DNA of 64,000 bases, taken from NCBI GenBank assembly GCA_976226885.1, contig OZ320316.1, positions 88,660,001 through 88,724,000 of the forward strand. The letters run 5' to 3'. Positions 1 through 64,000 of the stretch are shown one piece after another. How positions within the stretch are numbered: the first letter of the stretch is position 1; every line of letters starts with the position of its first letter. The notes beneath the pieces were generated by a model, which saw nothing but the letters and a program-made list of their open reading frames with translations, was not told the origin of the DNA and ran no database searches. The translations under genes were made by a program, and so were the position numbers. This DNA comes from Iphione sp. A-MEVVRFRX5 (taxonomy: Eukaryota).

Positions 1-3000
1 TTATAAAGGAATATTCAGGGGAGAGGGAACGCGCTGATGCTGAGGACAATTATAGGTAATGAGCAGGTACTGAAGATCATCATTAAAACTAAAGGTCACC
101 AAAATCTCAGAAACGTCAGGTCAACACCAGTCTTTTCTTAGGATTTGTCTAGAGTGTTTCCTTGCCAAATCACACGGCTTCAAAGAGAACATGTGAAAGA
201 GAGTAATATTGTACCCCTATGTCACGCAAGTAAACTGCAACCGATTGGTTGGTAGGGGTATTACAAACCCAGGGCTTCTCTTTTCAGCAGGTGAACTAGT
301 TGAGTAGAATTATCGACCTGCGAGCTTACTTTGACAAGGCGTTACGATGTATAATGTATCAGCTGACCTACAAGCATGTATGTTTTGGAAATATCACACG
401 ATTACACATGCAAAAAATGTAAAGGGTCCACCGATTGGGGAAAATAACATAGGACAGCACCAGATATCAGGACACTCTACCTGTGAAAGAAGAATAAGTA
501 CATGTACACGACCAGAAGCTACGCCACTCTATTGGCAAACAGAAGCAGGATATAATGAGTGATAAAAACAAGAAAAACACGTTAAGATGACAATGTCTGT
601 AGAAAAAGGATATCGTATAGCGAGAAAGACTAGTTGATAATAACGTGAAATTTGTAACGGAAATAGAATGGTTAAATTCTTCTTGACAAACTTTCCCAAT
701 TAATAGAAACAGAACGAATACATGAAACGTACAATGTACTAAGAGAGCCATTTGAAGACCTCCATTTGAATTCGAAACAAAGCTGCCCCTTTGCAGGGGT
801 CCAGTTACATGTCTTTTTATCGGTAATACTGAAATGCAAACAAACAGTTTAACATTTGAAGCGTTATATATTGTAAATCTACCTCAAAATCATAACATTT
901 CTCTCTACTCTTATGTAGCATATATATTTTTATATATTTAGATATAAGGTGCATGTATATATACCAACACATATGGAAAAGGGAGAGCGATCAAACTGTA
1001 AGCATCAAATATGCCGAATATACCTTATTCCTGAATAAAGTACCTCCTACAAACAGTAGATTTCAAAGCAAATCAGGGATATAATATCAGAATAACATAT
1101 CGAATATAAGGTTAGAAACGAACTCCACTCGTAATCAATTCCTACATAATAGACATGCGTTATGCCGACTTCTATTATTGTTTGTCGTTTGTGGAAAAAT
1201 AAACAACGGGTTCAATAGCGACATTTCAGACGGCTGGTGTTCACGGCGACAGCGTAGCATAGCTACTGTCAACAGGCGAATCCATAACATAGTTACTGTC
1301 AACAATGCTTGTGCCTCTGACACCACCAGCCCCTGCTTCCATCAATGTTGGATTGGCATCCATAGCGCACAGAAATTTCCATAGATGTACTTTATCGACT
1401 TTGAATTGTCAAATCATTGTATTGTCAAATATTTCTCCAGGTTCAAGGTGGGATGCGGTTACAAAGGAGCATCGCAGCAACGCGAGACTGCACCTTTCTT
1501 TAGGAAAACATCTTCTAACGTTCCGGATGGCGCCGCTTTTCGGAAGATTTTTCCGTTGAATGCTTGGATTACCATCGGGGAATTATTTTATCAAATGTAC
1601 TTTTTTCAAAGCGTCCCTATGGCATCAATTGCATACAGAAAAACAAGGCCATATAAAGGGACTCTAGCTGAAAAAAACAGACCACTGCCAGGTGTATCTT
1701 AAGTTACCTCATTTATGTTCCGTTGATTTCGGTTTGAAAGTAGCATGATACAGATAAGAAAATCTCATAAAAGATGAGCCTCGAAAGCTTTTTAAAATAA
1801 TTTGATACAGATAATGTTTTAAACAGATATTTTTCATCAGGCATGGTGAAGGCAAGGTGATTGACTGATAGCCTGCCAGAGAACTAATATCGGCAGGTGG
1901 CAGTACAATAAGCAATATATGGATGTAGAGGCATTAAGCCACAAATAAGTAAAGAACTAGATCCGCTCTACACAGCTCTTTCTTCAATCTGGAATAATGC
2001 GAGGGCGTCCAGGCTGAAATGACGGTTTCACAAATTGTTCGGCATGATGCATTGCCTTACTGTATGCGCTTTTCAAATAGCTCCTGACGACCTACCTTTG
2101 TTCTTATTGGCTTCTCTCGTATCTAGAGAAATTATGCTAGTCAAAGTATTTGTCTAAAAGGAAATGTAATCGTATTCGACAGCTCTACATTCCGCTTTAT
2201 CGCGTGTAGCATTTTCCCTCTTCTTTCTCAAACACGCAGCATGTCTATACCTTTACAGGTAACCTAAGAATCGAAGGACTGACAGTTTAACATAAAAAGT
2301 ATAACTGCACTTGTTTGTTAGAAAGGAAAGTGCGTACACTTTCCTGCACAAGCAACGCACTTGTAGCAGGTGATGAAAGATACTTACCGTAATGAATATC
2401 GAATCACAGTCCTGGCTTAAATTGTTCAGTTTTGTTGATCTGGTTATTAAGGTCGTTATGAAAGGAAGAGATGAAATGCCATGGAGTTGATGAATGACAT
2501 GCTCTATATTATTGTGAATAAGATCCAACAATGGTTATTGCTAATTCCTAGAATGGTCGTGTCCCATTGTAGTGACCCAAAGGGCAATTACGCCTTTCAT
2601 GACATTTTATTTTCTGAGAAAATCATAGAGAAACGTAGATGCAGCTAAAGAGCTGAGTAATTGAAAAACAAAAACAGAGAAAAGTACAGTAATATAGAGA
2701 GAAAGAGTAATATTTCAAGAGTAAACTACTAATCGGGAAAAATATTACTTTTCAATAATATCAAGTTACCTGGAAATCTAAAACATACTTTCCTTTACTG
2801 CATACATTATGAAGATGCAAGTAGTGTTGTAACTGAGAGTCTGGAGACAACCATGCTTAGTGTGGGAGAGACATCAGTTGCAGTACCACAACCGACTTCG
2901 GTCAGTCGTGGCATGGCCTTGTATCCCCTAGTAAGTAGGGTTCCTAATGGCGCCACAAATGACTAGAATCGGTCATGGCACCTCAACCAGGTAGTACTTA

Positions 3001-5499
3001 CCGATTATATTGTATCCCCCTAAGGGCATAGGGTTGCTTGTGGCACCATGAGTAACTGCATTCACTTGATACATTGTATTCCTGGTAGTGCCATGTGATT
3101 GGACAGAAACTTTCTATTTGCCTTTAACTAGCTACATTGTCTCATTAATATTCTGTGCCCCATTTTCATTGGTTAAATATATGTTGGTCACATGACCCTT
3201 TTCTCTATTATAAATATAGGCCCTGCGTAGCCAATTAAGTCCGTCTACACTTGCAGATTGTATTCGACTTGTCTTAATTACAACCCATCAACGGATATTC
3301 AACACCAGCAGAACAGAGATTACGTTTATGTTTGCATCAGCTAACCGGTAGGAAACATCAATGTGATCTCTGAAAACAGAGATATGCCTTTAAAACCCAG
3401 AATACATGAAAAGCTGTACTTAATCAATGTTAAAATGAAGGAATTGTGTTGTACTTTGTAGTAGCTCACCATCGCTGGATGACAAAATTTAATACGAGTT
3501 ACGCTTTGAAGAAATTGTGCAGAACCTGTAATGGTCTCTTCAGTACAACTTGCATGGTATTTAATTCTGCTGACACAAAGAACCTCGAAACACAATACAC
3601 AATGTACATTGGTACATATACCAATGAAAAATACATGCAACACACCTTTCTGTACAGGTTAGCATCCTCTTTCATTTACTAGGTTGGTTAGAGTTAAGTA
3701 TTAGCCAATGACATGATATGATATCTCAAGGCAAACGTCATCCCATTCAAGAGGATGTCTTCAGGCATCATAAGGCCTGACGAATGTATAACAATTATTG
3801 GAAAGTTGTAGGTACAGTTACCAGGGCGGAAACACGGTTGTTATCGTTTGAAGATTTAGAAGGAAAACTAGGCAAAATGTCATTTGACTTCAGACACCCA
3901 TCAGTGACAAAGCCTGATGAAATCGTCATATGGTTCTCAGATCTATTTGCTCTAATACAGGTATAAATATACTATGCCTGTTTTGCCGCTCCAGGACCAA
4001 AGTATGTTTTGTACGTACGCAAAGATGATTAGAATAGATCATATTCATTACAAACCTTTTCATGGAAGCTAATGCACCATGCCTAATGGTTCCATTGTGT
4101 GTTTCTCTGGAGATCATATTCTTCTTAACCGATCACTTGAGATAGAAAACGGCCATTTTTACGCAGAGCGTATATATGTGATGTCAAAAGGAGAACGGCT
4201 TTTGGCGAACAATGTGCGATGGCCATCTGCCGTCAAAGAAAAAAACAACAACCCTAACTACAGCATTGCATGGCGGAATAATCTTATTCACTTTGCCCAT
4301 GGATACTTTGCCACGGTATCCATTTAATTGCTGATGTCCATGGTATCAGTAAAGGCGTTAAGAAAGATGTGAGAACCCTTTAAAATCTAAAATCTCAACC
4401 ATGAGTTACCGTGTCACACAACACTACAAGTAACTGATGAAAATCTGCTCAACAGAAAAATCTAATTACAAAAACGGCACAACTAGGCAAATAATTCATA
4501 AATTTTTCCACATATAGCAGATAATATATAATCAGATTGTCTCACAGATATGCTGGCATTTTCTTATAGATACAGTGATTTCCGCACAATTATTGGCTAA
4601 GTATTTTGTTTTGTAGGTAGTCAGTGACGTGCAATAGGTATTCGTTACCTTACATGTACTAAAACACCATCTGCCTACACAGCCCCCTATTTTCATAGGG
4701 AAATTACCACAAAGTTCTATTCCCTTGGCATACATGGTTGGATGATCAATCAGGTAATGTAATGTAATGTATAATCATGTAATGATTACTAGCACAAGCA
4801 AATCACATCTGGATACATTTGCAGCACGCCCTCGGTAATATAACATAATTCACAGACTCGTTATATATGACTTTCAGTTGACCTGCCACATTAGAAAATG
4901 AAAACGTGTATTCTAGAGACAAAAAAAATAATTTACTAGTGCTCATGTATGTGTGTGAGTAAATAACAGAAGATGGATATTTACCTTATTTATATACGTG
5001 ACGATTCAGAGTATTATCCAAGTTGTAACCATATCGAGCAAACCCAGAAAACTGCAACACGTAAAGGGCGCCACCATTTAAACATGAAGCTCAACTTTCA
5101 TGGCAGATGACAAAGATGTTGATATGGAAGTCAAGGCTTACTACCAAGAGCAACTTAAAACTTCTTTTTAAGACGTTTTTAAACTGGACTGTACATACAT
5201 GTTGCATTTGTGTCCAGTATCCTCAAGGGCACTCTTAACAAAGTGATAGCCTTATTGCAATGGAATGCAGTGAGAAGGGATAAGTATAATGCTAGTGGTT
5301 GGCATGACATATGAAGTTATAGTTCATTTTATCTTTCATGTTCGACATCAGCACCCTTAGGTACATTAAGTTTGTGAAATATTTTTTTCTGTTTGTGTAC
5401 TGCGTTTTCACATCAGTTGTCAACTCTTATATATTGATCATGGGAAAAAAGATTTATAATTCATGTCTATCATATATTATGTGTATTAAGTTTTTGCTA

Positions 5500-6660
5500 A
5501 ATGGTATTACATACATATTCTAATAGACCTTTTAAACATTTCTTGTTCGGGTCTTGGTAATTGTATTACCTTTTTTATTGATATTCTGGTATCATGGCTG
5601 GTTAAAGACTGTTCTTTTGCTACTTGCTATCCAAGCCACTGTAGCCTAATATTCTTTTGTGCAATGAAGTCCCTTTGAACCTCAGCAGTAGAAAATCTTT
5701 TGTATCCAAATACACAGTTCATTATTCGTTTTCTCGCCAAAATAAATTGTCCAAAATAAGAATGCTTGGATTAGTATTAACTGATGTAGTACAGTTGCCC
5801 ACTGATACATTTTATTTACTATTGATCTAGGTATATTCTTATTACCATAAAAGGACTTTACCTAGCATACAATTTCCGCATTGATTTACTTTGATTGGCT
5901 GCCATTGTTAATTCACCATCAAGTACCATTCTAAGTATGTCAGTTTCTGTACCACAGAGATTTCTATGTCACTTAACTTGATCAGATCTCTTAAACCTTC
6001 TTGTGGGAAACCATAGTAAAATTGCATGCTTTGAGTTTTCAATTGATTCATCAAGTTTTACAGTTTTTGGTCCATTTCAGTATATTTGACATGTCCTGGT
6101 TCAACCTTCTTAAAGCTATATCCAATGGTTTTCCAGTGGTTACTAATGGAATGTCATCAACATACACAAATATATCAGAATTCTGAACAGAATTATGCAA
6201 AGAATTAATGAAGGTTAAAAAGAAAAAAAGTCCCAAAATGGAACCTTGGGGAACACCACATTCCACCTCACTGATATCAGATAAAATCCCTTTACACCTT
6301 ACAATTTGCCCCCTCTTTGTTAAATAACTCGTTATCCAATTCATATTATCATTTGAAATGCTGATTTCTTTAATTTTACTTAATAAAATCTCACGATTAA
6401 CAGAATCAAAAGCTTTTTGTAGATCAATAAATGTCCCTATTACTATTTCCGCTTCATTTAGCTTGATGTATGCAATTTGTCAGATCAACTAATTGTCAGT
6501 CCGATGGATAGCGACCTCCTGAACCCATTTTGCTTTTTACTTAAGATATTATGTTTTTCTATGTGACTGTATGTTTTATCATAGACAATGCGGTTTTTGA
6601 ATCTTTGCTATAATGTTCAACAAACCAAGTTCTTTGTGGTAGCTCACCTGTACATAAGAA
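5500..6660 (-). mobile_element. Degraded non-LTR retrotransposon (CR1/L2-type LINE) reverse transcriptase fragment
   Basis: ORF 6051-6344 has WITSYLTKRGQIV, GVPQGSILG and YVDD. Upstream minus-strand reading gives GTFIDLQKAFDSVNREILL. Stops and frameshifts on both sides; boundaries approximate. Confidence 0.8.
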
Positions 6661-7048
6661 CCTGTTGTCACTGAAACTTTTAATAGCTGCTACCACCTCT
6701 CTTTCATTCGTCTTTGAGCACCTACATCACAAAGTACGTATTTAATTACCAAAATAGTATGCAAAAAACGTCACCCACTCTTTAAATAGCAGGCCACCCA
6801 GTAGAACCGTTACAGGTACCACACTACCGTACCACAGATGGTATCTAGTACCTAGTGATGCCAAGTACATCACGGTGGGAAAGTACATTTAACACAGCCC
6901 TAAGGTGTAGGAAATCTCACTGTAAGGCCAGTACAAGTGATTTCGGTGCACTCGACAACGGCTGCCAGCCGGTGTTTAAAAAAAATGTAAAATTCACATC
7001 CATATCATGACTCCTATAGCATTATTACACGACGGGTACACTTTTACG

Positions 7049-7578
7049 TCGCCCTAAAACCTGCCCGCCTGTCTACGGCTGTCAGCGCCGGCACCCGGCC
7101 GGACGGATGCCGGAAGCCCACTGCGCATGACGAAGCTGATGAGCGTGAAATAATAGGCCGCCAGATGAAGCGGCGCATACCGTAGAAAATGGCGGCGGAC
7201 AAACAGCAGCGGAAGAAACCGGCCCGTTACGTCCTTTGCTGCACTGAAGAAAGGGCGGTACGGGTCAGGATAATGTCTTCATTTACTCCGCTCGGACCAG
7301 GAAGCGAGCGAGCGGCGGGATCGGGTAGCCGTTTATTGAATGATAATTATTTGTTGGAGGGAAGGGATAGCACTTGCCTCTCTTCTCGCCAGGCTGCGGT
7401 GGCGTAGGGGAAAAAATGGACTAGGAAGCTGCCTTTGTTCTTCATAATGGGCACGTCTTCTTAGCGTGACTCCCGGCTTTGATCCATTGTAATGTAACGG
7501 CTTTGATCCAACAGACAAAGACGCGTCCAGAATGGCAGTACACCTGCTATTACCCTCCGCATCGTTATTTTAGGGCGA
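7049..7578. promoter_or_regulatory. CpG-rich promoter-like patch bounded by an 11-bp inverted repeat (possible MITE or housekeeping-type first exon)
   Basis: TCGCCCTAAAA (7049-7059) and its exact reverse complement TTTTAGGGCGA (7568-7578). Inside: CCGGAAG (7110-7116, ETS-like), TGCGCATG (7122-7129, NRF1-like) and AAAATGGCGGC (7186-7196, YY1-like, containing ATG 7189). Confidence 0.3.
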
Positions 7579-10500
7579 AGAAAATATTCCCGGACATAAT
7601 GTATCCCATCCTTTCAAACGGAGGCTAGACCAAGAACCCACACCAAGAGACCATGGAAACCGTTCCCTGATGTCATCCATTAATCCTTAATGTAAGTATA
7701 TAGAACGGGAACAATTCATAAAACAGGTAATCCGCCTCGATGGTAATTACTTAATAAACGGCCAAAGGGTCTCTCGTAGCGGTTGAGCCATTTTGGTTTA
7801 TGTGTCACTATGGGCTTTTTTTCTTTTTACTATACTATACACCGATTAATTGACATATATTGCGCCAGCGGCCGAGTGCTTTGCCATGTCGAGCTAGGCC
7901 TTTATGGTCATGGCCTTGTGTGTAAACGCTAAAAGCCCAGGATCCATGGTCGTACTTACCTTAAAGATGCCAGATTAAGCTATGTATCAGAACATAGGCA
8001 AACAAGCCTCTGAACGCATAAAACCTAGATATACCGCGTCTTTCGTTACTTTATTTTTGCTGATGTGAACTGCGTCGCTTTCAAATTATGATTATATTCT
8101 CTCCAAGATGACATACCTCCTTAGACATATTCTCATAGACTATAGATGGAAATACACATTGCCGTGTATCATATAGGCCGTGAATTCATGTACCTGAGTG
8201 CGCTCGGAGGAGTCAGTGAATACAATTTTGTTATAACGTTTATTTACACTGGAGTGACGGTGGGCTACAATCCCTGCATATCCAGTTATGGTTCATGCTA
8301 CAAGGATTATGGGTAACAACATTTCACTGCACACACGGGTAAACAAAAACAAATTTGTTAGCTGATGTCAATTCGGTCAGTATGTGTGTTAGAATGGCGA
8401 GAGTGTGAGGCATAGGACATTTGAGACCAATGAATTGTTTTGGAGAGGATCAATTGGTTATGGTAATTGGATGAAGCATGGAAATGGCAATGGTAGTGAT
8501 ACATTAATGAAATGAAAAGTCGATCAGAAAAAGGGTAGTTGATAAGTATATATAGTGATGGTAAGGTGGAAAGGTGAGACGGGGGTTGATAGTATTGCAC
8601 TTTTGCCCAGATAATTTGGTAAGTTGAAAGAGATATACTTTTCGTAAAGGATTTTTGTAATTTGGTAAATTTCATAGTAAACCTAACATAGATTTTCATA
8701 ATATTCAATATTTCAAAGTCTGTTTGCCTCGTGTCATTCGGATTGGACAATTGAATAAATGCAATGCCCTGTATACCTTTTCTACTCCCTTCATTTGACA
8801 TGTTTCAGTAACCTAATCAAAATTAAAGTTAAATGAGAACTCTCACTTAGTTGAAGGCGGCGAATTTTCTTATGGCGACGACGTATATTTGCTTTACTTT
8901 GCAATCAACTGTGTTTTATCATAGTAAGAGAAAGTGTTAAAAATATTGCCTCTTTCCTCAAACTGAACACAGTCATGCTCAAAATAGCGTTCATTGCAAA
9001 GAAAAAAAACAATGGACAGTGGTCTATCTCATTTATGATCATAGAATTCTTTTATGCTTCACCTCAAACATCGAACGACCTTCCACACAGATAAACCGAA
9101 TTATATATATGTAAATATACACGTGCATATATAGGAAATAAAGAACACATGGGCAAGCGTCAGCAAAACTTAAGAATTTTTTGACACACCAAAAACCTTG
9201 TCAACCCAAACACACCTCTGACCCCATAGATTTGCATTAGCCACAGATAGATAAAATGCGTTTTTTAAAATTCAAAATCTGTCTGCATGAGCGTTTTCTG
9301 TGGTCGAAACGAAAAACCTTCTAAGGCTATTCAAACGTGTGCAGCATCTACAGTGATTGTTACTGTGTTGATTGATCTCTGATCTCTGATCTTATTTCTC
9401 TTCAATGGTGCTGCAGAGTATTGGTCGATCTTTCTTTTTTTTCACACTATTACCAGAAACCTAACGTTGAAATCTCAGTCCCGTAACGTAACCTTTGAAT
9501 GAAAGTCAGGCTAAGTTGCTTCCTTTATGAGATTCATTGGTTTTTTAGGTTTGTTATTGTTAGTTGTGACAGAATGTTTAATGTACAGCATGATAAAAAG
9601 TCCAAATTGATTATAAATTTCAAGGTGCCCTCCGATCCTTTTGTCAGCTGATCATCCATATTGCCCAATATACTATTATGTATTACTTAGACTTTGACTA
9701 CCATTGAGTGGTAATTTATATTTTGGCGGTATGAATGCGAATTTCGAGCTCACTCATAAGTTCGGTTGAGGGTTCAAATGTGGGTTGAGGGTTCAAATGT
9801 GATCAGCAAGCACAAGCTTGAATAAGCATGTCTCAGTGGCTCAAGTTCAAAGGGTCAGTGCCCGTTAGTGTTCATCTGCACCAATATAAGCACGTACAGA
9901 AAATATTAGGAAGGAAGATATTGTAATAATATGCCTGGGCTTAATAAAGAACTAGCACTTCCAAGTCCCAGTTCAAGTCTGCTTTATTCTTACCTGGTTG
10001 TTCTATATATAGAATATCATGGTCATATGACCAGCTGAAGGTGTAACCAATCAGAAACATGTATAGAATATTTATGTTACAGAGTTACTACAATGAGGTT
10101 ATAATGGAATGCTAACAACCAATCAGGGTGAATTCACATGAGCCAAAGTATCCCTCACACATCAGGTGATATTAAGCGGCACTCCTAAATTCACAAACGC
10201 CTCCTTTTATGTTAATGCATCCCCTAATAATGCTGAAATCCCAACATGCCCATTTTCAGTGGTCCCACCAATCTGCACTGACCCGGTGCTGCTGAAATAA
10301 CCCTCCATCACCATGCCACCACCAAGCGGCACCACCTCCTCTTACTCCTTCAATAATATGAATATCGCGTCTATTTATGAAATCATCGAAGTCTTATAGA
10401 ACCAGTCATGCCATAGTGATACACTACGTTTAATTCAAACTAATAAATGCCACAGAAGATGTTCCCTTCTTGATGCCTATGGGGATAATTATCCCATTAC

Positions 10501-11899
10501 ATATTAACATGAATTATGCAAGACAATACACTGTTTTTTCTAAAGTAAATAGTGAATTTTTCCAGACTTAAGGGGCCCTTTCCACGCATACAAACCTGTC
10601 ATTTCTTGATGTGGGGCTTGTTGCCTGTGGAGAATTCCAAACCACTGTAATCAGCAGGTCCCTTTCCTGTGAACAATGCGGCCCCAAATCTGTATGCGAA
10701 CTTCAGACCAGTCATGCTCCAGTCAGCCTGCAAGCAGGTGTGGATCGTGATATGGATATTGCAAAGTCAGAGAATAGAATAGAGCAGAACTTGTGGAACG
10801 CATATGCATGGAAATTGTGCAGTTTTCCATGGAAAGGGAGGCATACTGGTGGAAATTGTGTGTTTTGTGGAAAATAAGGCATATCAGTGGAAACAGAATG
10901 TGTGGTTTTTCATGGAAAGTGAAGCATATAACTTGAAATTTGTGTTTTTTTGCAAATGATATGCAAATTAGATAGACAAAATTTAACATGAATATTTTAA
11001 CATCTGTCTTTTTGCATCACGAAACATAACTATATATATGGTACATAACAGTGCAGGTATATACATGGATACCCCGTCCTGCCAGCTTTTCCTTTGTGTG
11101 TGAAAGTCTGGCTCTGCATGCAGATTTTAATTTACATGCATTTAAAGCGGCTTTGCTTTATATATGTTACCTCCAATTCTCGTAATTGTTGATTACTTAA
11201 CATAACGTTCCCTTATCGTTCCCGTATTAAGTGTGGTTAGTTGTTTCGAACACAATGTCATACTGCCACAGCCAAAGCACAAGGGATGGCTACATGGATA
11301 TCTTATTAGTGTAACATAATTGACTACGTATTGTTATTCGCTATTGGGAGAACAATACAGTCCAATAAATACAAGTGTTCTTAGGTATGGTTGTATCTTA
11401 ACAAAACGTGATATTTTCCTTCTTGTAGCCGGCAGACTCGGTGAGAACCGTTTACTGAACGACAAAGTGAAGAGATCGCAATTTCCCCCATGGCACTGTC
11501 TTTTCCGCCGAACTTTTAGGCGACTAAAATTTAGGTCGATATTTCATCTTCGTCTAAGGGCGTTCACATCACAACTTGGGCGTGGCCCGGTGCCGTTTCC
11601 GGCAGTCCGCCGATTACCTAGAAGTAGCTACGTAGTGCACAGCCTTATCAGCCTCCTGCTCATTATGGAGATGACTGCGACCCCTCTGTTGGGATCTTAC
11701 AGTAGGGCGGACTTGGACCATTGATCACAGTGGCGCATCAAAGGCACAGGGTGGCGGCGGGACAGCCGAGCGAGTCGTTCCCGTGATAGCCTTACACACA
11801 CCACACCTAAATCTAATCATTAGACTTCTGACGAGAAAAGGGACTTATTCTTCATTGTGGGTCAAAGTAACCGCGTGGGCAATGAAATCAGGATCCATA

Positions 11900-14600
11900 G
11901 CTTGTAGCCCCCGTGGCCAATTGGTTGTCCTTTTATTGAAATCACTGTATCCATTCAGCGTTGCTAGCCAGTAATTGCTGCAGTAAGCTTTTGAACTTAA
12001 TATCCCACGAGGCAGTGAGGAAGGACTTTGATAGATGTGCCAATAATAAATTCGCACCCGTCAGAATAGACAGGGAGACGTCAAAATGTCACAGCATTGA
12101 CGAGGACTTAAAGAGTGTGACTAATTTTGGTGGTAGCAGCTCTTTCCAGCTTTTCGATGGATAAGAAGATTTCCCTGATTCGCTCCGGTGGCTTCTGGCC
12201 TCTTGCCATCGTTTTCAATTCGCCACCTGCTGAATGATGCCAAACGACATCAGTGTTCACTATGCAGCTGAATTCGTTTCCGGGAAAAATAACAAAAATA
12301 GGTCGGACAGAAAAAGACGGATAAAACCTCTGGAATAAGAAGCATGAAACCTTCATTCGCAGGACGCAAAAGTATTCTGGCTCCAACACAAGGACGTCCC
12401 TGCGATTTCAAAGAGTGAGTAAACCTGGACTTAGGCCAATGCATGTTCCATAGTTAGAGGGTCTTGGTTTTATTTCGGTTCTTTCAAATCAAGATCATGA
12501 GCCACTCGTAAGCGTGCTTTGGCCGCTGCTTGAATAAATGCGTATGGAATATCAATATGAGTTGGTAATATGGAAGTCTATCAAACGTGAAAGTTTTGTC
12601 TCACCAAAGCCTTAATATTCGTGGCTTACTACTACAGCAGTCTTGGCCCTTCTCCAATCGTTTCTTCTTGTTCAAGGAAGCAAAAATCAGACAGACCTTG
12701 GATGCTTACCAGACCGGAAGCTCGTGTGCACGTATCCAAGGTCAGTGCCGATCTGTAATCTACCGGTGTTAAAGATTCTTCCTGGAGACAATAAGCATTC
12801 AGGCAGGTAACGATAGCAGCACCTGGCTGAGTGGCTTCTTTGACAATGGATAGAATTTCAGTGAACAAAATGGAGACGCATTAGTGGCACTTCTCCAAAA
12901 GAACGGAACTTAATTTTGAACTGACTCCTGGAACCCTTTTAACGCCAAGAAAAGGGAAGTTCACAGACGACACTCACCAAAAACATGGAAAAAAACAAAC
13001 AGATCAAATACTCCTGTTGCCTTTCATTTATTTGCCCGCAGCCACAACGAGAAAGTCAGCTTTAGCATATGAGCTGTGAACTTATTTTCGAGAGTAACGT
13101 CTGCGTATTCTGCAAGTAGCTGATGATAAAAGAGGGCCGTTAATGAACGAAAGTAGTTTGGATGAATGCGCTGGTGCGCGAAGCATTGTCCTTGTTACAT
13201 CCACCACCTACAACTGGGCAGCATAACATGACATGCTCGCCATAACTGGCGACAACTTCAAAGTGAGCCGCATCTCATTGATTTCTCACCCCATGCCGTG
13301 TCCTCCTTCCGTTCTCCTTATACCTCACCCTGGAGTTATTGGGCCTGGAAGGCAGGCAGGGCAAAGAGTGCAGTATAAAAATGAGGTGAACAGGCTAGGC
13401 CAGAGCAGCTGGAGACTAGCACCTGTTGGGTATTAGATGAGTGTTGCTGTCGAAAGTAGGTTGGTAATGTGTCCGCCCGAACGTGGCGTTCGTCGCATCC
13501 AAGGTCTATGCCATCCCCTGTTTGTCTTGGCAGTGGCTCTCGTGCTTAGGGAGAGACAGCGCGCGCCGACTGCCTGCATGACATATTCATTCTACTGTCA
13601 AGCGTGATGAAATAGAATGACGGATTAGCCCCTACTCGATCGATGTGATCAATGGCTGCACATGCGGAGTATTGTTTTAGGTCACACTCTCAACGGCGAC
13701 TGTCGACGGCTCGTCTAAGTCAACTGAATTATGAATAACCGGCGATGGTTTAAGTAGACGCAGGCGCGAAAATGATCGTGTAATGAAATTTCTCACTCTC
13801 CGCGAACAAACGAAGTTCGGTATTACGTGAGAATTTGATTTATTATTTGAATAATCATGCCCTTTTTCGAAGAGATGAACACTTAACAATCGCCTGCATT
13901 ATTGATATTCATCCTAGCCGACGTTACATCTTTGAGGTTGACTGCCCACCTGAGGGACTGCACGCGTTAATGAGGCCTCGCTTGTAATTGAAACACGTGC
14001 TGGTTCCCCGTGGAGACAACGGTCAATTTACGCATGGAAGTGGCATAGCAAACAATATTTCATCGATCAAAAGGCTGTTTCGTAATAGGCTCGGCTGATT
14101 AAAATGATGGCAGACGTAAAACGGAGGAGAGGAGGGCCACTAACTCTTCTGATGCAGGGGCCTGGTCGGTGAGGTTAGTGGCAGCGTGCCACGAAGTGGC
14201 TGACACCGGGACGGTGATCGCTCATGACAACAGGTCTGCTCCTGCACTGACCACAATGGCTGGCCCGCCTTTGTACCCATCACACAGGCCGCATGTGTCA
14301 GGTAGAAGGATCGGTAGGGTGACAGCCCCAGAGATTGCCGCCTCCCTGCCTGATCCCCTTATTCTAGAGAAGGGTCACGCTAAGCGGGTCTGGGCCTTCA
14401 GCGGGTTGAGACCCCCTGATCCACACAATCATACACCTCTTGAAGAGCGGCCAACTGCGATTGGACGGGTTATGACAGGCGCCGGCGTTGGACAGGGTAA
14501 TCCCCTTCAGCTCAACCCGATAACTGGCTGCTTCGCAGGCTACAATCTGTTTCTCCTAAAATGCAGCGGAACCATGCGGTTGCTTGAGAGCAGTCACCTA
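11900..14600 (-). mobile_element. Highly decayed DIRS-like YR retrotransposon relic
   Basis: Minus-strand fragments in DIRS order: LFEKGHDY (cf. RT region before DLKSGY, about 13850), QGMA*TLD (degraded YxDD position, about 13500), then YR-like EPK*NQDPLTMEH and ASYSRGFIRLF (about 12300-12480). Many stops; resemblance judged by eye; boundaries approximate. Confidence 0.4.
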
Positions 14601-17249
14601 AGCAACGTTGTCTAAATTCTTCATCTAAGAGTATAGCCTGCCGGGAGCGTCTGTACCACTCCCACATACGCGTCTCCTAGGATCAATCGGTGCTAAGGAT
14701 ATGTACTGTAGGATTCTCTGCCAACGACATTACATTTCTATTCTCCAGTAGATCTTATTGTCGTCCCTTCATATTATTTTCAGCCGTAGCATTATTACAT
14801 TTGTGAAGAATCAACACAGATCTGCCTCTAGTCATCCGCTGTTAGTGAATGCAGTGGAACTTACAATGGCAAATGTTAAGCTCAGGCCTAGTAAAAAAAG
14901 TTCTGCGTTTCCGGTAACTCGATTGACCCTTATTAGGGTGGTAATGAAACTTTTTATTATATTTTTGTTTTGTGCATATCACTACGGTGAATAAAGATAG
15001 AGAGTCATACGATACACCACTGTTTTTTTAAAGTCACTAGCTTTAATATGGTTTAGTTTCAGGATCCTACAACACTGGACAAAAATACCACCTGCCGACC
15101 GATCCTCTATTTTGTCAGCTTGTTACCAGAAACACAGAACTGTTTTTACACCTTAGGTTTCATATTGCACCAATAGGTTCTAAGCAAAGGAAGGTCATTT
15201 AGGAAAAACAACTTGTGTACCAATGACCTGTGTGCACACAGTTTGCGCTGTCTAGTTATTTCTCTGATGCCCTATTTCTAACTAGTTTTTCGTCACAAGA
15301 CTTATTCATATTATAGCAATGTTATGTTCGACTTCATTAGTTTTTAGAGGAATCGATATTACTATAGCAGGTATGGCTTCTTTGAAAGCTATATGAAAAT
15401 ATTTTTCCAAAGGGCTTTGAACACATCAAAGATTACCGTTATAGAAATCTTACCATATTCCAGATGGAAAACAGAGTGGAAACATACCCAAAAAAGCGAA
15501 GGGAAAGAAGTACGTTCAGAGAATTATCAGTAGATCAAAGGTCTAATAGTGATAGTACATGAAGGTGTACAGAACTGGCAACGGTACAGGTGCCAGATTT
15601 ACTGTCTTTGATCCACTGAAGGGTTCGAGAATCAGATTGCGGACTTTGGAGCGTATCCTATGACAAAAACACATGCCACCTGCAGCGGTGTTTCCCGGAA
15701 AGGCAGAGAGTACCCCAGGCCTCTTTCTGTTATTGTCTCAGATGTAGATCCAGGTGTGCAGTCCGCCTGCATCCAACAATAGGCTGATTGGGTCAGGTGC
15801 GCCCGCCAGCCCAGCTACTCAGACTTTGCAGGCTCGCAATCACAGAAAACTCAGGGAGGCACATGCACAGTCAATGTCTCTATCCGACTGCAGATAATCT
15901 AATTTCATGAGATCTTTTCTCTTAAGCGTCCTTGTGTAAGTTCTTATACAAAAGCCGTGATTGGCGTATATAATCACTGCGCTCTGATCCTATTTTATCT
16001 GCTCGGGTGCACAAGTTTCAACAGGGTATCAGTCCAATGGTAAGCATTGAGCTATCTATAGAGGTACTATAAATAGGACATATACCTTCCGGCTTTCATA
16101 AAATACGATAGAGTCTCTCAACTGGGGACATCCTTGGTTCCCGGTGAAAATGCCTTGTACTTATGGGGTGTGCCCAGCTCTGGATGGTATTGTGTATGGT
16201 CAAAATATGATGCTGCACCAGTGAAGATTTTCCCCAGTCAATGGATATCCCCTGTCTTGGGTACCCCAGTTGTTGGGTTTTATGCATTTTCTGCACACAT
16301 GTAAAAGTGCAATACGACATTACTAAAATGAGCGCATCTTTATGGTACAGCACATACATGTACTGGCAAGACACTGCCACGTTATTGTTGAGTAGTGCCA
16401 AATTTTCCATAAAGAGTACTGGTATCTGTTTTAAATAGTTTTTATTATTAAATGGCGCAAATATCACACGTGACTTTCTAACGCATAGTAGCCATTACAG
16501 TTCACTTTCCGTCCATTAGTATGGAAAACGTTTCTACCGAGTCAAAGTTGAACAGGTACACTTATTGCCCAGAAATTGACCGGGTAATTAACATGATTAA
16601 TGCAGTTTCAACGGGAACTGGCGATACCTGTTCTAAATAGTTAATGTGGGTATTATCAGCTGCTCCCGTATCGGAGGCAGCCGGTGACAGGCTACCAGTG
16701 GCATCTATCACTAAGGTGTCATTCGCATTAGCGCGGTATCGATCAGCCCACATAAAGCCGCATCCATTTCCCCGTATAAAAATATCAAGCGAGTTCTAGA
16801 GCACCCCATAATTCGATTTCACAGATGAGACAAATGGCCTGTTTGGGACCGAGGTTTTTATTGCTCGACTTGGACGTGGCGTTTGAATGATTTCGAAATA
16901 AAAGCATTCATTTGAATTTCATCCTGGAACAGCAGTGCTCTTATGCCATCTATATACATGTATAAGGTTCACATTAACTGGAGTTAGTGATGCATTTCCT
17001 ATTACACATCACATTAAATCAGGTACTCTGAAACCTTTCGTTCAACCGGAGTGAGGTTACCACTTTATGTTCGGCATCAAGGCTTCACGTATATTTCATA
17101 AGGAAATAGATAGCAATGACGACATCAAGTCGTCCGTGGTTACATTCTCATGGACAGGCTGACCTATAATGAGGACCTTGGGTGTCACTTTCCCTACAGG
17201 CCATCAGTGATTCACAGAGGAGATTACAAATCACATGACCTCTGAGGTG

Positions 17250-17650
17250 AGCGGGTGACCTTTCGCCCCGACCCTACTGGCTACCATCCCTAGGAGAGCA
17301 CCTACCTCTATGAAACTTTAATCCTTGGCGCATGCTCTTACCGTAACAGTGTGAACGCGAACAAAGTCTGCATGGCACTTCAACCCTGACCTTCGGTGGG
17401 CCATAGTCGACGACAGCCATGTGTGGGTGTGTCTAATTTACACTGGCAGCGTCAGCCCCGGTCCGAACAGCACTCCCTTGGTAATTAGAGGCGGCCAGGC
17501 ACATCAAAGATTTCAAGTGAGTGGCTGAGCAACGGGAGACACCAGCAACATGGATGCTCTGGCCATGAATAGGGGATCAAAGATCAAAGCCGGATCAAAG
17601 CTAATCCCCCACCGATTCTTGAGACTCACAGCCACTCGTAGTCGGTGAAA
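17250..17650 (-). mobile_element. Decayed LINE RT fragment
   Basis: Minus strand reads ITKGVLFGPGLTLPV*IRH...LKCHAD, resembling GVPQGSVLGPLLF..YIND...ADD; heavily mutated. Confidence 0.3.
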
Positions 17651-20422
17651 CTAGCCCATCGCTTGGTCTGCTGTTGTCAGCAACCATTCTTCCCAGGCAA
17701 AGACTGGCTGCACATTTGCTAGTCCAGCTTAGCTTGGCTAGCTGTCAGAGTCTGGCAGATCGGAGATACACCTTGCACGGCAAATAGGGACGAACAATCT
17801 GTGCTGCCCTACATGAATTACATCGTCTCGTCTGGGAGATGGACTATTCTGAACTTCACTTCTTTGTCTTCGGTGCATATCATTACCACGTTTGGTTCAC
17901 TTTGTCTAGGTTTGATGAAATGATATAGATTAGATTACGATCTAAATAGACCTAGCGTCAAGGTGGGGGGTCCCTCTAAAACAAAGTGTTAAAGTAACGA
18001 CATGCTCATAGAAAACATTTACACAGGTCCACCAACGTATGCCTTCATTCCATTTTTGATATCAATATCCATATCAGCAGACCTAAAGAAAACAACCAGC
18101 AGGCGTCTCAACAGACCTAATAATCCGCATGAATAGTATTTGGCTACACTGGCCCATCCAATGGCACCCTTCCCTACATACTGATTTTATCACTTGCATA
18201 CGTCCGGTCGAACGGATTTATCCATCTACACCTCCGGCCACTTCCAAACATGAATGCTCTACAAAGAACTGCTTACCTCTACACCTATCATCCTAAGTCC
18301 TGTATATAATCACTTTCTGGTCCACAACACTGCGTAGTGTTCCCTGTAAATATGAAAATTTCGTGAACACTCATAGATTCTCCAAGAACCTTATCAGTTC
18401 CCATAAAGAGGTTGGCTATTTCGAGTTCTTCATCGAAAAAGTAATTCCTTTCAAAATAAGCTCATGACCTTTTTACCAATCTGATTTCTTGGACAGCTGT
18501 TGATTCCTCAATGGCAACAAAATTACAACCCAAATTAAAAACTAAGAAAGCATCGTCCAAATCAAAAAGAAAATATAAAATCGCATACTCTGTACTCTTT
18601 CACAATTCCACGTTGGTGCTGCATCAAGATCACGCACGGAATGTGTTCTGATTGTTTATAATCGCTTTTTTCGTATTGCCGTGGTATTTTTCTGGTAGGT
18701 GGGACTGCCCTTGCGGTTTGAGTAACCGTGTTTGCTTGACGTATAAAAGATATACAATGGTTTATATTGAGAAGCACTTTGTTGAGTTTTTAACTTTGCG
18801 ATACATAGTATAGCAACATCATACTCGACATGACAAATTGAGCTAAATAAAAACAAAAATTTTGAACGGTTGATCACTTCTGAATTGGCACCGTTCTTCA
18901 TATTAAAAATCCAGTATACATCTATATGATTGCTACATAAAAATTGGATTGTTGGTTCTGAGAATGTGCGATTTATGTTATTAGGAATAAATAGAGGAAT
19001 GGAGATATATTTAATGAAGTAGGCCAGGTACTCGAGTAGTCTTAGTTCTATAGATTGCATGTATACAGTGTTAAGGTTTTGATTAGAACGTGTTACATGT
19101 GTATTGTATATGGACTTCTATCCTAATGGAGTGCTAATTTTTTCTTATGAGTATTAAATAGTAAGCGTGCAGGTGTCTTGATTCTATTCAAGGAACCTTC
19201 CAGCTCTTATTGTGATTTATTAATCAATACTAATTAACAATAAGTTTATTATATACATTATGTCTTTATGCATATATATTCAAACCCTGCAATCAGGAGA
19301 CTTGCCATCTAGATTTTCTCTTCCCTTTATTCGGATGATTTTAAAGAAACAGGCACTTCTTCCTTTGAATATTCATGTTTATTAAAACCGAAGTGTTCCG
19401 TATCCGACTGAAACAATACAGAACATAGCAACATGGCTATGTTATCCACCTTTCATCCCTTTCATCAAATTCCATACATTGAGAACCTAAGTTTTAACTA
19501 TGAATTTGCATTTTATCGCTGAATATCAAGACAGCCTATGGGATGGTTCATTAGACGTTGGCAATGATAAATGACACCTAGGGGAATTAAATGTAATATT
19601 TATCTGCAATTTCACTTTCTCCTCACACAAAGATCAGGTAAAGCTATTTCATATATCACCAGCAGTAGGTTCCGTGTGGTCTTTAACGAGAATCACGCTG
19701 TGCTACCATATATTTTGCACAACTCCAATACGTGTCACCCTAATCGGCGCCTATGTTTCTGCTCCTATTTCGGCTCTTTTCAAAACATAACCTCCTGTCC
19801 CTCTTTCAGGATTTGACGCTGGCGACTGATGAATCACTGTGGATCGGGTCTTGTGTCTCTCCTCAAAGCAGAGGGTCCTGAGTTATGACAGGATTGCATG
19901 GAGACCGTCAGCGGTGCCTTTGTTGCGCGGAAGCCATCGATCGTCAGGACGAGTCAAAATCAAACAGCGCACCGCCAGCCGTCACGGAAACGACTCGGAC
20001 GAATGCAAGGCGCAACTGTCACCGCGCCGACGTTGCTTTCCCTAGCATCGATTGGTGACGACCCGGCGGCGTGCGCTGACACCATCGGCGGTTACAGCCG
20101 CTTCTTGGCTGACCTTGACGCCACCGTAGGTGTGACGCACTCCCGGTACATGCCATCCGGGACTCGCTCACATCAACTGTCATGAACAAGCTATCAAAGG
20201 CGATGGTAGTTCCCTGTGGCCTGACCAGTAGATATTTCTCACAAGAACGCCTTGAAGTTGGCAAGGTCCTCCTCTGAAGAAATGAACCGCGCCAGCTTCA
20301 TCACTTTGCAGAGGGGAAAAAAAGAACTCCCGGTTTAATTAATTATTCACGAAACGAGTTAGATGTACTGCAAGTTTCCAAGGCAGTTGAGTAACAGAAA
20401 TGGTCGTCATGTCGAGCACGCC

Positions 20423-20707
20423 TCACACCTTCGCAATTTTCTCGCTGTACATGAACACCTGTAATGTGAAATTTGCGTGGCTGGAAACAGCGGCTTGGTA
20501 ATTGACGAGCGTGCGCCAATTGTAAGGCGGCCGGACGGCGTGTCCGTTACATATCCATTGGGAGAAGCTTCCCACAGCAGAGGCGGTTAGATGATTGCCA
20601 CGTGCCAGGAAATCTGCCCTAGGAAGACCGAGAGCATAACATACAGCTGTCAAGCTGAGACCTTGTTCAAGCTTGGAGAGAAGCGAACGTGATGTATCAC
20701 ATTTCAA
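20423..20707 (-). pseudogene. Possible degenerate death-domain-like coding fragment
   Basis: ORF reads VCYALGLPRADF...SFSQWICNGHAVRPPYNWRTLV, resembling death-fold helices (LG..LGL....I ... W..G....P.TW.TLV); no clear exon context. Confidence 0.25.
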
Positions 20708-23700
20708 ACAAACAACCTCTGAAGCTTGACAAAGGCATGAATATTCCTCTTCTCCTTATTCAAATACAAATAGATAATGAAAGAGCAGCTGATGCCAAAC
20801 ACAACCATTCTTATTTTGGCGAACACGAAGGCGGGGAAGGAGAGTCCTCGCGATGGGTTAATTCGGTGACTAATTAGTTATGATTTTAGGTTGGTGGGGT
20901 GCCGTTTGTCTGTGGGACGCTGCATCATACTTGACCCGGGTCGTTTCCAATGCGTGCATTTATGGCACCATCTGTGACGAAATCATTACTTTTACATTAG
21001 CAGGTAACTCGACAACGCGTGAAAACGTGACGAAAGCTTTGTGCCAGACACGCGCCGCATGCAATATGAATGGACGTTATTCGTCCACGGGAAAGGCATA
21101 TTAGGCCGCGCGATAGATGTTAAACAGACTTGTGTGCAGACTGTGTGGCAAGAGCCACAATTTGAGTATATAAATGAAAACTCATTGCCAATCCATGATG
21201 GTCCACCGAGGTAAACGCTGATTGCGATTTCAAAGCGTTTACCGGGAATCCCGTCGTCTTGCACGCATTTGCGTTTCAGATTGTCGCTGCTACTTGAAAA
21301 CATGGCCGAGGCGGCGGATTATGTGAACGATAAAAGCCTTTCCTTTCCACACTACTAGTAAGGATTGGAACGTGACATTTGTTGTGAGGCAATCAACGGA
21401 CAGGAAGACCCTGGTCTCTTCAGCCACTGCAAGAACACGCTAAGAGACGCAACATCTGCCTAATGGCCGTGCTAAGTGAGGGAATGAGAGCTTGTAAACA
21501 TTCTTGGCGACAGGTGACAGCCAGGTGAGCTTACCAGCCCCCTCCAGGTACACGACCTTCTCCTGTAGCACTGTGGATGTCTCCAGTTCCCAGCGCCAGC
21601 TTAATGGATCGTGCTCGTCGCGCCACCGCGTGACGGCTGGGTAAACGACAGTTGGCGCTCAGTAGGGGAGTTGGCAGAGGGCATGGGCCAGCCCTGCGGC
21701 GCCGAGCATCAGGCGAGTCCTAAAGGGGCAGCGGGCCAAACGGTACGCAGGGCATCAAGAGAACACTGAATCAAACCCAATCGAACGACCGCCGGTAGGA
21801 GGACAGGAAGCAGCGTGAATTGGATAGAGCTTGTAAGTAAATCTATGCTCTAAACGGCCAGCCCATTTATATAATGATTCAAAACGAAGGAATTATCTCC
21901 CTTGGACACACATGCCCTACTTTCCAATTCGCAATCATGAAAACAGGGTCTTACAATTAAGTCGATTGAAAAGGCGACATGGACTTTTTAAGATCCTCAG
22001 AAATGTACGACGGATGAATGAGGTAGATCTTTGCAATATTTTTGCTCTCACAGGAGGAGCATTTACAACCTGCTCTGTAATAAACGTTCTGAAAGACGCA
22101 AATACATTATGCACCAAAAGCCAAACACTGGCAAAAGTCACATTAAAGGGTCTGGTAAGATTATTTTTGCGTTTCATTAGTTTTAACTAGAAAATAATCC
22201 TAAGAAAAAATGGTAATGCAGAGATCATACAGTTCAACGGAGCCACGAGGCACTTAGAGGCTATGCTTTACTGATATTAGCAGGGTCAGTACAGCCAGGG
22301 TGCAGTTCTTCTGCTTGAGATGCACTGTAGGCTTTCGGCAGGATATTGGTCTAGGTCCCCAAAGAAGACAAGCGGATTGAAAAGAGGGCCTGGTATGGCG
22401 CGGAAGTGGACTCGGAAAGGGTCTCACGAAAGAGAGCCTGCTTCCCTGCTGCTGTTCATTGGTTTCTCGTACTTGTGACTAGATCTGAATTGCCTTTAGA
22501 GGGAAAGGAGCAATTACTGAACTCCTACCTGCGAAATACGTGTTAGTGAAGGGCGAAAGGAGCCGTTCTACCATATTGTGAAAAAGGAAAACTAGAACGT
22601 TGTCTTTTTGAGAAAGCTAATAAGACTCTTAGGAAAAGTGTCATTAAGTAGCCCCTCCACAAATATGTAGGAAATATCATGTTTGAAAATGAGACTGCAT
22701 TTGAAGATATTCATAAATGAATGCAATGGTGTTCCTTATTTCAGAATCTATCAAGTAAAGACAGTATTGTTAGAGGAAAGCCACGTTCTTAGCATCAGAC
22801 TCTGCCAAATCTAAACTCTGTTACCAGAGGAAGACCCTGTTCTTGAAGCAAGATATTCATCTTTATTCAGTTAACATACATTTTTGATGCATATGCATCT
22901 ATAGTTATATAACTAAGGTTTCATTATCAAGCGCTATCATTTTTGATAATTTCTGCCTTATTCCCTACTTTCCAAGTTAGAGATCATGTTTCAATGTTAA
23001 GTACAGAACCCAAGGATGAGGAAGAAAAATCTTTCATGGGGTGGTCCCTGCCTTTGTGTACATTCTTCGCACTTGATATTTGTGCTATAGCTCATAGACG
23101 TAGTTTCGGTTGTGGAATAATAGTTTCACAATATACAAAACAAATACATGTAATATGATACAATAACCGCCCAATATGCGACCAATATACTGAAATTTTA
23201 CAAAAGCATTGTCTCAGTAAATAAAAGTACATGACTTTGTATATCATTCATGACCAATATTGTCAATCATACCCTGAGCATAAAATCACAGTGGCAGATT
23301 TCAGAGCAGAGTTAACATAGAACATAGGTATTATAACGGCAACCGCATAGATGCACAACAGCTACCTCTGTAAACATGTGGGAACAAGTAGCCTTCCTGA
23401 TAATCCATCGCGCAGTATCCACAGTTTTAACCACCATTTGTGGTATGGTTCTCCTCTTACAAGTAAGTTTCTCTTAATTACACGTATCTGTTTTACCTAG
23501 CAGATTCATTGCGACACCATTTCAAGACTTTGAAAAAGTCTTCAGATAAGCTGTTTTTTGCCTCTTGAATATTCACTTCATACATTTCAGAATTATCCCA
23601 AGGGTAATAGTATTATAATATTGAGAGAATAAAGAAACATGGGTTCTCAGGTAAAAAAAATGTTTAAAAATGAAATTGCATGATTTCCTGTTAATGTTCT

Positions 23701-23899
23701 TTCCTAACTCTTGATGCCTCGTGTCACTTTGTCGTATTTTGACGGATGCAAGTAGTTTTGAATAACAATTTATCACCAATTTCGTTAAAATAGTCAGCTA
23801 CTTCCTGGACGATAATCCGACAGCATAAAACGAAACTAATTAATCTTAATGCAGGCGTGAGGAGTTATTGACGGGTTTCTTCCATAATGGGCCATTAGA

Positions 23900-24400
23900 G
23901 GGGGCTTCCAGCTTTAGATAATTGTAGCATTGTCCTAACGCTGCCATGACGGATTGCAGAGCCTGATGTCAATCTGAAAGGGACTATACATATTTTCGCC
24001 CTTCATTTCCGCTCGTTCCTATAATTATTTCTTACCGGGGTGGGGGTTCCCTCCAACAGTACCACTATCTTTATTCCTGGGTAGACCCCACAGGGGACGT
24101 GCTTAAAACAATAGGCACATCGCACTCTTGCATGAGACTGTGATCGCCTTGTAAATTTGCCCCTAATCACATCCCCCGCTGCGGCTACCTCAGTATGATG
24201 TCTCCCATCATTGGCGCGAGGTGGCTCTTTCTCACAGGTCGGCAGAAGGGATGTTCACGGCTATAACACCTGTAGCAATACCCCCGCCATTTTTGCCCCA
24301 TCATCTCGCCCGGTTGACCACGCCAGGTAATGACTGTCCGGAGATAATGTGGCCGACTGCTGTGTCCTGGGAGATGGCACACGGCAGGCTTTGTCTAAAT
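23900..24400 (-). mobile_element. Possible decayed LINE (endonuclease to RT) fragment
   Basis: NRAR*WGKNGGGIATGVIAVNIPS resembles APE-endonuclease DR...GGGVA.YV; SPFQIDIR about 23970 resembles DPLQFGFR. Very degraded. Confidence 0.2.
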
Positions 24401-25436
24401 GGCTCGCCTTGATGCAGCCTTGAGTGGCCGAACCCAGAGGCGCAGACAAAGATGGCTGCCGGAGGGCGGCCCGCATCATGATTCACTCTTTGAAGGTGCA
24501 CTCAAATTTCACCACTAGGGGAACAGTGAACCAGGGGACGGCTTTGTGTCCTGCGGCTGCTGACCACAGCACAATGACCTGTACTGTCCATCGTCCGTCT
24601 GACGAGCTCACGCTCTGGTTACTTGTGCAGAGGTGGCTGTAACGGTAGAAAAGGACAAGAACAGATAACCCCGCTGTTCTAATGTCCTCTAGCGAAGGCC
24701 GGCATAATCCCCAACCAGGCTATTATCAAGAATAACAAAATAATCTTAGAAGCCTGCCATTTTTAATCGAAAATCACATCACCAAGGCGGATCAAAACCT
24801 AATGCTCGGTAGCATGTGTGAGAGGATTCTGGGAGGTTCAATATGGTATTCTGTGTGTCAAAGATGATCAGTCCCGCAAGGCGCTGCGGCTTAATCTTAC
24901 TGACAGCAACAGATAAACTAACTCTGCGCTCTTTCTCCAGCTCGTATAATCCTTCCCCACGGCAAAGAACTAAAGGTCAATTGTCTTCCCTTTTCCTGAA
25001 GCTGTTCGAAAGGGTTTCTCTAAGGTCAAGTCCATGAAGCAGTGCAGACGTCTGGAACCTTTTTCATTTCGTTAGATTAAGTTTGATATCAATCTTTAGT
25101 CAGACAATCTTCATCCTCTGCTCACGTATGAAGTTTTCGTGTCTGAAATGTCTGCTGAATTGGATGGACCATTTGCTATATTCAATCAATTTAAACCTAA
25201 TAAGCTCAAATGTACAACCATACATAGCTATTTTATGCGAATAGCAGGAAAATGTATAATATATAGATCCGATAGAAATATTCTTACTCGACGTAAACAA
25301 CTGCAGAGCTTCTACAATATAAGTGGCTTAAAACTGCATCGTAAAATTGCTTCCTATGACTAAGTACACCCAGCATGGGGCTCAGATTGCAATGGGACAG
25401 TAATGTTTTAGAATGACCACCCCTTGCTTACAAAAA

Positions 25437-25950
25437 TCAATATGTCTTCGCGGGCAGGCTCAGGATTTCCGACTGTGGAGTGACACTGGCCATTCTAGCC
25501 GCAAAGGGACAGGAAGAAGGATTACTACGTTCATCTCCAACTGCCAACTTTTTACTGGCCATCAGCAGTTTAACGCGGGTAGACCTATTCAGGAGAGTAC
25601 ATCCGCGGTAAAGGTATGGGGAACTGGAATCCTCCGGGAAGAGCGCTAAGATCGGGGCAGAAATAGGATCCACGGTTATCGATCGTTTTGGAAAATGGCA
25701 CCTTTTCATACTCACGCGAGGCTTTATTTTTCTTTTCAATGTGTCTAAGTCACCCAGTCGGGGCTTGTGTGGCAATGCCCGGAACAGCTTCGGCGATGGC
25801 AATGGCTACAGTGCCGGGCATTGTTTGGAGCTTCCTACATTGCCGGACGGTTCTTCTCCTAAATTCAGTCAGCGGGAAAGGACACGGGATGCTTTGAGAG
25901 TTGATAGTCAGGAATGCACAACGAGTATGCGGCCAGGCTTGCCGTATTGA
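25437..25950 (-). mobile_element. Decayed tyrosine-recombinase ORF fragment (YR retrotransposon relic)
   Basis: ORF 25437-25802 reads SITVDPISAPILALF...SSSPYLY...AVGDERSNPSSCPFAARMAS, colinear with the YR C-terminal pattern IP...PLCPV..L...SPLF...G.DP..YSSHSFRRGAAS; catalytic H and R are lost. Confidence 0.3.
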
Positions 25951-28900
25951 AGCCGCCCTAAATCTGACCACGCTATCCTCACCGGCTAAATGGAGGCACA
26001 ATAATAGGCAACCCATTTGGCCATGATCGACGAAAAACCAGGCTAAAATGTGGCCTAAATTGAACGCCCACTTGCCTTAAACCTCCCTTGACAGTGCCAT
26101 CTATTTGAAGATTGTCGGTTGGCCCTCGGATACGGTCGGTCTTCGACTCATTCACTAATGTTTGTAGGCAGAGTAAGAGGTGGGTATTGACTGTGACGGG
26201 CCCTGTTTGTACCCATCATTTCTTGTTAGGGACTTTCGTGGACGGTGGCTTCTAGATGCAGCAGGGACCATGGCCTCCTTGATCGAAGTCAATGTACCTC
26301 GAAACCGTTAGGGTGCTAGCTGACACTGACGGGCTATAATCAGTCCTCCGAGGCACAAAATCTTATACAGTAAAGATTCGTATGATCCTCTATAACAAAG
26401 AAGAAGGGAAAGGGACAAAGAGACAACAGTGCCTTCAGAATAAACACATTTCACAATTATTATCTTATCTTTCCCTTAGATATTCCGTATACCGAGGCTG
26501 ATCCGTCTGAGTGAACACCAGCCTTTCTGACGTCAGATATGAATTTTAAAGCACTCAATACGTCTGCTAATTACAAATTTGAACACCAAACGGCACATGT
26601 AGTGCATGGCTTTTTACTAACGAAGATCACGTGACTCACGGCATAGTTGCTTATCTCTTCATGCTTCGCTAAGTAACACAATCCCCGAGGACAAGGCACA
26701 CGCCATGCTAGTAATCAGGAAAAGTCGTTCTCCTCATTTCCGAATAAAAGAAATCCATCCTAAAGGAATGCCGTCAGATGGGACACACAAGCACGCATCC
26801 ACTCCCACACGCCGACACACACGTGCACACCAAAAATACTGCTAAGGGAACCAAATCTGATCTCTTAAAAGACACAGACATATGCTATGCACGAGACCAT
26901 CGGTTTTATAAAAGCATTTGTGGCAGCTGATCAAACATTCTGCCGTGAATAATGGCGGAAGCCGGCGGCTAAGATATCCGCACATCAATTATCATAATTT
27001 TTACCCCTGCCAATAAATTAAAAACTGAATGAAATCGGAGTAAAACCTTCCTGATATGTCCAGATGTCCAACTTTAGATAGTAGATGCTCTCGGAATAAG
27101 GGTTTGGATCAGGTAATTCAAATGATTAAACACATCTAAAACGGTGGGATCTGGGACAAAAATGGTGCAGAACTTTAATTTTCAATCTCGAAAGAAACAA
27201 CGTATTTGCCCCTGGGAAAATTAGTTTTAAATTGGGGATTGTGGTTTCTTTACTTCACATCCGTCAATATAATGAGAATATTTTTTTCAGGTAGCTTGTC
27301 GGTGCGGGAGCATTTTCATCGTATCTTTCCATTCATTGCTCTAAGCAATAAATTAGGGGTACCTTCTCTGAGCATGTTACATGCTATATCATTTATTGAA
27401 AATATCGAACGGTCGCCCAATCGCTATGGGAACGTATAAAAAGAGCAATTGTGGTTGACTTAAGTTCTGCACCTTGCTATTGTAATGATAATAGCCTCTA
27501 TGAATTACTCTCTCTGTGGATACGTGTCACACTTCTCGGATGATTACGCAAAAGCCATTATTCATTACGAAGGACAGCGGCCTTTCTATACTTACACCAA
27601 TACATCTACACGTCAATTACAAATATCGTAAGTCATACTGCTACTGTTTCATTGTTCGACCTTTTTGTATATCTTTTAATATAATCCCGGATACTTCATT
27701 CTTTTCCTCTCGATGTTTTGCATAATTTTCGTACATGAAGCGGAATTTTAACAAAATAGGCCAAGAGAACGGTGTCTAGGTAATGCAATACACGTCACCT
27801 AAAATGCACATTATTTTATTGTTCTCCAGACTGCAGGATGGATGTGAAGAGTATTGTTATGAGGGACAGACCTGAGGCTGATAATTCTCCTTTCAATAAC
27901 CTGGCCATTGTTCACCAGCAGACTTGCCAAGCCGACATTGTAAACAGGATAAATGATCACCACTTTACTGTGCGTAACCGAACTACATTTCTCATTTCGA
28001 CTCGTAAATTCCAGCCACTGACATTATTAGTGAAGTTTTAAGTAAGTATGATTCATAACGCCCTGATAATAACTTGATTAGCAAGACACGAGGACGGCAT
28101 CGGTAGTAGGAGCATGTTCTATAAGCGCCCGCTTCAATACAAGAGAAGCATCCATCAAACCACCTCTTGGCGGCATGCATGGGGTCAGTAGGAGAGGACT
28201 TTCAAGGAGGTGCATCCGGCCTATCAGCACTGCCAGTCAGAAGCTGTCAGAGGTGAAGAACAACACTAACAGACAGCTACACCAGAGATATGGATCTAAC
28301 CCATGCCAAATCAACAATAAGTCCCTTTATCTTGATGAACAAATGCAAATCATTCCGTGTTTCCTAAACATTCCTTAGCACAAACCTTCAGATTTGTATT
28401 ACTTTGAAGCCACTGAACTGATCAGCGAGCTTTCATACAAAACATCTACGGCACTAGGAGCCAGTTTCTGGTCCTAAGGCCTCATACGGACATGGCTTCG
28501 TAAAAATACGGATCAGTTTTCTTGAGACATGATACTTGTCGATAGAAAAATTTCCGAAATTTATTGTTGGCTGTTGACTGAAAAAAACTAAAGGATACAT
28601 ATGATAATATGAAATACGTGCTTGGTATTTTGAATGGCAGACTGACCGTCCCCCTCCTGAAAATCGATTAATTTCTTCAATTTCCTAGAAACTTATCTAC
28701 GCACTACTTACTCCCTCTCACCATACACACTGCATCTTGTTTGCAACCTGTAGCTTATATCTAGAGTGGCAGTAAAATGGGTTTGCCCTGATTGATTTAA
28801 TACCCCCAATCCATATACTACTTACAATTTCGGCGCATGTTCTGTAGTTGTCAGTTAGTCGGGTTTGGTGTGGGCTTGTATGGAATTTAAGACTCTTTCT

Positions 28901-29099
28901 AGGCGGAAAAGGTGAATCGTGAGAAGTAGAAGTAATTACATGTATTTTATGTACTGTTTACGCCAGCCAGAGCACTTATATCATCCCTAAGTATTTAATG
29001 TTTTACTAATTGTCTTGCTTAATACATTTATAGTATGTCGATTATATTGTGGGATGAAATAATAATTGATCTCGGTAATACTGTTTCAAATTAAGTAAA

Positions 29100-29700
29100 C
29101 ATTCCTCTTTAAATTCTGTAAGGCCTTTGGTGTATTCCATCGTGAAAAAACACATTGAAAGCCATCGGAGCTAATGCTTCATTGATTTTCCCGAAAGCTC
29201 ATTTGTCATAGCCAACTACTTTGCCTTTGCCATCCCTCTTTGTAATACTTGTGCCCCGGCCCAATCAAAGTACCCCTTAACTCTACGATGCCTTCCTGCA
29301 AGCAAACTAATTTGTTTCCATTTTTCTTTTATCGTTTGATGTTAACCACAAAAAATACGTCCATTTAAAATATGCTTTTACACACTCGACTCTCCTGAAA
29401 GATTAATCCTACTCCAATTATCTCACTCCTTTAAGCACTCGATGTTAGGTACAGTATATATTAGAACATTAGTATCTAACACCGTGGATAATACTGGGCG
29501 ATAAGAATATTGCGACAAATATTTATTTAGGGTCCAAAACATATCAGCTGCATTTGAGTCAGAACGCTTGCATTGGCGGCATTCAGTGACTGCCAGTAAC
29601 AGCAGGAATTCTTACGGCCTTTCATGAATTATCCTTATTGGATTTGTTTCTTATGCATTATAATGTAACAAGTCGCATTGGGCATTCATATATCAACAGT
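29100..29700 (-). mobile_element. Possible decayed LINE RT C-terminal fragment
   Basis: Minus-strand spacing and residues loosely follow the LINE RT thumb/C-terminal pattern; no long ORF remains. Confidence 0.2.
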
Positions 29701-30607
29701 GTCCCATATTTGGCCTATTTACAAAATGTACTTGTGCATTGATCCGAGCGGATAATAATGCACGGTGGCAAATTGACACGCGAATACATAGCCAGGTACA
29801 TACAATGTATAAAGATGTTTATATATGTCCAGAGATAATTATGCTCTGTTTCGAGCGTGTATTCCTTTCACATCTCCCAAAATATCAAATAAATACTCAT
29901 TGCATATGCAAAGTGGACAATCATTGAAACACATGGCATCATGCCACCCAAAGTCAGATTACACCTATCAGTTACATACAGACACGGAAACATACTTCAT
30001 CTTTCAGATCTATATCAAATAAATCCCTCATTTGAAACACACATTATTGGCACACATCGAAAAGGGCACATCTGAAATCAGACCATCTAGCGTCATATTG
30101 AGCCTATTCTTTACACATGGAAGTATTATACATCATGTGTCAAATCTGTTCAGAGTCATCCCTTCAGTTAAATACCATGTATGAACGTAAAAGGTTTCAT
30201 AATGTTAGTATCTCTTGTTGCATCTTGAGTTTTAATAAGCGGTCTAAGATATTATGCTACGCACAGAGCTATAAAAGGACGGGATCACGGTACTACAGCG
30301 AGCTACTTTAATCAGCACAGTGACTTTCAAAAGGTTTTGATGAGCAATACAGCAATGGTATGACCTTACACATAGCTTACCATAATTATGCTGTGATGTA
30401 TTTGCGTGAGCTAAGAGAATATTCTATTTTGAAATAATCTTGAGAACGGTGCGAATCATACGAGAGTACATGTACATATACTACAGATATACAGTCTGAC
30501 ACATATCCATACATATTTTACAGCGTCCACTCATGTCTACGATCGTGATGCAGATATATATTTTAACACTGATCTAAAATCCAGGCTTGTTACTGAGAAA
30601 TATGACT

Positions 30608-30634
30608 CAGACAGACAGACAGACAGACGGACGG
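30608..30634. repeat. (CAGA)5 microsatellite trailing into CGGA units
   Basis: cagacagacagacagacagacggacgg read directly. Confidence 0.9.
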
Positions 30635-31099
30635 CACTGGCCTCTAATTGTTATTGAATCATCTACTGCTGCTAATTAAAAATTCCGCACTGGCGTTCAT
30701 ATAATTTGCCATTGCGTGAGAAGATGGTCGGAGTGGGCGTCAAGGGTGTTGGATTCAGCGTGCCTTGTATTTTTTACTAAAACGGTCTGCACTAATTAGA
30801 TTATCCTGAAATGCACCGGGGCATTGTCACTGCCTTTTTCCTGTCCGCCCCCATGCTTTGCGGAAGACCCCCCGGGGTTAAGACTGCCATCCACAGATAA
30901 GCATTCACTGGCTGCACAACGGTTTCCACACCTTTTGTTTCTGCAAACAACGTGGATTTCGCCTGGTGCACTTTAGGCTAATTCGATTGAGAACACCATG
31001 TTTTCTAGCCTCCTGTCCACCGCCCCAACGGAACATGTTAATGCCCGGCAGGCGGTCCGTTTAAATCGATCCGCATGCCGGTCAAGCTACTATTCGTTC

Positions 31100-32330
31100 T
31101 GATTCGAGTGTGGTTGGAAGCAAGCAGCCACCTCTTTTCAGCGGAAGACGGTGACCAGCCTAATAAGGAAACCAGACCGTCCGTCCGGATACATATAAAT
31201 CGCGTTATATGCCAGACTTGATTTCCTGTATGTAAAAGAAGGCGGACTGAAGCTAACCATTCTGTCTCCGTTTCTCCGTGCTTGCGTACCTCCTCCGCTC
31301 GACATCTTGTTCCCTTTCCGGTTTAACTATAAGAAGGTGACACGTTGAGAAATGTTTTTCTAGCAATGCTTATGTTGACGAAGGATACCAGAAAGACTAT
31401 ATGGTGGCCTGCAAGGGGGTTTCTTTGCAGTCTTCATAAATCTGCCAAAACTTTGTTTTCTTTGAAACGAAAACAAAGGGTCGCTGGCTAGTGGAACAAA
31501 AGACTGCCCACGTGGGATATTGGATGGCCAGTAGCAATGTCCAAATACTGCAAGTATTGGTCTAATCTAATACCGTCAAGCACCCTGACCCGAGTCCAAA
31601 AATGGACAGAATCAGGAAAGACACCTGACCCTTGCCCCTGGCACGCACTGACCCTTAGCATCTACCTCCTTGCCATGCCAGATCATATCACCCGAGGGTC
31701 ACTGCAAAACAAGCGACTTCATATTTTGAGTGAATGTGACAGTCCTCTGTGTGGGTTAACCTGTCGAAGCTTGCGTGGGTCTCCAGACTATTCGAAGAAT
31801 TCTCCAACAAAAACATTACGTGACGTATCACTTTGTGAAAGCCTGTCAGTGTGTCAGTGGAATCACGTGGTACAAATGTAGTTTTTATTTCGGCCGTCTG
31901 AGAGTAAGACGCAACCACTCTGACGTGCCGGATAAATCTGGCTAAAAGCAACCATCTTTCTTGAATGTTGATAGATGACGTCACTGCCAGGCTGGTCATC
32001 AAATCTTTGTGATTTAATTTGGACGCAAATGTGCACTCAATGGCTCAGATAGGAGGAGTGGCGTATTTGTCATCGTTGAAGGGTGAATTTATCTGGTCTT
32101 GTGGCAGCTACAGCAGTGCTGAGTGGCAGGCACGGGGGAGCGGTCGGTGGCCTATTGTGGTGGTAAATCTAGTGTGTGAATGCAGCTTTTGGCGGCGAAG
32201 ACGTCGCTTTTCTTTCATCAGCTGGTCTTTATTACCGGTGACAGCACGGCGTCCCGTCCGCGATCGCGTCTTGCTTGTGGTTGACGCTTCACTGGGTTTA
32301 ATGCGTTAAATCCCCATCAGGTCGGGCGCT
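31100..32330 (-). mobile_element. Possible decayed SAP + SWIM (YqaJ-type accessory ORF) DNA-transposon relic
   Basis: RRAVTGNKDQLMKE (SAP-like, about 32210-32260) and AKGQCVPGARVRC (SWIM-like C.C.AG...C, about 31620-31660) in the expected order; disrupted. Confidence 0.25.
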
Positions 32331-32905
32331 CCGCCGCATCTAGTAGCTAAAGACGCCGGATCTCTCTTACCGATGACCTAGCTGCCTCCATTACTAAAAT
32401 GTAAACGGCCTCTTTGCCTAAGATCTAACTTTAGTTCCCCATTAAATCAGATGAGCGCTTCTGATCCCTCATAGCATCAAGGTAAGATGATGAAGAATTA
32501 ATGGGGAAGGTCCTCCCGTGCAGCATAGATTCTTTTTATAAGCAAGGCAAGCTTCATGATTAAAGATTAACTTACGTGCGGCTCTTCTCATATTATCACT
32601 ACTAAGCTAATATCAACTGGGGGTTTCTTGGTACTCTCTTCTAATGATGATATTCAGACCATTTAGCAAGCCAATTATCTGGAAAACATCATTTCATCCT
32701 TCCGTGACCCTCATTAGCGACGAGGTCCCTTTGAATCATTATGTATGACAAATTTTTTTCACAGTAAATGGATCAGACAGCAGCGAGCTAAACGGACATT
32801 TTATTATCGATTCTTTCTAAAGGGTGTCATGTTTAGTCATCCGCCAATCTGAGAAACCTAAAATGCGCGACAGATTTCAGTGTAGAATTCAGACATGACT
32901 TAAGA

Positions 32906-33017
32906 TAATGGTGACGGCATGATTGAAGGGCGAGTCATTAGTGAACCAACCAACCCTGACCGCTACACCGTATATAAACCCTTGAAATCGCTTCCTCGGC
33001 CTCTCTCTCGTTTTGCT
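32906..33017 (+). repeat. Split direct repeat A1 (promoter-bearing)
   Basis: Identical to 37333-37444; contains TATATAAA at 32971-32978, about 30 nt before a pyrimidine-rich CTCTCTCGTTTT initiator-like stretch. Confidence 0.95.
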
Positions 33018-33075
33018 GCAGACGAAGACGGTCGCACCCAGGGCACCACAGAGAGAGAGCGCGCCTATTGCCATT

Positions 33076-34350
33076 ATGTCGCTGTCACCTGACGAAACTG
33101 CTACCCCTGGCAAGGGAAAAGAAAAGACTACAAAGCTCAAGGTGACCGACCGCCTTGAAAGGCTCGAAAGAGCCATGGACGACATTGCTTTATTGAAAAC
33201 ACATATTCTTTCCCTTTCAGCAACCTCCCAGCAGACACAGGGAGAGCCTGTCACCGGTCAGAGCAACGAAAGTTCGTCAGACGAGAGGCCAGCAGACCCC
33301 ATCCCGGGTACAAGTCAGCAAGGAACCGAGACGGCAGCTACTACCCAGACGAACCAGCCCAATGCAGCGTCGAACCAACCTGTCCAGTTCAACACTTCAG
33401 GCGAACCACGTGGCGAACCTCGACACCGCGTCACAATGGGCACGAGCGTGACAGTGGGCACCAACAACACGTGGCCGTCCTTCCCTCAGCAGACGGGCGT
33501 CCTGATGCAGCCAGCACTTCTCCAGGCCCAGCAATACAAGCACCAGTCAGCGCCAGCAGTCGAGTTCTTCCCTCGTCGTCACCAGGCCGGGCATGCTGTT
33601 CTACCTACGCCTAACGAACTTCGCAGTGGACCGTCAGTCCAACACTATATAGATTCATACCTGGACGCTACGGCTCCGTGGCTCAGCCAAACTAACGAGA
33701 ACCGAGGTAACATAGACCTAAGGGTGCGAAATCTGATCCCGAAACCACACATGTACGTTCAAAAAGACGGTTTATCAACTCCGAAACAGAAAAATGAGTA
33801 TCGGGAAAAGATAACGTACCACGAGTTCGTGCCAGCATATTTTGCAATGCTTAAAGATGAGCACGCATTTGCCAGTCATGAAAAACCATATGTTCTTGAA
33901 CACTTATTCCATGTTACCCAGGACGCCCAGAGGCGCCCATGGAAGAATGTTAGGAGGTGGTCAAATAACATATTTGATATGATAGAAAGAAACGAAATAA
34001 CTTGGGCACACAGTCATGAAATAGCATATGAAAGGCTCATGGTCTCGATGGCGGGCGTATCCCCTGGTGATGTAGTTGAGGTTCCATGTCCTGTGTATAA
34101 TTCTGCTACATGCATCCACAAGTCAGACTATCACCAAGAACAAGAGGTAAAATTCCTCCACGTTTGCATGTATTGCTTCGCACTCAACGGTGCGAAGCAC
34201 GCTCATGCGAACAGTGTGTGTGGGAAAAGAGCAAAAATCAACCTAGCTCCAAAAACGCAAAACACGCAACATGGACAACAAAATACTCGTCCCCATTACC
34301 AGACAAATGCCCCACAGTACACTCAGCAGAAGCAGTCAAAAAACGAGTAG
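33076..34350 (+). CDS. Gag-like ORF1 of YR retrotransposon (424 aa from first ATG)
   Basis: ORF 33013-34350, first ATG at 33076. Q/T/P-rich N-half, helical core (PW..VRRWSN..FD.IE..W) and a Cys/His cluster CPVYNSATCIH...HVCMYC...HAHANSVC, typical of DIRS/Ngaro Gag. Confidence 0.85.
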   Translation: MSLSPDETATPGKGKEKTTKLKVTDRLERLERAMDDIALLKTHILSLSATSQQTQGEPVTGQSNESSSDERPADPIPGTSQQGTETAATTQTNQPNAASNQPVQFNTSGEPRGEPRHRVTMGTSVTVGTNNTWPSFPQQTGVLMQPALLQAQQYKHQSAPAVEFFPRRHQAGHAVLPTPNELRSGPSVQHYIDSYLDATAPWLSQTNENRGNIDLRVRNLIPKPHMYVQKDGLSTPKQKNEYREKITYHEFVPAYFAMLKDEHAFASHEKPYVLEHLFHVTQDAQRRPWKNVRRWSNNIFDMIERNEITWAHSHEIAYERLMVSMAGVSPGDVVEVPCPVYNSATCIHKSDYHQEQEVKFLHVCMYCFALNGAKHAHANSVCGKRAKINLAPKTQNTQHGQQNTRPHYQTNAPQYTQQKQSKNE

Positions 34351-36197
34351 AACCGGTCCTACCAACATGCCAGACAGTTGGGCGGGCCGTAATGCACCCA
34401 CACACAACAGAAATAGATTTTGCACTTGTCCGTGAGATATGCCGGTCAGACGACCGGGATATCACCCAAGCATGTACGTTTCGACAATTAGCTGACCACA
34501 AAGCACGAACATGGCCAAATATAGACCTGGGCGATGTTTCCTCTTCTCTCATTCCCATATACAACAGCGTCCGTGCTGACGGGAGACCCAACTTGTTGGG
34601 CGCACGACTCCCCATTCCTTCCACTACAAATATTACTGCTTGGGCCACATACCTACGTCACGACTACACCGACCCACAACTTATTGACTTGCTTACGTAT
34701 GGGTTCCCATTGGGCTACATGGGCCCTGGGTCTACCTGTTCGAGCGGAAATAACCACCCATCTGCTAAACAGTACCCACAAGCCATTGATACCTATGTAG
34801 AAAAGGAATTAGCCCTGAATGCGATCCATGGCCCTTTTGATAACCCACCGTTTGATCCCTGGTTTCACACATCACCTCTTATGACCCGCCCTAAGAGAGA
34901 CACCGACAAAAGGCGAGTCATTCTAGATATGTCATATCCAGATAGTGAGTCAGTAAATGCATACATAGGCAAGAATATGGTATTAGGGGTAGTTAGAGAT
35001 CACTCGCTTCCTACCATACAGTCGTTACTAACCACCATTAGACAAGTTGGAGGGTCTCCTTACCTGGCAACCATTGACATCGCCCGGGCATACAGAAATT
35101 TCGGGACTTGTCCGCTCGATTGGCCGTTGATGGGGTTCAAATGGAATGGAAAATATTATTTTGACACCGCCATTCCGTTTGGATCCCGTTGCTCGGCCAA
35201 TCACATGCAGCGGATTGCCGATGCTATTGTCCGCATACTCAGCAGAGAAGGGATCACTGCATATATGTACCTGGACGATTTAATATTGGTTGAGCCTTGT
35301 CAGGAGAAAGCACAATCAGCATTTGCACGCGTACAAGACCTACTATCAGAGCTGAACTTGCCAGAGGCAAAAGAAAAGGCCCAGCCCCCTCAAAAACTTG
35401 TAACTTGGTTAGGTATTAACATCGACACATATGCAATGACAGTCTCAATTCCACCCTCGAGGGTCACGGACATTCTGGATGTAGTCACGAAGAGTGAGAA
35501 GTGTAAGAGCATGGTTAAGCACGACTTTCAAAGTCTCTTAGGGAAGGTGCTTCAGATAGCAAGATGTGTTGCCCCTGCACGTCTGTTTGTCAGTAGGCTT
35601 CTTAAGAACTTAAGAGAGGCGAGAGGAAGGTATGTAAAGATCGATGGCGAGGCAAAATTAGACCTGAGATGGTTCATTACGTACTTGAAACAATGGAACG
35701 GAATAGCTATCATTCCCCGAACCCAAGTAGACCGAGAGATAGTCGTAGATGCGTGCCTCTCGGGGATTGGTGGGGCTGATAGCTCCAGGTGGTATGCCGA
35801 GAAAATCCCAGCCTTCTGCCAGGGATTTCATATCACTCAGATCGAAGCTGTTAACCTCCTCATTGCGGTTAAAACATTCGTAGGCGAAAGAGACGCCGGT
35901 AAGCAGATTAAGATCAGGTGCGACAATATGCCCGCAGTAGATATGTTCCGCTCGGGCAGGGGAAGGGACCCTATTCTCCTAAAATGTGCTCGATCTTTGT
36001 GGTTTCACCAGGCATTGTATCATGTCACGATCATATATGAACATACTCCAGGGGAGCACATGACCTTCGCTGATGCTCTTTCTCGCTGGGATGATCACCC
36101 TAAGTTCCAATTTATAGCTGCGGACTTCATCGCAGCAGGTAATTTGCAAAAAATTAATTCTGTAACAGACCCTAATGCCTTGTGGTCTGACTTGTAA
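34110..36197 (+). CDS. Reverse transcriptase / RNase H (ORF2)
   Basis: RT: SPLMTRPK, RRVILDMS, TIDIARAYRN, IPFGSRCSA, YLDD (35268-35279), TWLGINID. RNase H: VDAC, EAVN, CDN, H.PG...ADALSR. Overlaps ORF1 in the -1 frame; no methyltransferase domain after RNase H. Confidence 0.95.
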   Translation: MHPQVRLSPRTRGKIPPRLHVLLRTQRCEARSCEQCVWEKSKNQPSSKNAKHATWTTKYSSPLPDKCPTVHSAEAVKKRVEPVLPTCQTVGRAVMHPHTTEIDFALVREICRSDDRDITQACTFRQLADHKARTWPNIDLGDVSSSLIPIYNSVRADGRPNLLGARLPIPSTTNITAWATYLRHDYTDPQLIDLLTYGFPLGYMGPGSTCSSGNNHPSAKQYPQAIDTYVEKELALNAIHGPFDNPPFDPWFHTSPLMTRPKRDTDKRRVILDMSYPDSESVNAYIGKNMVLGVVRDHSLPTIQSLLTTIRQVGGSPYLATIDIARAYRNFGTCPLDWPLMGFKWNGKYYFDTAIPFGSRCSANHMQRIADAIVRILSREGITAYMYLDDLILVEPCQEKAQSAFARVQDLLSELNLPEAKEKAQPPQKLVTWLGINIDTYAMTVSIPPSRVTDILDVVTKSEKCKSMVKHDFQSLLGKVLQIARCVAPARLFVSRLLKNLREARGRYVKIDGEAKLDLRWFITYLKQWNGIAIIPRTQVDREIVVDACLSGIGGADSSRWYAEKIPAFCQGFHITQIEAVNLLIAVKTFVGERDAGKQIKIRCDNMPAVDMFRSGRGRDPILLKCARSLWFHQALYHVTIIYEHTPGEHMTFADALSRWDDHPKFQFIAADFIAAGNLQKINSVTDPNALWSDL

Positions 36198-36208
36198 TTC
36201 CAGATCCT

Positions 36209-37168
36209 GTGGCGGTGCGGCTGGCAGCGGAGGCAGAACGGCTTGTAGCCAATGCAAGGGCCCCAGGAACTATAGAAAACAGAAGGTCGGCCACTCGTGC
36301 ATACTTGTCTTTCTGCTACCGCTTCCAAGTGACTCCACTACAGCCCACGCCTCTCCAGGCTTGTATGTATATCCGTTACCTCGCCAGTTTCGTCTCAAGT
36401 CCTGCCTCAGTTTCAAACGCTATTTCACATATTCGTGAATTTCTTCGCGACCACGGCATCGAACAAACGGGCTTCACCTCTCGTCAGGCAAAGCACGCGC
36501 TAGATGCCCTGAACCGATCTAAGTGTTATCTTGTTGAACGAAAACGTCCATTAGGGGCTGGCGAGGTAAAACGGCTTATGTACGCCACCCTTCCCCAGGC
36601 ATATGGCCTCATAGTCAGGATGGCATACCTTCTAATGTTCTATGCTGGCCTACGCCAGTCTGAAGTGGCCCCTCGATCGCTACACTCTTTCGACCCTGAT
36701 CGCCACCCGACTAGGGATGATGTTGCTGTTCTCGACGATAAACTGCTACTTCGTCAGAAATGGTCCAAAACCAGGCAAATGTACGATCAGGCCCGCGACA
36801 TTATTTTACCTACCTCTTCCGACCCTATTTTGTGCCCTGTACATACTTACAAGACCCTTGTCGCAGTGTATCCGACCGTACGTAAACGCCAGCCCCTGTT
36901 GTGCTGGAATTCGGACACTGCTCCTATCACGTCTCCATGGCTAGCTAAGAAGTTACATGAATTGGCTTCGCATGCGGGGATTGACTCATCTGCCCTGTCG
37001 TTACATAGTTTTCGTAGGACAGCTGCTACCCTGGCATACGAGAATGGCTGTGATACCTTACAGGTCCAACACTTTGGTTCATGGAAGTCGGAAGCGTATC
37101 AATCTTATGTTAGCACTCGCAACTCCAAGCAGGTCTCGGAGATACTAGTGCGGTCACTCACTAAATAA
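36209..37168 (+). CDS. Tyrosine recombinase (ORF3, lambda-integrase family)
   Basis: Catalytic set intact: R (GLRQSE), K (WSKT), HxxR (HSFRR), W (GSWKS), Y (AYQSY), after a core-binding-like N-terminal region. No ATG at the 5' end; frame opens at 36191. Confidence 0.95.
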   Translation: MAVRLAAEAERLVANARAPGTIENRRSATRAYLSFCYRFQVTPLQPTPLQACMYIRYLASFVSSPASVSNAISHIREFLRDHGIEQTGFTSRQAKHALDALNRSKCYLVERKRPLGAGEVKRLMYATLPQAYGLIVRMAYLLMFYAGLRQSEVAPRSLHSFDPDRHPTRDDVAVLDDKLLLRQKWSKTRQMYDQARDIILPTSSDPILCPVHTYKTLVAVYPTVRKRQPLLCWNSDTAPITSPWLAKKLHELASHAGIDSSALSLHSFRRTAATLAYENGCDTLQVQHFGSWKSEAYQSYVSTRNSKQVSEILVRSLTK

Positions 37169-37177
37169 ACCCCTTTT

Positions 37178-37337
37178 GGCGCATATCTCGATGTATTTTA
37201 TCAATTATACCACTATTGTGTTTTATTATTGTACAAACATCTTAACTTGATATTTTAATATCTTGTGTGTGCAATAAAATTGCCCAAAAATCAGATGTCC
37301 GTTCACCTTATTTATGTAGTTGGTAGTAGAACTAATG
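37178..37337 (+). repeat. Split direct repeat B1
   Basis: Identical to 37498-37657; AT-rich with AATAAA at 37273-37278. Confidence 0.95.
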
Positions 37338-37444
37338 GTGACGGCATGATTGAAGGGCGAGTCATTAGTGAACCAACCAACCCTGACCGCTACACCGTAT
37401 ATAAACCCTTGAAATCGCTTCCTCGGCCTCTCTCTCGTTTTGCT
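37333..37444 (+). repeat. Split direct repeat A2
   Basis: Identical to A1; overlaps B1 by TAATG. Confidence 0.95.
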
Positions 37445-37497
37445 CCCACCCTCCCACCCCCTGCTTGCCTAGTCAAAAAATTGTATTTTATCGTTAA

Positions 37498-37657
37498 GGC
37501 GCATATCTCGATGTATTTTATCAATTATACCACTATTGTGTTTTATTATTGTACAAACATCTTAACTTGATATTTTAATATCTTGTGTGTGCAATAAAAT
37601 TGCCCAAAAATCAGATGTCCGTTCACCTTATTTATGTAGTTGGTAGTAGAACTAATG
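37498..37657 (+). repeat. Split direct repeat B2 (3' terminus)
   Basis: Identical to B1; AATAAA at 37593-37598; ends in TAATG. Confidence 0.95.
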
Positions 37658-40600
37658 ATATTATTTGAATCAACACCGGTTGTATGGCTATGACATGGAC
37701 ACCTGTATTTTATTAATCAATTCCGCGATGTAGTTGCTAAAAATTCTACACTTGTGAGCTGTCTTCAATATGAATAGACCTTACATGTCCTTCGTTGAGT
37801 GCAGTATTTTGGTATTTGTGATTGCACAATGACGTTAATACGTTACAAGTCACGACTGCACCATAAATACAACAGCAATTATCATCTACTTCATAGAAAT
37901 GAACAATTTGTAGTCTTATATAAAGGTCTCTTACTGCAAAGAACCATATCAATGGCATATATGTATGTCTTCTAAATGATATAAATTCCTTTTTTGAAAT
38001 CTTTCACTCAACAAAATGAATAATATTTGCATCGGGCACTGAACCTCAGGTCAAACAATACTGCAGACAGTGCAGGTGTCGGTTTTGTAGAGCATTTTGT
38101 TGTTCCCCATCAGCGCCAGAGCCTTGGCGCTTGGAGCAATGCTGATGCCTTCTGTCTGGTCGCACAGCCTGAGGTTGACAATGCCTGAGATCTCCAAACA
38201 ATTCAGATCTGTATTCCTCGGCCCTATGGCAATAGCTACTGTAGTTCCTCACCCTATAAACACCTGTCCGGTTTCCAGACGGCAGACACTTCAAGAGAGA
38301 TCCATGGGACAATGGCGGGCTGGCAAACAGCAGAAATGGTGAAGCGCCATCCAGTGGAGCCCGCGAGAAGCAATCTGTTATGAATACCGTCCCCTGGACA
38401 GAATTTATCTGAAACATGTGTCCGTTCACAAACTCCAAATGTGTTCTCAACAATATCTATTCACCCAGGTACTACATGTAGGAAACGTTGGTCATCGTTC
38501 GTGACACATCATCCACTACAGGGATCCATTTAGCTTTTCGCCAGCTTTCATAGGCCAACCTGAATCGACGACGTATGGGTTCTGCATATAACAGGTTTCT
38601 CACCCCCGGTGTACCCTCCAGGTTTTCCTACCCATTCTCTCTCGACACCTTTTTTATTCCAGGGTCTTGATTGTTCGTGGTAGGGGTTTTTTGCCGTTAC
38701 TGCCAACATAATCAGAGCCAGCAAGAAGGGCGATCATTGTCCTTGTTCCCTTGTTCCCCGAAGGTGCGGGGCTGTTGGCGGTGCGACACAAAGACAGCCC
38801 GGTGGCGTCACCGACTCGGGGGTTGACTGCAAGGCTTTGTCAGCATGCTGCAGCCACACGTGCTACCTGACCGACCGCACCCATCAGAAAGCCACAACAC
38901 ACGAATCTCTGTCACTGCCGCCAGAACCACGTCAGCGCCTTAAAACAACCTCCCGCAATAATCGCTTCCTCGTCACCCGCCACGCCCATCGCATGTCCTA
39001 CCCTTGTGAAGTTTGTCCTGCTGAAAAGAGGTAACGCCGTCAACATTGCAGTCGTCTCTTCACTGTCAGAAAGCAATGAGAGTGGAGAGACCTGTGACAG
39101 GCATTAGGTCACAAGGAGACAGAGTCCACTTTAATGTTTCAGAACAATGTCCTACAAATTTCTGAGCTCACAGTCAGTGCCAAAAGTAAATTTACATTGC
39201 ACGTTGTTTTTTTTGTAGGATGACTAGTACTAAATGACATCTCATTGTATGGGTTATTGGTGCTCCACTTGAACACAAGAGTGTAATAGATTATGTTATT
39301 TGCCCGGAGACAAAGTAAAATTGTTTCTTGTACCCAAAGAAGATCAAAATGGGAATTTGAAGCAAATATTCCCTTAGATAGCAGACCGCTCCATGCTGTC
39401 TTCGGGGCTTCTGTGTAACAAGCACACGTTCCCTTTTTCAATGCGAGAGGCAAAGAAGCCTTCGTCTTTGGAGGTAGTGAATACCAATTTCATGCTAACA
39501 CCTCTGTGCGGACAGTGTGGGGACGTCCACTCACACTATCGATTTTAGAATTAACCCAGCACAGAGGTCTTTTCATCCACACGTCTTCTCAAGGCACCTT
39601 CTAGTGTTGAGCCTCTTGGGAAAACAGAACCTTGTCACCCCAGCGGCTGCCACTGCGGACCCAATGCCGCACATCTAATTGTGGGCTTAATGTGCCTTCG
39701 ATTTTTATCATACATAGGGATCGTGTGCAGCCGGAGCATTGCTGGTCGGTTATTATAGCATATCTGAGTGGCCCATGAGTCACGACATTGTGTTGATAGT
39801 TTGCTTTACCAACGGCTATTTGTTCGCTATCTGTGATTGGCCCCCATGATGACCCCTGGGGCAAGGAGGATCGGGGGTCAAGACCCAGGGACACGCCCGC
39901 TGCATGTCATCAAGGCTGATGCAGACACATCCTTGATCCATTTATGCTGGGTCAGGTTTGGGGAATATGTGGAAAGGATTGACGTTATCTAGCCCTCGAG
40001 ATCTCTGCCGGTGCAGCTCAACATTGACCTACCGGACTGTCCACTGTAGGCCTCTTTTTTATTCGAAGCGCTTATATCTTTCAAGCGGCTTGCTTTAGGA
40101 ATACAAACTTTTCATTGGATTACAGATGGAACAATGTAAGTGTTGGCAGGCTATATCCTAGTCAAAGACACATCTGTTCAGTGGTGCATCATTTTGAAAA
40201 TCATGGTATAACTAGAGGAGTGTTATGATAAACATTTTTGTCATGAAAACAGAGACTAGTAATACGAGCAGATCCCTCTTGGTAGGATGTTTGAAAATTC
40301 GATAACAAATGCACTGCTTTTATAAAATTGATTGCTTTCCCACTTACTTCATATTATTTTTTGTCATATTTACTTCACCTTGTGAAAGGTAAGTACAATG
40401 CAGTATAGCTTTGAGTTGAGAGTATAATGTTATAAATTCAGAGGCGACAGCTGAGGTGTTCATAAACGTGTAATGTTCCTGATGATGAGGTTTATCTAAT
40501 TTAAAGCCTCCATTCCTTCAACTGTGCAATTTTCCATCTGAGTCGAGAGACATTGGTCTGCCAATGTGGAGCTGAGGCAGCCCTTCAAGTAACTGTGACA

Positions 40601-41180
40601 TAAGCTAGAAGACTTGTGAACAGAGAGAAAGAACGACAGAGATTATTTAACCTGCGCAGAAAGAGAAAGTGTATATGTTTACCAAAAAGCTATAAAATAA
40701 TTAACACTGGTACAATCTGAAAACGAAAACGGGATATGTATGGTGGTCTCTTCCCACATTAATTCTACCAGACCTTACGCAAAGATGCTATGCTAAAGAT
40801 TTCATCATAACAGGGTACATTATATCAGATCTTCTGGAACAGATGCTTTTGATTTATTAAAATGTGGCAAAGTTGACCTGAGATTATGCTAAAGATATAT
40901 TCAATTCCTAAAAGAAAGCGACAGGGAGAAGTGCGGGAGATCTCCCCCCTAATTAATAGATGGAAATATCTTTCAGTGCACAGTGAAATTTCTAATAAAA
41001 GTCCCCTTTCTACACACACATTAACACTTGTAAATAGATCTATAACGGAACAACAATGCTCTAACTATTGTACAATCTCTGTGTCCAAGTGGATAGAGTG
41101 TTTGCACTAACCCAGGTTATGTACAGTGAGAAAAAGTCAAGCGGCAGCCCAGGGATCGCATCCCTAGCAAAACCCTTGAG

Positions 41181-41289
41181 TCAAGATGGCGAATACAAAA
41201 AGATAAAATAGACAGTATTAGTCCTTGGGGTGGTAGGGACATACAGGGAAAAGGGCGGCAGGGTTGCTATATTTACGCGTGAGGTAAGT
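41181..41289 (+). promoter_or_regulatory. Candidate host 5' exon (YY1-type CAAGATGGCG start, perfect GAG|GTAAGT donor)
   Basis: CAAGATGGCG at 41182-41191; a 31-codon frame ends in TGA one base before the donor at 41283/41284. No downstream exon was identified. Confidence 0.25.
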
Positions 41290-44200
41290 GATCGCTTGAG
41301 GCTGAGGATGGCATCATGCAATTGCTCAACTTAAACTATCGTACCAAGAACAACTGAAATGACCTATTACTACAATAAAAGAGCTCAAGGTTTGGGTACG
41401 TGAATGCAAATAATCATCACATTGATGTGAAACTAGGCGGAAAAAAAATCATTCAAGGGACATTTGTCTTTATCGCTTTCTTGAGCAAAGGAGACGCATA
41501 ACAGTTTAGCACATGCCAGGGCTCATGAGAAGTTGTGGCCATTATAACCTGTTACAACCCGGGTCGCCAAAATGATTTATTGTCCGATCTTAAGTGCACA
41601 TGTTTAAATGACAAACTCATTACGCCTGACTTAAGTGGCATCGCATAGCTATTCCTACACGACTATGGCGGGCGAGAGAGTGATACGGCAGAGCGGAAGG
41701 GACGGCGGTGTTAAATGGGATACAGCCATATGTCTCTTCTCATGCTCTGTATCCGTGCGTCTTTAGTACATGAGAGGGAAAAAGACATCAAAACAGCTCC
41801 CCCTGTACCCTGTGCATTTGCATTAGGTCAACAGCTGCGAGAGGTGGAAACATTTGACAAATGCCTCACGGAAAGTACGGAAGACTACTGACCTCATAGC
41901 CTACTTAATCATGCCCTCCTTCAACTTGGTGATGCAGACATGCATCACGATAACACACCTTCTTGCCGTTTCCCCTCTATGAAAAACGATAAATTAATCA
42001 TGCAAACATTTGCGGGACCCGTGCTAGAAAGTTAAAAAGTATGACAAGTACTCACGTGTAATATAAGGACGAATACACGAATAGCTGTTTAGAATGATGT
42101 CCATATTATTTTTAATTATTCTCATGCGACAGAACGTAATACGCACAACTGCCTTTGTATAGCGTCTATGACTATATTTTAGAAAACATCTGAAGGTGGC
42201 GATATCTTATGCAGTATGGCGTCAAGGCAAATCGGTATTTGCTGCTTAATAACGATTATAGAATGAACATAGGGATTAGTAAATACAAATGCGTTTATTG
42301 TTTCTCTCAGGGATATAGAGCTAGAAATGTTCATAACCACGTTGCCACAAGAAACTAAGTAAAGGAGGGACGCAAGTGTCTGCTGCAATGTTGTTTGTCT
42401 CAAAACAAAAGCATACGTGCTTACACGAAGGTTTGTTATTTCTGTTGCAGTTACATGATGATATTTGGTTGGTGTAATCTATCAGACGTATCTATATGAC
42501 CTATGCTTAATATCGATAATTTCGCTAACAAAATTAGGATCGCTTTAAATGTACAATGTAGTAGATTGAAATACATTGCCTAAATAATGTCGCAAAAAGG
42601 TCCTTTAGGTGTTACTCAGCCCCACACATGGGATGGATGAAGTCTTTATGGAAATAAACGGACACTTTGAGAATGTCACATTTTTATGCACAGGTATATA
42701 TGCTAATGTACTCTTCAATATAACTAATTTTCACGCTTTGATAGTCTCATTTTCTCTCTGAAATTGTATTTCAAAGCTTCTATCTAACGGGTAAGGAAAT
42801 AAGCCCTTATAGAAATATTTTCAAGTTGAATTTGACAGACATTCAATAAGTAACGTCAAAAATGAACATAAGTCTCACCATACAATTATCTCTATGAATT
42901 GTACTTTCTTTAGTGATCAGTTCATTGTGAGACGACCAAACACTGGGTGCCTTCCATTAACCTTTCAAACTGAATGAAAGCTAAATTTCTTCTACACGTA
43001 AGTCATGATTGAATATCACTATGTGTATAATTCTAATTCAGGTGTGCAGACACGTATTTCAAAGCGAGAGATCAGGGGAGAATCCTTGAGACATTCGGAA
43101 AGGCTGTTCTCGCTGATTTTAGAGGTGTCGTTCAATAAATGAACATGGGATAATAGCCTTATGTTTAGACAAAACAACAGCGCAGTTTCAGATTCCTAAA
43201 CACGGCCATTTTCACAGGAATCAGCGTATTTCACATCCACTGCTCTGTACTCAAGAGCTATCGATGCCAACTAGTTTAGATCTTATTTCATGAATGTTAC
43301 AGGTTCTACCTGTATAATATTGCCAAAGATACCGAAGTACTGTAGGAATTTGACTCCACAAGTCTTTGACAAAAATGTTTTATACTGTTCCAAAGACAGA
43401 GCTCAAAACGGAAGACGTCACGCCGTCAAACTACACCATTGAAATATAGGTGGCCTTATGCGAAGAAAGTTAAATGGTACATACAGATGCTTGGTAAAAA
43501 AAGAGGAAGACCTGACCTACTGAGTGCCTCAATACCATGACCATGTCCGAACTTTTTAAAGTCCGAAAATGTGTCCATATGTAGAGGCCTCCTATATAAA
43601 ATATATATGAGCTTGTAAATCAGATTTCGATTGCATGTACATGTGGTAAACACCAAGAAGAAAAAGAACCATAAATTTGTCCAGGTTTGGCATGTCTTTT
43701 CATAAAATGATTATAATAAAATGGTATACATTATGGGAAAACAATTTAATTTGGAAGGTTCACATATTGAGCTGTTATGTAATCATTACCCCATTGTCGA
43801 CTACAATTGAAATCAATTTATAATATATCTTTCTTTACGTGTAGGGACAGCACTAGCCTAAAATCACAGGACAAACAATAGGTGGGTTTTAGAAGAAAAC
43901 TGCACATCCCGCTGTCCTACTTACTCTGTTGATGTTCCTTTTTACCTATAACCATCTCCAGACGGGAAATTTAGAAGTAAAACGACTTACATAACAAACC
44001 ACAGTGCATATAGTTTTAGACTTTCATTTAAACTAAATTCGTACAGGGAACAGTACTTGTTTCAGTCTGTGATTTGTTCAAAATAAAACTTTTATTGAAG
44101 ACAGTTTCCCAGAAGCCTTAGAAATGAAGTCCTTCCTGCAAACATAAAAAAAAATCTGAGAAGAAAACAATTACTAAAAAGATGACAAAGAAACCTCAAA

Positions 44201-46149
44201 GCCAAATTGACTGATAGCTGGATCACTTTGCAACTGGGTACTTGTTTTTTAGGGAAACGTACACCACACGGAACCAGGTACATGTATCAACATGAAAATC
44301 ATAGGATTAGTAGAACAATACTTTGGTTTATGACTAATAAAGTATGTTAAATGGCAACATGATCACTCTGACAGGTTATTATTACAAGCAGTTTATAGGT
44401 ATATTGGTTTTGAAAAGTTGGTTAGGAGAGTTGGAATGACTCCCCCAGCTAGCCAGAGGAGTAGAGGAGGGTTGCACTGTTCTGTCTGAGTGAGTGTCCA
44501 CCGGGCCGGAGATGGCAGTCGATCCACATTCGTAGGGGAACCGCTTCATTTCCTTTTCCTCACATGCTTAAACTCGCATCAGTATGAGACCAGCTCCCTC
44601 TTTTCGGACCGCAAACTTCCAGAAGGCATTAGCACAATGGATGTTGGGCCTGGTTCTAATGTTATTGCAGGAGCTGCCAACTGATTTGTGAGCTAACCGC
44701 TGTGGGAGGCCTCATCTTTTGACCTATTGTAGAATGATAGAGATTCCAGGATAATCACCGTCAATGGGGTCAGTTAGTTCCCAATGTGAAGAGGTTCGCC
44801 TTCATTATTATAGACTGTGACATTAATTATTCCACCCACTGCTACTGTCGGAACTGACTTTCCTTGATAAGGGTCTGGTGTCTGGGGCACCAGCTGAGCC
44901 AAATGATCTAGGTGTGGTGTTTTTATCGTGTTATGCAGAGACTACCTCTGTCTGTGTCCGGTCAACTAGGTCTTAGATGGTAGGCTGACCGCATGCATCA
45001 GGGTTTTAGAACCTTCCTCTCTGTCTGGGAGCTGGCTCATGGAGTGGTTTCTATGAATCCATGTAAATCATCCTTGGTTCCCATGGGAATTGTTTGCCTT
45101 GCTGGGGGGTTCGCTTGCATGTCAATTTTGGCTAGCCATGTCTCTGGAGTAAGGATCAAAACGACTAATATCATAATGTGCCTTGTCCATTTCGAACTTT
45201 GTTTTTTCTGCCTATTTCTCAATTCTGTAATATTATTCCGCCAATATTTCATGACTTTGCCATACCAGATATTAATTGTTTCGCACCTTCCTTCAGATAA
45301 AAAACAAACGAAACAGAATGTCATAGAATACTCAAGATAAACTATGAGAAAAGTACAAGATGGTTAACGTAAAAAACAGCCGTAATGCAAATGATTGAAT
45401 AACCGTATAGGTGAGACTCCTGCGTCATGCTCGTAGGACCAGCTGGCTCTTCATCTAATATGACTGAGGAGTGAACCGATCAAGATAATAACACTATCCC
45501 AGACACAGGTGCAAATCCATGTTATGGCCTGAAGCTACACTGTGTTTCTCCTACTGTGTTTCCTTTGTGTCAATTGATAGGAAACTGTGAATGCTGAGTG
45601 TGTGCTGGCCTTGGAATCTAGGGAAAATACGCCAACACAACAACCGAATAAAGTCTAAGTGGAGGTTTTAATTTCCAACTTTTCTTACACAAGGCGTGAC
45701 TTCTTCAGGAGTCCTCCATTATGAAGAGATGGGAGATTTTCCATATAGGAAGTCAAAGAATTTTAGGGTATCTTTATAGATTATTTTAGAGCAACAGAAC
45801 AGGGATCTACGCAACTGCATTAACACAATATAAATCGATATATAATTGGCACCTGGGTAATCTGGAGTGGTGAATTTTACCTAAAGATAGCTACATCACT
45901 TACTAGAAACAGATGGGCCCTGTAGAATATAGTTCTAAATGTTTCCAATGTAAGAGACCAAGGCGACGAGCCTGCTACACACCTGAACACCGGACAAATA
46001 CAGTGAAACGTTTTGGTATGACAGATCTGCACACTGCAGTAATTCATTCCAATCAACGAACAATCCTTTATCAGATAATGTTTCAAGCACACCTATGGGC
46101 TGGCCTATTCTGTGAGAGTCAGTGTGTTGCTGTGCGGTCTATGGACAAG

Positions 46150-46950
46150 GAACAATAAAGTATGTTTTGGCTTTACGCTAGCTCTCCTTGGGACACCTAC
46201 ACAGACTCCATGAAAACTGTCTCCTATAGACTTGCCCCAGCTGAATCCAGCTCACCCAGCATTACCTAGTCATGGCCCAGATGGGAATGCACACTGGGAA
46301 ATCTGTCATCCATAGACAAGTTTAAGATCATTTTGGAGTTGACAGGCTAGCACGAAGGGTATAGTTATTCTCGCTGTCATCGTCACTGAGCAGCCAGGGG
46401 GTCTGATATCATTACTATAATGTACAATATAACTCAAACGCCCGATAGCATCTTGTACTGAGACATTATTTGTAAGACTTGCCTGTCCTAATCTACCCAC
46501 AATATCGATTAGATGCATGTCTGAAGATAGGAATTCATATTGCGAACCACCAAAGCAAACGTCATTCTACCCATACCCCTGCAGAGAAAAAAAGCTGTCT
46601 GGGATATACTTGATACAGCCCGCTACGAGGGAAATCAAAGCATCCAACGTGAAGGTGCTCCAAACCAAGGCGGGAGGCACCCTCAAAAAGAAAGCAATAA
46701 AACTTGCCGGCTGACCAAAAGGCGATATGCTGTCTGCTCACTCTAACTTAAGCAGGACTATGTTTTCATCGTTCATTAGTATGAGGTTTTGAACATTTCA
46801 TGTTGGACTCCAAGGCATACTGAGTGGTACGGAAGGAGAGAGAACTATTTTTTACGCTCATCTCTTCTTATAATGTAGGAACAGATGAGCCATCCCATGA
46901 ATCATTCGAGACAGAATGGTGGCTAAATAAAAAAAGCTATGATAGGAAAT
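46150..46950 (+). mobile_element. Decayed LINE RT fragment
   Basis: Colinear degraded motifs: AFD.V.H-like (about 46205), VTEQPGGLISLL*CTI (GVPQGS..P.LF.IYIN-like, about 46380), TETLFVR (LFADD-like), TTKANVI, KKKAIKLAG. Confidence 0.35.
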
Positions 46951-47563
46951 GGATGATCATTGGTGATAATGGAAGCATCTTTAGAGTGTGAGTAGGAAGA
47001 ACAGGCGCCATTCCACGTAATGTTGGAGAAAAATATTGAATTAAAGATAGAGAAAGAAGTACAATAACAAAGTATGCTCTCAGCTGTTATGCCTGGTTGT
47101 CTTGATATTTCATACCTGGATCTCTCTCCACCTGATTGTACATTCCTGTCCTGTGTTTACTCATCCCTTTGTCCTTTCTAAACCGTTTTATTTACAGTCC
47201 AATGTCCATTGTCAGCACAAATATTACAACCAAATGTCATTCATTTAAATATGATGAGTGAATTTTTACATTTTCTCTAGGGCTTGGTTTCCTTGTAAGT
47301 GTGTCACCATGAGGTGTGTAGGCATATTTGCAGCATGTATTTTAGGAATACATGAATATACATGAGTGTGTGCATATAGGGGTGGGCTGTGTAATGTGTA
47401 ACATGTCAGTGTGGACTGTGTTTTCTAACGTGGCATCTTGGTGTACAGACATGTAAAATGAGTACATGGTTATAACGCACTTCACAACGTGTAGGCAGTG
47501 GTTATGAGGTTAACAAAGAATTAAGGAATACACACTGATAAACATGGCAACACCCCTACATAT

Positions 47564-47861
47564 TGTAACGTCCGCTCCGCAAGTAAGACATAACTCCAGT
47601 TAAGGTAATGAGGTTTATTCAGTAAGAGCAATATGAGCATCAACAGTGAGCACCAAAGGTAATCTGAACTGCCCGAGGGGCCAACTCCCTTATATACCCA
47701 TCCCCAGTCTCTTCAGCATCCGGGTACCGGACCCCTCCTACTCCGCAGCACCCCTACGAGTGCCGCACGGGGGCGTGCCGCTGCACCCTACCAGTCCAAT
47801 CCACCTGTGCCGCAGCATCCCTTGTATGCCACGGTGCCGCAGCCACGCAGTGGCTCCAACA
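47564..47861 (-). repeat. 3' LTR
   Basis: Direct repeat of 57552-57849; minus strand has TATATAA and AATAAA. Confidence 0.97.
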
Positions 47862-47874
47862 TTGCCCTCCCCTT
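47862..47874 (-). other. Polypurine tract
   Basis: Minus strand AAGGGGAGGGCAA directly abutting the 3' LTR. Confidence 0.85.
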
Positions 47875-48042
47875 AGAGGTTGCTTGTCCTCAAGCAACTC
47901 GCTTCCCAACCGTAACTGTAACTGTAACTGTTCAACACACTCAGGTCCTGGGGCGGTCTGACGTCCGAGTCCGGTAACACATTCCTCGTAATGTCACGAA
48001 TCCAGGGGCAGTCCAATCGTCAGCTATACCCGTCTCCCAGAA

Positions 48043-51000
48043 TCACAGGTGAACCGTCCACGACTCTCGGATATGTACTTCCACGTTGCCCCCGGCGGTG
48101 GGCTCTTCCCGCCACGTGGACAGGAGTCGCACTGGGCGGCCCCGCGTCAGTACCGTCCCATAGTTGGTGTACCATGTAGCCAACTCGCTGCCTGGGACCG
48201 GCACCCCAAGCCGCCGGAAGGTGATGGTTTGCCGGAGGATGACTTTCACTTGCCCGGCGGTGAGCACCTGCACATCCAAAGCTGAGGTGTTGGAAATGAC
48301 CATCCACCCGGGCGGTAGGGTGGATTCTGGCGACACCAACCGTGATGCCGCCCAGACGTACACGGCGGCCGGAACCTCTTCCTCTGCTCCTGATGAGCCT
48401 GACACGTCCTGCAGGGATGCTCCCGTCCCAGGGGTTGGCGGGCCAGAGGGGGGGTCTGGTCGCGTCCCCCACCTTCCTGCCCCAGGGAGCGCCGGTGGCC
48501 CCAGCGCAAGGGAGGGGCCCGGGGGAGGGCGCGCTCCGCGGCCAGGACCCGGTGTCGGGCCGCGCGGGAACCCTCCGGGCGGTGCTGCTGCTGTTAGATC
48601 CTCCCAAGGCCTGATGGGGGCTATTCCGCGGGGGCTCGCCCTTCCCTCGCCTCCTGGAGTTCCCTGGGTGGATGTGGAAGGGGGCCCCCGTCCGCGGCCC
48701 CTTGCGGTCTCCCCAGCCGTCGAGGGCACGACGGCCCTGTCTTGCTTCTTCAGGGGTCCTTCCGGCCGAGTTATCCCCGGTGGCGGAGGCGCGCCCTGAC
48801 TCCGAGTCAGCCCCACGGACCAGCTCCCTCTCCCCCGCGAGGGCGGCAGCACCAGCTGGAGATGGAGTGGAGGGGCCCGACGTACCCCCTCCGTCGGCCC
48901 TCTAGGCCCTCTAGGTCGCTCTGGGCTCGCCGTCTCCTCGGTGGCGCCTTTTTGTTGACTTCCGGCCGGTACTTTCTCGGGGGTAGGGCTTATGGCCGGA
49001 CTGGTCGCCGGGCTGGTGACTGGCCCGGCCCCCTCTGCGGTGACCGTCTCGCCCTCTGTCGGCCCCCTGGGCTCGTGAGGCCGCCCTGGGCTTGCCGTCA
49101 CCTCTTCGCCTTTCTGCTCCGAGGTGGTTGGGACGTTCGGCTGGCTCTCAGCTGGTGCCTCTTCAATGGTCGGGCTCGCGGCTGGACTGGCCGTGGGGCC
49201 GGGAGCTGACCCGGCCCCCTTGGCGGTAGTAGGTTTGAATGTCACGCCGCCAACCGGGCCCTCCTCCGTCTCCGCCTCCCTCTGCGTAACGGAAGTCGGG
49301 ACCTCTTCCTGCTGTGAACTTCCCGACGATCTTGCCGTAATTCCCACCGCATCTGCGTTGCTGGTTCCCACGGGCACCCCTGGCGCCGTGGGTATGGTTG
49401 GCTGGGAACCCCGGGAATCAGTGTCCTGCACTGGCGAGCTTTGCGGGCACGGAGCAGTGCCGTCGGGGGGGGGGGGCTCCGACTCCTCTTCGGAGGATTC
49501 TTCCTCAAAGAGGGTCGCTAGCTCTTGTTCCTCCTCACCGTCGTTCTCAGGGGCATGCCCCTCGCTCGTGGGCCCGTGTGTCTCGGTCGGGCCTGTGGTC
49601 AAGGGCTCCCCGGCCGGGTCAGCCTCCGCGGCCCCCCCCAATCTCGGCTTCTTGGCAGGCGACGGTGTGATGGACCCGGGCGGTGTCACAAGATCCACCA
49701 CGTCTCCCTCCTCCGGCCGCTCCCAACCTACGCCTAGGCGTTCGTCCAGTCAACGTTCGTCCTCTTCCCACAAGGGCGCCCCGAACGGGGTCCCTGGCCT
49801 GGGCTCCCCGCGACGGTCGGGGGCACCCCTACCCATACCAGGGAGGCGACATGGGGGTGACAGCCCGACAGGCCAGGCAGTGGGGGAGGCCCGGAAGGTT
49901 GCTCGAACTCCCACCTGGCGAGTCCCCGCCGCGCCAGAGAGTCCGAACGGTCCCTCGCCCCTCGGCTCCATGGTCGTGACCCGGGGCAGGGTCACCCGCA
50001 GTTGCGGGGGGGGCTCATCAGCCGACGTCTGACTAGCTGAGTCTAGGAACAGCCTACGTCCCTTATAGTGCGACGCCCCGGTAGGCAGGTCAATGTTGTC
50101 GGGCATGGCCACCTCTGGCCGTGGTGGGGGGGCGTTCCGTCTTTCTTTTTCTTGGGTAGGGGGGCGGTGCGGTCTCGCATACGTGCGGGTGGCCAAACGC
50201 TGGTCCAGGCGGGGTGGGGGTCCCGACCCTCCACTGCCCTGGCTATCTCCCGTCGCGGCTTCCGTGGAACCAGTGTATTGGCCTGGGGCTTCCTGGGGCG
50301 AGGGCTCGGCCGTGGAAGGGGTGCCACCGTCACCCGCCCCATCGGGGGTTCCTGTGCCACGATCCGACGTCCGGCCGGAGACGGGGGACCCCCCTCCCTC
50401 GCTGTCCGGTGGAAGGTCGGGCATGGTCGATGACGGAGACCCGGGAGCGCGATGGTCAGGCCCCTCCTCGCGGGGGATGCTGGCCGCCCATTCCTTCACC
50501 AAGCCCCGTGCCTCATCCGTGGAAGAGTCCCGACCCGAGCTGCTGCTAGGTGGGGGACCCGGTGGGGTATGCGGCCCTCGGTGCGGGGCGTCTACTGAGC
50601 GGCCCACCCCTCGTCTCTCCAGAGCAGTAGTAGTGCCCTCGGCGTAGGGGGAGCGTGGCGGTACTTCCTCATCCGGTTCCGGCGCTCCTGTAGTCGCGGG
50701 CGGCGGGGGGGGTCCGGCGCAACTGCTCCCACTCCGGTCGGTGTCCCCGGTCATGGTCTCCTCCCCGCCCAAGGGGCCCGAAGACACCGTCCGAGATACC
50801 ACCCCCGGCGCCCGGGCGGACGGCAGGGCACTCTCTTCTCACGAGCCGGGAGGGGGGTCCCTCCGTTGTCGGGTGGGCGCTCCCCGTCGCATCGTACCTT
50901 CCGGGTTCCCCCAATTGCTCGAGGTCCCGACGGGGTTGACGCGCCAGTAGACGTCGACAGCTGTGCTGGCGGTGGCCCCGCCCGGTCCTCCAGCTGCTTG

Positions 51001-51980
51001 GCCGACGAGCCTGCCCCGGGCCCTTGCTGCCGATGGGTTGCAGCTCCTGAGGTGACCACTGAGGGTCCCTCCGCTCGGTTGTCGCCACCTTCTTCTGGCG
51101 TTGTGGAGCGCCCTCTCTTTTTACTACTTCGCTTTGAGGCCCCTCTGTGCGTCGGGGGTCGACCCGCCGCTCTACGTACTTCTTTCTCCCGGCTCTTCTT
51201 CTCTCGGGCCCGAGCTCGCTGAAGCATCTCTACCTTGTCGGCCAGGCAGAGGCGCGGTTCCCCATAGGTGGGGTTGAGGCCCCAGAACCGTAGGTACTGG
51301 AGGTTCACTGTCAGGGCCCAATCGTTGGGTTCGTGGACCCCATTCAGGTGCCACTTCCAGTCGGTGCGCTGGTGGAAGGCTTGTTGCTCACACTCAGGGT
51401 CAGGGCACAACCATCCCAACCCCTCGGGCGCGTGCACATCCTTCAGGTGGCGGCGCAGGTTGGACGGCTGTGCGAACGTGGATGCACAGCGGGAGCAGCG
51501 GTGGCGGCGCTCCTCAGGGGCACCCGGTTCTTCCTCACCAGAGGACTCCGAGTCGTCGCTCTCAGCGTCGGGTGGGGGGGCGTCCTCTGGTGCGTTGGCC
51601 ATGTCGTCGATGCGGCGATGCGGCACCGGTGGGGCGCAGTTCACAGGTGGCGCACAGCCGCTCGGTACCGGGACGGCGAGGGCCGCAGCGGCACTGCGGG
51701 TCTGGACCGGCTTCGGCGGGGTAGGGTCAGCCTCTGCGGCACTGCGAGTCTCCTCACGTGGATCGCTGACTGCGGCGTTGCGGTGGTCCTCCTGCTGTTG
51801 GTCGCCACCGGGTGGTGCCGCTGCGGTACCTTGGGGCCCTGGCCGCGGCGGGTTGTCCGCTAGACCGCCGCAGGGCGGCAGAGAGGGAGTCGACCTCACT
51901 GGGGCGTGCGAGTCTGCGGCCACTACGTCTGAGGGGGATGGTGCGGCTACAGTCCACCCCCGCGCGGCACGCCAGTCGAG
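48043..51980 (-). pseudogene. Accessory ORF3 of the Gypsy element: 2x C2H2 zinc finger, NLS-like patch, low-complexity linker, C-terminal globular domain (interrupted)
   Basis: Track ORFs 50751-52082, 49750-50802 and 48043-49701. The last two share a frame and are split only by TGA at 49750-49752; one frameshift lies between the first two. ZF1 CSRCASTFAQPSNLRRHLKDVH and ZF2 CPDPECEQQAFHQRTDWKWHLNGVH at 51333-51497; internal ATG at 51602. Confidence 0.75.
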
Positions 51981-54900
51981 CTGCGGAAGAAAGGTACCCA
52001 TGAGAGTAACGGTTCCAGGTAGTTCCCTCCGCAGCGGCGACAGGTTTACCACACATTTCATCGAAAAACAAGGGTGCATCACGATCTTCGCCGCTCACCC
52101 AGCGCGGCTTTCTCCCGTTACCCCGATTATCACCCATGTGTGCCGCTATCAACGGTAGGTTCCTCACCTCGTGCTGCCGCGGCGAATCCCTCGTGGAAGT
52201 AGGTCGTCGAGCGGCAGCGGCTTCTCCTCTGTCGCCGCAGCCTCGGGTCGATATTTCCCGGTCGGGGGAATTAGGTGCGTTCCGTCGGCGTTCGACACGT
52301 GCTGCGTTGATCACGACGCTGTGGATCGTGTGGTGTCGCTCGGGTGCAACTTCCTGCGGCTCCCCTGGCGCCGTCTGGAGACGAACGGTCGAAGCGTGCA
52401 GTTCTGCAGGTGACGGGGCGGGGACCAGCGCTCTGCCATTTATAAGCTGAGGTGCGGCTGCGGCGCCCCCTAACGGTGTGGCATAACCGTGCGGCCCCGC
52501 GGCTTCCTCATGGGCCCACTGTGTCTTGTCTTGTGCTGCTGCGGCCTCCTGGACGCCGCACGTAACCTGGGGGTCGAGATGGGCGATCTTCAGGCGATCG
52601 GCATGAACTACTCTATGCCGATGTCCACGGCTGACTCGGTACACTACCTCGGACAACGCCTTCTCCACGGTCCAAGGTCCCTCCCACCAACTCTGTAACT
52701 TCTGGGAGATTCCCTTCTTACGGGCCGGGGTGAATAGCCAGACCCGGTCGCCCTCGGCGTACCGTTGGTGCCGCACCCCTCGGTTGTACCAGTCCTTCTG
52801 CTGCGCTGCCACGCGACTCAGCTTCTCCGCTACCTTCTCATGCGCCCGGCGGACCTCTTCTGCTATCCGGCTCGCATATTCCCCACGATCCACCAGGGGC
52901 CGGGCCACCATTGCGCAGCTCCACTGGCAACGTCACCTCTCGGTGCAACAACGTCTGGTTCGGTGATTCCCCCGTGGTGTTGTGGGGGGTGGCCCGGTAG
53001 GCGGCCATCACGAACGGCAGGGCTTGGTCCCAGTCCTTCCGGCGCTCCTCGGCTAGCGTGCCCAGCATGTTCCCCAATGTGCGATTAAATCCCTCGACTA
53101 CCCCATCACTCTGGGGGTGGTAGGGGGTGGTTCAGGACTTCTCTATCCCAAGGAGTCGTAGTACTTCAACGAACAGCGCTGCCTCGAAGTTACGGCCCTG
53201 GTCCGAATGGAGTACCCGTGGGGGGCCGAAACGGCAGACCACCTCCCTAATGATGATGTCTGCTGTGGCCGCCGCGGTGGCCTCTTCAAGAGGGAACGCT
53301 TCCGTCCATTTTGAGAAGTGGTCGGCCACTACCAGTATGTACCTGTTTCCCCTCTCCGTCACAGGAAGCGGCCCCAAGATGTCTGCCGCCAGCACTTCCC
53401 ACGGCTCCGACACGGGGCGTCCCTGAAGGTGGGCCCGGTGGCGCCTCCCCGGCCCCTTCCTTTGTTGGCATGCCTGACAACACTGGGACCAGTGTGCAAT
53501 GTCGCGCGACATCCCGTGCCAAAACCAGCGCCGGCGCAGCGCCGCTCCGGTTTTCTCTGGACTGAGGTGGCCACCCACCGGGCCCGCATGGGTCTCCTGC
53601 CAGAGGCTCTTCCGTATGGTCCGGGGGACATAGGTCTGAGGGAGCCTCTGCCTGTCCTCCTGTTCCCAAAGGCGCACCAGTGCTCCCGATCGGAGCTCGA
53701 GTCTCGGGCCTTCCGCTCTGAGTTGTCTCTCTTCCCAGGTCAATCCAGCCCGCAGTCCAGGGAGGGGCCCCCTTCCTCCAGCGCTTGGATGAGCTCGCCT
53801 GTTGCCGGTTCCGCCCTCTGCATCTGGCACACATCCGGACCACCCTCCACTCCAGCGATGCCTACCGCCGCCGCACTCTCGGACCCCAGGTCTCGCCGGC
53901 CGCACTGCTTGCATTCTTGCCGTGATAGTCCATCTGCGTTACCATGGCGTTTTCCTGGCCGATGCGTGATCCGGAGGTCATGACAGAAGACCTCCTCCAA
54001 CCACCTGGCCAGTTGTCCTTGTGGTTCGTGGAAGTTGCACAACCAGCGCAAGGAATCGTGGTCGGTGCGGATGTCTATGGCCCGGCCCCCCACATAGCAT
54101 CTAAACTTCCGGAGGGCGAACACCACCGCCAAGAGTTCCTTCCTCGTAACGCAGTAGTTTCGCTCGGGGCGGGTCAGTGTGCGGCTGGCATAGGCTAACA
54201 CCCGCTCACGCCCTTCCTGTACTTGAGACAACACCGCACCGATGCCGGTGTCGGAAGCATCGGTGTCCAGGAGCAATTGCCCCAAGGGTGTCGGGTAACC
54301 CAGGATGGGGGTAGTGGACAGCCGGGCTTTCAGCTGTTCGAAGGCTTCTTGACAGGCCGGGGACCACTCGAACTCCCGCTCCGCTCCAGCCAAGGCATGC
54401 AGGAGTGCCGCTAGGGTAGCAAACCCTTCCACAAAGCTGCGGTAGTATGAACCGAGTCCTAGAAAGCTTCGAAGTTCCGCTGCACACCGGGGGCGGGGCC
54501 ATCCTGATACGGCCCTGATCTTCTCTGGGTCGACCCCTACCCCTTCCGCCGAGACCCGATGGCCCAGGTATGCCACCTCTCGCTGGAATAGTTGACACTT
54601 GGACGCTTTGACGCGGAGTCCGGCCTCAATCAGCCTCTGGAACACCGTGCCGAGTCGGGTGCACATCTCCTCCACTGAGCGGCCCAGGACGATCACATCG
54701 TCGAGGTACACTAAACACTCGGTGCCCACGAAGCCCCGCAGTACGGACTCCATAAGCCGCTCAAAGGTGGAGGGCGCGTTGCAGAGGCCGAACGGCATCA
54801 CCCGGAACTGGTAAAGGCCGTTCGGGGTGCACACCGCCGTCTTTTCTGCGTCCGCCGGCTCCATCTCGACCTGCCAGTAACCGCTGGCCAGGTCGATCGC

Positions 54901-56241
54901 CGAAAAATACTGGCTACCCTGCAGAGCATCGAGGGTGTTGTCTATCCGGGGGAGGGGGAAAGCGTCCTTCTTGGTGATGGCGTTGAGTTTGCGATAGTCG
55001 ATGCAGAACCGTAGCCCCCCGTCTTTCTTTTGTACGAGCACCAACGGAGATGCCCATGGGCTTGTGGAGGGCTCCAGCACCCCCTTCTGCACCATCTTGT
55101 CTACCTCCGCGCGAACTGCCTCTCTCTTGTGAGGGGGGAGGCGCCTTGCTCGTTGTCGAATGGGTGGGTGACCCTGGGTGTCGATGCGATGTTGGACCTC
55201 CGGGGTACGGCCGAGAGGTCCACTGGCTGTCTGGAAGACCTCGCGATGGTGCTGTAGCATGGCCGCTATCTGCTGCCGCTCCGGGTCGGTGGTCTCCACC
55301 GGTAATTGTCCTAGCAAGTACTCTACAGCTTGCTCTTGCTCTGTCTCCACCTGTTCCTGGGGAGCTCCGGGTGGTCCAAGCACCGCGGCGACCTGACGGA
55401 GCTCGGCTAACCGGGTTCCCTCGAAGACTCGTGTCGCCTGGGAGCCGGGGTTCCACACTGGAACCCACACCCTCCCCTCCTGAGGTCGTACCAGCGCGCG
55501 AGCCACTCGTAACCCTGAGCGTGACTCGAACCTGGCGTCAGGCTCTGCCAACCCTTCCAAAGAGTCGACCCCTCCTTGACACGCCTTCGCCTGAACCCAG
55601 CCTATTCCTCCCGCAGGAATCTCTTGACTGCCGCTGGCTCGCAGGGTGGCTACCCATTCACGGTTGCCGGGCCAAACAGTGACCGTGGCCTTCCTCGTAT
55701 CCACTGTTGCCGCCCACCGATCCAGCCAGTCCAAGCCAAGTAGACCCGGTATCTCCATCTCTACCACAATGGCCACCACCTGTAGGGTGACCCCCGCAAA
55801 CCGAACTTCGCAATCCACCAGCCCCAATACTTGTAGGGCGCTGCCATCTACTCCAAAGACTCGCGCCCCCGCCGGGTCCAACGACACTCCCTGTAGTTCT
55901 CGGTAGGTCCGCGCTGAGAGGAGGGGAGCGGAGGCTCCTGTGTCCACCAGCCAATCCACCACCTGTCCGCCGACCTCTCCCTCTAGCAATACTCCCCGGC
56001 ACCGCGTCCTCCTCCTTCCCTGCAGTACCCTCCCTGGCTCCCCCTCGACGGCAGCGACCATCGCCTCCAAGGGGGGTCCCAGGCCGGGTGGTACGGAATC
56101 GGACGCCGCCCGCCCTACTGAGCCGGGGCGGGCGGCTTCTCGTTTTCCGGCTGCGTCGGAGCAACGTCGGCGGTGCTCTCGGCTGCCTTCCGCACCGGGC
56201 AGTCCCGCTTGAAGTGCCCGGGCTCCTTGCAGTAAAAGCAT
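51754..56241 (-). pseudogene. pol: Gypsy pol (protease, RT, RNase H, integrase) with 2 frameshifts and 1 nonsense codon
   Basis: PR DTGAS (about 55930-55944); RT YLDD (54697-54708); RH DASD/TDH/NADGLSR; IN HHCC, DILGP, SDQG, VEGFNRTL and C-terminal WEGPW. Frameshift about 53740-53775, in-frame TGA 53132-53134 in KS*TTPYHPQSDG, frameshift about 52915. Confidence 0.95.
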
Positions 56242-57534
56242 CCTTCGTTGTTCGCGCGCTTCCCGCCTCGCCTAACGGGGGAAGCAGTTGTTGCGGGCTG
56301 TTCCAGTAGTTTGGACAGGAGCTGCTCAATGCGCTCCAATCCGGTCGTTGTCTTGGTGTCGTGGCTGGTCGCAGCCACCTCTTGAGATTCGGCCTGTGCC
56401 GCATGGACACGCGTCGCCCCAGCCCCCAGGCTGCGCTCCTTCTCGGCGCGGTGGTACGACTCGGCCAAGAGCGCCTCCGAGATGGCTGCCTGAAAGGACC
56501 GGGCCTTAGCTTGCACGACCCATCTCCGGCAACGTTCTTCGCGGAGGGCCGAGACGAAGGCATCCTTGCACATTCGATCCAACCAGGAGCCCTCTGCCTC
56601 TGGGTAGGCCTGCCGCACCAATCTTTCAACCTCCTCGGCCAGTTTCTGGACGTCCTCGTCCTTCTTCTGGCGATGCTGTTTCAACTCCTGTTCATAATAC
56701 TGGGCTCGATCCTCCGACTGGAACCTCTGTCGCAGGGTCTCGACAATAGTCGAGAACGCTCCCTCAGCGGACACATCCACGTTGGCCGAGCGGAGGGCGG
56801 ATTGTGCCGAGCCCCTGAGACACACGCTGAGTTGCAGCGCCTGTTCCGCTTCGTCCCATCGGTTGGCCCGGGCCACCAGTGAGAAGTGATGCAAATATTC
56901 CGCGAGGGGAACTCCTCCACTGAAGGATTCCGGTTTGACATGGAACCGGCGTGTAGGGGGTACCGGGGGGGCAGGCCGGAGAGCGGACTGGATCTCATCC
57001 ATCAGTCCCCGCATCAGCTGGACGGCATTTCCCTGCCCGTCCCCGGCAGGGCTCGAGTTGTGCGGGGAAGGGCCAGCTGGTGGGGCTGCTGGCGGCGGGG
57101 AGACTGGGGTAGCGGGGTCGTTGGGGTTTGCCGTTCCATCCGCCTGTCCTCCTACCCCGGTGGGAGCCCCGGGCGTGGTGTCGTCACTGCCCCCCCCCGC
57201 GGGGTGAGCCGGCCCCGCTGGGGATAGAAGAATCCTCACTGCTGCTGCAGCTCGATGAGTGGTCTTCGTCCAACCGTGCTGTGCCGCTGCGGCGCAACGG
57301 GGTGCTGCGGCACGGTGGGGTGCTGCGGCGCAGTGGGGTGCTGCGGCACGGTGGGGTGCCGCGGCCCCGCGGCGCGTGATGCGCCCCGAGCTGCACCTCC
57401 TCGTCCTCAGTGCTGGAGTCTTCCCTCGTGGGGGACCACTCGTGGGGAATGGTACGTCCCACGTGTCCCCCCCGGGGGGCAGGCCGTGTCCCCCTTCCTC
57501 GCGGTCGCGGTACGCCCGTGGGTGATTCCTCCAT
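56115..57534 (-). pseudogene. gag: Gypsy gag with one frameshift in a G9 run
   Basis: KPESFSG..LAEYLHHF...N.W capsid-like region and CCHC knuckle CFYCKEPGHFKRDC. The likely N-terminus MEESPT (ATG 57534-57532) joins the main frame if the C9 run at 57190-57198 were C8. Confidence 0.85.
57286..57365. repeat. 18-bp tandem repeat x4.4 in the gag 5' region
   Basis: Units gctgcggc(g/a)c(a/g)(a/g)(c/t)ggggt at 57286, 57304, 57322 and 57340; encodes TP(P/L)(C/R)RS repeats. Confidence 0.9.
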
Positions 57535-57550
57535 CCCACCGCTGCCACCA
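57533..57550 (-). other. Primer binding site complementary to tRNA-Leu (AAG/TAG type) 3' end
   Basis: Plus strand ATCCCACCGCTGCCACCA (18 nt) matches the conserved metazoan tRNA-Leu(AAG/TAG) 3' terminus including CCA; 1 nt from the 5' LTR. Confidence 0.85.
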
Positions 57551-57551
57551 A

Positions 57552-57849
57552 TGTAACGTCTGCTCCGCAAGTAAGACATAACTCCAGTTAAGGTAATGAG
57601 GTTTATTCAGTAAGAGCAATATGAGCATCAACAGTGAGCACCAAAGGTAATCTGAACTGCCCGAGGGGCCAACTCCCTTATATACCCATCCCCAGTCTCT
57701 TCAGCATCCGGGTACCGGACCCCTCCTACTCCGCAGCACCCCTACGAGTGCCGCACGGGGGCGTGCCGCTGCACCCTACCAGTCCAATCCACCTGTGCCG
57801 CAGCACCCCTTGTATGCCGCGGTGCCACAGCCACGCAGTGGCTCCAACA
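57552..57849 (-). repeat. 5' LTR
   Basis: Direct repeat of 47564-47861; TATATAA (57684-57678) and AATAAA (57607-57602) on the minus strand. Confidence 0.97.
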
Positions 57850-58579
57850 ATATTTACATGAAAACCCGTCCTAAACCAGGACTTCTGTTTCTCAGGACTA
57901 CAGACATCATTATATGTGTGGAAATATACATGGTATCTGTGTGCCTTGTTCAGTTTGAGTTCTAATTTAGAAAGGAAAGAGACACTGAACGAAGTGGCAT
58001 CTTCTTATTTGTAAAAGAAAGAGATGCAGAGGGAAATAGTAATTATAAAAGAAACTAAAGTCCTTTTTACTATACTTCAATAGATTCTTTTATTTTTATT
58101 TTAAAGATGACTTACCCAGAGTATAAAATAATGTGTGCTTCACATGTACTATTAAAGGTAACCAGAGAAATACTTTACATAATATCGGAGAATATAGTGA
58201 TGCTCTGGAGGGGAACCTTTCAGTTTACAGGGTTTTACTATCAATCACAAATCAATATATGGTGAGATTTGAAATGACTGATGAAGAATTTATGTTTCAC
58301 TTGGTCCAAGATTATTTAGACATGGAGATTAAAGTGAAGTGAAGATTCTGAAGCCTGAGCAGTATCTATGTTTCCAGTGACAGACTACAAAATTAGAATA
58401 AGTTGGTAGGTATTTAGAGCTACAATGTTAAATGAGATGCAATATGAATACAGAGGTTACTCTGAAACTGAATACTCAAAAGCCAAATTTTCCAAAATCC
58501 GAACACAAATAACTGGTAGGAATTGTTTTTCTCTGTTAAAATACTCATATAACCGAATCTTCAATCCAAAATACGAATA

Positions 58580-58772
58580 AATTTTGGCTGACTGACTGGT
58601 TTTTAATGATTTTTGGATGAATTTGGCTGTTTTTGCCGAATTTGGCTGGTTTCTGCCTAAATTTTGCTGATTTTGGACAAATTTGACTGAGTTTTGCCAA
58701 TTTTTGGATGAATTTGGCCAAGTTTCGCCACTTTCCAGATGAATTGGCCTAAATTTTGCCGATCTTTAGCTA
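58580..58772. repeat. Degenerate short-period (about 10-11/21 bp) repeat array
   Basis: Recurring AATTTGGC / TTTTGCC / TTTTGGATG units. Confidence 0.6.
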
Positions 58773-59639
58773 AAGAACATGACAAGTATGTTGAAAAGTG
58801 GCCATAGGCGACAATTAAAAATCCGAATTTACAGAAATCCAAACGAAAAATAACCAGAAACGGTGATCGTTTGGTTTCAAGTACTGACTGTAGATACATA
58901 CAACTGATATAAGATGTAGCAGTAATTATTTCGTTTATGATGTTACACATATATAAGAAAAGTACAGGGTTGTTATTGAACTGTGTTTGCATATTGTAAG
59001 ACGTTCATCTCCTCTAGTTAGGTTTCCTATGATAGCATCTGGGTTGTACCAGTGGGTGGGCCTTTGTCGGAAATGTATTTATTAAATGCCAGCACCAGCC
59101 ACTGTACCTATAAAAATGATTTAAACATACACTTGTTAATTGCTACATTTCTTCTTTTTACCACCTTGTACAATTTGTATTTGATATGCAGTTCATTAAT
59201 ACTAGCTGGCTCTAGTCCGTGGTTTGATATATATGTAGATGATTCTGTTCTGTACTTTGCAATCTTTGAATTATGAATTTTGGCGCAGTAGAAATGAATG
59301 AATTGCAAAAATCTATATGGGGAAGTACGGATGACATATAGACTCAGACAGGCACAGATTCTGTGAGTTGAAGATTTATATTGGATAGTCGATACATTTC
59401 TGACATGACTTTTTTCATTCCCACGTCTCAGTGTTTCTTCATGGAAAGGGAGTTATCAACGAATTAGCCTAAATATTTGGAACAAACTCGAGTGATTCTC
59501 CTTTGATTTTGAAGTCCAGGTGATTAACAGTGGGTTGACGATAACCTTTTGAATGGAAGTACTTGGAAGTTTTGGCATTTTAGTATTAAGTATTAGTTGA
59601 TGTGGTCTGCCCTATTTGTCCAATTAAATACATTTTTGG

Positions 59640-60260
59640 TGATTCTGTTTTATCAAGCATTTATAACTGTCACTGCAAATCTGCAAAGAGTGCACAGTGA
59701 CCAGTAAAATTTCTCGATATGTCATAAGAGAACAAAGGTTGACCAAAAGTTAATCCCTGTGGTACTGCAAACGTCACTATTTGATTGCTAGAGATGATTT
59801 TATTGACAAAGCAAAATTGTACTCTACCAGTAAGGAATGACCTGAACCATCCTATTGTGTTAGTGATGAAGATGAAGGCGTTTTAGTTTGTGCAACGGCA
59901 TTTTGTAATTAATATCAAAATCTTAGCAGAAGTCAACAAACGTGGCTATATAAAGTTGCATATCTTTTTTGAGGTATGAAGACAGATTTACTGCAGCCTC
60001 AACCAAGAGTGGTCCACAATTCGTAAAAAGGCCGTGGGTGTATAGGATTCTGTCCTCTATGTACTAAAAGATGTGGTATGACCTATTTGATCTCTGGTGG
60101 AATATTGGCCCAATTTCCCCAGTGTGTAATTATTAATACGATTGACCCATCGTTTAGAGGGCTGGACGTTATCCAACTCTCATTTGTTTCTGATGGTTGT
60201 AGCCAACCCTGGCACATTTCTTAGGTGTAGATCACTCTGAACAGCAACAAGTGCTTCAAG
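59640..60260 (-). mobile_element. Decayed LINE RT fragment
   Basis: Minus strand: IATFVDFC*DFD...HKLKRL (DF.KAFD..L.KL-like, about 59880-59960) followed by VPQG-LTFGQPLF (about 59730-59765). Confidence 0.5.
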
Positions 60261-60949
60261 CATTCCCATGCAAATTTCAGTGAATGCCTCCAGGCAGACA
60301 ACATTATAAGACATCTTCACCGTATGATTTTGTTGGGAAATAATCCTTGGAATTGAATGAAACTTAAAAAGTCATAAAGATACATCTAAAATAGAAATAT
60401 ATGACAAAACTGCAAGGAAAAGAGTGCTGATGATGTGTAATCACATGTGCATACAGTCAACCCACGCCTTACGAACAGGGGATGATTTTGGCGAATGTTG
60501 TCCAGCTAGGAAGATCGGGTATGGGAGCCTTTTATTACCCAAAGGATATAGTTAGGTTCCTTGTCTATGTGTTTGGATATGAACAATATTCAGTCATGGG
60601 GTGTTTGGGAAGTGTGGGTTGACTGTAGTGTTAATTTGATTATGTTTATGCATGCAACTAATGACATACACAACAAACAATCTATCTGATACCAAATCCC
60701 AAATGATATTCTCATATAAATATAAACACATAATAATTGTAAAAATCAGAATCAACATTTATACATAATCAATTCAGAACAGACAACTGCATTATCATGC
60801 AAGAAAGAGCATTTAGTGACTTAAATCATCAAAGCATATATGTTTCGACATACCAATAACCTGCCGCCAACTGTGAGATAACATAGTGTAGCGGAGTGTG
60901 GCACAAGGATGCCCACAGTGTAGAGTGTGTCTGGTGGAGTGCAGCTGGT

Positions 60950-61620
60950 GACACTGTGATGCCCAATAGGGCTATATAAGGGCCTATACTCCCTGGGGAC
61001 TGAGACAAAAGTAGGTAGGTTGAGGAACTGCATGTTTGTTGCCTTGTCTCAGTAACAGATATCCCTTATCATACCCCGGAGTTCTGTCATTACTCAGAAG
61101 TGGCCACTACAATGGTAAGCCATCTTGTGTTTCCATGACATTCTGAGATAATCTGCCAGTATAGGGTTAAAAATGTTATTGCCAATCCCTGTCAGTATTG
61201 CACGTGCATTTAACCACAAAAATAGGCAATATGTCCGATTGATCTACGGAATGTTTAGTTTTTTTGTGTCGATCAATCAACATTTCCTCTAGGCGCACTT
61301 CTCATTTGATGAGGTTCTTGGGTACTTCGGTAGTCAATTTTGCTTGAGCTTTGCTTAGCCTGATATGAATTACTCGTGGCAGCTTCTGAGTCTCTTTGGT
61401 GAAGTCGGACATGATTTTATCCTGGCCATGCTGCTGACATCCAAACTTTACGTTTATGTCTTTTCCCAAATAAAAGCACTGCAGCTGGAGTCAGGAACAT
61501 AAATAGCTTTTCCCATTATATCCACATCTCTACAAATGTGAATCATGCCGTTGCTTCAAAGAAGCGGTCATTTGTCAGATACCTGACTCTTACTTCTTCG
61601 GAATAATTATCTATTAGAGA
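60950..61620 (-). mobile_element. Possible decayed Penelope-like element fragment
   Basis: Colinear weak motifs YVPDSSCS, SCPTSPKRLRSC, LPKYPRT and KKLNIP resemble the Penelope post-RT region (YL..SSCHP, SLP.SQ.LRLR.IC, RGYP, K..RIP). Confidence 0.25.

Positions 61621-64000: not shown

Follow-up and report, generated by a model that had tools for sequence, protein, structure and literature searches.

Programmed -1 ribosomal frameshifting is a textbook mechanism, of which the A_AAA_AAC cassette at MMTV gag-pro is an example, and in -1 cassettes a stable RNA structure lies approximately 5-9 nt downstream of the slippery heptamer. Few eukaryotic heptamers are as shift-prone as A_AAA_AAC, and animal LTR elements commonly have -1 gag-pol arrangements, with pol in the -1 frame in 28 of 51 animal retroelements (PMC5009743); the portion of that paper examined makes no mention of DIRS or Ngaro elements. 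In retrotransposons of the DIRS order the tyrosine recombinase (YR) is described as lying in the same frame or being frameshifted (PMC3783388, in part), and Poulter and Butler (2015), as quoted in the available part of PMC13003380, regard the YR as probably translated by a programmed frameshift at its overlap with the reverse transcriptase/RNase H (RT/RH) ORF. The Ngaro superfamily of this order is defined, in the available sections of PMC8547959 and PMC4157794, by the arrangement A1-(gag, RT/RH, YR)-B1 A2 B2, by PF00078 and PF00589, and by the absence of a methyltransferase.

The DIRS/Ngaro literature used for comparison (PMC6681497, PMC3266345, PMC9210276, PMC7192593, PMC12440569 and bioRxiv 2022.06.16.496473) yielded, in the portions available, neither a slippery site in DIRS-order elements nor a stem at a Ngaro gag-RT junction, and an earlier mention is possible in the primary Ngaro papers. 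The initial annotation of the locus described here was not aware of its three-product arrangement having been worked out for this class of element. The gag-RT signal is undescribed in the literature searched, but the idea of frameshifting in Ngaro elements is not wholly new, as the excerpt of PMC13003380 indicates. In the part of the review statement available, frameshifting for overlapping DIRS-order ORFs is only "probable", and it concerns a different junction.

An intact Ngaro-type element and its gag-RT junction

The site under study is part of a tyrosine-recombinase retrotransposon of the Ngaro type, present as an intact copy within the window, by which we mean the whole 64,000-nucleotide stretch of DNA that was analyzed. 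The element is 4.75 kb long, with repeats and ORFs in the order A1-ORFs-B1-A2-B2, and its three ORFs follow one another on the + strand as gag-like, RT/RH and YR:

32906..33017, + strand: split direct repeat A1, 112 nt, 100% identical to A2
32971-32978: TATATAAA within A1, a possible promoter
33076..34350, + strand: gag-like ORF that contains a Cys/His motif and encodes 424 aa when read from its first ATG
34101..36197 (stop to stop), + strand: RT/RNase H ORF, in the -1 frame with respect to gag, with frameshift entry predicted at 34344
36191..37168 (stop to stop), + strand: YR ORF, matching PF00589 (E 1.7e-08)
37178..37337, + strand: repeat B1, with AATAAA at 37273-37278
37333..37444, + strand: repeat A2, identical to A1
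37498..37657, + strand: repeat B2, 100% identical to B1

Both pairs of split direct repeats (A1 and A2, B1 and B2) are thus 100% identical, and since the frames are also open the copy is probably young. Catalytic-type motifs are found in the element's ORFs: the RT/RH ORF matches PF00078 (E 5.8e-13) and carries YLDD and RNase H-like acidic motifs, the last of them approximately 36 aa before its end. Pfam gives RVT_1 only for this ORF, with no match to a protease or methyltransferase family, and it is the lack of a methyltransferase domain that separates Ngaro from PAT/DIRS1; the repeat order and the placement of gag, RT/RH and YR on one strand are likewise those of Ngaro. Relatives of the RT in the protein atlas fall in eukaryotic RVT_1 clusters, in which the commonest taxa are Cnidaria, Mollusca and Basidiomycota (few members). 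The gag-like ORF has no Pfam family above the cut-off and a PDB sequence search with Gag returned only two matches (E ~0.3); its tail is Q/N-rich and ends in S-K-N-E, followed by the stop. It is at this end of gag that the candidate signal is situated:

34338..34344, + strand: slippery heptamer A_AAA_AAC in the gag frame, with a C just before it
34345..34353, + strand: 9-nt spacer that includes the gag stop codon (34348-34350)
34354..34389, + strand: predicted stimulatory stem-loop of 6 bp, a 2x2 internal loop and 5 bp, with a possible 2-bp extension

The initial annotation had read these features as a retrovirus-style -1 signal linking gag to RT/RH, and its geometry proved accurate. The gag-frame codons TCA AAA AAC GAG TAG place the heptamer one sense codon ahead of the stop, the spacer after it is 9 nt, and the ORF frames put ORF2 (RT/RH) at -1 relative to gag, such that an X_XXY_YYZ heptamer in the zero frame is accompanied by an open -1 frame. 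A -1 shift with the start at ATG 33076 computes to 1040 aa, in agreement with the Gag-RT-RH fusion of approximately 1040 aa that had been proposed. The proposed hairpin pairs (34354-59 with 34384-89, and 34362-66 with 34377-81) are present in the predicted minimum free energy (MFE) structure, with pair probabilities of 0.83-1.0 in a 181-nt context.

The region 34345-34420 has an MFE of -19.9 kcal/mol (z -2.54; 1 of 200 shuffles equally good) and the shorter segment 34350-34394 has an MFE of -18.3 (z -2.85; 10 of 1000 shuffles equally good), so that, by prediction, there is a structure of the kind that -1 cassettes contain (spacer 9 nt, z -2.5 to -2.85). Four of the 11 listed pairs are G-U and the stem is interrupted by the internal loop, while 11 of the element's 825 45-nt windows are as stable as the hairpin or more so; the predicted hairpin is good, yet not the strongest of the element. 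A search within 60 nt for a pseudoknot partner of the loop gave no good candidate (4-bp matches at most), and Rfam gave only two sub-threshold matches. A_AAA_AAC is the sole canonical heptamer in the gag frame of the gag/RT overlap, and elsewhere in gag there is one further canonical heptamer, at 33114. Given that canonical heptamers occur at approximately 0.002-0.003 per position, the coincidence of these features at a single locus is only suggestive, and the case rests on conservation.

Conservation of the site among relatives

Relatives of Gag were collected in a full HMMER search, for which the query was its C-terminal 254 aa; 488 matched at E<=0.001, where a word-indexed search had given none, and the best 150 of the 488 were examined. 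An H.C..C motif is present in 124 of these, and removal of five with tails shorter than 15 or longer than 120 aa left 119. K-N occurs within the last 26 residues of 109 of the 119 (10 lack it near the end), and in 88 of the 119 it falls in the last four residues, no more than two residues separating it from the stop. Elsewhere in the tails K-N is found five times in 4453 positions, equivalent to approximately 2.8% expected per 26-residue window. The initial annotation had named lack of conservation in relatives as a result that would count against the signal; tested on proteins, the motif is strongly conserved.

The residue preceding K-N in the 109 sequences is P (56), S (35), A (14), T (2), G (1) or I (1). 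Residues with NCN codons (P/S/A/T) thus account for 107 of 109, against a background of 27%, and residues whose codons are unable to end in A, which make up approximately 30% of background, are never found there (0/109). The 11 positions farther upstream show no conservation and are Q/N-rich, and the distance from K-N to the gag stop ranges from 0 to 22 residues. R-N never replaces K-N in the last five residues of the relatives, which fits a nucleotide constraint but fits a strict protein motif equally well. The median core identity of the 109 relatives is 33%, and they form 44 single-linkage clusters at 50% identity and 13 at 40%; K-N is equally frequent in strong and weak matches (37/40, 36/40 and 36/39 by thirds of hit strength). 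Binomial p-values overstate independence because the relatives share kinship, but this is still not one family counted repeatedly.

The reading frame of the RT gives a second view of the same nucleotides. Eleven models of relatives cross the site in this frame (P0031, P0101, P0126, P0135, P0169, P0175, P0250, P0268, P0283, P0284 and P0286); they were chosen by eye, ten from pattern matches and one from a separate listing, and P0131, which duplicates P0101, was left out of the count. Ten read K-K-R or K-K-L at the site and one reads K-R-R, and the element itself reads K-K-R. By the genetic code, (P/S/A/T)-K-N in the gag frame together with K-K-(R/L) in the RT frame gives C_A_AAA_AAC, and this motif is therefore implied throughout the clade, deduced in the relatives from the peptides of gene models. 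For one family both frames are represented, by P0123 and P0126 (same 90% cluster), and these agree with each other except for one changed residue. At the peptide level, then, conservation of the heptamer is seen in 109 of 119 Gags and in the 11 RT-frame models. K-K stands 26 residues from the first conserved motif of the RT region here and up to approximately 180 in relatives, which indicates that the linker is free while the site keeps its place at gag's end. Some of the relatives' gene models are mutated copies or are possibly mis-spliced. Scans of metagenomes, viral genomes and prokaryote genomes gave no match for the DNA of relatives; 21 metagenome loci with a heptamer-plus-stem pattern were rejected as chance occurrences, with 0 of 21 matching the element's proteins (tblastn, E<=1e-4).

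Signs of a stimulator can be followed downstream in both frames. Gly stands three codons after K-K-x in 9 of the 11 RT-frame models, and among gag tails at least five residues long Ala is at +4 in 18 of 21 and Pro at +5 in 13 of 21; together these point to an 8-nt spacer with a GC-rich word immediately behind it. We also compared the relatives' peptides with shuffled peptides for their ability to allow a helix, in a test designed after the data had been seen. The combined Fisher p for this post hoc, peptide-based comparison was 0.016 (n=10), or 0.009 and 0.026 at two spacer settings (n=11); taken one by one, only two of the 11 relatives had p<0.05 at each setting, and the element itself, as a positive control, gave p 0.002-0.01. 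A conserved stem in the relatives is therefore plausible from their peptides. The stem arms here do not have the sequence of the arm most often deduced for relatives, a difference that would amount to compensatory change if the DNA of relatives confirms it.

Routes to the reverse transcriptase

We suggest that A_AAA_AAC and the predicted stem-loop are very probably a programmed -1 signal common to a large Ngaro-type clade, fusing RT/RH to Gag. Frames, predicted hairpin and peptide-level conservation together uphold the retrovirus-style link between gag and RT/RH, and in this clade ribosomal frameshifting is likely the way in which the reverse transcriptase comes to be made, fused to Gag. Ribosomes would pause at the stem 8-9 nt downstream of the heptamer, tRNA-Lys and tRNA-Asn would slip one base back, and a minority of ribosomes would go on into RT/RH; the majority would stop at the gag stop one codon on, which would set the Gag-to-RT ratio. 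The Gag-RT/RH fusion, with its variable linker between Gag and RT, would stay uncleaved, as no protease domain was detected. Such a model would extend the Gag-to-RT ratio control of retroviruses to tyrosine-recombinase retrotransposons and would explain why gene callers place the start of these RT genes at an arbitrary Met farther downstream. A signal placed this exactly across the clade makes the question testable with a reporter of <100 nt.

The alternative that survives best is that translation of RT/RH starts independently at an AUG of its own, by reinitiation past the gag stop or from an internal promoter or a spliced mRNA, with the heptamer incidental or secondary. A suitable start, missed in the initial annotation, lies just beyond the stem:

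34392..34394, + strand: in-frame ATG, rival RT start, 2 nt past the stem

This ATG would be usable, being in frame, 41 nt past the gag stop and with G at -3, and the RT gene models of many relatives begin at a Met in the long linker. A peptide of the form Q/K-D-G-G/R also recurs in the linkers of 12 of 66 relatives, against one in 9234 control residues, and presumably would fit a YY1-like DNA word; because the peptide resembles a promoter word, in some relatives there may be an internal promoter as well. That word is, however, absent from this element, and only 18 of 89 relatives have a Met at a distance of 9-30 aa ahead of the first conserved Cys (31 of 120 are without an aligned Cys). Leaky scanning is implausible, as 28 ATGs lie upstream of 34392, and an independent AUG leaves the conservation of K-N and K-K-R unexplained. 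Independent initiation, which had been named at the outset as what would overturn the frameshift, is accordingly disfavored by the upstream ATGs and the scarcity of a near-RT Met, and we consider it unlikely to be how RT/RH is made. A start at ATG 34110, raised in the initial annotation, was rejected, since the sequence there is without reliable homology to relatives; their shared similarity mostly begins near ORF residue 100-107.

It is also conceivable that the C-terminal (P/S/A)-K-N is a binding or targeting motif of the Gag protein and that its slippery appearance is a by-product, and the mostly near-terminal position of K-N (88/119) and the uniformly small residues before it would suit such a role. 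A protein motif does not account for a K-N-to-stop distance that varies from 0 to 22 residues, however, and K-K-R/L in the RT frame fixes the codons, while the second positional motif 8 nt downstream shows in both frames; we judge this explanation very unlikely. The chance is slighter still that a polymerase slipping in the A6 run, and adding an extra A to some transcripts, is the source of the fusion. P0101 and P0169 do seem from their peptides to pass straight from the gag frame to the RT frame at K-K, as an A run one base longer would allow, but models of this sort are few and have the look of copies with mutations or of faulty assembly. In 0 of 109 sequences is K-N preceded by Q, K or E, any of which would make the run longer, so that the run appears held to six, and a spacer of 8-9 nt with a stem is ribosome geometry.

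Expression of the YR and comparison with known systems

The YR ORF has its first Met only at residue 59, and we propose that the protein most likely has a route of its own, through splicing, to a product of approximately 531 aa that joins the N-terminal 210 aa of Gag to YR. A splice giving a third Gag-headed product was part of the initial annotation, and it gains indirect support from an in-frame donor and from the frames of relatives. The candidate sites are:

33707..33714, + strand: candidate 5' splice site GAG/GTAACA, phase 1, which would be in frame with the YR acceptor
36187..36203, + strand: RT-YR junction, with CTGAC as candidate branch point and TTCCAG as candidate 3' splice site

Four donor-like sites are present in gag, and only that at 33707 is in frame with YR, giving 531 codons. 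At the matching place, 99 of 105 anchored Gags (the best 150 of 488 relatives, minus 45 without an anchor) have G-K/R/N/M, compared with 110 of 770 background windows. This is what a phase-1 G/GTAA donor would encode, and a constraint on the protein could also explain it.

Here YR overlaps RT by 7 nt and lies at -1 to it, and this 7-nt RT/RH-YR overlap contains no slippery heptamer. YR is in the +1 frame in 53 of the 63 RT relatives that run into the YR region (control, 36 of 812 windows); the call for these 53 depends on a codon-derived pattern, and a stricter pattern left 38 of the 63 tails unclear. The model of one relative has YR in frame with RT. A YR frame that varies in this way fits splicing and not a -1 shift, and for the clade we rejected an RT-to-YR shift of -1, both on the mostly +1 frame in relatives and on the missing heptamer here. 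Whether a single transcription unit in this protease-less clade yields three Gag-headed proteins, with a conserved C_A_AAA_AAC shift adding Gag-RT/RH and a conserved splice in mid-gag adding Gag-YR, is to our minds evenly balanced. If true, this three-product scheme would be one not described before, and it would replace the published guess that YR is made by frameshifting.

The element shares with the Ngaro superfamily of the DIRS order its repeat order, its PF00078 and PF00589 domains and the absence of a methyltransferase. The Ngaro proposal quoted in the available part of PMC13003380, a -1 shift from RT/RH to YR, is unlike this clade, with its mostly +1 YR. The resemblance to the -1 cassettes of retroviruses and Ty3/Gypsy elements, as described in the portion of PMC5009743 examined, extends to A_AAA_AAC at the end of gag, a short spacer, a downstream structure and pol at -1. 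Compared with those cassettes, the spacer here (8-9 nt) is at the long end and the stimulator is a predicted stem-loop for which no pseudoknot partner was found. Unlike retroviruses and Ty3/Gypsy elements, the element has neither a protease nor a DDE integrase, so the fusion would not self-process, and its equivalent of the integrase, the YR, would come from a spliced RNA.

A GC-rich neighbouring element with a candidate frameshift signal

A second element lies in the window, with a GC content of about 60-70%; its position and that of some ORFs within it are as follows.

47564-57849, - strand ORFs: the second element, whose direct terminal repeats (298 nt) are 99% identical
48043-52094, - strand: within the 3' part of this element, long ORFs rich in Pro and Gly

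The element carries gag-, RT- and integrase-like ORFs on the - strand and looks Gypsy-like by eye; its pol region is split, being shared by several ORFs, and one of the long Pro/Gly-rich ORFs contains C2H2-like motifs. At the end of its gag lies a G_GAA_AAC heptamer (56148-56142, - strand), which a 5-nt spacer separates from an 11-bp GC stem on its 3' side, and the -1 frame at this point is the frame of the ORF that follows gag. This arrangement is a candidate for a second frameshift signal in the window. Elsewhere in the window, a near-perfect 32-bp inverted repeat is found at 61690-61754, its arms 1 nt apart.

Additional hairpins and a second heptamer in the Ngaro-type element

Two more strong hairpins flank the A_AAA_AAC frameshift site of the Ngaro-type tyrosine recombinase (YR) retrotransposon. 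The first (34174-34199), inside the gag/RT overlap, gives the element its most stable 45-nt windows; the second (34436-34464) begins about 47 nt downstream of the frameshift stem; both are possible packaging or auxiliary signals. Another canonical heptamer, G_GGA_AAA (33114-33120), occurs in the gag frame close to the gag start, with hairpins about 17 nt downstream, a combination that is probably due to chance.

Linker peptide and stop-free overlaps

Among RT relatives (protein models P0001-P0120 and P0283-P0286), a Q/K-D-G-G/R peptide turns up in 12 of 66 Gag-RT linkers that otherwise show no conservation, often about 10-15 residues C-terminal to D-V-I/T; it may reflect a promoter or packaging word at the DNA level. 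The Ngaro-type element of the window has no Q/K-D-G-G/R. Upstream of its A_AAA_AAC heptamer, the -1 frame runs for 79 codons without a stop (34101-34337), which is longer than the frameshift mechanism needs. In 63 of the RT models the protein extends at least 75 residues, and often about 300, beyond the end of RNase H, covering the YR gene in a different frame, and many relatives therefore have a long stop-free overlap. The RT ORF of the Ngaro-type element in the window ends at the RT-YR junction.

Follow-up and report, generated by a model that had tools for sequence, protein, structure and literature searches.

What does the DNA between pol and the polypurine tract of a Gypsy element encode, and could its product act on the element itself? 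The question is raised by an element on the minus strand of the window (the whole 64,000-nt stretch analysed here), in which about 3.9 kb of coding sequence lies downstream of pol, with one frame change, one in-frame stop and no env features.

The element and its accessory coding region

The element (47564-57849) is complete in structure but dead. It shows the marks of Ty3/Gypsy elements, namely paired LTRs, a target-site duplication (ATAT, at 47560-47563 and 57850-57853), a primer-binding site, a polypurine tract, a gag with a zinc knuckle and a pol in PR-RT-RH-IN order, and its RT-RH is up to 67% identical to Gypsy-type pol proteins. The 12 nearest relatives bear no informative name that would place it in a clade such as Mag, CsRn1 or MolGy. 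The LTRs differ at 4 of 298 positions, by transitions only. Its gag changes frame near a G run at ~57190, while pol changes frame near 53740 and 52900 and has a stop in the integrase core at 53134. Pol continues for 275 aa beyond the integrase C-terminal domain. A Pfam search of the integrase C-terminal ORF and of pieces A to C of the accessory region turned up no chromo family, Rfam gave no match over 47400-58000, and no tRNA genes were found in the 64-kb window. The parts of the element are as follows.

57552..57849, minus strand: 5' LTR, 298 nt, with TG...CA ends
57534..57551, minus strand: primer-binding site adjoining the 5' LTR, presumably tRNA-Leu-like
57281..57365, minus strand: 18-nt tandem repeat at the leader/gag start
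56115..57534, minus strand: gag, with zinc knuckle PF00098 and a capsid-like PF03732 match below cut-off
51754..56271, minus strand: pol, in the order PR-RT-RH-IN
51981..52167, minus strand: predicted GT-AG intron, 187 nt, phase 0 in both the Pol-tail and the finger frame
50751..51980, minus strand: piece A of the accessory region, in a frame open from 52094
51600..51602, minus strand: ATG 51602, the first ATG in any frame 3' of the acceptor, with G at -3 and +4
49750..50838, minus strand: piece B, 362 codons, disorder-type, terminating at the in-frame stop
48043..49749, minus strand: piece C, 568 codons in the frame of B, stop codon 48045-48043
47862..47874, minus strand: polypurine tract
47564..47861, minus strand: 3' LTR, partner of the 5' LTR

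The 18-nt repeat is the reverse complement of a motif present three times in U3.

The open frames stand out from their surroundings. From 52094 to 50841 piece A contains no stop, where the other sense frames have 13 and 11, and only 2 of 1000 dinucleotide shuffles match its openness in any of six frames. Pieces B and C together have 1 stop in 931 codons (20 and 22 in the other sense frames), which none of 1000 shuffles matches; they are low in complexity, and 57% of their residues are P, S, T, G or E. The preliminary description had supposed that one frameshift and one or more stops interrupt the gene, and there is indeed a single frame change, which lies somewhere in 50841-50753, and a single in-frame stop (49752-49750). 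It had also set the start at ATG 51602. The ~1,185 codons from there to the end of the region stand, but the coding signal begins at 51980, ~126 codons further 5'. Counted from 51980, the asymmetry of frame A is reached by 0 of 5000 shuffles; openness from ATG 51602 alone is weaker, with 52 of 1000 shuffles doing as well. Piece A has in-frame ATGs at 52079, 52061, 52001 and 51602. Synonymous codon usage does not pick out the accessory frame. Two antisense ORFs (49079-50032 and 51268-52158) have no Pfam match and were set aside as shadows.

The finger protein and its relatives

The acidic patch, two C2H2 fingers, basic run, disorder and terminal domain of the preliminary description all lie on the sense (minus) strand of this region, the disorder-type stretch being ~900 aa long.

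51528..51569, minus strand: acidic patch upstream of finger 1, a feature that the relative P0275 has too
51432..51497, minus strand: C2H2 finger 1, recognition helix Q(-1) S(2) N(3) R(6)
51333..51407, minus strand: C2H2 finger 2, with atypical spacing and W at helix positions 4 and 6
51108..51206, minus strand: NLS-like basic run by motif reading, on a predicted long helix rich in Arg/Lys
49642..49701, minus strand: SIM-like VVDLV beside acidic residues, then NLS-like PAKKPR, both motif readings
48046..48399, minus strand: C-terminal alpha+beta domain, modelled as hairpin-helix-hairpin

Finger 1 has the C-x2-4-C...H-x3-5-H spacing and the beta-beta-alpha form, and finger 2 shows them more weakly. 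Finger 1 scores 17.4 bits against PF00096, under the 25.2 cut-off; its helix aligns with that of the designed DNA-binding finger of 1MEY, the helix residues are of DNA-binding type, and the protein may bind DNA sequence-specifically. Finger 2 has no Pfam score of its own and a model pLDDT of 42-52, and the interfinger linker, APEGLGWL, is not of the TGEKP type. The eight Cys/His ligands of the pair are all kept in P0175 and P0275. No KRAB, SCAN, BTB or ZAD effector domain was found by Pfam. VVDLV was read against the SIM consensus, and 0.19 matches are expected by chance in piece C.

The end domain was modelled from a single sequence (pLDDT 70, pTM 0.60). A fold search gave a top Z of 9.3 (2y3u, rmsd 3.5, 98 aligned), a next of 8.5 and many of 6-8, scattered among unrelated alpha+beta folds, with a best Foldseek TM of ~0.5. 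No sequence relative of this domain appeared among 370 candidates of 312-994 residues at E <= 0.01 or among the proteins and loci compared, and there was no usable Atlas match. For the fingers, the fold search returned helix matches only, plus one C2H2 finger at Z 4.0, and the Atlas feature search returned generic C2H2 clusters only. A phmmer search of 1.84 billion proteins with the finger region gave 2113 matches; the best 150 of these all have at least three matched stretches, as in multi-finger proteins, and in 1 of these 150 the best stretch extends beyond residue 81. A two-sequence finger profile run on 6455 candidates (lengths 239-2000) recovered P0175 itself only.

Related finger pairs are found fused to Pol in other elements. 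P0275 is a single 2636-aa ORF with PR-RT-RH-IN intact, followed beyond Pol by a Met, an acidic patch, the finger pair (1707-1770), a basic patch and an 866-aa tail; P0276 matches this frame as far as the acidic patch, and P0272 is the same tail, beginning at the Met before its acidic patch. P0175 has a related pair in frame with Pol and falls in the RT clade of the window, whose 13 members also include the P0182/P0275 family (support 0.994, SH-aLRT 97). A distant element, L025, has the layout of the window's element in an unbroken Pol-finger frame. In leave-one-out profile searches of 8,038 sequences, the window plus P0275 recovers P0175 at 31.8 bits and the window plus P0175 recovers P0275 at 27.0 bits, with the canonical finger pair of L011 lower (14.2 and 16.9 bits); the P0175 plus P0275 profile gives the window just 13.2 bits (E 0.04). 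When P0275 is searched by phmmer with the finger region of the window, not one domain is returned, and outside the fingers, end domain included, we found no similarity to any relative compared. A similarity between the tails of P0182 and P0175, seen by eye, was dropped, as BLASTP gives no alignment. In the closest relatives, P0169, P0280 and P0282, pol stops directly behind the integrase C-terminal domain. A Met lies at most 36 residues before finger 1 in all four long-tail elements (joint chance 0.027, the threshold having been set after the data were seen).

A second form is a stand-alone gene. In L011-L014, L017 and L018 pol is followed by a C2H2 ORF of its own, in a frame that varies relative to pol, and with a Met 3 residues before finger 1. 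These ORF3s of the L011-L018 lineage are 155-215 aa long and form clusters of 51, 11 and 36 members. Their dN/dS is 0.18-0.20 in all five informative pairs among L012, L013, L017 and L018, and three pairs give Fisher p values of 1e-6, 0.0015 and 0.0025. The L012-type ORF3 has one finger only, yet is under selection. The small globular domain of L011-L018 has no match in the window. A single clade of the three finger-bearing lineages is rejected (p-AU 4e-5, for a group partly chosen after seeing the tree), so the fingers may have been gained separately for different jobs.

These data bear on whether the region is an element gene at all. It might be a host exon or junk captured by one copy, its long frames owed to high GC, and the generic multi-finger matches of the large protein search, together with a disordered arm and end domain that match nothing in sequence searches, would fit such an origin. 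However, the region is depleted in stops, its GC of 0.68-0.70 and A-over-T skew resemble gag (0.64) and not the host flanks (0.41), relatives carry related pairs at the same place, and breaks are as dense here (2 in 3.9 kb) as in gag-pol (4 in 5.0 kb). We consider capture very unlikely. A degenerate env or membrane-fusion gene would explain the position between pol and the polypurine tract as well as the predicted spliced expression, but the product has no hydrophobic segment (highest 19-residue hydropathy 1.11, hydropathy being the measure used for TM and signal-peptide assessment) and has C2H2 fingers and basic runs instead. Pieces A, B and C contain no env or fusion-glycoprotein Pfam family at E up to 1, the R-x-K/R-R motif occurs once in A and not in B or C, and B and C have just 3 Cys in 930 residues. 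On sequence grounds an env identity is almost certainly wrong, as the preliminary description had held. That description had proposed a continuous ORF in other copies and dN/dS as checks, and had named a host exon present in this copy only as the outcome against it; the frame is unbroken in P0275 and L025, the stand-alone ORF3 of the sister lineage (that of L012, L013, L017 and L018) is under purifying selection, and the region is shared by relatives and has the composition of the element, not the host. With its anatomy, its open frames, its fused and stand-alone relatives and the selection seen in one sister lineage, the region is very probably a genuine accessory gene that belongs to the lineage.

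A predicted intron and the gene structure

The start of the coding signal at 51980 coincides exactly with the best-scoring splice acceptor of the element (rank 1 of 777 AG), which pairs with a donor of rank 2 among 513 GT, as scored with splice matrices. Removal of this predicted 187-nt intron, the segment of lowest GC in the internal region, would connect the Pol tail with the finger frame. When the Pol tail is recoded synonymously 2000 times, a phase-compatible splice pair arises 3 times and the GC dip likewise 3 times; 2000 recodings of frame A give a comparable acceptor 54 times. When the internal region is shuffled 300 times, an acceptor this strong occurs somewhere in 78 cases and a donor-acceptor pair in 13. 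In L011, L012, L018 and L025 no comparable acceptor precedes the fingers (best ranks 7, 86, 34 and 22). Unspliced RNA would yield an ordinary Pol ending at 51754, spliced RNA a Pol-finger polyprotein of ~2,600 aa, and RNA entering at acceptor 51981 would meet ATG 51602 as its first start.

An intron may be dispensable if the intact family has a continuous Pol-finger frame and this copy an extra frame-change lesion somewhere within 52094-51757, or if translation starts at ATG 52001, 52061 or 52079. P0275 and L025 show such a continuous fusion, the window copy has four other frame changes, these in-frame ATGs exist, and the 5' part of the element has no good donor (best score -0.1). This structure would leave the top acceptor, second-best donor, matching phase and GC minimum as a coincidence (3 of 2000), and the Pol frame is open across the segment, with a basic R-K-P-x-W run that resembles, by eye, the natural pol ends of relatives. 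We regard it as rather unlikely, though a serious contender to the predicted intron.

The third gene of the preliminary description stands as a non-env coding region of the element lineage. Its account of a gene from ATG 51602 is nevertheless incomplete, since the fingers of P0275 and P0175, in the window's own clade, are in the Pol frame and the predicted intron would give the same fusion. Whether the region counts as a third gene or as an extension of Pol depends on lineage and splicing. Elsewhere in it, the top donor (50897) and the fourth-ranked acceptor (49282) form a second candidate intron with matching phases (44 of 2000 recodings), which is only a minor possibility because the stretch it spans, including both breaks, is itself stop-poor.

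Possible functions and known systems

Host C2H2 proteins are silencers of LTR elements. We hypothesize that the accessory protein regulates the element's own DNA, a reading that we hold at slightly less than an even chance. A nuclear C2H2 protein of the element lineage would act on the DNA that encodes it, with the two fingers as anchor and the basic runs permitting nuclear entry, and its acidic, Pro/Ser/Thr-rich disordered arm and end domain would recruit or block host chromatin factors. LTR transcription would be raised, or protected from silencing. Splicing, nuclear location, DNA binding, the target and the direction of the effect are all steps that we infer, and no binding site for the protein was identified in the LTR. 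Two C2H2 fingers read only ~6 bp; given this reach, the atypical finger 2 and the selected one-finger L012-type ORF3, binding to protein or RNA fits as well.

A finger module on or bound to integrase might instead steer insertion to DNA motifs or chromatin, as the chromodomain of chromoviruses does. The in-frame integrase fusions of P0275, P0276, P0175 and L025 point this way, as do the same fusion that the window's predicted intron would produce, the Macro and CCCH modules appended at the same place in sister pol proteins, and the precedent of chromodomains in the available text of PMC3350952. Against such a tether, ORF3 is separate and variable in frame in the L011-L018 lineage, the tail is ~1,300 aa, and target duplications are ordinary, 4 nt and AT-rich (ATAT in the window; at L012 and L018, which alone among five loci have clean ends, ATAC and CTAT). 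The compact tethers known from other elements are far smaller than ~1,300 aa. We think tethering unlikely, if credible. It is also conceivable, though we judge it improbable, that the protein is made from spliced RNA and binds unspliced genomic RNA to aid export or packaging, as a CERV- or Rev-like factor. Position and predicted spliced expression resemble those of CERV (available text of PMC10309623), an element with an intron must export unspliced RNA, one-finger ORF3s are under selection, and an Arg/Lys-rich helix follows the fingers; but the helix of finger 1 is of DNA type, and the predicted end domain is antiparallel alpha+beta, unlike the Rossmann-type G domain that the same text gives for CERV. 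We can also imagine that several invertebrate Gypsy lineages encode their own C2H2 chromatin factor, a counterpart of host zinc-finger repressors; here the intron would toggle Pol between plain and factor-bearing forms, so that the factor travels in the particle and acts on, or selects the site of, the new copy. This wider proposal is speculative, and we would sooner expect it to fail than to hold.

The literature searched, which lay outside subscription journals, supplements, Repbase, Dfam and GyDB, contained no C2H2 accessory gene in a Gypsy element, and term searches for 'zinc' or 'zinc finger' gave no occurrence in four invertebrate LTR surveys, supplements aside (PMC13524379, PMC8220671, PMC6238403, PMC8556966). 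The finger genes of this element and of several related ones suggest a so far undescribed route by which elements control their own activity or insertion. LTR elements that encode a C2H2 protein themselves, in three lineages or more and in one of them under purifying selection, add a class of Gypsy accessory gene, for which the ORF3 of L011-L018 (155-215 aa) offers a small, intact test case. If tethering is true, the fusion would represent a naturally occurring integrase that reads sequence; if LTR regulation is true, the protein would count as a transactivator or an anti-silencing factor from elsewhere than Retroviridae. Gene models of invertebrate genomes that look like 'orphan' two-finger genes may also be retrotransposon ORFs.

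Nuclear transactivators encoded by 3' accessory genes are familiar from Retroviridae (Tas/Bel1, Tax and Tat). The accessory gene here shares the 3' position and, by prediction, nuclear location and possible action on its own LTR, whereas those proteins belong to members of Retroviridae. Chromoviruses carry a chromodomain on a Gypsy integrase, so that in both cases a chromatin or DNA reader, here a predicted one, sits behind integrase; the present element has no chromodomain, and its module is ~1,300 aa and stands alone in one lineage (available text of PMC3350952). Ginger1 transposases and Burro elements have OTU, Ulp1 and PHD modules behind a Gypsy-type integrase, and accessory ORFs that may be separate or lie within the polyprotein, but the available texts describe no C2H2 pair, and Ginger is a DNA transposon (PMC2836005, PMC6431247). 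The ORF3s of bdelloid LTR retrotransposons are likewise family-specific, non-env third ORFs of a kind repeatedly gained in invertebrate LTR elements; they encode enzymes or membrane proteins (DEDDy, GDSL, TM), and neither 'zinc finger' nor 'C2H2' occurs in the main text as available (PMC5408684). Plant aORFs such as gene23 of Grande also lie in the interval that separates pol from the 3' LTR, with nuclear localisation and a proposed regulatory role, but the nuclear ones are antisense, and 'zinc' does not occur in the available main text (PMC7264820).

CERV of Cer1, a Gypsy/Ty3 element of C. elegans, has H, M (cysteine loop) and Rossmann-type G domains and exports genomic RNA, and its mRNA joins gag-frame exons (available text of PMC10309623). 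It too is a non-env ORF placed behind pol and ahead of the 3' LTR, nuclear with an NLS and expressed from spliced RNA that borrows an upstream frame, the last two being predictions in the present case. Our protein differs in its C2H2 fingers, long disordered arm, alpha+beta end domain and predicted join to the Pol tail, and its end domain places antiparallel hairpins around a helix (single-sequence model, pLDDT 70) rather than forming a Rossmann-type G domain. Taken together, CERV, the bdelloid ORF3s and the plant aORFs, as far as these texts describe them, provide precedents for non-env 3' genes in Gypsy elements.

The accessory region of a decayed Gypsy element

A full-length LTR retrotransposon occupies 47564-57849 of the window on the minus strand, with a GC content of 0.61-0.70 against 0.41 in the surrounding host DNA. 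Its gag has a zinc knuckle and its pol follows the Gypsy-type order PR-RT-RH-IN. The element is a member of Ty3/Gypsy, and its named relatives in an RT-RH search come from arachnids, a nematode, amphioxus and fish. This copy is dead: gag carries one frame change, and pol two frame changes and one stop. Behind pol lies an accessory region of about 3.9 kb, made up of three consecutive open stretches (pieces A, B and C).

Landmarks of the element and its accessory region
LTRs: 298 nt each, minus strand; 4 positions differ between the pair
Target duplication: ATAT on both sides of the LTRs; PBS and PPT both in place
Piece A: open 52094-50751, sense (minus) strand; with B and C, between the pol stop at 51754 and the PPT
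Piece B: 50838-49750, sense (minus) strand; shares its frame with C
Piece C: 49749-48043, sense (minus) strand; one stop separates it from B

Pieces B and C have one stop in 931 codons, a depletion matched by none of 1000 shuffles; that of piece A was equalled by 2 of 1000. The acidic patch, two C2H2 fingers, basic run, low-complexity arm and end domain were all found where the preliminary description had placed them, and its claim that the region is not env is borne out, as neither a hydrophobic segment nor an env family turned up. Finger 1 is an ordinary C2H2 finger with a helix of the DNA type; finger 2 is atypical, and its structure model is of low confidence. A single-sequence model predicts a compact alpha+beta unit (pLDDT 70) for the end domain, in agreement with the globular domain proposed there. 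Structure searches with it gave generic fold matches only, and sequence searches of protein databases, relatives and loci found no relative. The region has two breaks in 3.9 kb, equal in rate to the four in 5.0 kb of gag-pol, which is what decay of this copy, or assembly error, would produce.

The leader holds a tandem repeat (57281-57365) that is the reverse complement of a motif occurring three times in U3 (47775-47843; also 57763-57831). Their duplex energy is -115.7; shuffles gave -84.4 (sd 6.5), and the best among 89 other windows reached -101.6. Against 2.35 expected, the motif matches 20 times in the window, the host part of which is far lower in GC, and 6 further matches fall within 51617-51829, in Ala-rich codons. 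Such complementarity could possibly mean that genomic RNA pairs 5'-3', or that binding sites are repeated. Elsewhere, the window contains a DIRS-type element (32906-37657) whose direct repeats are split and whose three ORFs, all open, are gag-like, RT (PF00078) and tyrosine recombinase (PF00589); a non-LTR RT-like fragment seen by eye (6051-6479); and a minisatellite with a 20-21-nt unit (58610-58734).

A predicted intron and two possible products

The gene had been proposed to begin at ATG 51602. This is the first start behind the best-scoring acceptor, but coding signal begins 126 codons earlier, at about 51980, where codon asymmetry shifts from the frame of the Pol tail (the residues behind the integrase C-terminal domain) to frame A; none of 5000 shuffles reached the signal in that interval. 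Scored with splice-site matrices, the top acceptor of 777 on the sense strand has its end at 51981, and the second-ranked of 513 donors starts at 52167. Both are in phase 0, and no stretch of the internal region is lower in GC than the 187 nt that they enclose. These signals are not accounted for by the amino acids of the Pol tail (3 of 2000 recodings reproduce them), and frame-A amino acids account for the acceptor in 54 of 2000. Anywhere in a shuffled element, an acceptor of such score arose in 78 of 300 cases and a donor-acceptor pair in 13 of 300. We consider it fairly probable that the predicted sites bound a real intron.

Once spliced, the RNA would encode a Pol-finger product of roughly 1,288 + 1,311 residues, close in size to the related pol protein P0275. 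A stand-alone protein is likely made besides this fusion, given the position of ATG 51602 and the Met found shortly before finger 1 in all finger-bearing relatives. For the BARE LTR element, spliced and unspliced RNA have been shown to be able to serve different ends (PMC3735527). No acceptor comparable to 51981 was found in the Gypsy-type loci L011, L012, L018 and L025. The element's second-best acceptor, 57218, directly precedes the frame change in gag and has no good donor upstream.

Finger-bearing relatives within and beyond the RT clade

The RT-RH search gave 120 relatives (684-2000 aa), of which 116 were placed in a tree and 4 dropped for short coverage; 12 form one RT clade with the window element (support 0.994; SH-aLRT 97). 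Among the 120, P0175 is the sole protein whose integrase is followed by a tandem C2H2 pattern, the other 119 ending earlier. It is without the integrase core, and its fingers are in frame with the integrase C-terminus. Cluster look-up for 10 of the 12 clade relatives supplied P0275, a single predicted ORF of 2636 aa that runs from a complete pol through a Met, an acidic patch, both fingers and a basic patch into a tail of 866 aa. The whole fusion is visible in one of nine members of its cluster, all known as predictions only; P0276 keeps P0275's frame as far as the acidic patch, and P0272 begins at the Met before it. Since pol of the closest relatives (P0169, P0280, P0282) stops directly behind integrase, the fusion is not universal.

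The finger pairs of the window, P0175 and P0275 have all eight ligands in common, as well as G-[WY]-x-C-P opening finger 2. In leave-one-out profiles the third member was clear in two tests (31.8 and 27.0 bits versus 14-17 for the canonical pair) and weak in the third (window, 13.2 bits, E 0.04). A host exon captured in one copy only, the alternative named at the outset, is contradicted by these related pairs at the same place, and by sequence comparison the accessory region belongs to the element lineage. Separately, P0192, P0219 and P0247 have Macro-domain and CCCH-finger matches behind integrase, in the C-terminal 200-260 aa, all under Pfam cut-offs (best E 6e-5 and 3e-5).

Scanning genome contigs turned up 79 loci of the Gypsy type, located in assemblies labelled bacterial or archaeal and most likely eukaryotic contigs binned with them. 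Integrase was placed in 52, and 8 of these have a C2H2 pattern behind it, including L054, set aside as non-canonical. In L025 the finger pair lies at residue 2004 of a single 3079-aa pol ORF, which ends in a tail of 1,022 aa. One assembly contributed L011-L014, L017 and L018, elements bounded by LTRs in which a separate ORF3 (155-215 aa; broken in L014) encodes either one finger or two, together with a conserved domain of 95 aa; they are 6 of the 19 loci with both LTRs located, the other 13 being without such an ORF. ORF3 dN/dS is 0.18-0.20 in all five informative pairs among L012, L013, L017 and L018 (L017/L018 are identical, and four pairs with L011 are saturated and uninformative). ORF3 protein clusters have 51, 11 and 36 members, with no named protein among the 40, 11 and 36 looked at.

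A single clade of the three finger-bearing lineages is rejected (p-AU 4e-5; 56 of 171 rows used), and the L011 type and L025 show no homology to the window region beyond generic C2H2 features. Taken together, the sequences indicate that a C2H2 accessory coding region occurs in at least three Gypsy lineages, which may reflect repeated gain or an old origin with losses. The preliminary observation is confirmed; its interpretation is supported in part, as to a non-env region of the element lineage, and its one-copy scope is widened.

The ~95-aa domain lies behind the finger(s) (L011:6983-7240, L012:6788-7090 and matching parts of the other four) and has no Pfam match and no PDB sequence match. 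At L012:6524-6626, ORF3 is in frame with the pol stop with no further stop between, which would allow read-through; L013, L017 and L018 have ORF3 in a different frame. By eye, TM-like hydrophobic stretches are visible in the N-terminal third of the L025 gag ORF (165-2066). L033, L051 and L068 are LTR-bounded, with 1.6-3.6 kb from integrase to the 3' LTR and no C2H2 match. SIM-like motifs adjoin acidic residues in three of eight scanned stretches (window 49684-49701, L011 ORF3 C-terminus, L025 tail), each taken singly within chance.

Candidate function and known systems

Transcription and chromatin factors are built in this way, with fingers, NLS-like runs and a long acidic, Pro/Ser/Thr-rich arm, and selection on the stand-alone C2H2 form shows that a protein of this kind can function separately from integrase. 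On these grounds we tentatively prefer a model in which the accessory protein would be a factor acting on the element's own DNA, at somewhat under even odds. An integration tether seems less likely, and an RNA factor like that of CERV less likely still. For the L012 lineage, the single finger weakens plain sequence-specific DNA binding.

Full-text literature searches and term counts in four invertebrate LTR surveys brought up no C2H2 accessory gene in Gypsy; repeat databases, subscription journals or supplements may note one. By the features tested, the region is neither env nor a chromodomain nor CERV. In its workings it would resemble non-env accessory genes already described: CERV (PMC10309623), the ORF3s of bdelloids (PMC5408684), plant aORFs (PMC7264820), chromodomains (PMC3350952), the extra domains of Ginger and Burro (PMC2836005, PMC6431247) and, more generally, accessory domains (PMC6338049).
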